Shown: piece after piece, positions 1 through 11,897 of the stretch
Position numbering within the stretch: position 1 is the first letter of the stretch
How the letters are laid out: each line of letters begins with the position of its first letter
Virus record (IMG/VR): IMGVR_UViG_2740892230_000013
Origin: a virus
Taxonomy: Duplodnaviria; Heunggongvirae; Uroviricota; Caudoviricetes
Reading direction: 5' to 3' (one strand)
DNA: 11,897 bases
Notes under the pieces: generated by a model
What the model saw: only the letters and a program-made list of their open reading frames with translations
Databases searched by the model: none
What the model was told of the DNA's origin: nothing
Made by a program: the position numbers and the translations under genes

Positions 1-106
1 AACTATCAACCACCATTTATAAATCATAACCTTATGATTTTATTAACTTTGAAAATGGCTCTATACAACGCCATTTGAATCTATTGTCACTTTTTATCGC
101 CACTTT

Positions 107-1108
107 TTACCCTCTATTGTCAAAAGGGTTCAATTCAACAGCAGCCTCTAAATGACCTGGAGCAAAATGCGCATAACGCATAGTCATTTTTATATCGCTA
201 TGCCCCAGTATTTTTTGCAACACAAGAATATTTCCGCCCCGCATCATAAAATGACTGGCAAACGTGTGACGTAGCACATGAGTTAATTGCCCATCAGGAA
301 GCTCGATCTTCGCTCTCTTAATTGCAGCGTCAAAAGCCTCATAACATGGTGAAAATAGCGCTCCTCGTTTTTTAGGAAGTATAGCCTGCAATTGAGGTGA
401 AATCGGTACAGTGCGGTTCTTCTTTCCTTTAGTTTTAACAAATGTGATTCGACCGGGCAGTACTTGAGATTGCTTTAATCCTTCTGCTTCACTCCACCGA
501 GCACCCGTCGCAAGCCCAATACGGACAACAACCCCCAAATCTTTATTCCGTGACTCATCACACGCAATCAGAAGGCGTTCAATCTCATCTACATACAGAA
601 ACGCCAGTTCCTTTTCTTCCTCACGAAACTTGCGAATACCAGTCAGGGGGTTTTCACCAGACCACTCCCCAAGGCGCTTCAGTTCGGCAAAAACAGCATG
701 TAGATATGACTGCTCGCGATTAACGGTTGCTTCACTAAGTTTTTTCTTCCCCTTGGGATTCCATTCTCCTGATAGCCTTCTTTCCCGATAAGTAGCAAAC
801 ATATTTTTGTCAAACTGAGAAGCAAATGGATCTCCCAGCCTGGAACAAATCGCCTCAAGTTTGACTTTGCGCTCTGCACCAGAGGACAAGGTTTTACCGT
901 ACATCTCAAACCAACGAGCAATCAACTCAGAAAGACGAGGACCAGAACCATCTTGAAACTCGTCTCCAACTCTACTATTCATTATACGGCGCTCATAAGA
1001 GAGCGCCTCACTTTTTGTCGCAAACTGTTTACGAATGCGTTTTCCCGATGCCCCGTAGGGATAACATTCGCAAAGCCATTTACCTGATGTAATCTTACGA
1101 ACCGACAT
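107..1108 (-). CDS. int: Tyrosine recombinase / phage integrase (P2-type)
   Basis: 333-aa ORF. C-terminal catalytic region carries tyrosine-recombinase hallmarks (GARWSEA..., HVLRHTFASHF, LGHSDIKMTMRYAHF: conserved R, H-x-x-R and nucleophile Y). N-terminal 'GKRIRKQF.TKSEA' and the overall layout resemble P2-family integrases as recalled from memory; no search run. Confidence 0.9.
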   Translation of the reverse strand: MSVRKITSGKWLCECYPYGASGKRIRKQFATKSEALSYERRIMNSRVGDEFQDGSGPRLSELIARWFEMYGKTLSSGAERKVKLEAICSRLGDPFASQFDKNMFATYRERRLSGEWNPKGKKKLSEATVNREQSYLHAVFAELKRLGEWSGENPLTGIRKFREEEKELAFLYVDEIERLLIACDESRNKDLGVVVRIGLATGARWSEAEGLKQSQVLPGRITFVKTKGKKNRTVPISPQLQAILPKKRGALFSPCYEAFDAAIKRAKIELPDGQLTHVLRHTFASHFMMRGGNILVLQKILGHSDIKMTMRYAHFAPGHLEAAVELNPFDNRG

Positions 1109-1113
1109 TTTAG

Positions 1114-1461
1114 TTACTTATCACATAAATCAAATGCAGCCTTAGTGACATCCCCCAGAGTCTTTTTTAACCCTGGGGCGGCATCATTATCTAGCCAAAA
1201 TGGATTATTGTTATCTAACGGTAACGCACCAAATGTTTTACCTTTTATTCGAGCCAAACCTGTAAGTGCATATAACTTATTATCGTCAAAATTCATCACA
1301 TAAGGATTACCATCAAGACACTGTAATTGAACCTCATCAGTATTAAATGGCCATACCCCATTGAAACTCTCACGTTCAATAGTTTTAAAAGGCATTGCGA
1401 CGGCGGAAAAAGAAAACATAGATAAAAAAGTAACTAATAGTTGAACCTTTTTTACTTTCAT
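1114..1461 (-). CDS. Hypothetical secreted (periplasmic) protein with Sec signal peptide
   Basis: 115-aa ORF with a typical signal peptide (MKVKKVQLLVTFLSMFSFSAVA|MP, A-x-A cleavage site, no lipobox Cys). GAGGT RBS about 6 nt upstream. Stop lies 5 bp from the int start, so it is co-transcribed with int. Confidence 0.6.
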   Translation of the reverse strand: MKVKKVQLLVTFLSMFSFSAVAMPFKTIERESFNGVWPFNTDEVQLQCLDGNPYVMNFDDNKLYALTGLARIKGKTFGALPLDNNNPFWLDNDAAPGLKKTLGDVTKAAFDLCDK

Positions 1462-1490
1462 ATCATTACCTCAATTTAGCTCAAGTAAGA

Positions 1491-2141
1491 TTACAAATTA
1501 AAAAACGCCCTAGAAATGACACCGCCTACCAAAACCCCTACGCAGATAAAGAATATTATTTCTTTTGGATAAAGTCGGATTAATTCTGAAGCACGAAGTC
1601 GGACTTCTGGTAAGGTCGAACTCTCTGTGTGGCTTGATGCCGATTGTTGCTCTAACCACGACAATGCAGACTGTAACTGAGAACGAGTAAGATCGTTTAA
1701 ACGTCCTGTACCGAAATTGATATGGCAATACCGCAGAAGTTTTTGTCGAAGTCCACAGTCTTCACTGTTACGTAGTAATAAACTTACAAGAGCCTTACAG
1801 GCATCATGATCTTTACATCGCTCAAGCATTGCATGCAGAAAACTCTCCGCTGTTTTATATTGATTTACTGTCATATCATCAATACCAGCTACACCAATCT
1901 CCGCATGTACTTTTTGCCAAATAATAAACGCTTCAGTATTGCTAGCTTCTGCAATAGCAGCAACCAAGCTATTTAGCTCCTTACGCTGAGCCTTAAGCAA
2001 AGGGCGATCGTCATCATCATTATTCGAAGGGATTGCGATATTGACGGTCTGAGAACCATCATATCGCTCTATCTGAATATTCTTTTCGTGAAAATCACGC
2101 CCAGCAACGCGATTGTTTGAACCGTTTGAGTTGACGGCCAT
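1491..2141 (-). CDS. Hypothetical tail-anchored membrane protein (soluble N-terminal domain, single C-terminal TM helix)
   Basis: 216-aa ORF with a GGAGG RBS 5 nt upstream of the ATG. C-terminal hydrophobic segment IIFFICVGVLVGGVI. N-terminus carries GSNNRVAGRDF, which matches a motif at the C-terminus of the upstream HTH protein. Sits in the same operon as the repressor and int. Confidence 0.65.
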   Translation of the reverse strand: MAVNSNGSNNRVAGRDFHEKNIQIERYDGSQTVNIAIPSNNDDDDRPLLKAQRKELNSLVAAIAEASNTEAFIIWQKVHAEIGVAGIDDMTVNQYKTAESFLHAMLERCKDHDACKALVSLLLRNSEDCGLRQKLLRYCHINFGTGRLNDLTRSQLQSALSWLEQQSASSHTESSTLPEVRLRASELIRLYPKEIIFFICVGVLVGGVISRAFFNL

Positions 2142-2156
2142 GTCACCTCCCTACTA

Positions 2157-2561
2157 TCACCTACCCTTAGTTTCGTTATAGTCACGACCAGCGATACGGT
2201 TATTACCACCAGAAATATTTAACTCACGTCCTGATGGCTGAGTTTCCTTTTCACTGATCGCACCTTTTAAAGCCCCAATCACCGCATTTTTCACATCTAA
2301 CGAAGCTGCTCGAAAGCGAGTAATCAACTCCTGCTCATCATCGTTATAAGTTTCAGGTGAGTGAATTCCCAACACAACATACTGAACATCAAGGCCAAAA
2401 CGAGACAGCGCTGCCAAATACGCAGCATCAGGAAAGCTATCTCCTTTCTCATATCTAAGCTGAGTTAGCTTTTTGACTCCACCAATGTCGCTCATGGCAA
2501 CTTGACTAAGTCCCAATCTTTCCCTTTCCTCACGCAACCGCTGACCAATATCATTTTTCAT
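2157..2561 (-). CDS. HTH XRE-family transcriptional regulator, probable prophage immunity repressor (C/CI analogue)
   Basis: 134-aa ORF. N-terminal helix-turn-helix of the Cro/CI (XRE) type (QRLREERERLGLSQVAMSDIGGVKKLTQLRYEKG). Divergently oriented to the rightward early operon across a 75-bp operator-like region. Followed in the same orientation by int. Confidence 0.8.
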   Translation of the reverse strand: MKNDIGQRLREERERLGLSQVAMSDIGGVKKLTQLRYEKGDSFPDAAYLAALSRFGLDVQYVVLGIHSPETYNDDEQELITRFRAASLDVKNAVIGALKGAISEKETQPSGRELNISGGNNRIAGRDYNETKGR

Positions 2562-2636
2562 ACAAAAACCTTGACAGGTATCTTTTTTGATACCAAAATG
2601 ATTTCACGAGCTATTAGATGATCACAATATACCACT
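2562..2636. promoter_or_regulatory. Divergent promoter/operator region between the repressor and the early operon
   Basis: 75-bp intergenic region between divergent genes. TTGACA at 2571-2576 with a weak -10 candidate 17 bp downstream. Perfect palindrome GGTATC-N6-GATACC at 2577-2594 overlaps the promoter spacer. TGATCA palindrome at 2619-2624. Confidence 0.5.
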
Positions 2637-2843
2637 ATGAAACAAGTTCTTCACGATACCAGATCACGCATTCCGCGTAACACCGCCACAGGTCCAAGAC
2701 TGGCACTTCGGCTGTCCCTCGAGGAGCGAGCCGTCATTGATGAAATGGCAGCTAAAGAACAACGCTCATCCTCTAACATGGCGCGTATGATCTTCCTTCG
2801 CGGCCTAGAGCTAACCCAGAAAGAACAAAACAAATCTTCCTGA
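2637..2843 (+). CDS. Putative ribbon-helix-helix (Arc/MetJ/CopG-like) DNA-binding protein
   Basis: 68-aa ORF, first gene of the rightward operon. Segment LALRLSLEERAVIDEMAAKEQRSSSNMARMIFLRGLE fits the RHH beta-strand/helix/helix pattern. Weak RBS, so the start is uncertain. Confidence 0.5.
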   Translation: MKQVLHDTRSRIPRNTATGPRLALRLSLEERAVIDEMAAKEQRSSSNMARMIFLRGLELTQKEQNKSS

Positions 2844-2859
2844 TCAGGAGGCTAGTGGG

Positions 2860-3063
2860 ATGTCAGGTATAACCATCAATATCAATGTGAATGCCCCCTA
2901 TGTATCCCTGCAGAAATATGCAGAGATAACAGGTATCCCTCTTAATACATGCAAAAAGATGTTGGCTGACGGTCGAATTATTATCCGACCCAAACGCGCC
3001 AAAATGGAAAAGCCTGAAGTAAACCTTGTGGCGATGTTAAAAGACGCTTTGGCTAACAGCTAA
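2860..3063 (+). CDS. Cox/Apl-like small HTH protein (excisionase / early-operon regulator)
   Basis: 67-aa ORF with an AGGAGG RBS about 8 nt upstream. HTH segment YVSLQKYAEITGIPLNTCKKMLADGRI resembles the P2 Cox / AlpA-type excisionase fold as recalled from memory. Position is right of the repressor, as in P2 and 186. Confidence 0.65.
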   Translation: MSGITININVNAPYVSLQKYAEITGIPLNTCKKMLADGRIIIRPKRAKMEKPEVNLVAMLKDALANS

Positions 3064-3084
3064 AACAATGAACAGAGCACCATC

Positions 3085-3435
3085 ATGAAAAAAAACGCTA
3101 ATAATCCATACTCCAAATTTCGTAATGGCGTAGAACGCCATGTACACCACGTCGCTACCAGTGCATCACGTAGTAACAGTCGCTATAACCTGAACGAGAC
3201 GCACGCAACACCGGATGGCCACGCTGTAAAACAAATCGGCGAGCATGCCTGGCTGATTGAGAAAGCTGGAATCGTGGTCCACAAATGCCCACGCAATCCG
3301 TTTACTGGAAACCGCATTTTTGCTCTAAGCAGCGGCGACAATCAGTTCGGGCAGGATTTCACATTATACGAAGCACTACGCACGGTTGATCGTCTGCTTC
3401 GCGGACAAAGTTTTATTAAACAGGCTGATTTATAA
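3085..3435 (+). CDS. Hypothetical protein
   Basis: 116-aa ORF in the early operon with no recognisable motif. Coding-like composition. Weak RBS. Confidence 0.5.
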   Translation: MKKNANNPYSKFRNGVERHVHHVATSASRSNSRYNLNETHATPDGHAVKQIGEHAWLIEKAGIVVHKCPRNPFTGNRIFALSSGDNQFGQDFTLYEALRTVDRLLRGQSFIKQADL

Positions 3436-3445
3436 CAGGTGCTTT

Positions 3446-3722
3446 ATGACCAAAGAGCATGCACAAGGTGTATTTATCCGTTTTATTGATTTTCGCGGTG
3501 AACTGTTATTACGCGCATCAGCCATTGACGTAGTTGTTCCATCCGAAAAAAACGCAGCTACTTACGTTTATCTGAACGGTACGCGCCTGACTGTGGAGCT
3601 TCCGTACCAGACCGTACGAGAAATCATTAGCGAAGCTGAAAAGGCACGTCAGGTTAATGGCGATGAACCCTATATCGAAATTATTTGTATGGATTCAGAA
3701 GCTGAAATTCAGAAAGCAGATT
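3446..3722 (+). CDS. Hypothetical protein (92 aa; 3' end and stop lost to the N-gap at 3723-3732, with a second diverged partial copy at 3733-3946)
   Basis: ATG at 3446 with an AGGTG RBS 5 nt upstream. The post-gap segment re-encodes residues from about AID... to ...EIQKAD followed by TAA at 3944-3946, with a few substitutions. This is a variant copy, not a fused 186-aa protein. Confidence 0.55.
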
Positions 3723-3957
3723 NNNNNNNNNNCGCTATTGATGGAGTGGCTCCGGCGGGTAAAAACGGAGCCGACGAAGCCACTTACGTTTATCTGAACG
3801 GCACGCGACTGCTTGTGGAACTTCCGTACCAGACCGTACGAGAAATCATTAGCAAAGCTGAAAAAGCGCGCCAGGCTAATGGCAATGAACCCTATATCGA
3901 AATTATTTGCATGGATTCAGAAGCTGAAATTCAGAAAGCAGATTAAAGGGCGTTGTG

Positions 3958-4200
3958 ATGGGCAAAGAATATAAAACTCTCATTAACAAAGCACTTGAGC
4001 GTTTTTATTTTCGCTTAAGTGCATCAGGCGCTCATGCTGAACGTGCGGCCCGTGACTCATTGACCAGAGCAATCCGAAGTCTGTATGACGTGGCTTTTTA
4101 CGCTGATGATCTGGATGCACTTAACGAACTTTCCGAGCTGATCTATGCCGCAGAATGCGGGGAACATATTGAACCGTATAAGCTGGGAAATATCGCATGA
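3958..4200 (+). CDS. Hypothetical protein
   Basis: 80-aa ORF. ATG at 3958 with an AAGGG RBS about 8 nt upstream; the track's 3955 start is a GTG one codon earlier. Stop overlaps the next start in an ATGA arrangement. Confidence 0.55.
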   Translation: MGKEYKTLINKALERFYFRLSASGAHAERAARDSLTRAIRSLYDVAFYADDLDALNELSELIYAAECGEHIEPYKLGNIA

Positions 4201-4310
4201 GTATATTTATCTCATGGCTTGTTCTGATTATTTCTGTGGTCTGCGCCATTGGGATTATGCGAATTATTCATTCAGTAAAAAAGATTGAACGCTTTTTCAC
4301 TGGCGAATAA
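4197..4310 (+). CDS. Putative small membrane peptide (37 aa)
   Basis: Below the ORF-track size threshold. ATG at 4197 overlaps the upstream stop (ATGA), which implies translational coupling. Product MSIFISWLVLIISVVCAIGIMRIIHSVKKIERFFTGE is a single hydrophobic helix with a basic tail. Confidence 0.4.
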   Translation: MSIFISWLVLIISVVCAIGIMRIIHSVKKIERFFTGE

Positions 4311-4403
4311 CAGAGAAAAATAAAACCACAGGTTAAATAAGAAAATGTAAAAACAATCCGCATTCGCGGAGGTATTCGCATACGCCAAGGAGGCGTAATA
4401 GCA

Positions 4404-4601
4404 ATTAAGCATTTTCCTGTCGTTCGTTTTACCTCCAGAGGACGTGAATACGAAGTCGACGAACGCCTGATTACCACAATCGACAAACACCGTTCAGAAA
4501 AGGATGCACATCACATCTATCTCACTGACGGCACTAACTTCTGCGCCACGAATGTGGTGCAGGTGAACCTTATCCGACAGGTACAGGAGTCACGCAGATG
4601 A
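4404..4601 (+). CDS. Putative small protein with a non-canonical (AUU?) start; boundaries uncertain
   Basis: Open frame from 4341 to a TGA at 4599-4601 that overlaps the next gene's ATG. No in-frame ATG/GTG/TTG upstream of codon 4554. AAGGAGG at 4387-4393 lies 10 nt before an ATT at 4404. In the diverged duplicate after the N-gap (4620-4712), 6 of 7 nucleotide differences are synonymous in this frame, while the overlapping frame has a stop in one copy. Confidence 0.4.
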   Translation: MKHFPVVRFTSRGREYEVDERLITTIDKHRSEKDAHHIYLTDGTNFCATNVVQVNLIRQVQESRR

Positions 4602-4708
4602 CCATTCTGNNNNNNNNNNTATCACATCTATCTCACTGACGGCACTTACTTTTGCGCCACCAACGTGGTGCAGGTAAATCTTATCAGACAGGTACAGGAG
4701 TCACGCAG

Positions 4709-4954
4709 ATGACCATTCTGGACTACATCGCTGCCAATCCGGGTTGTAGCGGTGGAGAAATCGCCGCAGCACTGAATACACCAACCACAACCATTAATGC
4801 GGAGCTACGCCGTCTCTGGCGCAGCGGTTCAGTCATAAGAAAAGAGCGCAAAACAGGCGGTCGCTTTTCTTACCAGATAAACCCGATGCCGTTCGGGTGC
4901 GGCAATCCACTTACCAACATGTTTAACCAGCTACTGAAGGAAGCCAGAGCATGA
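4709..4954 (+). CDS. Putative winged-helix DNA-binding protein
   Basis: 81-aa ORF. ATG at 4709 with an AGGAG RBS 8 nt upstream. The track's TTG-initiated N-terminal extension is rejected because the upstream frame carries a stop in the pre-gap allele. Product MTILDYIAANPGCSGGEIAAALNTPTTTINAELRRLWRSGSVIRKERKTGGRFSYQINP has a wHTH-like pattern. Confidence 0.6.
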   Translation: MTILDYIAANPGCSGGEIAAALNTPTTTINAELRRLWRSGSVIRKERKTGGRFSYQINPMPFGCGNPLTNMFNQLLKEARA

Positions 4955-5250
4955 GCGCCATCAACCACCAGGAATTACGCGAACTGGCAACTGACCTTCA
5001 ACGAATGGCAACGCATCAAAAATTACTGGCGTTTCGCGCAATGCTCTCGCCGTCTGCTGTGCTGGCACTGCTGGATGAGCTGGAGCACGCCAGAACCACG
5101 GCTCCTGCCATTCGCCTGACACTCCATCATGAAATCGCTGATTTCTGCGCGACGTTGGAGGCACCCGGCGAACCGGAAACGCCGGAAGCAATACAGCAAG
5201 AGCTGCTGCAACGCATTGACAAGGTTTTTGATTTTTTTCTGAACCAGTAA
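4951..5250 (+). CDS. Hypothetical protein (N-terminus faintly Ea22/ead-like)
   Basis: 99-aa ORF. ATGA start/stop overlap with the upstream gene. GAAGGAAG RBS. Acidic, helical composition. Confidence 0.55.
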   Translation: MSAINHQELRELATDLQRMATHQKLLAFRAMLSPSAVLALLDELEHARTTAPAIRLTLHHEIADFCATLEAPGEPETPEAIQQELLQRIDKVFDFFLNQ

Positions 5251-5373
5251 GAAACCAGAACATGCACACACAAAAAAACCGCTTGCCATGCCGCAATCAG
5301 TCAGGTTACATTTCCGCTGCACCTCACAAAACGGGTGCCGGGTTTCGCAGCCTGCTGACTACACAAGCGCACA

Positions 5374-5393
5374 ACCGCGCCAGCGGTTTTTTT
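5374..5393 (+). terminator. Short intrinsic-terminator-like hairpin (ACCGC-GCCA-GCGGT followed by a 7-T run)
   Basis: 5-bp GC-rich stem, 4-nt loop and a T7 tract on the + strand, inside an ORF-poor stretch between the early small genes and the replication genes. Confidence 0.35.
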
Positions 5394-5448
5394 GTGCGTA
5401 CTGTATTGCCACGTTTTTTTCGCGTCAGAATTATGGCGGGGCGTACGG

Positions 5449-5467
5449 GGCCGACTTCGGTCGGGCC
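5449..5467 (+). other. Stable stem-loop with a UUCG tetraloop (GGCCGAC-TTCG-GTCGGGCC)
   Basis: Direct inspection: CCGAC/GTCGG stem closing a TTCG loop, extended by flanking G/C pairs. Lies in a region without a credible ORF. Confidence 0.35.
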
Positions 5468-5572
5468 GGGTTCTTGTGTAGCCGGTACTGCGAACCTCGT
5501 ACGTCTCGCCACCCACAGTTTCGCAGCTCTGGATGGTGAGTTTTCACAACTTACTACACAAGGGGCCACACC

Positions 5573-5803
5573 ATGGCAAACCGCAAACCACACCGCGCTA
5601 TCGCGGAGCGTCGTCACATCCAGACTGAAATCAACCGCAGACTTTCCCGCGCATCACGCGTCGCGCAAATCATGCACATCAATATGCTGCATGAGCACAG
5701 CCACGCACTATCAAACATTTATTCCGCCTCTGTTTTCAGCTATCTGGCGGATGATCTGCACGAGCTTCAACAGCTCATCCAGCAGCAAAACAAACTCCAT
5801 TAA
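5573..5803 (+). CDS. Putative small basic protein
   Basis: 76-aa ORF. ATG preceded by AAGGGG about 7 nt upstream. Codon usage looks host-like. Basic N-terminus, Q-rich C-terminus. No recognisable family. Confidence 0.4.
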   Translation: MANRKPHRAIAERRHIQTEINRRLSRASRVAQIMHINMLHEHSHALSNIYSASVFSYLADDLHELQQLIQQQNKLH

Positions 5804-5875
5804 TTCCTGTTCCGGGCCTTTCCTGCACCTTGCGGCGGGAGGCCTTCGCACATCTGTAGTAAAGAGAATTGCAGC

Positions 5876-6265
5876 ATGATTGACCGTCACGACTTCGTAA
5901 AATGGGTGCGCACACAGGACACCCGTCTGGCCCCAAAACTTCAGGCAATGTTTGATTTTTATCTCCGTGCCCGCGCCAGCCGGGCACGCACCACAAAACC
6001 GGAGAACGCAGACACCCTTTATTTCACCGTGGACGACTGTTACCGCGTAGCCTTCACGCCACAAGGTCTGGCCCTGTACACCCTGACACCACACGGCGAC
6101 TCCCTGCTGGCGTATTACAACTCCCCGGCCTCCGTATTTGCGGCAATGCTGGCGCATCGTACCGCTGGCGGGTGTGCCTCGCTGAGTGAATACACCACTG
6201 AATTTAACCGCCTTTCCGTCATCTTCTCGCAGGAGTGGCAGCGCGTGACGGGATACCAGCCATGA
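5876..6265 (+). CDS. Hypothetical protein translationally coupled to the replication initiator
   Basis: 129-aa ORF. Its TGA at 6263-6265 overlaps the ATG (6262) of the downstream gene A-like ORF. Confidence 0.6.
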   Translation: MIDRHDFVKWVRTQDTRLAPKLQAMFDFYLRARASRARTTKPENADTLYFTVDDCYRVAFTPQGLALYTLTPHGDSLLAYYNSPASVFAAMLAHRTAGGCASLSEYTTEFNRLSVIFSQEWQRVTGYQP

Positions 6266-9200
6266 GTGAGTTTGCATGGAGCTGGAATGAACCGCAGCCA
6301 GCTATTGATCCGGACGACTTCGCGAACTTCAGCCAGTTGCCAAAAACCGGACTGCAACGCGCCATTCGTTACTACTATGAGGCGGACAAAAAGGCTCAGG
6401 AAGAACAGGATGCGAAGGAAGAAGCCTTTTTCGCACAATCCGCCATGGGTAAAAAACTCATGGCATCCCTTGAGGAAGCCGGGCAACGCGAAAAACTGAT
6501 AAAAAACATCATCAGTAAGCGCCAGGAAATAAAGCAAGACCCGGTGGCCTGCGCCTTTGCCGAACTGAAGGCACTTCCCGTTTATCTGCGAGACCCCCTG
6601 AGCCGCCGCCTCTCTTTTTTACGTAAGAAGCAGGAATCTGACCGCCAGAAAGGAAAAAACGCCAGGCTGGCAGAACGCTATGCACAAGGAACCCTGCTCA
6701 AAATATTCAAACGTCTGAAACGCACTGACGGACGCTGGCTGACACCGTGTTATTGCTCCCTTGCCGGACGCGAACGCCTGGACGATTTGCTTTACCTGCC
6801 GCAGCTCAACAAACACCAGATACAGACGCTGGCCACCATGACGGCGGCGATGTTCAGCAGCACTTTTGAAACACTCTGCGATAACTTTGGCGCGACCGAT
6901 GGCGAGCTGACCATGAAAATTGCGCTGAAGGCGTATCAGATGCTGGCCCGCATGGCGTTACATCTGCACACCATGCCGCCGCATTACGAAGCACTGAGAA
7001 CGGACAAAGACCGGAAGAACGCACCGAATACGGAGCTGCTGCCGGGTGCCATCCTTCGCCTGACCTGTGCGGAATGGTGGAAACACAAACTGTGGCTTTT
7101 ACGTTGCGAGTGGCGGGAAGAACAACTCCGTGCCGCCTGTCTGGTTTCCAGAAAAACATCACCCTATCTGAGCCAGGACGCGTTAAGCGAGTTTCGCGCA
7201 CAGCGCGAGAAAACACGCGATTTCCTGAAAAGTTTCATGCTGGAAAATGAAGACGGGTTCACGATTGATCTCGAGACGGTGTATTACGCGGGAGTAAGTA
7301 ACCCGGTTCACCGTAAGGCAGAAATGATGGCCACCATGAAGGGGCTGGAACTTCTGGCCGAAGCCCGTGGCGACAAAGCGGTGTTTCTGACTGTCACCTG
7401 CCCGTCAAAATACCACGCCACAACGGAGAACGGTCATCCGAATCCCAAATGGAACGGGGCCACAATGCGCGACTCCAGCGATTACCTGGTTAACACGTTT
7501 TTTGCGGCGGTCCGCAAAAAACTGAACCGCGACGACCTGCGCTGGTATGGCATCCGCACGGTGGAGCCTCATCATGACGGCACCGTGCACTGGCATATGA
7601 TGGTCTTTGCACATCCGGAAGAAATCGACACCATTGTGTCCCATACCCGCGATATTGCCATTCAGGAAGACCGCCACGAGCTGGGCAATGATATTACTCC
7701 GCGCTTTAAGGTGGAGTATGTCGACGGCTCAAAAGGCACGCCAACCAGCTACATCGCCACCTACATCGGAAAGAACCTGGACAGCCGCGCCGTGGATGGC
7801 ATCGACCCGAAAACGGACAAGCCACGCGTGGACCACGAAACCGGAAAATCAATGGCCGAGAGCGTGGAACGCGCCATCGGCTGGGCGCGTCTTCACCGCG
7901 TCCGCCAGTTCCAGTTCTTTGGTATCCCCTCCCGTCAGGTGTGGCGTGAACTGCGCCGCCTTGCCAGCCAGATGGCACGCAACCCGGAAGGCCCGCAACG
8001 GCTGAAGGATGACGCAATGGACGCGGTACTCGCTGCCGCTGATGCCGGATGTTTTGCCACCTACATTGAGAAACAGGGTGGCGNNNNNNNNNNATGGCGT
8101 GAACTCCGCCGCCTTGCCAGTCAGATGGCCCGCAACCCGGAAGGTCCACAACGTCTGGAAAATGACGCAATGGATGCGGTACTCGCTGCCGCTGATGCCG
8201 GGTGTTTTGCCACCTACATTGAGAAACAGGGTGGCGTACTTGTTCCACGCAAAGACTACCTGATTCGCACCGCCTACGACCTCGCAGATGAGCTGAACGA
8301 TTACGGTGAACAGAGCGTACAGATTTACGGGATCTGGTCGCCGCTCATTGGGGAGTCTTCCCGCGTATGCACGCATCCGGATAACTGGAAGCTGGTAAGA
8401 CGCAAACCGGAAGCGGAAGACAGCGCCCGCGAAAATGNNNNNNNNNNAGAGCTGAACGATTACGGCGAGCAAAGCGTACAGATTTACGGGATCTGGTCGC
8501 CACAAATCGGGGAATCTTCCCGCGTGTGCACACACCCGGATAACTGGAAGCTGGTAAGACGTAAACCGGAAGCGGAAGACAGCGCCCGCGAAAATGGTTT
8601 TGACCTTCAGGGCGGCCCTGCCGCCCCTTGGACTCGTGGCAATAACTGTCCCCGTGTACAGGAAACAGACAACAACGGGACAGAACAGCCGGAAGAACGA
8701 CCAACATCGTGGCTGCAGCTCCCTGACGGCGTTGAAGTGAACGAATGGATGCGCTCACTGAAACGGCACGAACGCCGGGCGCTGATGCGTTCGCTTCGTG
8801 ACAAACAGGCAAAAAACAGCAGNNNNNNNNNNGGACAACAACGGGACAGAACAGCCGGAAGAACGGCCAGCACCGTGGCCGCAGCTCCCTGACGGCGTTG
8901 AAGTGAACGAATGGNNNNNNNNNNTGATGAAGCGCAGAGCTGGACACAGAGCCGCAAACAGCAGCGGCCTTTGCCTGATAACCACGAATTACTCGCTAAA
9001 GAATGGCGGGAGTCTGCTGAATNNNNNNNNNNCGATGAAATGCAGAGCTGGACACAGAGCCGCAAACAGCCGCGGCCTTTGCCTGATAACCACGAGTTAC
9101 TCGCTAAAGAATGGCGGGAGTCTGCTGAATCTCTCGGCCTGCATATCGGTGAACAACAGATGCAGCACCTGTTACGGGGCGGCAGTCTGTACGTTGACGG

Positions 9201-9624
9201 CAGCATCATTGCACCGCAGGGATTTGAAATTGTACGCAAACCGGATACCCGCCTGGACAGCCGAATCACGCAGCTCTGGCAGCGCCTGAGCCGTAATCAT
9301 GGCGTAAGCAGCACGGAGATCCGCCATAACCCGGTCGCCAGCTATCTGGCACAGCTGGGGGCATCAGACCCTGAAGCCGCCGCACGCCTGGCATCCACAC
9401 TTCAGCAGGACCAGAACACCATGAAAACACCCGTTACCGTGCTTTCTGACATGCTGCGCGCCATCCGCGACGCAGAGCACGCACAGAGAATCAGTGAAAC
9501 CACTGAACGCGCCCGCCGCAAAGCAGACCTGCTGCGGAGTGGCCTGACCAGTGGAAACAAAAAACAGACAGAAACGGGATTCACAAATCCCGTAAATGAG
9601 CAAAAAACGCGCCAAAAAACATGA
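6262..9624 (+). CDS. A: Rolling-circle replication initiator (P2 gene A-type endonuclease), interrupted by five N-gaps with duplicated variant segments
   Basis: HUH motif VEPHHDGTVHWHMMVF (7561-7608) and twin-tyrosine motif SYIATYIGKN (7744-7773), the hallmarks of the phiX174/P2-A family of rolling-circle initiators. Further matches to P2 gpA recalled from memory (FFGIPSRQVWRELRRL, DAGCFATYIEKQGG). ATG 6262 preferred over GTG 6235. The frame continues across the gaps at 8084-8093, 8438-8447, 8823-8832, 8915-8924 and 9023-9032 because each is followed by a re-started overlapping copy. True length cannot be determined. Confidence 0.85.
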
Positions 9625-9665
9625 AGTGCGCACAAAACAGGCAAAAGCGGGATTTCAGAATCCCG
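9575..9665. promoter_or_regulatory. Twin 18-bp palindromes (CGGGATT-N4-AATCCCG) upstream of parM; candidate ParR-binding centromere/operator
   Basis: Perfect palindromes at 9575-9592 (CGGGATTCACAAATCCCG) and 9648-9665 (CGGGATTTCAGAATCCCG), each followed by TAAA. Centres are 73 bp apart. The first lies in the last codons of gene A, the second in the A-parM intergenic region. Neither is followed by a T-tract, so they are not classic terminators. Confidence 0.45.
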
Positions 9666-9943
9666 TAAACGATTAATTAATCAACATAAGGAAAACCGAC
9701 ATGAAAATTTACATCGACGACGGCTCCACCAACATCAAGCTGGCATNNNNNNNNNNAGCCGCAAAGCAGACCTGCTGCGGGGTGGCCTAACCAGTGGAAA
9801 CAAAAAACAGACAGAAACGGGACTCACAAATCCCGTAAATGAGCAAAAAACGCGCCGCGATATATGAAGCGCGCACAAAACAGGCAAAAGCGGGATTTCA
9901 GAATCCTGTAACCGATTAATTAATCAACATAAGGAAAAGCGAC

Positions 9944-11000
9944 ATGAAAATTTGTATCGACGACGGCTCCACCAACATCAAGCTGGCATNNNNNNNNNNT
10001 GTAATCGCCATTCACCACGCGCTGGTCAAATCAGGCATCACACCACAGGAGGTGGATGTGGTTGTCACCCTGCCACNNNNNNNNNNGGACCGAGAGCGGC
10101 GAACGCCGCAACGCCATCAGCCCGAACAGCTTCAAGTCGGAATGGTCTGCGCCGTTCGGTGGCACACAGCCCGCGAACTACATGCTTGATGGCGTGCGCT
10201 ATGGTTTTGATCCGGTCAGCGATCGCTTTGTCCAGACGACCGACACGCAATACCAGTACAGCGATGTGAACGTAATTGCCATTCATCACGCGCTAGTCAA
10301 ATCAGGCATCACGCCACAGGAGGTGGATGTGGTTGTCACCCTGCCACTGAGCGAATATTTCGACACAAACGCACAGCCGGACATGGCCAACATCAACCGC
10401 AAAAAAGCGAACGTCATGCGCCCGGTGGAGTGCCAGAACGGTGAGGCATTCACTATCCGTAACGTGCGGGTTATGCCTGAATCCATTCCGGCTGGCTTTA
10501 AAGCACTGGCTGACATGAGTCCGTTTGAATCCCTGCTGATTGTGGATTTGGGCGGAACCACGCTGGATGTGGCAAAGGTTCAGGGACAACTGGCAGGTAT
10601 CAGCCAGGTATTTTGCGATCCACACGTAGGCGTTTCCCTGATGGCCGATGCCGTACTGTCGGTGATGGCCACTAACGGTATGCGTACCAGTCACCACATC
10701 GCCAATACCATTATCGAACATCGCCATGATGAAGCCTGGCTGCGCCAGCACATCCACAATGACGCGCATTACGCCAGCCTGATGGCGGTTATTCGTGAAA
10801 AGGAAGAAACACTGAAACAACGCGTGATCCGCGCGCTGGCGGGTTTTTCGGGTTACGGGCGGGTGATGGTTGTCGGTGGCGGGGCGGAGATTGTGGCACC
10901 CGCTATCCGCGAAGCCTGCGGAGTTAATGCGACTTTCATCGCGGACGGGGTGCCACAGTTTGCTCTGGTTAATGGGCTGTACGCAATGGACAAGGAGTAA
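9944..11000 (+). CDS. parM: ParM/StbA-like actin-fold partition ATPase (composite across N-gaps; an alternative start copy is at 9701-9746)
   Basis: N-terminus MKI(Y/C)IDDGSTNIKLA. Internal matches to plasmid R1 ParM recalled from memory (ISPNSFK, YSDVNVIAIHHALVKSGI, VMPESIPAG, DLGGTTLDV, VVGGGAEI, LVNGLYAMDKE). GGA RBS 8 nt upstream of both start copies. 10000-10076 is a misplaced variant copy of 10272-10337. Confidence 0.85.
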
Positions 11001-11004
11001 ACCA

Positions 11005-11316
11005 ATGACGACACCAACCAGACGGATAAGTTACTATCTGAAGCCCGCCGCCGTCAAGAACGAAGGCGAAGCATGCGCATGGCTGGACAGCCTTACACCA
11101 GAAGCCCGCAAAAGCGGCCAACGCGTGGCTTTTCTGGCCGGGCTGGCACTTCTGAAAATGAATCCAGCAGAGGCTTACCGACTGGCTGCATGGGCTGACG
11201 ATGAGGCGTTATCAGTGACACAAACCAGGATAGAATGCCCCGCGTCACAGCCAGTATCAACCGCACAGATAACCAGTCAGATGGCCGGAAATATCCGGGC
11301 GTTATTTCCCGAATAA
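11005..11316 (+). CDS. parR: ParR/StbB-like centromere-binding adaptor
   Basis: 103-aa ORF 4 bp after the parM stop, with an AAGGAG RBS 7 nt upstream. Pattern RRISYYLKP...LDSLTPE...RVAFLAGLALL...IRALFPE parallels R1 ParR (RRTIAFKLNP...LDSIPQGE...RAALTAGLAL...LRSLFPKE) as recalled from memory. Confidence 0.7.
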   Translation: MTTPTRRISYYLKPAAVKNEGEACAWLDSLTPEARKSGQRVAFLAGLALLKMNPAEAYRLAAWADDEALSVTQTRIECPASQPVSTAQITSQMAGNIRALFPE

Positions 11317-11323
11317 CACAACA

Positions 11324-11350
11324 TCAGGGCGCATCCGCCCTGATGACTTT
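11324..11350 (+). terminator. Putative terminator hairpin after parR (TCAGGGCG-CATC-CGCCCTGA)
   Basis: Perfect 8-bp GC-rich stem with a 4-nt loop immediately after the parR stop. The downstream T-tract is weak. Confidence 0.45.
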
Positions 11351-11414
11351 AATCCGGGAACATAAACAAGGGGGACACAATGCAACACATTGACAGAGAA
11401 AAAGGAAAAAAAGC

Positions 11415-11822
11415 ATGAACAGAAAACAGAAACAAGAGTTGAAATACTTCTTACGTAAAGAAATTGCCAGGCTTGAAGATGCAGAGTCACAATCATCAGA
11501 AATTCCGTTCGGAATGGATATCAACGACGCCCGTATGCTTCAGGCATACCGTATAGCTCAGGCTGCACTACAGACAAAACCGTTAAATAACATACATGAA
11601 AAGTATGATTATTTTACGGATACCGCTTGCTTGCTGACATCTGAAGAACAAAAGATAGCCCAACTTTTAGGCGACGCATGGAACCTGTATTTAACATTGC
11701 CAGTTGAGCATCCAATGGGTAGAGATGAATTTTGCCGGGCAATTCATCATTGCCAAAATATGGTGTTGGCACGCCCGGCCATCAGGGCGCTGGCCAGGAA
11801 GGGGCAAGGCTATAAAAGATAA
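11415..11822 (+). CDS. Hypothetical protein (AT-rich cargo gene)
   Basis: 135-aa ORF in a visibly AT-richer segment. Preceded by a 12-codon uORF (11380-11418) whose stop overlaps this ATG. Followed directly by a strong intrinsic terminator. No recognisable family. Confidence 0.6.
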   Translation: MNRKQKQELKYFLRKEIARLEDAESQSSEIPFGMDINDARMLQAYRIAQAALQTKPLNNIHEKYDYFTDTACLLTSEEQKIAQLLGDAWNLYLTLPVEHPMGRDEFCRAIHHCQNMVLARPAIRALARKGQGYKR

Positions 11823-11827
11823 GTAAA

Positions 11828-11853
11828 ACGCCCTCCTCCAGGGCGTTTATTTC
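11828..11853 (+). terminator. Rho-independent terminator (ACGCCCT-CCTCC-AGGGCGT followed by TTTATTT)
   Basis: 7-bp GC-rich perfect stem, 5-nt loop and a T-rich tail, 6 nt after the stop of the 135-aa ORF. Confidence 0.8.
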
Positions 11854-11897
11854 AATGCACAATAGTGCACAAATTTGCACAATTTTTTTGAACGACT

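What the first reader, a model, noticed from the sequence alone, without database searches (positions are those of the whole stretch)
1114..2561. Two-gene membrane/periplasmic cargo inside the repressor-integrase lysogenic operon
Four tightly packed leftward genes (intergenic gaps of 15, 29 and 5 bp) run repressor-like HTH, tail-anchored membrane protein (216 aa), signal-peptide periplasmic protein (115 aa), integrase. In P2-type phages the repressor and int are normally adjacent, so the two middle genes look like inserted cargo expressed in the lysogen. That is the classic position of superinfection-exclusion or abortive-infection modules (lambda rexAB in the cI operon is the analogy). Neither protein shows a motif I can assign to a described family, and the segment looks AT-richer than the replication region. 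This is my leading candidate for an undescribed lysogen-expressed exclusion or defence module.
Basis: partly seen in the sequence, partly recalled or inferred. Interest (0 to 1): 0.72.

Follow-up and report, generated by a model that had tools for sequence, protein, structure and literature searches.

The report
Phage repressor with matching membrane partner
The two "cargo" genes are different things. One encodes a membrane-anchored protein that always accompanies this kind of phage repressor and shares a short, co-varying end-motif with it, pointing to an undescribed way of controlling dormancy. The other is a swappable accessory gene for a periplasmic protein.

Summary
The four tightly packed leftward genes are real, with gaps of 15, 29 and 5 bp. 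The window is a P88-like (Peduoviridae) E. coli prophage at yecA, found in about 9% of complete E. coli genomes including O157:H7.

The "two-gene cargo" reading is only half right.

**The 216-aa gene (1491-2141)** encodes a tail-anchored Flk_N-domain protein and is not cargo.
- In all 80 viral contigs recovered with a Flk_N query it sits directly downstream of this XRE repressor type.
- Related repressor/membrane-protein pairs occur in Mu-like phages, including B3 ORF18/20 and BcepMu gp17/18.
- The repressor's disordered C-terminal tail and the partner's disordered N-terminus share a ~17-aa G/N/Q-rich motif.
- The motif co-varies between lineages: cognate 35.1 against non-cognate 21.2, permutation p ≤ 5e-5.

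I infer a repressor plus membrane-partner switch module. I found no description of it.

**The 115-aa gene (1114-1461)** encodes a YebY/DUF2511 periplasmic protein.
- It is AT-rich (35% GC).
- It lies in a hypervariable slot upstream of int that holds at least eight unrelated gene families in relatives.
- The position matches Vibrio phage K139 glo, a periplasmic exclusion protein. An exclusion role is plausible but untested.

No known defence family matched either protein.

The parts
2157..2561 (-). XRE-family HTH protein, 134 aa; inferred immunity repressor of this prophage (third switch type, neither P2 C nor 186 CI)
   Evidence: Weak HTH_31/HTH_3 matches. phrog_8 transcriptional regulator, 2.5e-14. 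It is the first gene of the leftward operon and diverges from the Arc-like and Cox-like genes. Homologues sit in the repressor position of B3 (ORF18) and BcepMu (gp17). AlphaFold2 gives an HTH domain at residues 5-64, helices at 74-105, and a tail at 104-134 with pLDDT below 50.
2172..2222 (-). C-terminal tail motif of the repressor (residues 114-130, LNISGGNNRIAGRDYNE)
   Evidence: BLASTP finds 10 of 17 residues identical to residues 3-19 of the next protein. The motif is conserved in 47 of the 120 listed homologues, while other lineages carry other flavours of it. It lies in predicted disorder.
1491..2141 (-). Tail-anchored Flk_N-domain membrane protein, 216 aa; inferred dedicated partner of the repressor
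   Evidence: PF27202 Flk_N (precomputed). phrog_5825, 6.6e-103. NCBIfam Flk model, 7.8e-16 but 58 bits against a cutoff of 353. Always found immediately downstream of the HTH gene.
2085..2135 (-). N-terminal motif of the partner (residues 3-19, VNSNGSNNRVAGRDFHE)
   Evidence: Residues 1-44 have pLDDT of about 51-57. Six of the ten shared residues use different codons, so the similarity is kept at the protein level and is not a recent DNA duplication.
1623..2006 (-). Flk_N helical domain (residues 46-173)
1497..1568 (-). C-terminal transmembrane anchor (residues 192-215)
   Evidence: AlphaFold2 helix at 192-215. Hydropathy segment at 187-205.
1114..1461 (-). YebY/DUF2511-family periplasmic protein, 115 aa; accessory gene (moron) in the variable slot upstream of int
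   Evidence: PF10709, 26.4 bits against a cutoff of 21. phrog_2950, 3e-39. YebY structure 7n0j, E 0.006, with both disulfide cysteines aligned. GC 35.3%. The slot is exchanged in relatives.
1396..1461 (-). Signal peptide of the DUF2511 protein (residues 1-22, AVA then M)
   Evidence: Read from the sequence; hydrophobic segment at residues 6-24. The cleavage site is inferred.
107..1108 (-). P2-type tyrosine integrase, 333 aa
   Evidence: Int_N 5e-32 and Phage_integrase 3e-22. phrog_1.
2562..2636 (.). Divergent switch region between the repressor gene and the early lytic operon
   Evidence: A promoter-like site on the + strand at 2571-2599. GGTATC/GATACC inverted repeats and repeated GATACCA copies are candidate operators. 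Function is inferred.
2637..2843 (+). Arc-like small regulator, 68 aa; first gene of the rightward early operon
   Evidence: phrog_3431, 1e-28.
2860..3063 (+). Cox-like excisionase/repressor, 67 aa
   Evidence: phrog_575, 1.2e-27.

Best explanation
The segment contains two unrelated things.

**(1) A two-protein switch module.** The HTH gene and the 216-aa gene belong together. The XRE repressor ends in a disordered tail. The next gene encodes a cytoplasm-facing protein held at the inner membrane by a C-terminal anchor, and its disordered N-terminus carries the same roughly 17-residue G/N/Q-rich motif.

I infer that the two motifs pair directly, probably as beta-strands. The membrane protein would then bind the repressor tail and control how much free, active repressor the lysogen has. 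It would act as a membrane-tethered sequestering or anti-repressor-type partner that could couple the lysis-lysogeny decision to a membrane-proximal signal.

**(2) A swappable accessory gene.** The 115-aa gene encodes a YebY/DUF2511 periplasmic protein expressed from the lysogenic operon. It sits in the position where Vibrio phage K139 carries the periplasmic exclusion gene glo. Its most likely role is lysogenic conversion at the envelope, by exclusion of other phages or by binding an envelope-active ligand.

**Shown:** gene order, family membership, strict linkage, motif co-variation, predicted disorder, membrane anchoring and slot variability.

**Inferred:** physical binding, the direction of regulation, and any exclusion activity.
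For: **Linkage**
- All 80 viral contigs found with a Flk_N query (44 distinct combinations) have an upstream ORF ending 9-18 bp before it. The C-terminal tail of that ORF matches the Flk_N N-terminus with local alignment scores of 50-79.
- The same arrangement is found in Klebsiella, Citrobacter and Serratia P2-like prophages.
- It also occurs in Mu-like prophages of Pectobacterium, Pseudomonas and Gilliamella, next to transposase genes and without int.
- Sequenced phages B3 (ORF18/ORF20) and BcepMu (gp17/gp18) carry the pair.

**Co-variation**
- In 28 non-redundant loci, cognate tail against N-terminus scores averaged 35.1, against 21.2 for non-cognate pairs.
- Permutation gave p ≤ 5e-5, and 11 of 28 cognate partners ranked first.
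- 30 of 46 tightly linked pairs exceeded the non-cognate 95th percentile.
- 28 chromosomal HTH homologues next to a response-regulator gene scored only 12-25.
- Different motif flavours coexist within one host group, which argues for pair-specific recognition. Examples are the AGRD and GQV types in Pseudomonas phages, and the AGRD and FNG..GQF types in Enterobacterales.

**Position of the motif**
- The DNA pattern for NR[VI]AGRD[FY] hits 47 distinct proteins within the first 25 residues, 9 within the last 25, and 5 internally.
- 36 of the 38 complete N-terminal carriers have a transmembrane segment, although their middle domains differ (Flk_N, zinc-ribbon plus two TM segments, and others).
- The C-terminal carriers whose sequences I inspected are XRE HTH proteins.

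**Structure and codons**
- Both motifs lie in low-confidence, disordered termini next to confident folded domains.
- Six of the ten shared residues use different codons.

**Accessory slot**
- Two Klebsiella prophages are 93% and 90% identical on either side but carry a 288-aa BRCT protein or a DUF2511 protein in between.
- E. coli variants carry a WYL protein or a 95-aa protein there.
- A homologue of K139 orf2 occupies the slot in Kosakonia (33% identity, E 2.5e-50).
- K139 has the layout cI-orf2-glo-int.

**Literature**
- The repressor of the P2-like prophage Sp13 of O157 Sakai lacks a peptidase motif, yet Sp13 is induced about 30-fold by mitomycin C by an unknown mechanism (PMC2669165).
- O157:H7 EDL933 carries this cassette at 99.5% identity in its P2-like prophage at yecA.
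- Adjacent genes sharing a C-terminal and an N-terminal motif are the hallmark of amyloid signalling pairs, including E. coli Bab/Agp.
Against: - No direct evidence of binding exists. AlphaFold2 was run on single chains only.
- The direction of regulation is unknown: sequestration, stabilisation, anchoring or inactivation are all open.
- Both proteins come from the same operon, so a constitutively active anti-repressor would make little sense without a gating signal. No signal has been identified.
- The prophage carries another candidate de-repression route. This is a C4 antisense RNA and isrK, followed by a 76-aa "derepression protein". That protein is 95% identical to the one in P88, which has an unrelated repressor, so it may not be cognate to this repressor.
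- 10 of the 46 tightly linked loci scored below 30. In the two I checked by eye (L023, L030) a shared motif is still visible; the rest were not examined, and mis-called starts are possible.
- For the DUF2511 protein there is no functional data in any phage and no similarity to Glo.
Confidence: 0.6

Rival explanations
1. The 216-aa membrane protein and the 115-aa periplasmic protein work together as one lysogen-expressed superinfection-exclusion or abortive-infection module that was inserted between the repressor gene and int, by analogy with lambda rexAB.
For: - Both genes lie in the lysogenic operon and both products are envelope-associated.
- No housekeeping function is known for either.
- K139 carries an exclusion gene in the same position.
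- The int-to-primase region is a minor defence hotspot in P2-like phages (PMC13586616).
Against: - The two genes do not co-occur as a unit. The Flk_N gene is found with at least eight other third genes, and in Mu-like phages without DUF2511.
- GC content differs: 41.5% against 35.3%.
- The tail-anchored protein exposes almost nothing to the periplasm, so contact with a soluble periplasmic protein is unlikely.
- PADLOC found no hit.
Confidence: 0.08
2. The Flk_N membrane protein is itself an effector: a membrane-acting toxin, an exclusion factor or a modulator of the host flagellar export gate, like Flk. The repressor tail would hold it in check or report on it, so the pair would behave as a toxin-antitoxin-like or abortive-infection couple rather than as a regulator of lysogeny.
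For: - The matching motifs imply contact.
- Flk is a tail-anchored inhibitor of the flagellar type III export switch (PMC13344023).
- In Bab/Agp, motif-sharing neighbours form an abortive-infection system acting at the membrane.
- Some loci carry two motif-bearing membrane proteins in tandem (L032, L071).
Against: - The middle domain of motif-bearing partners is not conserved. It can be Flk_N, a zinc ribbon or something else, which fits a tether better than a specific effector.
- The match to the Flk model is far below cutoff, 58 bits against 353.
- True Flk proteins lack the motif.
- There is no pore-forming or enzymatic domain.
Confidence: 0.15
3. The shared motif is not a mutual binding site but a common recognition element for a third party. 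This could be a host protease or chaperone, such as FtsH, ClpXP or Lon acting on unstructured termini. The membrane protein would then act as a decoy or adaptor that sets repressor turnover, as lambda CIII protects CII from FtsH.
For: - Both motifs sit in disordered termini of 30-45 residues, the kind of initiation sites used by AAA+ proteases.
- The core resembles the LexA cleavage-site string (R-V-A-A-G). This comparison is from memory and was not tested.
- Turnover of the Mu repressor is controlled through its C-terminus, which is established knowledge for Mu.
Against: - Motif flavours differ between phages of the same host group, while cognate pairs stay matched. A conserved host factor would not produce this pattern.
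- No protease gene is linked to the module.
Confidence: 0.12

Closest known systems
Vibrio phage K139 lysogenic operon cI-orf2-glo-int (Peduoviridae)
   Same: - The layout is the same: repressor, a middle gene, a small signal-peptide protein, then integrase, all leftward from the lysogenic promoter.
- glo is annotated as a periplasmic phage-exclusion protein.
- A K139 orf2 homologue occupies the variable slot in a related HTH/Flk_N prophage.
   Different: - There is no sequence similarity between Glo and the DUF2511 protein.
- There is none between K139 cI or orf2 and the HTH or Flk_N proteins here.
- K139 cI is a 215-aa protein without the tail motif.
Amyloid signalling motif pairs (fungal HET-S/NWD2, bacterial BASS families, E. 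coli Bab/Agp BASS11)
   Same: - A short G/N/Q-rich motif lies at the C-terminus of one protein and the N-terminus of the protein encoded by the adjacent gene.
- The motif co-varies within pairs and is disordered in the monomer.
- One member of the pair acts at the membrane.
   Different: - There is no NLR, Bell or Babybell domain.
- The C-terminal carrier is a DNA-binding repressor, not a cell-death effector.
- The motif is somewhat shorter, about 17 residues.
- Amyloid formation is untested, and I could not compare against the BASS profiles.
SinR/SinI of Bacillus subtilis and membrane sequestration of repressors (Mlc by PtsG)
   Same: A repressor is controlled by a partner that carries a copy of the repressor's own interaction segment (SinI) or that holds it at the membrane (Mlc and PtsG). 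This is an analogy of logic, drawn from established knowledge.
   Different: - There is no homology.
- The shared segment here is a disordered terminal motif rather than a helical oligomerisation domain.
- The partner is encoded in the same operon.
Flk (RflH/Fluke), flagellar export-switch inhibitor of Salmonella and E. coli
   Same: It has the same N-terminal helical domain (Flk_N) and the same tail-anchored, cytoplasm-facing topology.
   Different: - Flk is 320-416 aa and lacks the N-terminal motif.
- It is chromosomal and acts on the flagellar export gate.
- The phage proteins are 180-230 aa, sit next to a repressor gene, and score far below the Flk family cutoff.
E. coli YebY and Microbispora MlbQ (DUF2511 family)
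   Same: - The fold family is the same and the disulfide pair and tryptophan are conserved.
- All are exported proteins.
- PMC8689200 already noted yebY homologues between a recombinase gene and a phage CI repressor gene in Enterobacteriaceae.
   Different: - There is no copper (yobA-yebZ) or lantibiotic context here.
- The sequence is very divergent (E 0.006 to YebY).
- The function in a prophage is unknown.

Membership tests
Flk_N domain family (PF27202) | Match to the Flk_N profile | tested here: met
   The local Pfam copy lacks this model. The precomputed annotation gives PF27202 for the 99%-identical cluster representative and for all close homologues. The NCBIfam Flk model aligns residues 35-166 with E 7.8e-16.
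Flk (flagella biosynthesis regulator, NCBIfam NF007987 equivalog) | Whole-protein score above the curated cutoff, and a flagellar role | tested here: not met
   58.3 bits against a cutoff of 353. Length is 216 aa against 320-416 aa. The context is a prophage, and true Flk proteins lack the N-terminal motif.
Tail-anchored inner-membrane proteins | A single C-terminal transmembrane helix with the bulk of the protein in the cytoplasm | tested here: met
   AlphaFold2 helix at 192-215 of 216 residues. Hydropathy segment at 187-205. No signal peptide. The orientation is inferred.
DUF2511 / YebY family (PF10709) | Profile match above the gathering score | tested here: met
   26.4 bits against a cutoff of 21, covering profile positions 2-87 of 87.
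DUF2511 / YebY family (PF10709) | Signal peptide and the two conserved disulfide cysteines | tested here: met
   N-terminal hydrophobic leader ending in AVA. The cysteines in QCLDG and DLCDK align with the corresponding YebY cysteines in the 7n0j alignment. I equate these with the Cys48-Cys113 disulfide pair described for YebY.
DUF2511 / YebY family (PF10709) | Copper-operon (yobA-yebZ-yebY) context | tested here: not met
   The neighbours are the Flk_N gene and int. PMC8689200 states that the family also occurs in unrelated contexts.
K139 Glo-type periplasmic exclusion proteins | A small exported protein encoded just upstream of int in the lysogenic operon of a P2-like phage | tested here: met
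   The layouts were compared.
K139 Glo-type periplasmic exclusion proteins | Sequence homology to Glo | tested here: not met
   BLASTP E 9.8.
K139 Glo-type periplasmic exclusion proteins | Phage-exclusion phenotype | not testable with these tools
   This needs plaque assays with the cloned gene.
Known anti-phage defence systems (PADLOC-DB 2.0) | Match to any defence-protein model | tested here: not met
   No hit for the 216-aa or 115-aa proteins at E ≤ 0.1. The HTH protein gives only weak HTH-level hits.
Lambda rexAB-type exclusion in the repressor operon | A two-component sensor plus membrane ion-channel pair co-transcribed with the repressor | tested here: inconclusive
   The position in the repressor operon is met. 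There is no homology, and the two genes do not co-occur as a unit.
Amyloid signalling motif pairs (BASS/FASS) | The same short motif at the C-terminus of one protein and the N-terminus of the product of the adjacent gene, co-varying within pairs | tested here: met
Amyloid signalling motif pairs (BASS/FASS) | Association with NLR-type sensors and Bell/HeLo-type effectors | tested here: not met
   The partners are an XRE HTH protein and membrane proteins with Flk_N, zinc-ribbon or other domains.
Amyloid signalling motif pairs (BASS/FASS) | Cross-beta fibril formation and templating | not testable with these tools
   Only disorder in the monomer models could be shown.
P2 C-type and 186 CI-type immunity repressors | Homology to P2 C or 186 CI, the two common switch types (PMC3448106) | tested here: not met
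   P88 has a 93-aa C protein in this position. DNA similarity between the window and P88-like phages begins only at about 3118. The HTH protein here matches XRE-type profiles.

The most novel reading that the evidence does not exclude
The repressor tail and the membrane protein's N-terminus form an amyloid-like, templating signalling pair of the HET-S/NWD2 or Bab/Agp kind, but wired to a lysogeny switch. A membrane-proximal event, such as envelope damage or superinfection, would make the tail-anchored sensor assemble. Its N-terminal motif would then convert the repressor tails into an aggregated, inactive state, and the prophage would induce without RecA-dependent cleavage. This would be the first prion-like control of a phage repressor. 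It could also explain the puzzling inducibility of O157 Sp13-type P2-like prophages.
Probability: 0.12. Interest if true: 0.92.

Novelty: new variant of a known kind. Interest (0 to 1): 0.68.

Why it matters
P2-like and Mu-like prophages are very common in Enterobacterales, Pseudomonas and Burkholderia. This cassette alone is in about 9% of complete E. coli genomes, including O157:H7.

For the repressor type found here, the way lysogeny is maintained and broken is unknown. Its repressor has no self-cleavage domain, yet the O157 prophage Sp13 is induced by mitomycin C.

A membrane-anchored partner recognised through a matched terminal motif would add a new kind of input to the lysis-lysogeny decision. 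The motif pairs come in several specificities and could serve as orthogonal interaction tags.

The finding is directly testable with a handful of constructs.

The variable slot upstream of int is also a defined place to look for new lysogenic-conversion or exclusion genes. The YebY-like protein would be the first member of that family with a phage-related role.

Tried and rejected
- **PADLOC on all four proteins** gave nothing for the two middle genes.
- **PADLOC and Pfam on slot genes from relatives** gave only BRCT or WYL domains and a weak hit to candidate system PDC-S48.
- **Sequence search of the Flk_N profile against PDB** found nothing.
- **A natural HTH/Flk_N fusion** was not found among the 120 listed of 232 HTH homologues or among the 92 Flk_N representatives.
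- **Read-through or frameshift fusion of the two genes** was rejected. Three stop codons separate them here, and the spacing and frame vary between loci.
- **Recent DNA duplication or gene conversion as the source of the shared motif** was rejected because of the synonymous differences.
- **Glo/DUF2511 homology** was rejected.
- **A viral-contig scan with the broad Flk_N alignment** failed for lack of conserved columns. It was repeated with a narrower alignment.
- **Comparison with the BASS11 motif** could only be attempted from residues named in the text of the Bab/Agp preprint. The motif sequence itself is not in the held text, so no comparison was made.
- **A literature search** for this repressor and membrane-partner module found nothing.
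Full report
**Observation**

The window carries four minus-strand ORFs:

| Coordinates | Length | Product |
|---|---|---|
| 2561..2157 | 134 aa | HTH protein |
| 2141..1491 | 216 aa | membrane protein |
| 1461..1114 | 115 aa | exported protein |
| 1108..107 | 333 aa | integrase |

- The gaps are 15, 29 and 5 bp. Ribosome-binding sites precede the two middle genes.
- No terminator-like site lies on that strand.
- The 216-aa protein has one C-terminal hydrophobic helix, and the 115-aa protein has a signal peptide.
- GC content rises from 35.3% (115-aa gene) through 41.5%, 43.7% and 44.8% (216-aa, HTH, int) to 55.5% in the replication gene.
- The description is therefore correct. Co-transcription remains inferred.

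**What the element is**

- Positions 1-3500 are 97% identical to the predicted Escherichia phage 520873 (Xuanwuvirus, Peduoviridae). From about 3118 onward they resemble P88-like phages.
- 507 of 5426 complete E. coli genomes hold at least 80% of this stretch, always as a prophage next to yecA. Examples are E. coli 55989 and O157:H7 EDL933.
- P88 itself has int and a 93-aa C repressor side by side. This window therefore carries a different immunity region.

**Family assignments**

- The integrase is a standard P2-type tyrosine recombinase.
- The HTH protein is XRE-like.
- The 216-aa protein belongs to phrog_5825 and carries the Flk_N domain, PF27202. It aligns to the Flk model at E 7.8e-16 but at 58 bits against a cutoff of 353.
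- The 115-aa protein is a divergent YebY/DUF2511 member. It scores 26.4 bits against a cutoff of 21, and both disulfide cysteines align to the YebY structure 7n0j.
- PADLOC finds nothing for either middle gene.

**The 216-aa gene is not cargo**

- Its homologues in Klebsiella, Citrobacter and Serratia P2-like prophages always follow an HTH gene of this type.
- The same HTH type is followed by a Flk_N protein or another membrane protein in Mu-like prophages of Pectobacterium, Pseudomonas and Gilliamella. There it sits beside transposase genes and no integrase is present.
- Sequenced phages B3 (ORF18/ORF20) and BcepMu (gp17/gp18) have the pair.
- From the Flk_N side, all 80 viral contigs recovered (44 distinct combinations) have an upstream ORF ending 9-18 bp away whose tail matches the Flk_N N-terminus.
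- Across 1.84 billion representative proteins, only 92 relatives were found. The phage-type members (180-230 aa) carry an N-terminal motif and a C-terminal anchor. True Flk proteins (320-416 aa) lack the motif.

**The shared motif**

Residues 114-130 of the repressor (LNISGGNNRIAGRDYNE) and residues 3-19 of the next protein (VNSNGSNNRVAGRDFHE) are 59% identical. Other lineages use other flavours, and the two genes of a pair still match:

| Source | Repressor tail | Partner N-terminus |
|---|---|---|
| Pectobacterium | FNGDISGQFAGNQIINN | FNGTAQGQFSSRDIINI |
| Pseudomonas | QQFNGPVGTVTSGDVVN | QQFHDRVHQVAAGDIKN |
| Jeongeupia | TVDYGNAQIGQASAGDIVN | TVSFGGAQIDQAAAGDINN |
| BcepMu | QEQVFHGSVGQAVKVEG | KQEFNKPVGQAIQAGE |

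- In 28 non-redundant loci the cognate score averaged 35.1 against 21.2 for non-cognate pairs. Permutation gave p ≤ 5e-5, and 11 cognates ranked first.
- 30 of 46 tightly linked pairs exceed the non-cognate 95th percentile. 28 chromosomal HTH homologues next to a response-regulator gene score only 12-25.
- An E. coli prophage whose HTH homologue lacks the tail motif has no motif-bearing gene after it.
- Six of the ten shared residues in this window use different codons. The similarity is therefore maintained at the protein level.
- A DNA pattern for the AGRD flavour hits 47 distinct proteins within the first 25 residues, 9 within the last 25 and 5 internally.
- 36 of the 38 complete N-terminal carriers have a transmembrane segment, although their middle domains differ.
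- AlphaFold2 places both motifs in low-confidence termini next to confident domains. These are repressor residues 104-134 (pLDDT below 50) and partner residues 1-44 (pLDDT about 51-57). The Flk_N domain at 46-173 has pLDDT above 95.

**Interpretation of the pair**

Four features are constant:
- a repressor with a disordered tail;
- a membrane protein with the same motif on a disordered cytoplasmic N-terminus;
- immediate adjacency of the two genes;
- pair-specific co-variation, even among phages of one host group.

This points to direct recognition between the two termini, with the partner acting as a membrane tether for the repressor. The direction of the effect is not known. Sequestration or anti-repression gated by a membrane-proximal signal is my preferred reading.

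Supporting context:
- The P2-like prophage Sp13 of O157 Sakai is induced about 30-fold by mitomycin C although its repressor lacks a peptidase motif, and the mechanism is unexplained (PMC2669165).
- The corresponding prophage of O157:H7 EDL933 carries this cassette. That Sakai Sp13 carries it too is an inference.

Alternatives, covered under the rivals: a shared degron for a host protease, an effector role for the membrane protein, and amyloid-like templating as in Bab/Agp and the BASS pairs.

Fold searches gave no functional assignment.

**The 115-aa gene is an accessory gene in a variable slot**

- Two Klebsiella prophages are 93% and 90% identical on either side but carry either a 288-aa BRCT protein or a DUF2511 protein in between.
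- E. coli variants carry a WYL-domain protein or a 95-aa protein there.
- Among the viral contigs the slot holds the following:
  - DUF2511 proteins;
  - small acidic proteins;
  - BRCT proteins;
  - homologues of K139 orf2 (33% identity, E 2.5e-50);
  - two-TM proteins;
  - several signal-peptide proteins;
  - a zinc-ribbon-like protein.
- The phage-type DUF2511 subfamily is small, with 17 clusters.
- Vibrio phage K139 has cI-orf2-glo-int with glo annotated as a periplasmic exclusion protein. Glo and the DUF2511 protein are not similar.
- PMC8689200 had already noted yebY homologues between a recombinase gene and a phage repressor gene. It also showed that YebY resembles the lantibiotic-binding MlbQ.
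- The int-to-primase region is a minor defence hotspot in P2-like phages (PMC13586616).
- A role in exclusion or envelope protection is plausible but untested.

**Comparison with what is known, and novelty**

- The common P2-like switch types are P2 C and 186 CI (PMC3448106). This repressor is neither.
- Among 50,697 phage records, only the predicted phage 520873 carries close homologues of the two middle genes. More distant versions of the pair in B3 and BcepMu are annotated only as hypothetical or membrane proteins.
- Literature searches found no description of the motif link.
- I rate the pair as a new variant of known kinds (repressor-partner modules, motif-sharing neighbour pairs). I rate the DUF2511 gene as a new member of a known kind (a lysogenic-conversion gene next to int).

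**Verdict**

The more interesting result is the repressor and membrane-partner module rather than a two-gene defence cassette. Interest is 0.68.

Noticed in passing
window 5319-5803 (+): Rfam gathering-level hits to the isrK sRNA (5319-5393, 64 bits) and the C4 antisense RNA (5429-5516, 83 bits). They are followed directly by a 76-aa ORF (5573-5803, phrog_3688). This ORF is 95% identical to the protein annotated as "derepression protein" in P88. It looks like P1/P7-style antisense control of an anti-repressor-like gene inside a P2-like prophage. Because P88 has an unrelated repressor, the target of this protein is unclear.
   Followed up: partly
window 3723, 4610, 8084, 8438, 8823, 8915, 9023, 9747, 9990, 10077: Ten runs of exactly 10 N. 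The ORF translations either side of several runs repeat the same peptide segments, for example inside the replication gene and the 3386-3946 ORF. These look like scaffolding artefacts. None lies within 1-3500.
   Followed up: partly
window 2637-2843 (+) versus L001 8651-8788 (-): RefSeq annotation of E. coli 55989 and EDL933 calls a 45-aa minus-strand hypothetical ORF here. The plus-strand 68-aa ORF matches the Arc-like repressor family phrog_3431 at 1e-28, so it is probably the real gene.
   Followed up: partly
window 10056-11316 (+): A ParM-like segregation ATPase and a partition/stability protein follow the replication endonuclease gene. They are annotated as such in E. coli 55989. This is plasmid-type partition machinery in an integrated P2-like prophage.
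   Followed up: no
L032 and L071 (genome contigs): In these loci the third gene also starts with the motif and has transmembrane segments. One repressor is therefore followed by two motif-bearing membrane proteins in tandem.
   Followed up: no
L187, L203, L237, L239, L241 (viral contigs): A second class of motif-bearing partners of 118-145 aa. They have the N-terminal AGRD motif, a CxxC...CxxC zinc-ribbon-like segment and two transmembrane helices, and no Flk_N domain.
   Followed up: partly
L294 767-2801 (Salmonella contig): Three paralogous HTH genes lie in tandem ahead of one Flk_N gene. Two of them have the AGRD tail and one does not.
   Followed up: no
L004 6647-7513, L102 1399-2343, L020 third gene: BRCT-domain and WYL-domain proteins recur in the variable slot, as do homologues of K139 orf2. 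K139 orf2 hits the PADLOC candidate system PDC-S48 at 3e-8, and the L004 BRCT protein hits it only weakly (E 1e-3). The slot may hold uncharacterised defence or sensor genes.
   Followed up: partly
window 2562-2636: The divergent switch region contains a GGTATC-N6-GATACC inverted repeat and further GATACCA copies at 2589, 2629 and 2655. These are candidate operators for the repressor.
   Followed up: no

What the first reader, a model, noticed from the sequence alone, without database searches (positions are those of the whole stretch)
2091..2210. Shared peptide motif spanning the repressor / membrane-protein gene junction
The HTH protein ends ...NISGGNNRIAGRDYNETKGR and the next protein begins MAVNSNGSNNRVAGRDFHEK.... 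The motif G-x-NNR-[IV]-AGRD-[YF] occurs twice within about 120 bp across the gene boundary, and the nucleotide sequences are only about 70% identical, so this is not a recent duplication artefact. Both proteins also carry an acidic N-D-D-[DE] stretch followed by a helix-like segment. This points to a homologous interaction or recognition module shared by a DNA-binding regulator and a membrane-tethered partner (co-recognition by one protease, heterodimerisation, or a membrane-anchored anti-repressor/sensor).
Basis: seen in the sequence. Interest (0 to 1): 0.65.

Follow-up and report, generated by a model that had tools for sequence, protein, structure and literature searches.

The report
Matched peptide links repressor, membrane protein
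A prophage's repressor and the membrane protein encoded right after it carry matching copies of a short peptide. The peptide differs between phage lineages but stays matched within each phage, which suggests an undescribed way of coupling the lysogeny switch to the cell membrane.

Summary
The XRE-HTH repressor (2157-2561, -) ends ...LNISGGNNRIAGRDYNE and the next gene's product (1491-2141, -) begins MAVNSNGSNNRVAGRDFHE (BLASTP E 2e-5). The DNA copies are only 59-67% identical.

The window is the immunity region of a P2-like prophage, 100% identical to E. coli 55989 and present in 521 of 5426 complete E. coli genomes. The partner is a tail-anchored inner-membrane protein with a Flk_N helical domain. 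AlphaFold2 places both motif copies in disordered termini.

The key result is co-variation. In related loci from Gamma- and Betaproteobacteria, including Mu-like phages B3 and KS10, the repressor tail differs between lineages, yet the next ORF starts with the matching version. Mean within-locus score is 37.5 against 22.4±1.4 for shuffled pairings (0 of 100,000). Partner bodies fall into at least 13 unrelated groups, nearly all with a membrane segment. Codons at identical residues match only 46% of the time, so recent gene conversion is unlikely.

The gene layout, motif length and composition (N, Q, G, V enriched; L, K, P depleted) resemble amyloid signalling pairs such as HET-s/NWD2, BASS and Bab/Agp. 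No repressor case was found in the literature.

Best reading: pair-specific docking of the repressor tail to its membrane partner. Binding itself is untested.

The parts
2157..2561 (-). XRE-family HTH immunity repressor, 134 aa, at the position of P2 gene C and divergent from Arc-like/Cox-like genes
   Evidence: ORF. HTH_31/HTH_3 and RstR/DicA-type hits. PHROG 8 transcriptional regulator, E 2.5e-14. Annotated context in E. coli 55989 and phage 520873. AF2 shows HTH plus two helices at residues 1-106, pLDDT 80-96.
2160..2240 (-). Disordered C-terminal tail of the repressor (residues 108-134). It holds motif copy 1 (residues 114-130, LNISGGNNRIAGRDYNE, 2172-2222) followed by a basic end (TKGR).
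   Evidence: pLDDT about 42 and no secondary structure. The tail motif is conserved as INVSGxGNRVAGRD[YF]NENKK in Enterobacterales homologues.
2142..2159 (-). Gene junction: TGA TAG TAG (three in-frame stops), the GGAGGT Shine-Dalgarno sequence, then a spacer before the partner's ATG
   Evidence: Sequence read directly.
1491..2141 (-). Partner: 216-aa tail-anchored inner-membrane protein with a Flk_N domain
   Evidence: NCBIfam Flk, residues 35-166, E 7.8e-16, far below the equivalog cut-off. PF27202 Flk_N on homologues. PHROG 5825, E 7e-103.
2007..2141 (-). Disordered cytoplasmic N-terminus of the partner (residues 1-45). It holds motif copy 2 (residues 3-19, VNSNGSNNRVAGRDFHE, 2085-2135).
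   Evidence: pLDDT below 50. Conserved as MxVNSxGxxNRxAGRDFNENxIQI in 120 homologues; G7, N10, R11, D16 and E19 are invariant.
1626..2003 (-). Flk_N-type helical domain of the partner (residues 47-172)
1497..1568 (-). C-terminal transmembrane helix (tail anchor, residues 192-215)
   Evidence: Kyte-Doolittle 19-residue maximum of 2.36 at residue 195, three residues from the C-end. AF2 helix 192-215.
107..1461 (-). Downstream genes on the same strand: DUF2511 protein (1114-1461) and phage integrase (107-1108). They probably form one operon with the repressor and partner.
   Evidence: ORFs and Pfam. RefSeq annotation. No terminator-like site between 1050 and 2900.
2571..3063 (+). Divergent early region: promoter-like site 2571-2599, Arc-like gene 2637-2843 and Cox-like gene 2860-3063
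   Evidence: Promoter scan. PHROG 3431 Arc-like, E 1e-28, and PHROG 575 Cox-like, E 1e-27. Annotation of phage 520873.

Best explanation
The motif is a pair-specific docking peptide. One copy sits in the disordered C-terminal tail of the prophage immunity repressor. The other sits in the disordered cytoplasmic N-terminus of the membrane-anchored protein translated from the next cistron.

I propose that the two copies bind each other by strand-to-strand (β-arch type) pairing. Part of the repressor pool would then be held at, or assembled on, the inner-membrane partner. The state of the partner (its amount, its oligomerisation, or a membrane or envelope cue read through its variable body and TM segment) would set how much free repressor is available at the operators. 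The partner would thus act as a membrane-anchored modulator, an anti-repressor or sensor, of lysogeny maintenance. Different phages use mutually orthogonal motif versions, in the same way that they use different immunity specificities.

Shown here: the motif, its conservation in both genes, its co-variation between lineages, its position in disordered termini, the membrane anchor, and the tight collinear gene arrangement.

Inferred: physical binding, the direction of control, and the signal.
For: (1) Both copies are under purifying selection. They are conserved in about 100 repressor and 120 partner cluster representatives of Enterobacterales, while the DNA is 59-67% identical.

(2) They co-vary. 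In 33 non-redundant loci the mean within-locus Smith-Waterman score of tail against next-ORF N-terminus is 37.5, against 22.4±1.4 for permuted pairings; 0 of 100,000 permutations reach it. In 27 of 80 loci the best six-frame match to the tail anywhere in about 7.3 kb is at the start of the next ORF. Examples:
- QIFNGDISGQFAGNQIINN | QEFNGTAQGQFSSRDIINI
- QQINGPISGGVAGRDF | QEINGDVEGGIAGRDI
- YGNAQIGQASAGDI | FGGAQIDQAAAGDI
- NRVAGDNYYE | NRTAGRNYYE
- SAENIYNF | AANNIYNIY
- B3 ORF18 ISVTGDGNRTAGRDFHE | ORF20 IEVTGSNNIVAGRDFIE

(3) This is not gene conversion. Only 103 of 225 identical residues use the same codon.

(4) The pairing is independent of the partner's body. Partner sequences beyond residue 32 fall into at least 13 BLAST-unrelated groups, nearly all with a strong hydrophobic segment.

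(5) Different motif classes coexist in the same host genus or species, each matched to its own partner.

(6) Both copies lie in AF2-disordered termini attached to well-folded domains.

(7) The genes are collinear with 15 nt between them here and -3 to +35 nt elsewhere. No terminator-like site was found.

(8) The HTH gene occupies the immunity-repressor position in P2-like and Mu-like phages.
Against: There is no direct evidence of binding.

Some tailed repressors have no matching neighbour, for example the Janthinobacterium type in L017, L247 and L250.

Within Enterobacterales the motif is so conserved that fine-scale compensatory change is rare. One variant is not mirrored: the L167 repressor has AGGDY where its partner has AGRDY.

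The function of the Flk_N domain is unknown, so the proposed 'signal' is speculation.

Co-variation is also compatible with both copies tracking a third, phage-encoded ligand.
Confidence: 0.55

Rival explanations
1. Same physical pairing, opposite direction of control. The membrane protein is the effector, for example a superinfection-exclusion, lysis-related or toxic membrane protein. The repressor tail docks on its N-terminus and keeps it inactive or active, as an antitoxin would. Loss of repressor at induction or curing would then switch the membrane protein.
For: XRE-HTH proteins often double as antitoxins, and weak MqsA/HipB-type hits were seen. In Mu-like phages the pair sits directly upstream of holin and endolysin genes. 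Genes co-transcribed with prophage repressors are typically membrane exclusion proteins (established knowledge: lambda rexAB, P22 sieA/B). All evidence for direct pairing applies equally.
Against: There are no PADLOC hits for the partner. Partner bodies are very diverse, which fits sensors better than a single effector activity. In known motif-sharing pairs the protein with the C-terminal copy is the controlled effector, and here that is the repressor.
Confidence: 0.2
2. The two copies do not bind each other. Both are ligands for a third component: a host protease, chaperone or adaptor acting through a shared degron, another phage protein, or the partner's own helical domain, with the N-terminal copy acting as a pseudo-substrate that competes with the repressor tail.
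For: Terminal disordered peptides are typical degrons, and the Mu repressor tail controls ClpXP sensitivity (established knowledge). The partner's helical domain resembles the Redβ C-terminal domain, a module that binds a terminal peptide of SSB.
Against: Different motif classes occur in the same host genus or species, each matched to its own neighbour. This argues against a conserved host factor. The pairing persists with at least 13 unrelated partner bodies, which argues against the Flk_N domain as the common receptor.
Confidence: 0.15
3. The similarity is a relic without function. It would be the remnant of a junction duplication or of the splitting of one ancestral HTH-membrane protein gene, kept similar by occasional gene conversion.
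For: In this window the two ORFs are in the same frame and only 15 nt apart, as expected after a split.
Against: Both copies are conserved at the protein level over large distances, while the DNA is 46-81% identical and synonymous codons are scrambled. Frames and spacing differ between loci. The motif co-varies across classes. The flanking linkers are not conserved.
Confidence: 0.03

Closest known systems
Amyloid signalling motif pairs: fungal HET-s/NWD2, bacterial BASS1-10 (Bell-domain protein + NLR), and E. coli Bab/Agp (BASS11)
   Same: A motif of about 20 residues is shared between the C-terminus of one protein and the N-terminus of the product of the adjacent collinear gene, with a very short or overlapping junction. 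The composition bias is the same: Q, N, G and V enriched; K, P and L depleted. The motif falls into several classes that are matched within pairs. It is attached modularly to different domains. Some tails carry two pseudo-repeats, for example KS10 gp13, L023 and L037.
   Different: The protein with the C-terminal copy is a DNA-binding phage repressor, not a pore-forming cell-death domain. The protein with the N-terminal copy is a small membrane protein, not an NLR/STAND or TPR-GreA/B-C-PIN sensor. The hosts are Gamma- and Betaproteobacteria and the elements are temperate phages. Amyloid formation is untested. No sequence relationship to a named BASS family could be checked, because the logos are only in figures.
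Flk (Salmonella/E. coli flagellar regulator, tail-anchored inner-membrane protein)
   Same: Both have the Flk_N helical domain (PF27202) and a C-terminal tail anchor. Flk is an experimentally verified tail-anchored protein (PMC6794478).
   Different: The score is 58 bits against the equivalog cut-off of 353. The phage protein is shorter (216 aa against a 339-position model), is encoded in a prophage immunity operon, and carries the N-terminal motif. No link to flagella is indicated.
Homotypic adaptor domains of conflict systems (effector-associated domains, Death-like domains; Kaur et al. 2020, as cited)
   Same: The logic is the same: one small module is placed on a sensor and on its effector, which are encoded side by side.
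   Different: Here the module is a disordered peptide of about 17-22 residues, not a folded domain. The effector is a transcription factor.
Membrane sequestration of transcription factors (Mlc by PtsG, PutA) and phage antirepressors (186 Tum, P22 Ant, VP882 Qtip); own knowledge
   Same: Repressor activity is controlled by protein-protein capture rather than by cleavage. Qtip aggregates its cI repressor into foci.
   Different: None of these uses a peptide duplicated in the repressor and its captor. Known antirepressors are soluble, are encoded elsewhere and are induced on demand, whereas this partner is co-transcribed with the repressor.

Membership tests
Amyloid signalling motif pair (BASS / HET-s-type) | The same short motif at the C-terminus of one protein and at the N-terminus of the product of an adjacent gene | tested here: met
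Amyloid signalling motif pair (BASS / HET-s-type) | Collinear genes with a very short intergenic distance or an overlap | tested here: met
   15 nt in the window and -3 to +35 nt in most other loci. For comparison, 57% of BASS pairs are within 10 bp.
Amyloid signalling motif pair (BASS / HET-s-type) | Length of about 20-25 residues with conserved G/N/Q. Composition enriched in Q, N, G, V, I and depleted in K, P, L. | tested here: met
   In 48 motif segments: N 2.4x, Q 2.3x, G 2.2x, V 1.7x; L 0.08x, K 0.41x, P 0.41x. Isoleucine is not enriched (0.79x). The matched stretch is 10-25 residues.
Amyloid signalling motif pair (BASS / HET-s-type) | Partners are an NLR/STAND (or other immune) sensor and a cell-death effector (Bell/HeLo etc.) | tested here: not met
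   The proteins are an XRE-HTH repressor and a Flk_N or other small membrane protein. No PADLOC hit was found for the partner.
Amyloid signalling motif pair (BASS / HET-s-type) | The motif forms amyloid fibrils or prion-like foci and templates its partner | not testable with these tools
   Only monomer AF2 was available. Both segments have low confidence and no strands.
Flk (NCBIfam PRK10715 equivalog) | Full-length match above the curated cut-off (353 bits) | tested here: not met
   58.3 bits, covering residues 35-166 against model positions 18-149 of 339. The protein shares the Flk_N domain only.
Flk (NCBIfam PRK10715 equivalog) | C-terminal tail anchor with a cytoplasmic N-terminal domain | tested here: met
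   Hydropathy maximum at residues 195-213 of 216. AF2 helix 192-215.
Temperate-phage immunity repressor (P2 C / Mu c position) | HTH protein transcribed divergently from the early lytic operon (Cox/Ner/Cro-like), next to the integrase or transposase region | tested here: met
   Window layout. E. coli 55989 and phage 520873. B3 ORF18 and KS10 gp13, the latter annotated as phage repressor.
Temperate-phage immunity repressor (P2 C / Mu c position) | Binds operators and confers immunity | not testable with these tools
   Only weak repeats were found in the 2540-2640 intergenic region.
Type II toxin-antitoxin pair (XRE antitoxin + toxin) | The downstream protein belongs to a known toxin family | tested here: not met
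   There are no toxin-family hits in Pfam, NCBIfam or PADLOC.

The most novel reading that the evidence does not exclude
The motif is a true amyloid (prion-like) signalling sequence. When the membrane partner clusters, its N-terminal copies adopt a β-arch fold. That fold templates the repressor tails into an ordered polymer, which pulls repressor off the DNA and switches the prophage. This would be the first case of amyloid templating that controls a transcription factor and a lysis-lysogeny decision. Motif classes would act as orthogonal 'immunity' channels in Mu-like and P2-like phages.
Probability: 0.3. Interest if true: 0.92.

Novelty: new variant of a known kind. Interest (0 to 1): 0.77.

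Why it matters
How non-SOS prophages of the P2 and B3/Mu types decide to leave lysogeny is poorly understood. A peptide shared and co-evolving between the immunity repressor and a co-transcribed membrane protein points to a direct link between the membrane and the genetic switch. That link can be tested at once in culturable systems: E. coli 55989 or phage 520873, Pseudomonas phage B3, and Burkholderia phage KS10.

If the pairing is amyloid-like, it extends amyloid signalling, so far tied to cell-death effectors, to transcriptional control. It would also show that such motifs are common in Proteobacteria, where the original BASS survey found few Bell/NLR pairs.

The locus is in about 10% of complete E. 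coli genomes, including pathogenic lineages. The existence of orthogonal motif classes also offers a set of small, specific docking tags.

Tried and rejected
- A fused read-through construct (window:1491-2561:-) was submitted for structure prediction as a surrogate for a heterodimer.
- The afdb50 fold library was not available.
- PADLOC gave nothing for the partner.
- A protein search of the GenBank phage collection with the partner found only phage 520873.
- Literature searches found no description of this module. They combined amyloid signalling with HTH, repressor or prophage terms; looked for membrane sequestration of phage repressors; and looked for the motif strings themselves.
- The 'acidic NDD[DE] + helix' resemblance was examined and rejected as homology.
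- Programmed read-through or fusion was rejected because of the triple stop and the variable frames elsewhere.
- Gene conversion was rejected on codon evidence.
- Recognition by a host factor was down-weighted because several motif classes occur in one host genus.

Full report
**What is in the window.**
The 11.9-kb window is the integrase/immunity/early-replication end of a P2-like (Peduoviridae, Xuanwuvirus-type) prophage. Positions 1100-2650 are 100% identical to E. coli 55989. The segment occurs in 521 of 5426 complete E. coli genomes, almost always on the chromosome. In strain 55989 it lies next to yecA and is followed by P2-type replication, portal, terminase and capsid genes.

On the minus strand the order is:
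- XRE-HTH protein (2157-2561, 134 aa)
- a 216-aa membrane protein (1491-2141)
- a DUF2511 protein (1114-1461)
- integrase (107-1108)

Arc-like (2637-2843) and Cox-like (2860-3063) genes run divergently. The HTH gene therefore occupies the position of the immunity repressor. No terminator-like site lies between 1050 and 2900, so the four minus-strand genes plausibly form one operon, as C-int does in P2.

**Check of the observation.**
The repressor ends ...RELNISGGNNRIAGRDYNETKGR and the next protein begins MAVNSNGSNNRVAGRDFHEK. BLASTP of the two proteins aligns only this stretch: 10/17 identical, 15/17 positive, E = 2e-5 for the pair. The copies are at 2172-2222 and 2085-2135. DNA identity is 59% over 17 codons and 67% over the 11-codon core, and half of the identical residues use different codons.

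The genes are separated by TGA TAG TAG GGAGGT GAC, in the same frame. The triple stop rules out read-through.

**The two proteins.**
AlphaFold2 with family alignments gives the following.

| Protein | Folded part | Disordered part |
|---|---|---|
| Repressor | five-helix HTH plus two helices, residues 1-106, pLDDT 80-96 | tail 108-134, pLDDT about 42 |
| Partner | helical domain 47-172, pLDDT about 90; C-terminal TM helix 192-215 | N-terminus 1-45, pLDDT below 50 |

Hydropathy places the only strong hydrophobic segment of the partner three residues from its C-terminus. The helical domain matches the N-terminal part of Flk in NCBIfam (E 7.8e-16, but 58 bits against an equivalog cut-off of 353). 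Homologues carry Pfam PF27202, Flk_N. Flk is a verified tail-anchored inner-membrane protein (PMC6794478).

**Conservation.**
Among the listed repressor homologues from Escherichia, Salmonella, Klebsiella, Yersinia, Serratia, Pectobacterium and others, the tail reads INVSGxGNRVAGRD[YF][NH]ExKK. All 120 listed partner homologues begin MxVNSxGxxNRxAGRDFNENxIQI, with G7, N10, R11, D16 and E19 invariant. In IMG/VR viral contigs found with the partner family, 77 of 80 loci have the tailed HTH gene immediately upstream.

**Co-variation, the decisive result.**
More distant repressor homologues keep the HTH and the helical region but have quite different tails. I fetched 80 loci from species-representative genomes and 80 from viral contigs. 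The ORF that starts within -3 to +35 nt of the repressor stop begins with the version of the motif found in its own repressor:

| Locus | Repressor tail | Next ORF N-terminus |
|---|---|---|
| Pectobacterium L012 | QIFNGDISGQFAGNQIINN | MRQEFNGTAQGQFSSRDIINI |
| L014 | QQINGPISGGVAGRDFVQ | MKQEINGDVEGGIAGRDIVR |
| L018 | KQVFKGSVSGVAGRDVVK | MKQTFKGPVGDVAGNDVVK |
| L019 | TVDYGNAQIGQASAGDIVN | TVSFGGAQIDQAAAGDINN |
| L233 | KQVFHGAVSGGVAARDIINN | MQEFQGNVDGGVAGRDIVNQ |
| L207 | ...SAENIYNF | ...AANNIYNIY |
| L169 | NRVAGDNYYEKK | NRTAGRNYYEVK |

The same holds in cultured Mu-like phages:

| Phage | Repressor tail | Next ORF N-terminus |
|---|---|---|
| Pseudomonas phage B3 | ORF18 ...ISVTGDGNRTAGRDFHERKE | ORF20 VNIEVTGSNNIVAGRDFIENH |
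| Burkholderia phage KS10 | gp13 ...ASGSGITQVGSRV | gp12 ...ASGFGIIQVAGDL |

Three quantitative tests support this:
- In 33 non-redundant loci the mean within-locus local-alignment score is 37.5, against 22.4±1.4 for permuted pairings. None of 100,000 permutations reaches the observed value.
- In an unbiased scan, the best six-frame match to the repressor's last 28 residues anywhere in the ~7.3-kb locus lies at the start of the next ORF in 27 of 80 loci. My estimate of the chance expectation is about one locus.
- At identical residues only 103 of 225 codons are the same, and motif DNA identity is 46-81%. The match is therefore maintained at the protein level and not by recent gene conversion.

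**What the pairing does and does not depend on.**
After removal of the first 32 residues, partner proteins fall into at least 13 BLAST-unrelated groups: an Flk_N group of 18, one group of three, and eleven singletons including B3 ORF20. Nearly all have one or two strongly hydrophobic segments. The constant features are therefore the repressor, the matched peptide and membrane anchoring, not the Flk_N domain.

Different motif classes occur in one host genus or species, each with its own partner:
- Pectobacterium has both the NRVAGRDY class and the QIFNGDISGQF class.
- P. aeruginosa has B3 (NRTAGRDF) and P0103 (QQFNGPVGTVTSGDVVN).

This argues against recognition by a conserved host factor and for pair-specific recognition. 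It is comparable to heteroimmunity.

**Comparison with known systems.**
A motif of about 20 residues shared by the C-terminus of one protein and the N-terminus of the adjacent gene's product is the criterion by which fungal and bacterial amyloid signalling motifs were discovered. Collinear genes that nearly touch are part of that pattern. The criterion also describes the experimentally validated Bab/Agp (BASS11) antiphage system of E. coli.

BASS motifs are about 25 residues long, conserve G/N/Q, are enriched in Q, N, G, V and I, and are depleted in K, P and L. The 48 motif segments collected here show N 2.4x, Q 2.3x, G 2.2x, V 1.7x, L 0.08x, K 0.41x and P 0.41x relative to average proteins. 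Several tails carry two pseudo-repeats, as HET-s-type effectors do.

The differences are substantial. The 'effector' is a phage repressor and the 'sensor' is a small membrane protein. The hosts are Proteobacteria, in which the BASS survey found few Bell/NLR pairs. Amyloid formation is untested. Full-text searches found no paper that links such motifs to HTH proteins, repressors or prophage control, and none that prints the motif itself.

**Most likely mechanism, and rivals.**
I consider direct, pair-specific docking of the repressor tail to the partner's N-terminus the best explanation (about 0.55). The partner would act as a membrane-anchored modulator of repressor availability. It is an open sub-question whether the contact is a simple β-strand complex or prion-like templating. 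I give the latter about 0.3.

The rivals are:
- The same contact used the other way round, with the repressor gating a membrane effector (0.2).
- A shared third ligand or degron (0.15).
- A functionless relic (0.03). argue strongly against this.

Points against the favoured model:
- There are no binding data.
- The monomer models show disorder.
- Some tailed repressors have no matching neighbour (L017, L247, L250).
- At least one substitution is not mirrored (L167).

**Verdict.**
The finding is real, non-random and evolutionarily maintained. It generalises far beyond this window, to P2-like and Mu-like temperate phages of Gamma- and Betaproteobacteria. It is best filed as a new variant of the 'shared terminal motif in adjacent genes' signalling principle, applied to a lysogeny repressor. 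It is worth experimental follow-up.

Noticed in passing
window 3723-3732, 4610-4619, 8084-8093, 8438-8447, 8823-8832, 8915-8924, 9023-9032, 9747-9756, 9990-9999, 10077-10086: There are ten runs of exactly 10 N. Several are flanked by near-duplicate sequence on both sides. For example, the ORF at 3386-3946 repeats '...ATYVYLNGTRL.VELPYQTVREIIS.AEKARQ.NG.EPYIEIICMDSEAEIQKAD' before and after the gap, and the replication-protein ORF at 6235-8892 repeats segments around its gaps. These look like assembly or scaffolding joins of variant copies, not biology. ORFs that cross them are unreliable.
   Followed up: partly
window 2637-2843 (+): The Arc-like ORF (PHROG 3431, E 1e-28; annotated in phage 520873) is not annotated in RefSeq E. 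coli 55989. RefSeq instead lists a 45-aa hypothetical protein on the opposite strand in this interval.
   Followed up: partly
L165 767-2801 (Salmonella enterica contig ABCTBU010000011.1): Three tandem XRE-HTH paralogues precede a single Flk_N partner. The first two carry intact tails (...NRVAGRDYNEKK). The third, which is adjacent to the partner, has a degenerate tail (...ARNISDTGNNENK). Several regulators may plug into one partner.
   Followed up: partly
L015 4335-4634; L050 about 444 nt downstream of the repressor stop: Besides the adjacent partner, a second downstream ORF also begins with the motif: MGKTNKDNHPHISVKGDRNIVAGGDIY... in L015 and ...QEFNGNVGQVAGGNIYNYY in L050. Some phages may have two motif-bearing partners.
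   Followed up: no
repressor C-termini in window 2160-2171 and in loci L002-L081: In almost every class the repressor motif is followed by a short Lys/Arg-rich end, for example NKK, KKNK, RRRKTK, GSKRKK and GRKKKSPT. The partner copy lacks this. It could contact DNA or acidic membrane lipids.
   Followed up: no
window 1626-2003 (-): The nearest solved folds to the Flk_N helical domain are small phage protein-interaction bundles: lambda NinB, the Redβ C-terminal domain (which binds Exo and the SSB tail), and the 80α Sak chain of the Sak-Stl (SaPI2 master repressor) complex. PHROG 245 'anti-repressor Ant' gives a weak hit to residues 49-107.
   Followed up: partly
window 10056-11000 (+) and 55989 locus L001 20935-22213: This P2-like prophage carries ParM-type segregation and plasmid-partition genes after the replication gene. 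That is unusual for an integrated P2-type phage.
   Followed up: no
L017, L247, L250 (Janthinobacterium-type repressors): The repressors carry a clear tail (QMVFHGKVGQQIHGDITAPQTINVGRKKK), but no matching N-terminus was found in the adjacent ORF. These are either orphan tails or the partner is encoded elsewhere.
   Followed up: no

Follow-up and report, generated by a model that had tools for sequence, protein, structure and literature searches.

What is encoded by the roughly 320 bp that separate the small early genes of this phage from its replication operon? An initial annotation of positions 5251-5572 had seen no credible ORF there, had listed hairpins, T tracts and a direct repeat, and had suggested a small regulatory RNA or an attenuator with control over replication. 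The window (the whole stretch of DNA analysed, 11,897 nucleotides) comes from a P2-like prophage in the P88 group (genus Xuanwuvirus), of which it forms the early region. The stretch is best explained as a P4/P1-type RNA immunity cassette in the early operon of this P88-like prophage, with control of the P4 type, and we put the probability of this reading at about 0.8. An unannotated gap thus becomes a defined regulatory cassette, set among the following genes.

107-1108, minus strand: integrase
2157-2561, minus strand: resident HTH repressor
2860-3063: Cox-like gene; small early genes also lie around the cassette
5262-5879, plus strand: through-ORF of 205 codons, frame 0 (PF10554 Phage_ASH, 27.0 bits against a cut-off of 26)
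5573-5803, plus strand: gene for an epsilon-like 'derepression protein' of 76 aa (PF25738, 32.6 bits against a cut-off of 27)
5876-6265, plus strand: orf129, 129 aa (phrog_3237), leading into gene A
6235-8892: ORF of replication gene A (Pfam Phage_GPA)

The region 5251-5810 is 99-100% identical to the Escherichia phages PhiR44_2 and P884B11, 91.5% identical to P88 and 83% identical to the Citrobacter phage Shae_phiSM. P88 is plaque-forming and was obtained after treatment with mitomycin C (PMC5285337). At a coverage of at least 80% the cassette is present in about 1152 of 5426 complete E. coli genomes (~21%), and its spread spans P2-like, P4-like and lambdoid elements. Database annotation usually labels the region as a 'hypothetical' or 'ash family' protein, and no published account of the cassette in P88-like phages was found. 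A tRNA/tmRNA scan found none, and a scan for LexA boxes gave three weak matches against 3.5 expected, none of them near the cassette or linking it to the SOS response.

A scan with Rfam models at gathering thresholds returned two families, C4 and isrK, both at full length and on the plus strand. Together with the predicted promoter and the sites to which the RNAs are complementary, they divide the stretch as follows.

5283-5312, plus strand: predicted sigma-70 promoter (-35 TTGCCA at 5283-5288, 18-nt spacer, -10 TACATT at 5307-5312)
5319-5393, plus strand: IsrK / P4-seqA-type leader RNA (RF01394, 64.1 bits against a threshold of 50)
5319-5338, plus strand: leader hairpin 1
5339-5354, plus strand: leader hairpin 2, which carries a1 (5344-5350)
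5359-5367, plus strand: b1, single-stranded
5373-5393, plus strand: intrinsic terminator from the terminator scan (stem 5373-5388, U7 at 5387-5393)
5394-5428, plus strand: linker from the terminator to the C4 RNA, conserved in the alignment, with a T tract at 5414-5420
5429-5516, plus strand: C4 / P4-CI-type antisense RNA (RF01695, 83.2 bits against a threshold of 45)
5434-5450 with 5495-5511, plus strand: C4 basal stem, 17 bp
5451-5464, plus strand: C4 UUCG hairpin (hairpin 1)
5465-5486, plus strand: C4 hairpin 2, with b' in its loop (5473-5481, CUUGUGUAG)
5488-5494, plus strand: a', CUGCGAA, single-stranded
5520-5526, plus strand: target site a2, UUCGCAG, which pairs with a'
5554-5562, plus strand: target site b2, CUACACAAG, which runs into the Shine-Dalgarno sequence AGGGG (5561-5565)

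The C4 match covers model positions 1-87 of 87. The 88-nt element has a minimum free energy of -47.7 kcal/mol (z = -4.46) in a fold that is the family consensus, and the fold is strand-specific in that the minus strand reaches just -33.6. Among related sequences the basal stem and hairpin 1 are 100% paired with two double-compensatory pairs each, and hairpin 2 is invariant and likewise 100% paired. The UUCG hairpin that had been listed initially is real (5451-5464, loop 5456-5459), but it is one arm of the C4 RNA and not a separate element; the 17-bp stem that surrounds it had been overlooked.

The isrK match is also complete (model positions 1-77 of 77) and includes the terminal Rho-independent terminator. 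The leader alone folds no better than its shuffles (z -1.16). When the c4-a1b1 model RF03163 was applied to the leader it stayed below threshold (20.9 bits, threshold 46.7), and the a1/b1 function is carried here by an isrK-type leader variant and not by the c4-a1b1 type. The same two models locate the corresponding RNAs of P4: C4 matches the CI immunity RNA at 8420-8507 with 74.9 bits, and isrK matches the seqA/t1 leader at 8615-8692 with 60.8 bits. That the Rfam profiles C4 and isrK detect relatives of CI and seqA has also been reported in a survey (PMC10111431). The initially proposed attenuator has a counterpart in P4: the terminator-like hairpin with its T7 tract (stem 5373-5388, T7 at 5387-5393) is homologous to the terminator region of the leader there. 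The second T7 tract was present as well, at 5414-5420.

Transcription of the leader would start near 5319, judging from a consensus scan in which the promoter has a 9/12 sigma-70 match. The scan gave two sites against 0.9 expected. The segment is nearly invariant across 43 related spacers, whereas the sequence upstream of 5262 differs, and its geometry agrees with that of the hexamers ahead of the P4 leader (TTGCCT-18-TATAGT-6). The internal promoter at 5283-5312 is predicted on these observations. A second promoter-like match at 5406-5434 was rejected because its -35 reads TCGCCA in some related spacers, including that of P88, and because its start would fall inside the C4 stem.

The C4 RNA and the leader are connected by two short patches. 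The sequence b' is complementary to both b1 (5359-5367) and b2 (5554-5562), and a' to both a1 (5344-5350) and a2 (5520-5526). A direct repeat, GTTTCGCAGC, had been noted initially and is present in exact copies at 5342-5351 and 5518-5527; these copies are a1 and a2, as both are complementary to a'. By count alone the repeat is within chance, with at least two matches in 76 of 200 shuffles, as a 10-mer that was tested only with one mismatch allowed. The second patch had been missed: CTACACAAG occurs at 5359-5367 and 5554-5562, and its reverse complement at 5473-5481. This triple amounts to three matches against 0.07 expected and was reached in none of 200 shuffles. The end of b2 lies inside the Shine-Dalgarno sequence, 10 nt ahead of the ATG of the epsilon-like gene, and the duplex between the b2 segment (5549-5568) and the hairpin-2 segment (5466-5485) has a calculated energy of -20.2 kcal/mol.

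Covariation analysis on homologous regions, which the initial annotation had proposed as a check, was done on loci retrieved with the 76-aa protein. There were 80 viral-contig loci with 43 distinct spacers, and the helix counts come from an alignment of 36 distinct sequences. A spacer of about 330 nt lies upstream of the gene in all 80 loci. Variation in the spacer is concentrated, with 54 of the 110 variable sites falling within the 85 of 258 positions that constitute the six patches a1, b1, b', a', a2 and b2. The patches change together.

a1 with a': 7 bp, 100% paired, 4 positions changed on both sides
b1 with b': 9 bp, 100% paired, 6 positions changed on both sides
a' with a2: 7 bp, 100% paired, 4 positions changed on both sides
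b' with b2: 9 bp, 95.7% paired, 5 positions changed on both sides

When the partners were slid by 1-3 columns as a control, pairing over the whole structure fell to 36-46%. The suggestion of a small regulatory RNA is thus borne out by two curated sRNA families and by a three-way pairing with compensatory changes. Ten (b',a') combinations were found and the a- and b-types reassort. Between a cognate RNA and its target 15-16 of 16 pairs form, against an average of 10.9 for non-cognate combinations. This specificity pattern is the signature of heteroimmune types, which are known from the pairs P1/P7 and P4/phiR73. A gapped scan of viral contigs for the a..b pattern, aimed at other types of element with the specificity of this cassette, gave mostly chance single matches.

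The simplest reading of the stretch would be a plain intrinsic terminator and some chance hairpins between two transcription units, with no regulatory RNA involved. Terminator-like sites are indeed not enriched in the scan (four against 2.1 expected), but chance hairpins would explain neither the two full-length Rfam matches nor the three-way covariation, and the cassette recurs in P2-like, P4-like and lambdoid elements and is kept in ~21% of complete E. coli genomes. This explanation is almost certainly wrong.

The gene behind b2 indicates what the cassette may control. Its product matches phrog_3688 over the full length and has 29% identity over 66 aa to P4 epsilon (BLASTP, E 6e-9), and the P88 homologue carries the annotation 'derepression protein'. 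Of the three frames across the gene, this one has the most synonymous codon variants (33/89, against 17/88 and 14/85 in the other two). In P4, epsilon renders the helper's repressor inactive (PMC8628076). The resident repressor at 2157-2561 had no match when compared with PDB sequences, P2 C included. From the position of b2, the epsilon-like gene is probably the gene directly gated by the RNA.

The association of cassette and gene is constant. It was found in 80 of 80 viral-contig loci and also in P88 and Shae_phiSM. A profile search of genome contigs with the epsilon alignment gave six loci, five with isrK and C4 upstream and a sixth whose upstream sequence is just 314 nt long. Both RNAs also precede distant epsilon homologues in P4-like contigs, and in lambdoid relatives the cassette is found ahead of Rha/anti-repressor genes. 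An RNA lock ahead of an anti-repressor is a recurring theme.

The statement that the stretch has no credible ORF holds in part. The minus-strand ORFs 5301-5516 and 5324-5617 and the plus-strand ORF 5288-5539 had no significant family matches, and variation in the spacer lacks codon periodicity (variable sites by coordinate modulo 3: 38/34/38). However, the 205-aa ORF at 5262-5879 reaches the Phage_ASH cut-off. Among 62 distinct Xuanwuvirus loci, 59 keep it open, with the ATG at -57/-60 and an identical ATGA end, and three lack it. Its ATG lies 12 nt past the stop of the preceding gene and 21 nt upstream of the predicted -35, and is kept across five unrelated upstream junction sequences. From there the ORF crosses the leader, the terminator, the C4 RNA and a2/b2 and then the epsilon-like gene, which is in another frame because 5573 lies 311 nt from 5262. 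Its stop codon TGA and the ATG of orf129 overlap as ATGA.

The frame of the through-ORF is that of a conserved AUG at the 5' end of C4 (5433). The C4-AUG frame is open likewise in P4, in two P4-like contigs, in a Stx2 phage and in two of three loci of the enterobacterial type; in the third (L086) the ORF is open in a shifted frame. One a-type (L068, L073 and L086) shifts the frame by +1 and then by -1 across the C4 region, and the ORF is still open.

It might be argued that the functional product is an Ash/Eta-family Bro-network protein encoded by 5262-5879, and that the RNA-like structures are incidental. The conserved open frame and the PF10554 match at the gathering threshold are in line with this, as is the number of new stop variants, with one in the through-ORF frame against nine and seven in the other two. 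The match (residues 16-109, nt 5307-5588) lies exactly over the RNA module with a score barely above the cut-off, whereas the old 'cI ORF' of P4 scores 59.7 bits on the same model. A conserved frame with synonymous-biased variation in homologues had been named in advance as evidence against a regulatory RNA. The frame is conserved, but the spacer shows no 3-periodicity, and the synonymous fraction in the through-ORF frame is 0.24 (0.17 and 0.16 in the other frames). Across the epsilon gene, the codon variants in the same frame number 71 non-synonymous against 17 synonymous. The variable patches swap several bases in a way that keeps RNA pairing and not amino acids, the frame-shifted a-type remains open, and both covariance-model matches are far above threshold. 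A protein as the functional product is thus very unlikely.

Selection on the through-ORF has modest support. Across epsilon the frame lacks stops in 4% of synonymous resamplings and in 29% of within-gene codon permutations. The case that the peptide sequence matters is weak, given the missing 3-periodicity and the low synonymous fraction. The a-type shifted by +1 and -1 stays open, which suggests that openness is what counts. In our reading it is the act of translation that may be selected and not the product.

These elements can be combined into a model of P4-type control. Its observed basis consists of the RNA families and their structures, the pairings, the placing of the sites, the conserved ORF and the gene order; promoter activity, RNase P processing, RNA-enhanced termination, Rho polarity and override by translation are carried over from P4, P1 and Gifsy-1. 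In a lysogen, transcripts would start near 5319 from the internal promoter (5283-5312) and most of them would end at the terminator (5373-5393), giving an IsrK/seqA-type RNA of about 75 nt that contains a1 and b1. Transcripts that read through would yield a C4/CI-type RNA of about 80 nt (5434 to about 5515), the 5' end of which is presumably cut by RNase P, by analogy with P4 CI and P1/P7 C4 on which this enzyme acts (PMC5499578). The a' and b' sequences of the C4 RNA would pair with a1 and b1 in nascent leaders and strengthen termination, as in the P4 CI-seqA paradigm. In transcripts that escape, they would pair with a2 and b2 as in the P1 c4-icd/ant paradigm, and translation of the epsilon-like gene would be blocked because b2 abuts its Shine-Dalgarno sequence. 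The untranslated RNA would be prone to Rho termination, so that orf129 and gene A stay off. The initially suggested control of replication agrees with this as far as the RNA module is concerned, but the direct target is the ribosome binding site of the epsilon-like gene, and gene A would be reached only via operon polarity.

During lytic growth, transcripts from an upstream early promoter would include the ATG at 5262. Ribosomes could then translate the through-ORF across the terminator, the C4 RNA and the target sites and override the RNA control, as with eta in P4, and might pass from the through-ORF to orf129 at the ATGA overlap. The short leader RNA may also titrate C4 RNA in trans, as IsrK does in Gifsy-1.

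This last step could instead be the main logic. In Gifsy-1, IsrK has short and long isoforms, a processed RNA of about 80 nt downstream (STnc1160) shares complementary sequences with IsrK, and the C4-like region has at its 5' end an AUG from which an ORF starts (PMC4825925). Pairing between the leader and C4 was validated there by compensatory mutants, and the short RNA is a trans activator (PMC4825925). Applied to the window, the read-through mRNA would be locked in cis and opened by the leader RNA in trans, translation from the AUG at 5433 would turn on the anti-repressor, and the C4-like RNA would be a by-product. The isrK family match is consistent with this. So is the minimum free energy fold of the read-through RNA (5319-5590), where a1/b1 pair with a'/b' in cis like 'structure A' of Gifsy-1, and so is the AUG at 5433, which is in the through-ORF frame in the window, P4, the Stx2 phage and others. 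The experimental support in Gifsy-1 comprises a 139-fold increase in anrP translation with IsrK in trans, compensatory mutants and a need for orf45 translation (PMC4825925). However, the covariation of a2/b2 with a'/b' is as tight as that of a1/b1, which is needed for an antisense RNA at a ribosome binding site but not for activation of this kind. A few relatives with an intact cassette (5 of 57 distinct sequences) have a broken ORF from 5433, and it has 148 codons here and overlaps the target gene out of frame, in contrast to the 45 codons of the Gifsy-1 uORF. As the main logic, activation of the Gifsy-1 type is improbable. The two models are not mutually exclusive, and we consider trans activation as a complementary layer on the P4-type control and not as an alternative to it.

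A further and rather doubtful extension of the P4-type reading is that the cassette is the P88-like phages' own induction lock and not a trait borrowed from satellites. The epsilon-like protein would then act on the resident repressor, the 10 or more specificity combinations would prevent cross-control among co-resident prophages and P4-like satellites, and the 205-codon ORF would be a 'translation-only' frame kept open for override of the RNA attenuator. If this is true, a helper and a satellite with matching specificities would silence or release each other. Independently of this extension, a P2-like phage of the helper type carries the RNA immunity and epsilon module of the satellite P4, which bears on the origin of satellite immunity. 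The spacers also form a natural series of compensatory mutations (10 specificity combinations over 32 base pairs), which could be used to design orthogonal RNA locks or to predict which prophages are heteroimmune.

Among known systems P4 is the closest. Its immunity region has the order PLE - seqA - t1 - CI RNA - seqC - kil/eta - epsilon - ... - alpha, and its order agrees with that of the window: a promoter (predicted in the window), a leader with a1/b1 and a terminator, an antisense RNA that is processed in P4 and presumably in the window, and a2/b2 with b2 beside the ribosome binding site of the first gene. Both have an epsilon-family gene followed by a replication gene, and both have a long ORF that begins ahead of the internal promoter and crosses the RNA genes in the C4-AUG frame. 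In P4 this is the minus-strand ORF 8168-8812, open across the promoter, seqA, t1, CI and seqC and in frame through kil. An internal ATG at 8761 gives 197 codons, which we take to be eta. PMC10111431 describes an internal constitutive promoter inside eta, the transcripts of which are terminated via the interaction of CI and seqA and processed into CI. The same paper, citing Forti et al. 1999, states that full-length Eta is translated only from the upstream promoter and that this translation prevents termination.

The window differs from P4 in several ways. The cassette sits in a complete P2-like phage, equipped with integrase, Cox and gene A, and P4 is a satellite. A kil gene is absent; the epsilon-like gene lies directly behind b2 as the direct target, out of frame with a through-ORF that ends on orf129 and is coupled to it, and does not end on epsilon. 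No similarity was found between orf129 and P4 orf151. The replication protein is of the P2 gpA type and not the alpha primase of P4, and the a/b specificities are different.

In the immI region of P1 and P7 (c4 - icd - ant1/2) there are two recognition patches with upstream and downstream pairs of sites, the downstream pair at the ribosome binding site of the first gene of the anti-repressor operon, and specificity variants give heteroimmunity between P1 and P7 (Citron & Schuster 1990, as cited in PMC8198154). The C4 RNA family and the layout of patches and sites are as in the window. Unlike immI, the window has an epsilon-family anti-repressor and not Ant, has no icd, has an upstream element that fits the isrK model and not c4-a1b1, and has its cassette ahead of replication genes.

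The Gifsy-1 region IsrK - orf45/STnc1160 - anrP resembles the window in having isrK with its own terminator and an anti-repressor downstream, and the C4 RNA takes the place of STnc1160. Gifsy-1 is, on the other hand, a lambdoid prophage with AnrP and then AntQ as output. Its uORF of 45 codons compares with 148 (AUG 5433) or 205 codons (ATG 5262) in the window, and in the published model the short RNA is an activator and no role is assigned to the processed RNA.

The Rha leaders of lambdoid phages of the Stx2, mEp460 and ST64B type have about 70% nucleotide identity to the window over leader and C4, and both Rfam matches are present in Stx2a_1447. The Stx2 phage has the same a/b geometry, with b2, AGAGG and an ATG ahead of the anti-repressor, and the order of sites (a2 after the RNA, b2 by the Shine-Dalgarno sequence, then the ATG) matches both the Stx2 phage and P4 seqC-kil. 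In the Stx2 phage, unlike the window, the through-ORF is in frame with the anti-repressor, the two being annotated as one CDS of 383 aa, and in lambdoid phages of this type the cassette is placed between cII and the replication gene O. Every component of the cassette in the window belongs to a described family and its logic is that of P4 immunity, with no new mechanism.

The C4 RNA (window 5429-5516, + strand), an antisense RNA that pairs with target sites in the isrK leader (a1/b1) and before the epsilon-like gene (a2/b2), has a variant form in one relative. The related locus L074 (122-404) carries a 17-nt insertion, aligned to window 5469-5470, that duplicates hairpin 2, so that its C4 RNA has two b' loops. 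One is of the window type (CTTGTGTAG) and the other of the type found in a second related locus, L030 (CTTTGCTCT), while the b1 and b2 targets of L074 itself are of the window type only. The L074 C4 RNA may be an immunity RNA with dual specificity.

A further structure is possible at the 3' end of the window C4 RNA. For the 3' strand of its basal stem, CUCGCCA (5505-5511), the invariant UGGUGAG (5533-5539) is a possible alternative partner; in the resulting hairpin a2 lies in the loop, and UUUU (5541-5544) comes after it. This hairpin is present in the MFE fold of the window read-through RNA, and the block between a2 and b2 (CTCTGGATGGTGAG) is almost invariant. The predicted hairpin (5505-5545) might serve as an additional attenuator or as a signal for processing.

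The reading frame of replication gene A (6235-9624) is broken by a TGA stop in frame (8890-8892), and ten consecutive Ns lie beyond it at 8915-8924. This leaves two ORFs in a common frame:

6235-8892, gene A, N-terminal part
8911-9624, gene A, C-terminal part

Both are matched by the gpA profiles phrog_91/phrog_6857, and the split could reflect a gap in the assembly, masking of the sequence or a prophage that is defective. A gene for a ParB-like partition protein (10056-11000; phrog_691, E 7e-81) is found 3' of gene A; its carrier is an integrating P2-like prophage.

In the public annotation of E. coli genomes (RefSeq) and of phages, no RNA feature is given at the matched stretch among the matches listed. 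The CDSs annotated over the two RNA genes are named 'hypothetical protein', 'ash family protein', 'transcriptional regulator' or 'peptidase'. An enterobacterial-type cassette of isrK, C4 and epsilon-like gene (87% protein identity) is also found on a contig of the Gram-positive Vagococcus sp. WN89Y (NZ_JBQPOM010000071.1), where it is probably assembly contamination.

The second T7 tract pointed out in the initial annotation (5414-5420) belongs to the linker that separates the terminator from the C4 RNA and is conserved; no hairpin lies directly 5' of the tract. Relatives have T7 or CT5-6 here, whereas the linker of satellite phage P4 lacks this tract. The lambdoid phage Stx2a_1447 (locus L003) has the following annotated CDS:

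L003 1646-2797 (AP012536.1 7535-8686), 'antirepressor', 383 aa

This CDS spans the isrK match (2006-2082) and the C4 match (2107-2194) without a break. An internal ATG at 2252, directly 3' of b2 and AGAGG, is in frame with it; between the SD and the end of the third codon, the sequence is the same as in P4 kil (AGGCTGCCATCATGGCTAC). The gene organisation of Stx2a_1447 is the nested layout of P4 eta/kil, in which a long ORF runs through the RNA module with kil in frame inside it.

Follow-up and report, generated by a model that had tools for sequence, protein, structure and literature searches.

Characterized enterobacterial parC centromeres contain about 8 to 10 or more direct iterons. The parC of plasmid R1 consists of two clusters of direct iterons that flank a clear promoter, according to a source that cites Dam and Gerdes 1994 for this arrangement (PMC5016525). 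In the Staphylococcus plasmid pSK41, ParR binds repeats of about 20 bp as a dimer of ribbon-helix-helix (RHH) dimers and builds a superhelical segrosome (PMC5016525). A more compact cis site, srpC, is part of the srpMRC system of the SXT/R391 ICEs; it comprises four short direct and inverted repeats, and binding of SrpR was demonstrated by EMSA (PMC4489591). The AlpAC/alpS system of the Corynebacterium prophage CGP3 pairs an actin-like protein with a site-specific DNA-binding adaptor and is implicated in viral DNA transport and replication (PMC5539076). Rousset et al. 2022 reported that the gpA-gpQ hotspot of P2-like phages is occupied in about a fourth of cases by a putative plasmid partition system, and guessed that the cassette might permit plasmid maintenance; no cis site was described (PMC9122126). 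A search of the literature for a parC of P88 or CP-933T found nothing.

The stretch of DNA analyzed here, referred to as the window, is 11,897 nucleotides long and is a scaffold of a P88-like (Xuanwuvirus, P2-family) Escherichia coli prophage. It is 95 to 97% identical to 14 phage records, and its genes include those for an integrase and a CI-like repressor as well as gene A (Phage_GPA), parM, and parR. Two palindromes lie just upstream of parM. We propose, with a probability of roughly 0.7, that together they constitute the parC of a type II ParM-ParR cassette, which this prophage carries as cargo. The predicted parC possibly doubles as an operator.

Features of the parM-parR region, numbered from the first nucleotide of the window
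Feature	Position	Strand	Remarks
42-bp direct-repeat unit 1	9558-9599	+	A-rich lead, palindrome 1, TAAATGA; spacing 73
Last 21 gene A codons and stop	9559-9624	+	KKQTETGFTNPVNEQKTRQKT followed by stop; cassette-borne, outside conserved gene A
Palindrome site 1	9575-9592		CGGGATTCACAAATCCCG = CGGGATT-CACA-AATCCCG; candidate ParR site; in last gene A codons
42-bp direct-repeat unit 2	9631-9672	+	79% identical to unit 1
Palindrome site 2	9648-9665		CGGGATTTCAGAATCCCG = CGGGATT-TCAG-AATCCCG; candidate ParR site; intergenic; 36 bp upstream of parM ATG
ATTAAT block	9672-9677	+	Invariant in five diverged lineages (alignment); 7 bp downstream of site 2
parM Shine-Dalgarno AAGGAA	9688-9693	+	Read from sequence; ATAAGGA in relatives including R1 type
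parM, first 15 codons	9701-9746	+	ATG at 9701; broken by N-gaps and duplicated contig ends
Allelic overlap contig	9757-9989	+	94% identical to 9515-9746; assembly artefact, outside element
parM, remainder	10089-11000	+	Actin-like ATPase; StbA_N and ParM domains (Pfam E=8e-70 and 1e-68)
parR, 103 aa	11005-11316	+	PF10784 (R1 StbB/ParR family), Pfam E=1.3e-23

The sites can be read directly from the window as the original prediction had described them: both palindromes are perfect over 18 bp, they start 73 bp apart, and TAAA directly follows each one. They begin at -126 and -53 relative to the parM ATG. One palindrome had been placed within the last codons of gene A, and site 1 is indeed in frame there, its codons reading T-G-F-T-N-P-V ahead of the gene A stop at 9622-9624. 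Each palindrome consists of two AATCCC-type half-sites with a distance of 11 bp from center to center, giving four half-sites in total. The repeat itself, however, extends beyond the palindrome, spanning 42 bp in the window and likewise in P88 and in the Hafnia locus L138. When extra degenerate half-sites or other repeats were sought in the window, the whole phage, and the cassette, none was found beyond this 42-bp unit.

The pair is unique in the phage. The 18-bp palindrome, with up to two mismatches allowed, has 4 matches in the window compared with 0.04 expected, and none of 200 shuffled sequences reached 4 matches. The 7-mer half-site does not occur in the window outside the palindromes, and a complete relative of 34.4 kb has no palindrome match besides the two sites.

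Ten N10 runs interrupt the window, and the contig ends that flank most of them overlap at 92 to 96% identity. One of these overlaps (9757-9989) carries versions of the two sites, at 9818-9835 and 9891-9908, that the original prediction had taken as a variant copy and as a sign that the sites are evolving. The variant copy is present, with one mismatch in each site. However, the region is single copy in phage P88 and in 120/120 IMG/VR loci, which together with the N10-joined overlaps of contig ends identifies it as a second allele that the scaffolder took from a strain mixture, rather than a duplication in a genome. An allelic contig overlap does not support the claim that the sites are evolving, although one-sided variants of the arms are common in E. 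coli population data.

The palindromes travel with parMR, and comparison of related prophages indicates that a mobile parM-parR cassette, situated in the gpA-gpQ cargo hotspot, has them at its left edge. In two P88-like prophages that lack parMR (L014 and L015), homology to gene A stops near position 9515 and the palindromes are absent; the cargo is an AAA ATPase and an S8 peptidase in one such relative and a Dam methylase and an AAA ATPase in the other. In three other gene A backgrounds (L060/L192, L122, and L080) the left end of the cassette lies 5 to 20 bp before site 1. For example, the cassette of L060/L192 is joined to a gpA that is only 31% identical to that of P88, while the 21-codon tail bearing site 1 is 86% identical. 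In L122 the gpA to which the cassette tail is joined differs in its 853-919 segment. Other genes stand between gene A and parM in L144 and in the Hafnia locus L146; the latter has a different ORF of 167 aa upstream of parM and still has both sites. The only genes common to all cassettes are parM and parR.

Of the 5426 complete E. coli genomes, 1335 contain the 267-bp region that surrounds the sites, with 1486 chromosomal placements and 2 on plasmids. Natural variants with one site also exist. In L101 and L228 exactly one 73-bp repeat interval has been lost, and L036 retains site 2 alone, with unrelated DNA beginning 6 bp to its left. These variants suggest that two sites are not strictly needed for prophage persistence.

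The palindromes are also conserved upstream of parM homologues, the point by which the original prediction proposed to judge them, in four lineages in which ParM identity falls to as low as 62%. A pair of GGG-N10-CCC cores, a pattern that occurs at a background frequency of 0.27 per kb in the 1.39 Mb of loci retrieved, is located at -125 and -52 from the parM ATG in the window, at -124 and -51 in Hafnia L138 (ParR 73% identical), and at -128 and -55 in Hafnia L146 (ParM 62% identical), with a spacing of 73 in each. In Plesiomonas L142 (ParM 63% identical) the cores are at -131 and -59, a spacing of 72. Almost no indels have accumulated between the sites in any lineage, which suggests that the spacing itself is constrained. 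Additional searches yielded little further material: a scan of genome contigs with the P88 ParM recovered only three near-identical loci, so no diversity was gained; a scan of viral contigs found no match with the Hafnia ParM (P0072) and one locus with the Plesiomonas ParM (P0073); and the contigs encoding the ParR homologues P0029 and P0031 begin inside parM and hence provide no upstream DNA.

Identity to the window in L146 and L142, respectively, was 12/12 and 12/12 for the GGG/CCC cores, 22/28 and 20/28 for the arms, 26/55 and 22/55 for the DNA between the sites, 1/8 and 3/8 for the spacers, and 11/35 and 8/35 for the left flank. Fisher tests on the cores gave p=1e-4 (L146) and p=6e-5 (L142), in an alignment partly anchored by the sites themselves. 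In Hafnia L138, the arms are 26/28 identical compared with a 44% difference at synonymous sites of parM (binomial p=3e-5). These comparisons indicate that the sites are under purifying selection and are conserved beyond what drift would leave. Within the E. coli population (90 P88-type haplotypes, per-column variability) the arms were no quieter than the flanks, at a divergence too shallow for this comparison to have power. Site 1 is imperfect in about a third of the E. coli haplotypes and site 2 in about a fifth.

Both genes of the cassette look functional. ParM of the window is 99% identical to ParM of P88. ParR has the N terminus MTTPTRRISYYLKP and the C-terminal tail NIRALFPE, and BLASTP aligns it with R1-type ParR at 33% identity over 55 aa (E=5e-8). 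R6, R7, I8, Y11, L12, K13, and P14 near the start of ParR, as well as N96, I97, and P102, are invariant in the ParR alignment. The N-terminal strand and the NIRALFPE tail are kept in both ParR alleles; the second allele is 51% identical overall and retains the N-terminal strand, the LFPE tail, and the same palindromes. The dN/dS ratios in comparison with Hafnia L138 were 0.04 for parM and 0.22 for parR, indicating that both genes are under purifying selection. An AlphaFold2 monomer model of ParR built from a 16-sequence alignment had a pLDDT of 53, which is too poor to read a fold, and a phmmer sequence search of ParR against the PDB returned no match.

The repeat co-varies with the ParR N terminus. 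Across six PF10784 clades, the upstream repeat word switches with the N-terminal strand of ParR. ParR with TRR[IV]SFYLKP, found in the P88 type, Hafnia, and Plesiomonas, is accompanied by two GGGAyy-N4-AAwCCC palindromes. ParR with NRKISFYLKP, found in Serratia and Enterobacter phages (L143, L144, and L150-L152), is accompanied by a 20-nt inverted repeat, ACGGGAACGAwATAGAAAAAT ... ATTTTTCTrTTTC, which contains ATTTTTCT. The same word forms the iterons of IncL and IncF plasmids, whose ParR has DNRKCSFYIYP. Loci from Arsenophonus, Pantoea, Cronobacter, and Mangrovibacter combine DTRRKIxFY with TTCTC or TATCTC iterons, and the R1 type combines KRRTIAFKLNP with AAACCCA iterons that recur every 11 bp. 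The plasmid relatives have 4 to 6 or more copies of their own repeat word. Some P88-type alleles and Hafnia L146 have AAACCC arms. The comparison of repeats across the ParR clades thus suggests that the AATCCC half-site is closely related to the R1 word.

The locus resembles a parC in several respects: the sites adjoin parM-parR, their recognition units are in helical register, and they are inherited with the cognate ParR and track it. It departs from the usual form in having two inverted-repeat units only, rather than many direct iterons. The compact ParR centromere/operator suggested in the original prediction is supported by comparative evidence, namely a motif that travels with the cassette, keeps its position and spacing, and follows the ParR strand.

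Palindromes of such size fit many dimeric regulators, and these two fall within the early-operon transcript region of this P2-like phage. It is conceivable, therefore, that they bind another protein, either a nucleoid protein of the host or one of the phage regulators, for example C, Cox, or Ogr. We consider this unlikely because the sites accompany parM-parR when it is joined to unrelated versions of gene A, and parMR-less relatives that share the phage backbone do not have them. Moreover, a regulator of that kind would not be expected from cassettes that share parM and parR as their sole common genes, from a motif that switches with the ParR N terminus, or from a phage genome with no further copy of the motif. 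The gene A-parM transcript might instead fold at the palindromes into RNA hairpins that act as 3'-end stabilizers of gene A mRNA, processing sites, or modulators of parM translation. At each site a GC-rich stem of 7 bp closes a 4-nt loop, and the 146-nt region folds far better than shuffled sequences (z = -6.0, + strand). However, this z-score is trivial because two copies of one palindrome pair with each other. The roughly 20 types of arm variant among 87 haplotypes are all one-sided, A.A and A.C mismatches included, and none is compensatory. In Plesiomonas L142 the stem is down to 4 bp, yet the identity of GGG and CCC and the distance between them are kept, which is the pattern of a protein site and not of a helix. 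An Rfam search at the site gave no relevant match. A function as RNA is thus quite improbable.

The hairpins could also be regarded as intrinsic terminators of minus-strand transcription, directed for instance against an antisense RNA or late-operon read-through, because T-rich tails follow both on the minus strand and terminator-like calls were made in the window, P88, and Hafnia L138. The number of calls, 3, did not exceed that in shuffled sequences (1.5 +/- 1.2), and both tails and calls are missing in L142 and L146, although both loci retain the correctly spaced GGG-N10-CCC pair. Upstream within parM there is no gene or promoter on the minus strand, and two terminators at a fixed 73-bp phase would have no obvious rationale. 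On the + strand, no T-run follows the hairpins. It is very improbable that termination is what these sites are for. A link to gene A deserves consideration because the replication origins of P2 and 186 lie within gene A, site 1 is within the gene A frame, and hairpins are frequent in rolling-circle origins. However, relatives that have the same gene A with other cargo do not have the sites, the 21-codon tail with site 1 has been grafted onto a gpA of only 31% identity, and where gene A is separated from parM (L144 and L146) the L146 sites have remained with parM. This distribution of the cassette rules out, in our judgment almost completely, that the sites belong to the replication origin of the phage or to another element linked to gene A. 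The coupling of replication and partition that the original prediction had raised is not sustained either, since site 1 is in a cassette-borne tail that occurs on unrelated versions of gene A.

A predicted parC bound by ParR suggests a mechanism in which two ParR ribbon-helix-helix dimers would bind as a pair to each 18-bp palindrome with its two AATCCC-type half-sites. A distance of 72 to 73 bp corresponds to about seven helical turns and would place the palindromes on the same face of the DNA, where they could nucleate one higher-order ParR-DNA complex. The conserved C-terminal tails of ParR would then capture growing ParM filaments, as in other type II systems, and the filaments would push circular phage genomes apart. 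Site 2 lies upstream of the ATTAAT block and the parM ribosome-binding site, and its occupancy may repress parMR.

The palindromes had been predicted to bracket the likely parM promoter, but no sigma-70 consensus promoter was called near the sites in the window or in any of the three diverged lineages. The operator role is therefore weak. The one candidate left near the sites is the ATTAAT block, which possibly functions as a weak -10 element. Two hand-picked candidates were rejected as not conserved or as poor matches: TGAGCA-N15-TATATG, considered as a weak promoter between the sites in the P88 allele, and ATTAAT after site 2. Alternatively, parMR may be transcribed as part of the phage early operon.

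More broadly, P2-family prophages might use a minimal, phase-locked centromere of two palindromes to segregate excised or injected circles via ParMR, perhaps with expression from the early operon. We regard this as a tentative and rather doubtful extension of the parC assignment. If it is true, an integrating phage would pass through a transient plasmid-like state, and the ten iterons of R1 parC would be far more DNA than a ParM-capturing complex requires. The partition cassette is present in about a quarter of E. coli P2-like prophages, judged from the 1335 of 5426 genomes above, and the frequency given by Rousset et al. 2022 is of similar magnitude (PMC9122126). The probable centromere offers a mutable target of four half-sites with which to test plasmid segregation of integrating phages. 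It also opens the questions of the minimum size of a type II centromere and of how the ParR strand and the DNA word have evolved together.

R1/NR1 parC is among the closest known systems. Both loci are directly upstream of parM-parR, and ParR belongs to PF10784 in both. The N-terminal strand of ParR is alike, RRISYYLKP here and RRTIAFKLNP in R1. The repeat core is AATCCC here compared with AAACCCA in the R1-type locus L013, which has ACCC cores at an 11-bp period, and the unit distance is 11 bp in both. Unlike R1, the prophage locus has two inverted-pair units 73 bp apart, one of them in a coding tail, and no consensus promoter between them. Thus, the contrast that the original prediction drew with the iteron-type parC of R1 is correct for the arrangement, but the half-site, AATCCC at 11 bp, resembles the AAACCCA iteron.

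The operators of Arc and Mnt in phage P22, two-fold symmetric sequences of about 17 to 21 bp bound by two RHH dimers on subsites spaced by about 11 bp, serve purely for repression and have no part in partition, and their proteins belong to an unrelated family. The 18-bp unit with half-sites 11 bp apart would suit the dimer-of-dimers mode of pSK41 ParR; that plasmid has contiguous tandem repeats whereas the prophage has two separated palindromes. AlpAC/alpS is likewise a prophage-encoded actin-like protein with an adaptor, differing in its distant proteins, host, and phage type. srpC is similar in that a type II system on a normally integrated element has a compact cis site upstream of the actin-like gene. 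It differs in having 13-bp repeats of another sequence, in a SrpR that has no recognizable similarity to ParR, and in residing on an ICE rather than a phage. By analogy, srpC provides a direct precedent for a compact site on an integrating element. In this company, the predicted prophage parC is an element of a known kind whose architecture is new, an expected component that will not surprise specialists.

The final 21 codons of gene A (window positions 9559 to 9624) come from the parMR cassette, as comparison with loci L060/L192 and L122 revealed. This cassette-borne tail is also joined to a gpA of just 31% identity. Therefore, how the replication protein ends at its C-terminus depends on the cargo. 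Relatives that lack parMR carry other cargo directly after gene A, at positions 3769 to 7056 of prophage L014 and 3832 to 6392 of prophage L015; the pair is an AAA ATPase and an S8 peptidase in one, and a Dam methylase and an AAA ATPase in the other. Thus, parMR is located in the known gpA-gpQ hotspot for defense genes and other cargo.

Within the cassette, ParR is present as two alleles with a mutual identity of only 51%, one in related loci L002 and L004 (positions 4001 to 4315 in each) and the other in the window (positions 11005 to 11316). The central and C-proximal parts have been replaced; both alleles retain the N-terminal strand and an LFPE tail. Both alleles adjoin ParM proteins that are 98% identical, as well as identical palindromes. 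Variants with a single palindrome occur naturally (L101, ~10256; L228, ~1436; L036, ~14149 [minus orientation]). In one type a 73-bp deletion has merged both repeat units, and in the other only site 2 is left, adjoining unrelated DNA. P2-like phages of Serratia and Enterobacter have a distinct upstream architecture (L143, 2880 to 2945; L144, 2883 to 2950; L151; L152): the arms of an inverted repeat of 20 nt, GGGAACGAwATAGAAAAAT / ATTTTTCTrTTTCrTTCCC, are separated by 26 to 28 nt. The word ATTTTTCT is common to this repeat and to the iterons of IncL and IncF plasmids.

One E. coli record submitted as a plasmid (L148; NZ_CP148288.1; circular, 34,461 bp) comprises the whole genome of a P88-like phage, in which the integrase, parMR, and the two palindromes are all present. 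This record could represent an episomal or a replicative form. In contrast, the location was chromosomal in 1,486 of 1,488 places in complete E. coli genomes.

The window scaffold is made up of contigs joined by N10 runs. The contig ends on either side of eight of these junctions overlap with 92 to 96% identity, which suggests that a strain mixture was the source of the overlapping ends. The overlaps generate false tandem duplicates in gene A, parM, and one early open reading frame (ORF), and break the reading frames of all three.

Features of the window outside the parMR cassette and at contig junctions
Feature	Position(s)	Strand	Remark
N10 runs	3723, 4610, 8084, 8438, 8823, 8915, 9023, 9747, 9990, 10077
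isrK Hfq-binding RNA	5319-5393	+	Rfam gathering level, 64 bits
C4 antisense RNA	5429-5516	+	Rfam gathering level, 83 bits
Immunity region	1491-2561	-	Unlike P88

In the early region of this P2-like prophage, the RNA pair at positions 5319 to 5516 is a c4/antirepressor immunity RNA module in the style of P1 and P7. The immunity region encodes a 134-amino-acid HTH (XRE-type) repressor and a 216-amino-acid ORF (phrog_5825, unknown function), whereas P88 has a 93-amino-acid C protein in their place.

Follow-up and report, generated by a model that had tools for sequence, protein, structure and literature searches.

Partitioning genes are already on record in P2-like phages. About one quarter of the P2-like phages of Escherichia coli carry a putative plasmid partitioning system between gpA and gpQ, a region that is a defence hotspot, and plasmid maintenance of these phages has been suggested as a possible reason (Rousset et al. 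2022, PMC9122126). The presence of ParMR at this locus is thus known from the literature, and also from RefSeq annotation and PHROGs, which has families for both ParM and ParR. [quoted passage not shown] SrpMRC stabilises R391, reducing loss of the element, and its centromere srpC is small, with four 13-bp repeats only; once excised, the SXT/R391 element replicates through the relaxase TraI acting at oriT. The AlpAC adaptor of prophage CGP3 of Corynebacterium glutamicum binds sites in its own upstream promoter region, and both genes of this pair are induced early after excision and needed for efficient replication of circular CGP3 DNA.

The window analysed here, an 11,897-nucleotide viral sequence (IMG/VR record IMGVR_UViG_2740892230_000013), consists of scaffolded sequence interrupted by ten gaps of 10 N each, some of which are flanked by near-identical allelic pieces, and it encodes an integrase. 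Its P2-type replication gene A (6235..9624, + strand), which encodes an HUH rolling-circle initiator (Phage_GPA, 4.4e-130 on 6235-8082), is fragmented by N gaps and by repeated allelic pieces; the intact homologue in prophage L001 has 946 aa. The start of parM follows the gene A stop codon after 76 nt, so that the partition genes do lie directly downstream of the initiator, as the preliminary description stated. The first 15 codons of parM and one further base (9701..9746, + strand, allele 1) are followed by an allelic duplicate of 9514-9746 (9757..9989, + strand) that comprises the gene A 3' end, two palindromes described below and the parM 5' end (9944-9989); by a duplicate parM fragment with N gaps on both sides (10000..10076, + strand), which matches 10272-10348 as read from the sequence; and by the main body of the gene, codons 16-319 and the stop codon (10087..11000, + strand). 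Upon alignment, 9757-9989 and 9514-9746 have 93% mean column identity and share the same last base before the N gap, and intact loci have a single copy of this region; the repeat is a scaffolding artefact and not a biological duplication. Joined together, 9701-9746 and 10087-11000 make exactly 960 nt, an open reading frame of 319 codons plus a stop.

The reconstructed ParM is identical to that of the intact prophage L001 at 316 of 319 positions, and the ParR proteins of the window and of L001/P88-type phages likewise differ by 3 aa. ParM matches StbA_N (8e-70) and the ParM C-terminal domain (1e-68) in Pfam, and it aligns over its full length (residues 2-316) with R1 ParM structures (1mwk and others, E 9e-93). 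The DDGST, PES, DLGGTT and GGGAE stretches of R1 ParM, which we take to be the nucleotide-binding and catalytic motifs, are all retained in the alignment with 1mwk and in the reconstructed protein, within the longer conserved stretches IDDGSTNIK, MPESIPAG, DLGGTTLD and GGGAE. By these matches, the ParM of the window is an intact, full-length actin-like ATPase of the R1 family with its nucleotide-binding motifs in place. The gene is under purifying selection, because dN/dS is 0.02-0.12 across intact alleles.

Four nucleotides after the parM stop codon begins parR (11005..11316, + strand), encoding a 103-aa adaptor (PF10784, 1.3e-23; phrog_2515, 1.5e-57) that is 33% identical to an IncF plasmid ParR (E 5e-8), with the identity falling in the N-terminal 55 aa. 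Its best PDB profile match is a weak one, to pB171 ParR (2jd3, E 0.11), and the AlphaFold2 model of the monomer has a low mean pLDDT of 57, with helices at 20-29, 32-52 and 54-61 but nothing modelled where the N-terminal strand would lie. The earlier assignment of the two open reading frames to ParM and ParR thus withstood homology search, through the Pfam, R1 structure and IncF ParR matches. Alignment divides ParR into three parts: the predicted DNA-binding N-terminus and the C-terminal tip, NIRALFPE, are conserved, and the linker joining them is hypervariable. Alleles of ParR diverge down to 54% identity alongside ParM alleles at least 92% identical, and the variation is limited to the linker: RRISFYLKP of the N-terminal part is identical in the two main allele types (L001 and L002), and the putative ParM-binding tip is almost invariant. 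The C-terminal motif NA..L[FI], near-invariant among E. coli alleles, is common to the IncF, ICE and phage ParRs compared, and ParR appears to keep both its predicted DNA-binding part and a tip homologous to the C-terminus of plasmid ParR. A perfect 10-bp hairpin (11322..11345), identified as an inverted repeat in L001 and resembling a terminator, lies between parR and the next gene and likely marks the end of the parMR unit.

Two candidate ParR sites were located by a pattern search. Site 1, CGGGATTCACAAATCCCGTAAA (9575..9596, + strand), lies inside the final codons of gene A, and site 2, CGGGATTTCAGAATCCCGTAAA (9648..9669, + strand), lies in the intergenic region between A and parM, immediately 5' of a conserved ATTAAT..CAA element and a ribosome-binding site. 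Both are palindromes of the form GGGA-N7-8-TCCC, 73 bp apart and straddling the gene A stop codon. The pattern has four matches in the window (two loci in two allelic copies, the duplicates being at 9818-9839 and 9891-9912) versus zero expected by chance, and only two matches in the 41.8 kb of L001, where iteron arrays upstream of parM are absent and there is no further copy of the palindrome. The palindromes are the same in both main ParR allele types, and the GGGA..CCC cores and their spacing of 72-73 bp are kept in Salmonella, Plesiomonas and Hafnia while the sequence in between diverges. A scan for consensus promoters between gene A and parM returned nothing at its threshold, and the ATTAAT..CAA element is only a candidate -10. 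With far fewer sites than the characterised plasmid centromeres, the two palindromes might serve as an operator only.

The window ends before any P2 structural gene; intact relatives have these genes and portal gene Q further along, Q being downstream of the cassette in L001, P88, L005, L006, L008 and L009. The place of parMR is therefore between gene A and Q, in the gpA-gpQ (tin/old) variable region of P2-like phages, and the preliminary description of an integrase-bearing P2-like element with a cassette at the post-A hotspot was correct in this respect. Its premise that ParMR is unusual in P2-type phages does not hold. Of 5426 complete E. coli genomes, 1338 (~25%) contain the cassette at 95-99% identity, nearly always in the chromosome. 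It also occurs in a dozen phage genomes on deposit, among them Citrobacter phiSM and P88, the type of the genus Xuanwuvirus; the ParM of the window is 98-100% identical to those of P88, phiSM, P884B11, 520873 and others. The immunity region and the downstream cargo of the window differ from those of L001/P88-type phages. The cassette is thus routine at the post-A position, which is one half of what the preliminary description named as a refutation; the other half, plasmid-prophage maintenance by it, is hypothetical.

An episomal state had been offered as one explanation of the cassette: ParMR would sustain a stable low-copy plasmid prophage as an alternative to integration, as raised for P2-like phages by Rousset et al. 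2022 (PMC9122126). One PLSDB record fits this idea, a 34,461-bp circular 'plasmid' (NZ_CP148288.1) that amounts to an entire P88-like phage whose ParM, ParR and 135-aa proteins are identical, and a phage 100% identical to it is chromosomal in another strain with the same Z1323 name prefix; a lone circular assembly, however, can represent an excised or replicating form caught by sequencing. Of 1955 places of the cassette in complete E. coli genomes, 1953 are chromosomal and two are on plasmid records, the integrase is kept in all inspected elements, and the annotations of P88 and L001 contain no plasmid-type replicon, gene A being the sole replication initiator in them. P88-like phages also possess hok/gef, and plasmid R1 has hok/sok as its other stability locus, but hok is equally present in integrating Stx lambdoid phages and so is uninformative as to a plasmid lifestyle; the pairing of hok and parMR as R1-type stability loci was rejected because the same hok occurs in many integrating Stx phages. 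A phage-plasmid lifestyle is accordingly considered quite unlikely, and stable maintenance as a plasmid prophage is rare at most.

The gene-A-proximal edge of the region is also usually taken up by the cassette in several P2-like phages of Enterobacterales that are more distantly related. A large protein search found ParM homologues in four further genera, with identities of 63% in Plesiomonas, 62% in Hafnia, 58% in Serratia and 54% in Enterobacter; in each of these P2-like prophages a Phage_GPA gene comes before the ParM homologue, and variable cargo and a portal gene come after it. A scan of contigs with ParM gave just three near-identical loci, in E. albertii, in Salmonella and in a contig labelled 'Vagococcus', which is probably mislabelled or contaminated. 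The contigs of three other ParM homologues (P0023, P0025 and P0027) do not extend far enough to show whether the carrier is a phage or a plasmid. Between these phages ParM (54-63% identity) is better conserved than gpA (32-57%), the portal protein (29-48%) and the terminase (39-46%). In a phylogeny with plasmid and phage homologues, such as the preliminary description had called for, phage ParMs form two subclades, each with 200/200 bootstrap support, and the ParM of the P1-like phage-plasmid D6 falls among plasmid ParMs, outside the P2-like clade; a single origin of all phage ParMs is weakly supported, the two subclades being joined in 107 of 200 replicates. The nearest plasmid ParMs are at most 52% identical, and therefore any capture was ancient. 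The G+C content of parMR (0.54-0.57) is like that of gene A, which together with the conserved place across genera and the conservation of ParM points to long residence at the post-A position. What is new here is the set of diverged homologues at that position, the purifying selection, the two-palindrome candidate centromere and the variability of the cargo 3' of parR.

Retention of the cassette is high but incomplete. Among 1437 genomes that have the same gene A 3' end, 1266 retain parMR, which is lost or replaced in ~12% of such loci; in relatives whose gene A is 95-98% identical, parMR has been truncated by a Phd/Doc insertion or swapped for an AAA ATPase and an S8 peptidase. Because such close relatives with truncated or replaced parMR exist, the cassette is dispensable for prophage carriage, and parMR as a strict core of the lineage was rejected. 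Chimeric and truncated parM alleles are common, the truncated ones making up ~22% of the catalogue (1618 versus 5663 full-length cluster members, as raw counts uncorrected for clonal sampling). These losses and broken alleles, and a centromere that is down to two sites, are what would be expected of a passenger that brings the phage no benefit, a plasmid module captured once or twice, linked to gene A and now decaying. Such a passenger would not be expected to show the low dN/dS of the intact alleles, the conservation of the cis sites and of both ParR termini, the antiquity of any capture, or a ParM that outconserves the replication and head genes of phages in four further genera, and decay of this kind is an improbable account of the cassette.

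The segment 3' of parR is the highly variable part of the region, and it includes the 135-aa open reading frame of the window (11415..11822, + strand), cargo that lies outside the partition cassette. Its product has no match in Pfam, NCBIfam or PADLOC, and its PHROG matches are weak. The proposal of the preliminary description that the filament system had been co-opted as cargo acting with this gene was not borne out: the gene accompanies parMR in ~161 of the 1338 parMR-bearing genomes (~12%), and its G+C content is 0.43 versus 0.54-0.57 for parMR. More broadly, ParMR, alone or with a downstream gene, might benefit the lysogen through exclusion, incompatibility or defence directed at related phages, P4-like satellites or plasmids with related centromeres. 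Its location within a defence hotspot, where HicAB, KAP NTPase and Phd/Doc genes, of toxin-antitoxin or defence type, adjoin it in relatives, agrees with such a role, and the divergence of ParR beside a conserved ParM could reflect selection on specificity. That divergence, however, is restricted to the linker and spares the predicted DNA-binding N-terminus and the tip; the place of parMR is fixed across genera while the adjoining cargo turns over; PADLOC defence models match none of ParM, ParR and the 135-aa protein; and the literature examined reports no anti-phage role for a ParMRC system. We regard a benefit to the lysogen as unlikely, and parMR as neither a defence system nor a partner of the 135-aa gene, either role being poorly supported.

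P2 rolling-circle replication yields monomeric circles. The reading that we favour, with about an even chance of being right, is that the R1-lineage ParMRC cassette usual at the A-proximal edge of the gpA-gpQ region in P88-like phages segregates or positions unintegrated circular phage DNA. ParR would bind both candidate palindromes, which would form a combined operator and minimal centromere, and ParM filaments would then position circular phage genomes or push them apart during extrachromosomal phases: between infection and integration, following excision, and while A drives rolling-circle replication. The effect would be less loss at cell division, or better replication and packaging. SrpMRC of SXT/R391 and AlpAC of CGP3 may be taken as precedents for such a role. 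The dispensability of parMR, its ~22% of truncated alleles and the presence of only two candidate ParR sites argue against action on transient circles, and a search of the accessible literature turned up no experiment on ParMR from a P2-like phage. A more specific possibility, to be held tentatively, is that ParMR is a device of the replication cycle and no relic of plasmid maintenance, with its two-site centromere beside gene A and its filaments separating rolling-circle monomers; the filaments might also bring a not-yet-integrated genome into both daughter cells, the efficiency of lysogenisation or the burst size might be raised, and the diversification of the ParR linker might be lineage-specific tuning.

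Integrating rolling-circle phages have long retained a plasmid-type actin segregation machine, and across five genera its ParM is better conserved than the replication and head proteins of the phages themselves. If ParMR acts on transient circles, the need of integrative elements such as SXT/R391 and CGP3 for active partition would extend to tailed phages of Gram-negative bacteria, and the two palindromes would provide for study a minimal centromere of natural origin, bound by ParR. For purposes of annotation, the gene-A-proximal 1.3 kb in about one quarter of E. coli P2-like loci should be left out of candidate defence cargo.

Among described systems, the putative partition system reported by Rousset et al. 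2022 for P2-like phages of E. coli, as in P88 and phiSM, is the same thing at the same gpA-gpQ locus, with nothing material different. ParMRC of R1 and IncF plasmids (parA/stb) resembles the present cassette in the full-length alignment of ParM (~47-52% identity), in the order of cis sites, parM and parR, in a ParR of family PF10784, and in two groups of sites flanking the region just upstream of parM, a two-cluster layout that survives in miniature in the phage. It differs in that the carrier is a low-copy theta plasmid rather than an integrated rolling-circle phage, in that the IncF locus examined (L016) has two clusters of 11-bp AAACCCA repeats instead of two palindromes, and in that ParR has 116 aa versus 103 aa here. 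Multi-copy 11-bp iteron arrays stand in place of the two palindromes in the plasmid, ICE and D6 loci compared. The D6 StbA/StbB system is also alike in having a 48% identical ParM homologue with StbB downstream, and the D6 record notes similarity to StbA of phage P88, but D6 is a true plasmid prophage with TCTCA-type iteron arrays upstream. SrpMRC is likewise an actin-type partition system in a normally integrated element, but SrpM and SrpR are distant from R1 ParMR, SrpR being without homology to known ParR, whereas the phage proteins are clearly of the R1 family, and its carrier is a conjugative element and not a phage. AlpAC shares with ParMR the combination of an actin-like protein and a DNA-binding adaptor in an integrated prophage, but it belongs to an unrelated host phylum, and the likeness considered here is one of role.

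The actin-like gene and its adaptor are almost certainly an R1-family ParM/ParR system. The main body of ParM matches the Pfam StbA_N (8e-70) and ParM C-terminal (1e-68) domains, and the full-length protein aligns with R1 ParM structures from crystallography and cryo-EM (E 9e-93, residues 2-316), retaining all of the DDGST, PES, DLGGTT and GGGAE stretches, which we take to be nucleotide-binding motifs. ParR (11005-11316, 103 aa) is assigned to PF10784 (Plasmid_stab_B, 1.3e-23) and, in its N-terminal 55 residues, shares 33% identity with the ParR of an IncF plasmid (E 5e-8); when its relatives were built into a profile, the top match in the PDB, a weak one, was pB171 ParR (2jd3, E 0.11), and an AlphaFold2 monomer model, inspected for a ribbon-helix-helix fold, was of low confidence. 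Among 32 aligned E. coli variants, the N-terminal 66 residues of ParR are conserved, with an invariant RRI.YLKP stretch, the linker (approximately residues 68-92) is hypervariable, and the C-terminal tip, NIRALFPE, hardly varies and occupies the same C-terminal position as the ParM-binding peptide of R1 ParR. The motif NA..L[FI] is common to the C-termini of window-type, IncF, ICE and other phage ParRs. The first 15 and last 8 residues are almost invariant, variation being concentrated in the linker. The protein is mosaic: where ParM identity between prophages is 92% or more, that of ParR can be as low as 54%, and parR of the E. albertii locus L002 (6965-7276) contains a recombination breakpoint.

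The window contains ten runs of exactly 10 N (3723-3732, 4610-4619, 8084-8093, 8438-8447, 8823-8832, 8915-8924, 9023-9032, 9747-9756, 9990-9999 and 10077-10086), several of which are flanked on both sides by the same sequence with a few substitutions. The segment 9514-9746, which runs from the end of gene A through the intergenic region to nucleotide 46 of parM, recurs at 9757-9989, both copies ending on the same base, and 10272-10348 recurs at 10000-10076; intact relatives have a single copy of the doubled region. Further near-identical repeats surround N runs in the interior of gene A (8100-9120) and in a 186-aa ORF (3386-3946). The repeats are allelic pieces placed end to end rather than biological duplications. 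Because the window resembles a flattened assembly graph of at least two related prophage variants, its apparent tandem duplications are artefacts. Joining 9701-9746 to 10087-11000 rebuilds a parM ORF of exactly 960 nt, whose 319-aa product differs from the intact-prophage ParM at 3 positions; thus the extent of the cassette in the preliminary description (9701-11316) was right, parM being continuous only once the artefacts are removed. The cassette was also correctly placed directly downstream of the rolling-circle initiator, a P2 gene A homologue (Phage_GPA, 4e-130) with its stop codon 76 nt before parM.

The same description had treated ParMR as unusual in P2-type phages, which it is not. 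A 1.8-kb query (parM, parR and the 135-aa gene) has matches, mostly of 95-99% identity, in 1338 of 5426 complete E. coli genomes, at 1522 chromosomal and 2 plasmid places. The top match is a complete P2-like prophage adjoining pdxB, with the order integrase, repressor, cox, early genes, gene A, ParM, ParR, small gene, portal and terminase, followed by the remaining P2 morphogenetic genes. The cassette is also present in P88 (type of the genus Xuanwuvirus), P884B11, 520873, 503458, PhiR44_2, Chuche, two vB_EcoM phages and Citrobacter phiSM, and PHROGs has families for ParM and ParR labelled 'partition protein'; the cassette is routine at this position. A 226-kb contig labelled Vagococcus sp. 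(NZ_JBQPOM010000071.1) bears a parM with 98% identity to that of the E. coli prophage, probably through contamination or a mislabelled assembly. The phiSM paper gives the gene merely as a possible fitness factor (PMC6456863), and an analysis of 18,150 gpA-gpQ loci of E. coli described a putative plasmid partitioning system at this locus in about a fourth of E. coli P2-like phages, raising the possibility that it serves their maintenance as plasmids (Rousset et al. 2022, PMC9122126). The parMR observation and the episome idea are therefore already published: the annotation is correct, and the feature is a well-represented, reported one of P88-like phages. No functional study of a P2-like phage ParMR was found in the literature searched, and the remaining interest lies in function, in a reduced two-site candidate centromere, and in a module that outlasts the adjoining cargo.

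As to whether parMR is itself cargo of a variable hotspot, the highly variable segment lies downstream of parR, and parM travels with the 3' end of gene A, the two occurring together in 1266 of 1437 E. coli genomes. The 135-aa gene (11415-11822) accompanies parMR in only about 161 of the 1338 genomes, other genes taking its place in P88 and other phages, and its G+C content is 0.43, versus 0.54-0.57 for parMR and gene A. Homologues of ParM in Plesiomonas (63% identity), Hafnia (62%), Serratia (58%) and Enterobacter (54%) all lie in the order Phage_GPA gene, ParM, ParR, variable genes (HicAB, KAP NTPase, Ogr) and portal gene. The differing cargo after gene A or parR, such as AAA ATPase and S8 peptidases in E. 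coli E06 (L013, 6023-10592), a KAP NTPase in Enterobacter (L009, 9411-10757), HicAB in Serratia (L008, 9450-10084) and Phd/Doc in UPEC132 (L012, 6161-6912), fits a gpA-gpQ defence and toxin-antitoxin hotspot; that parMR is itself a lysogen exclusion function is improbable. The module can nevertheless be lost, since in one prophage a Phd/Doc pair cuts parM after about 55 codons, in another an AAA ATPase and an S8 peptidase replace parMR, and truncated or chimeric parM alleles make up about 22% of catalogued sequences, in counts uncorrected for clonal sampling. C-terminally truncated ParMs of 188, 229 and 261 aa (555, 649 and 414 cluster members) occur in many E. coli genomes and N-termini fused to unrelated sequence in others (truncated or fused entries P0006, P0010, P0017, P0007, P0009, P0011, P0012 and P0014), showing that parM is often inactivated or else contains recombination junctions.

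Across the phages of E. coli and the four further genera, ParM has diverged less than gpA (32-57% identity), portal (29-48%) or large terminase (39-46%), and the nearest plasmid ParMs are at most 52% identical. The comparison with plasmid homologues proposed in the preliminary description yielded, by neighbour joining, two phage subclades (200/200 bootstrap each) joined in 107/200 replicates, a tree that fits one or two ancient acquisitions. Intact parM alleles have dN/dS of 0.02-0.12; the gene is under purifying selection and its position is conserved, and we doubt that parMR is a passenger without benefit.

The plasmid-like episomal state envisaged earlier fared less well. A 20-kb phage query falls at chromosomal places in 1953 of 1955 cases, the integrated state dominates for these phages, and no plasmid replicon is annotated in P88, all of which speaks against parMR supporting a stable plasmid prophage. 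On the other side stands one PLSDB record, NZ_CP148288.1, a 34,461-bp circle comprising a complete P88-like phage, its ParM, ParR and 135-aa proteins the same as those of the intact E. coli reference prophage (L001). It was deposited as a non-mobilisable 'plasmid' from an E. coli isolated from a cat, and the human isolate Z1323HEC0067, whose name shares the Z1323 prefix of the cat strain, has a 100% identical phage inserted in its chromosome (NZ_CP148378.1). The circle may represent a rare plasmid state, or else the assembler may have captured the phage during replication or after excision; a stable plasmid prophage as the role of parMR is unlikely. P88-like phages also encode a hok/gef-type toxin, its gene lying close to the end of the genome where ogr is (34928-35068 in L018, 1291-1431 in NZ_CP148288.1); it carries no weight for lifestyle, because the hok region, at about 83% identity, is also in many integrating Stx-converting lambdoid phages.

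The window also encodes a tyrosine integrase (107-1108) and a 134-aa HTH repressor (2157-2561), both on the minus strand, in a lysogeny region (107-2561) that differs from those of P88 and the reference prophage. Between integrase and repressor lie two extra leftward ORFs, a 115-aa DUF2511 protein (1114-1461) with a hydrophobic N-terminus resembling a signal peptide, and a 216-aa ORF (1491-2141) that is hydrophobic at its C-terminus and matches no Pfam family. In the early region just before gene A, Rfam matches to isrK (64 bits) and to C4 antisense RNA (83 bits) adjoin one another on the plus strand (5319-5393 and 5429-5516), in non-coding sequence that precedes a 76-aa Derepression-family ORF (5573-5803, PF25738), an arrangement that we take to resemble P1/P7 immI-type antisense-RNA control of an antirepressor.

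Upstream of parM, a 22-nt near-palindrome, CGGGAYT-N5-AATCCYGTAAA, of which 0 copies are expected by chance, occurs twice, 73 bp apart, in both the window and the reference prophage, once within the last codons of gene A and once in the intergenic region; no third copy occurs across 41.8 kb of prophage and flanking DNA. Relatives in Salmonella, Plesiomonas and Hafnia keep the GGGA and CCC cores of both sites unchanged. The sites are 72-73 bp apart in both E. coli and Plesiomonas, those of Salmonella and Hafnia align in register, and the intervening sequence has diverged; a short ATTAAT..CAA element ahead of the ribosome-binding site is also conserved. Serratia and Enterobacter relatives have at the same place a long inverted repeat with outer ends GGGAAC and GTTCCC. 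The two palindromes may be a candidate centromere, or a candidate operator only.

P2 replication from gene A gives circular monomers, the form that is also packaged; these are plasmid-like molecules that ParMRC could move. We tentatively favour, at somewhat short of even confidence, a role in which ParR would bind both palindromes and ParM filaments would act on circular phage DNA while the phage is not integrated. In an IncF plasmid, the D6 phage-plasmid, a Dickeya ICE and a Mangrovibacter integrated plasmid, the corresponding sites are 11-bp direct iterons in two clusters, whereas the phage loci have two palindromes and therefore retain the two-cluster layout upstream of parM in miniature; the srpC site of SXT/R391 elements functions with four 13-bp repeats. 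Two experimentally studied systems work in the way proposed here: SrpMRC of SXT/R391, which reduces loss of the excised element, itself replicating from oriT via a relaxase, and AlpAC of prophage CGP3, which is switched on soon after excision and without which the circular phage DNA does not replicate efficiently.
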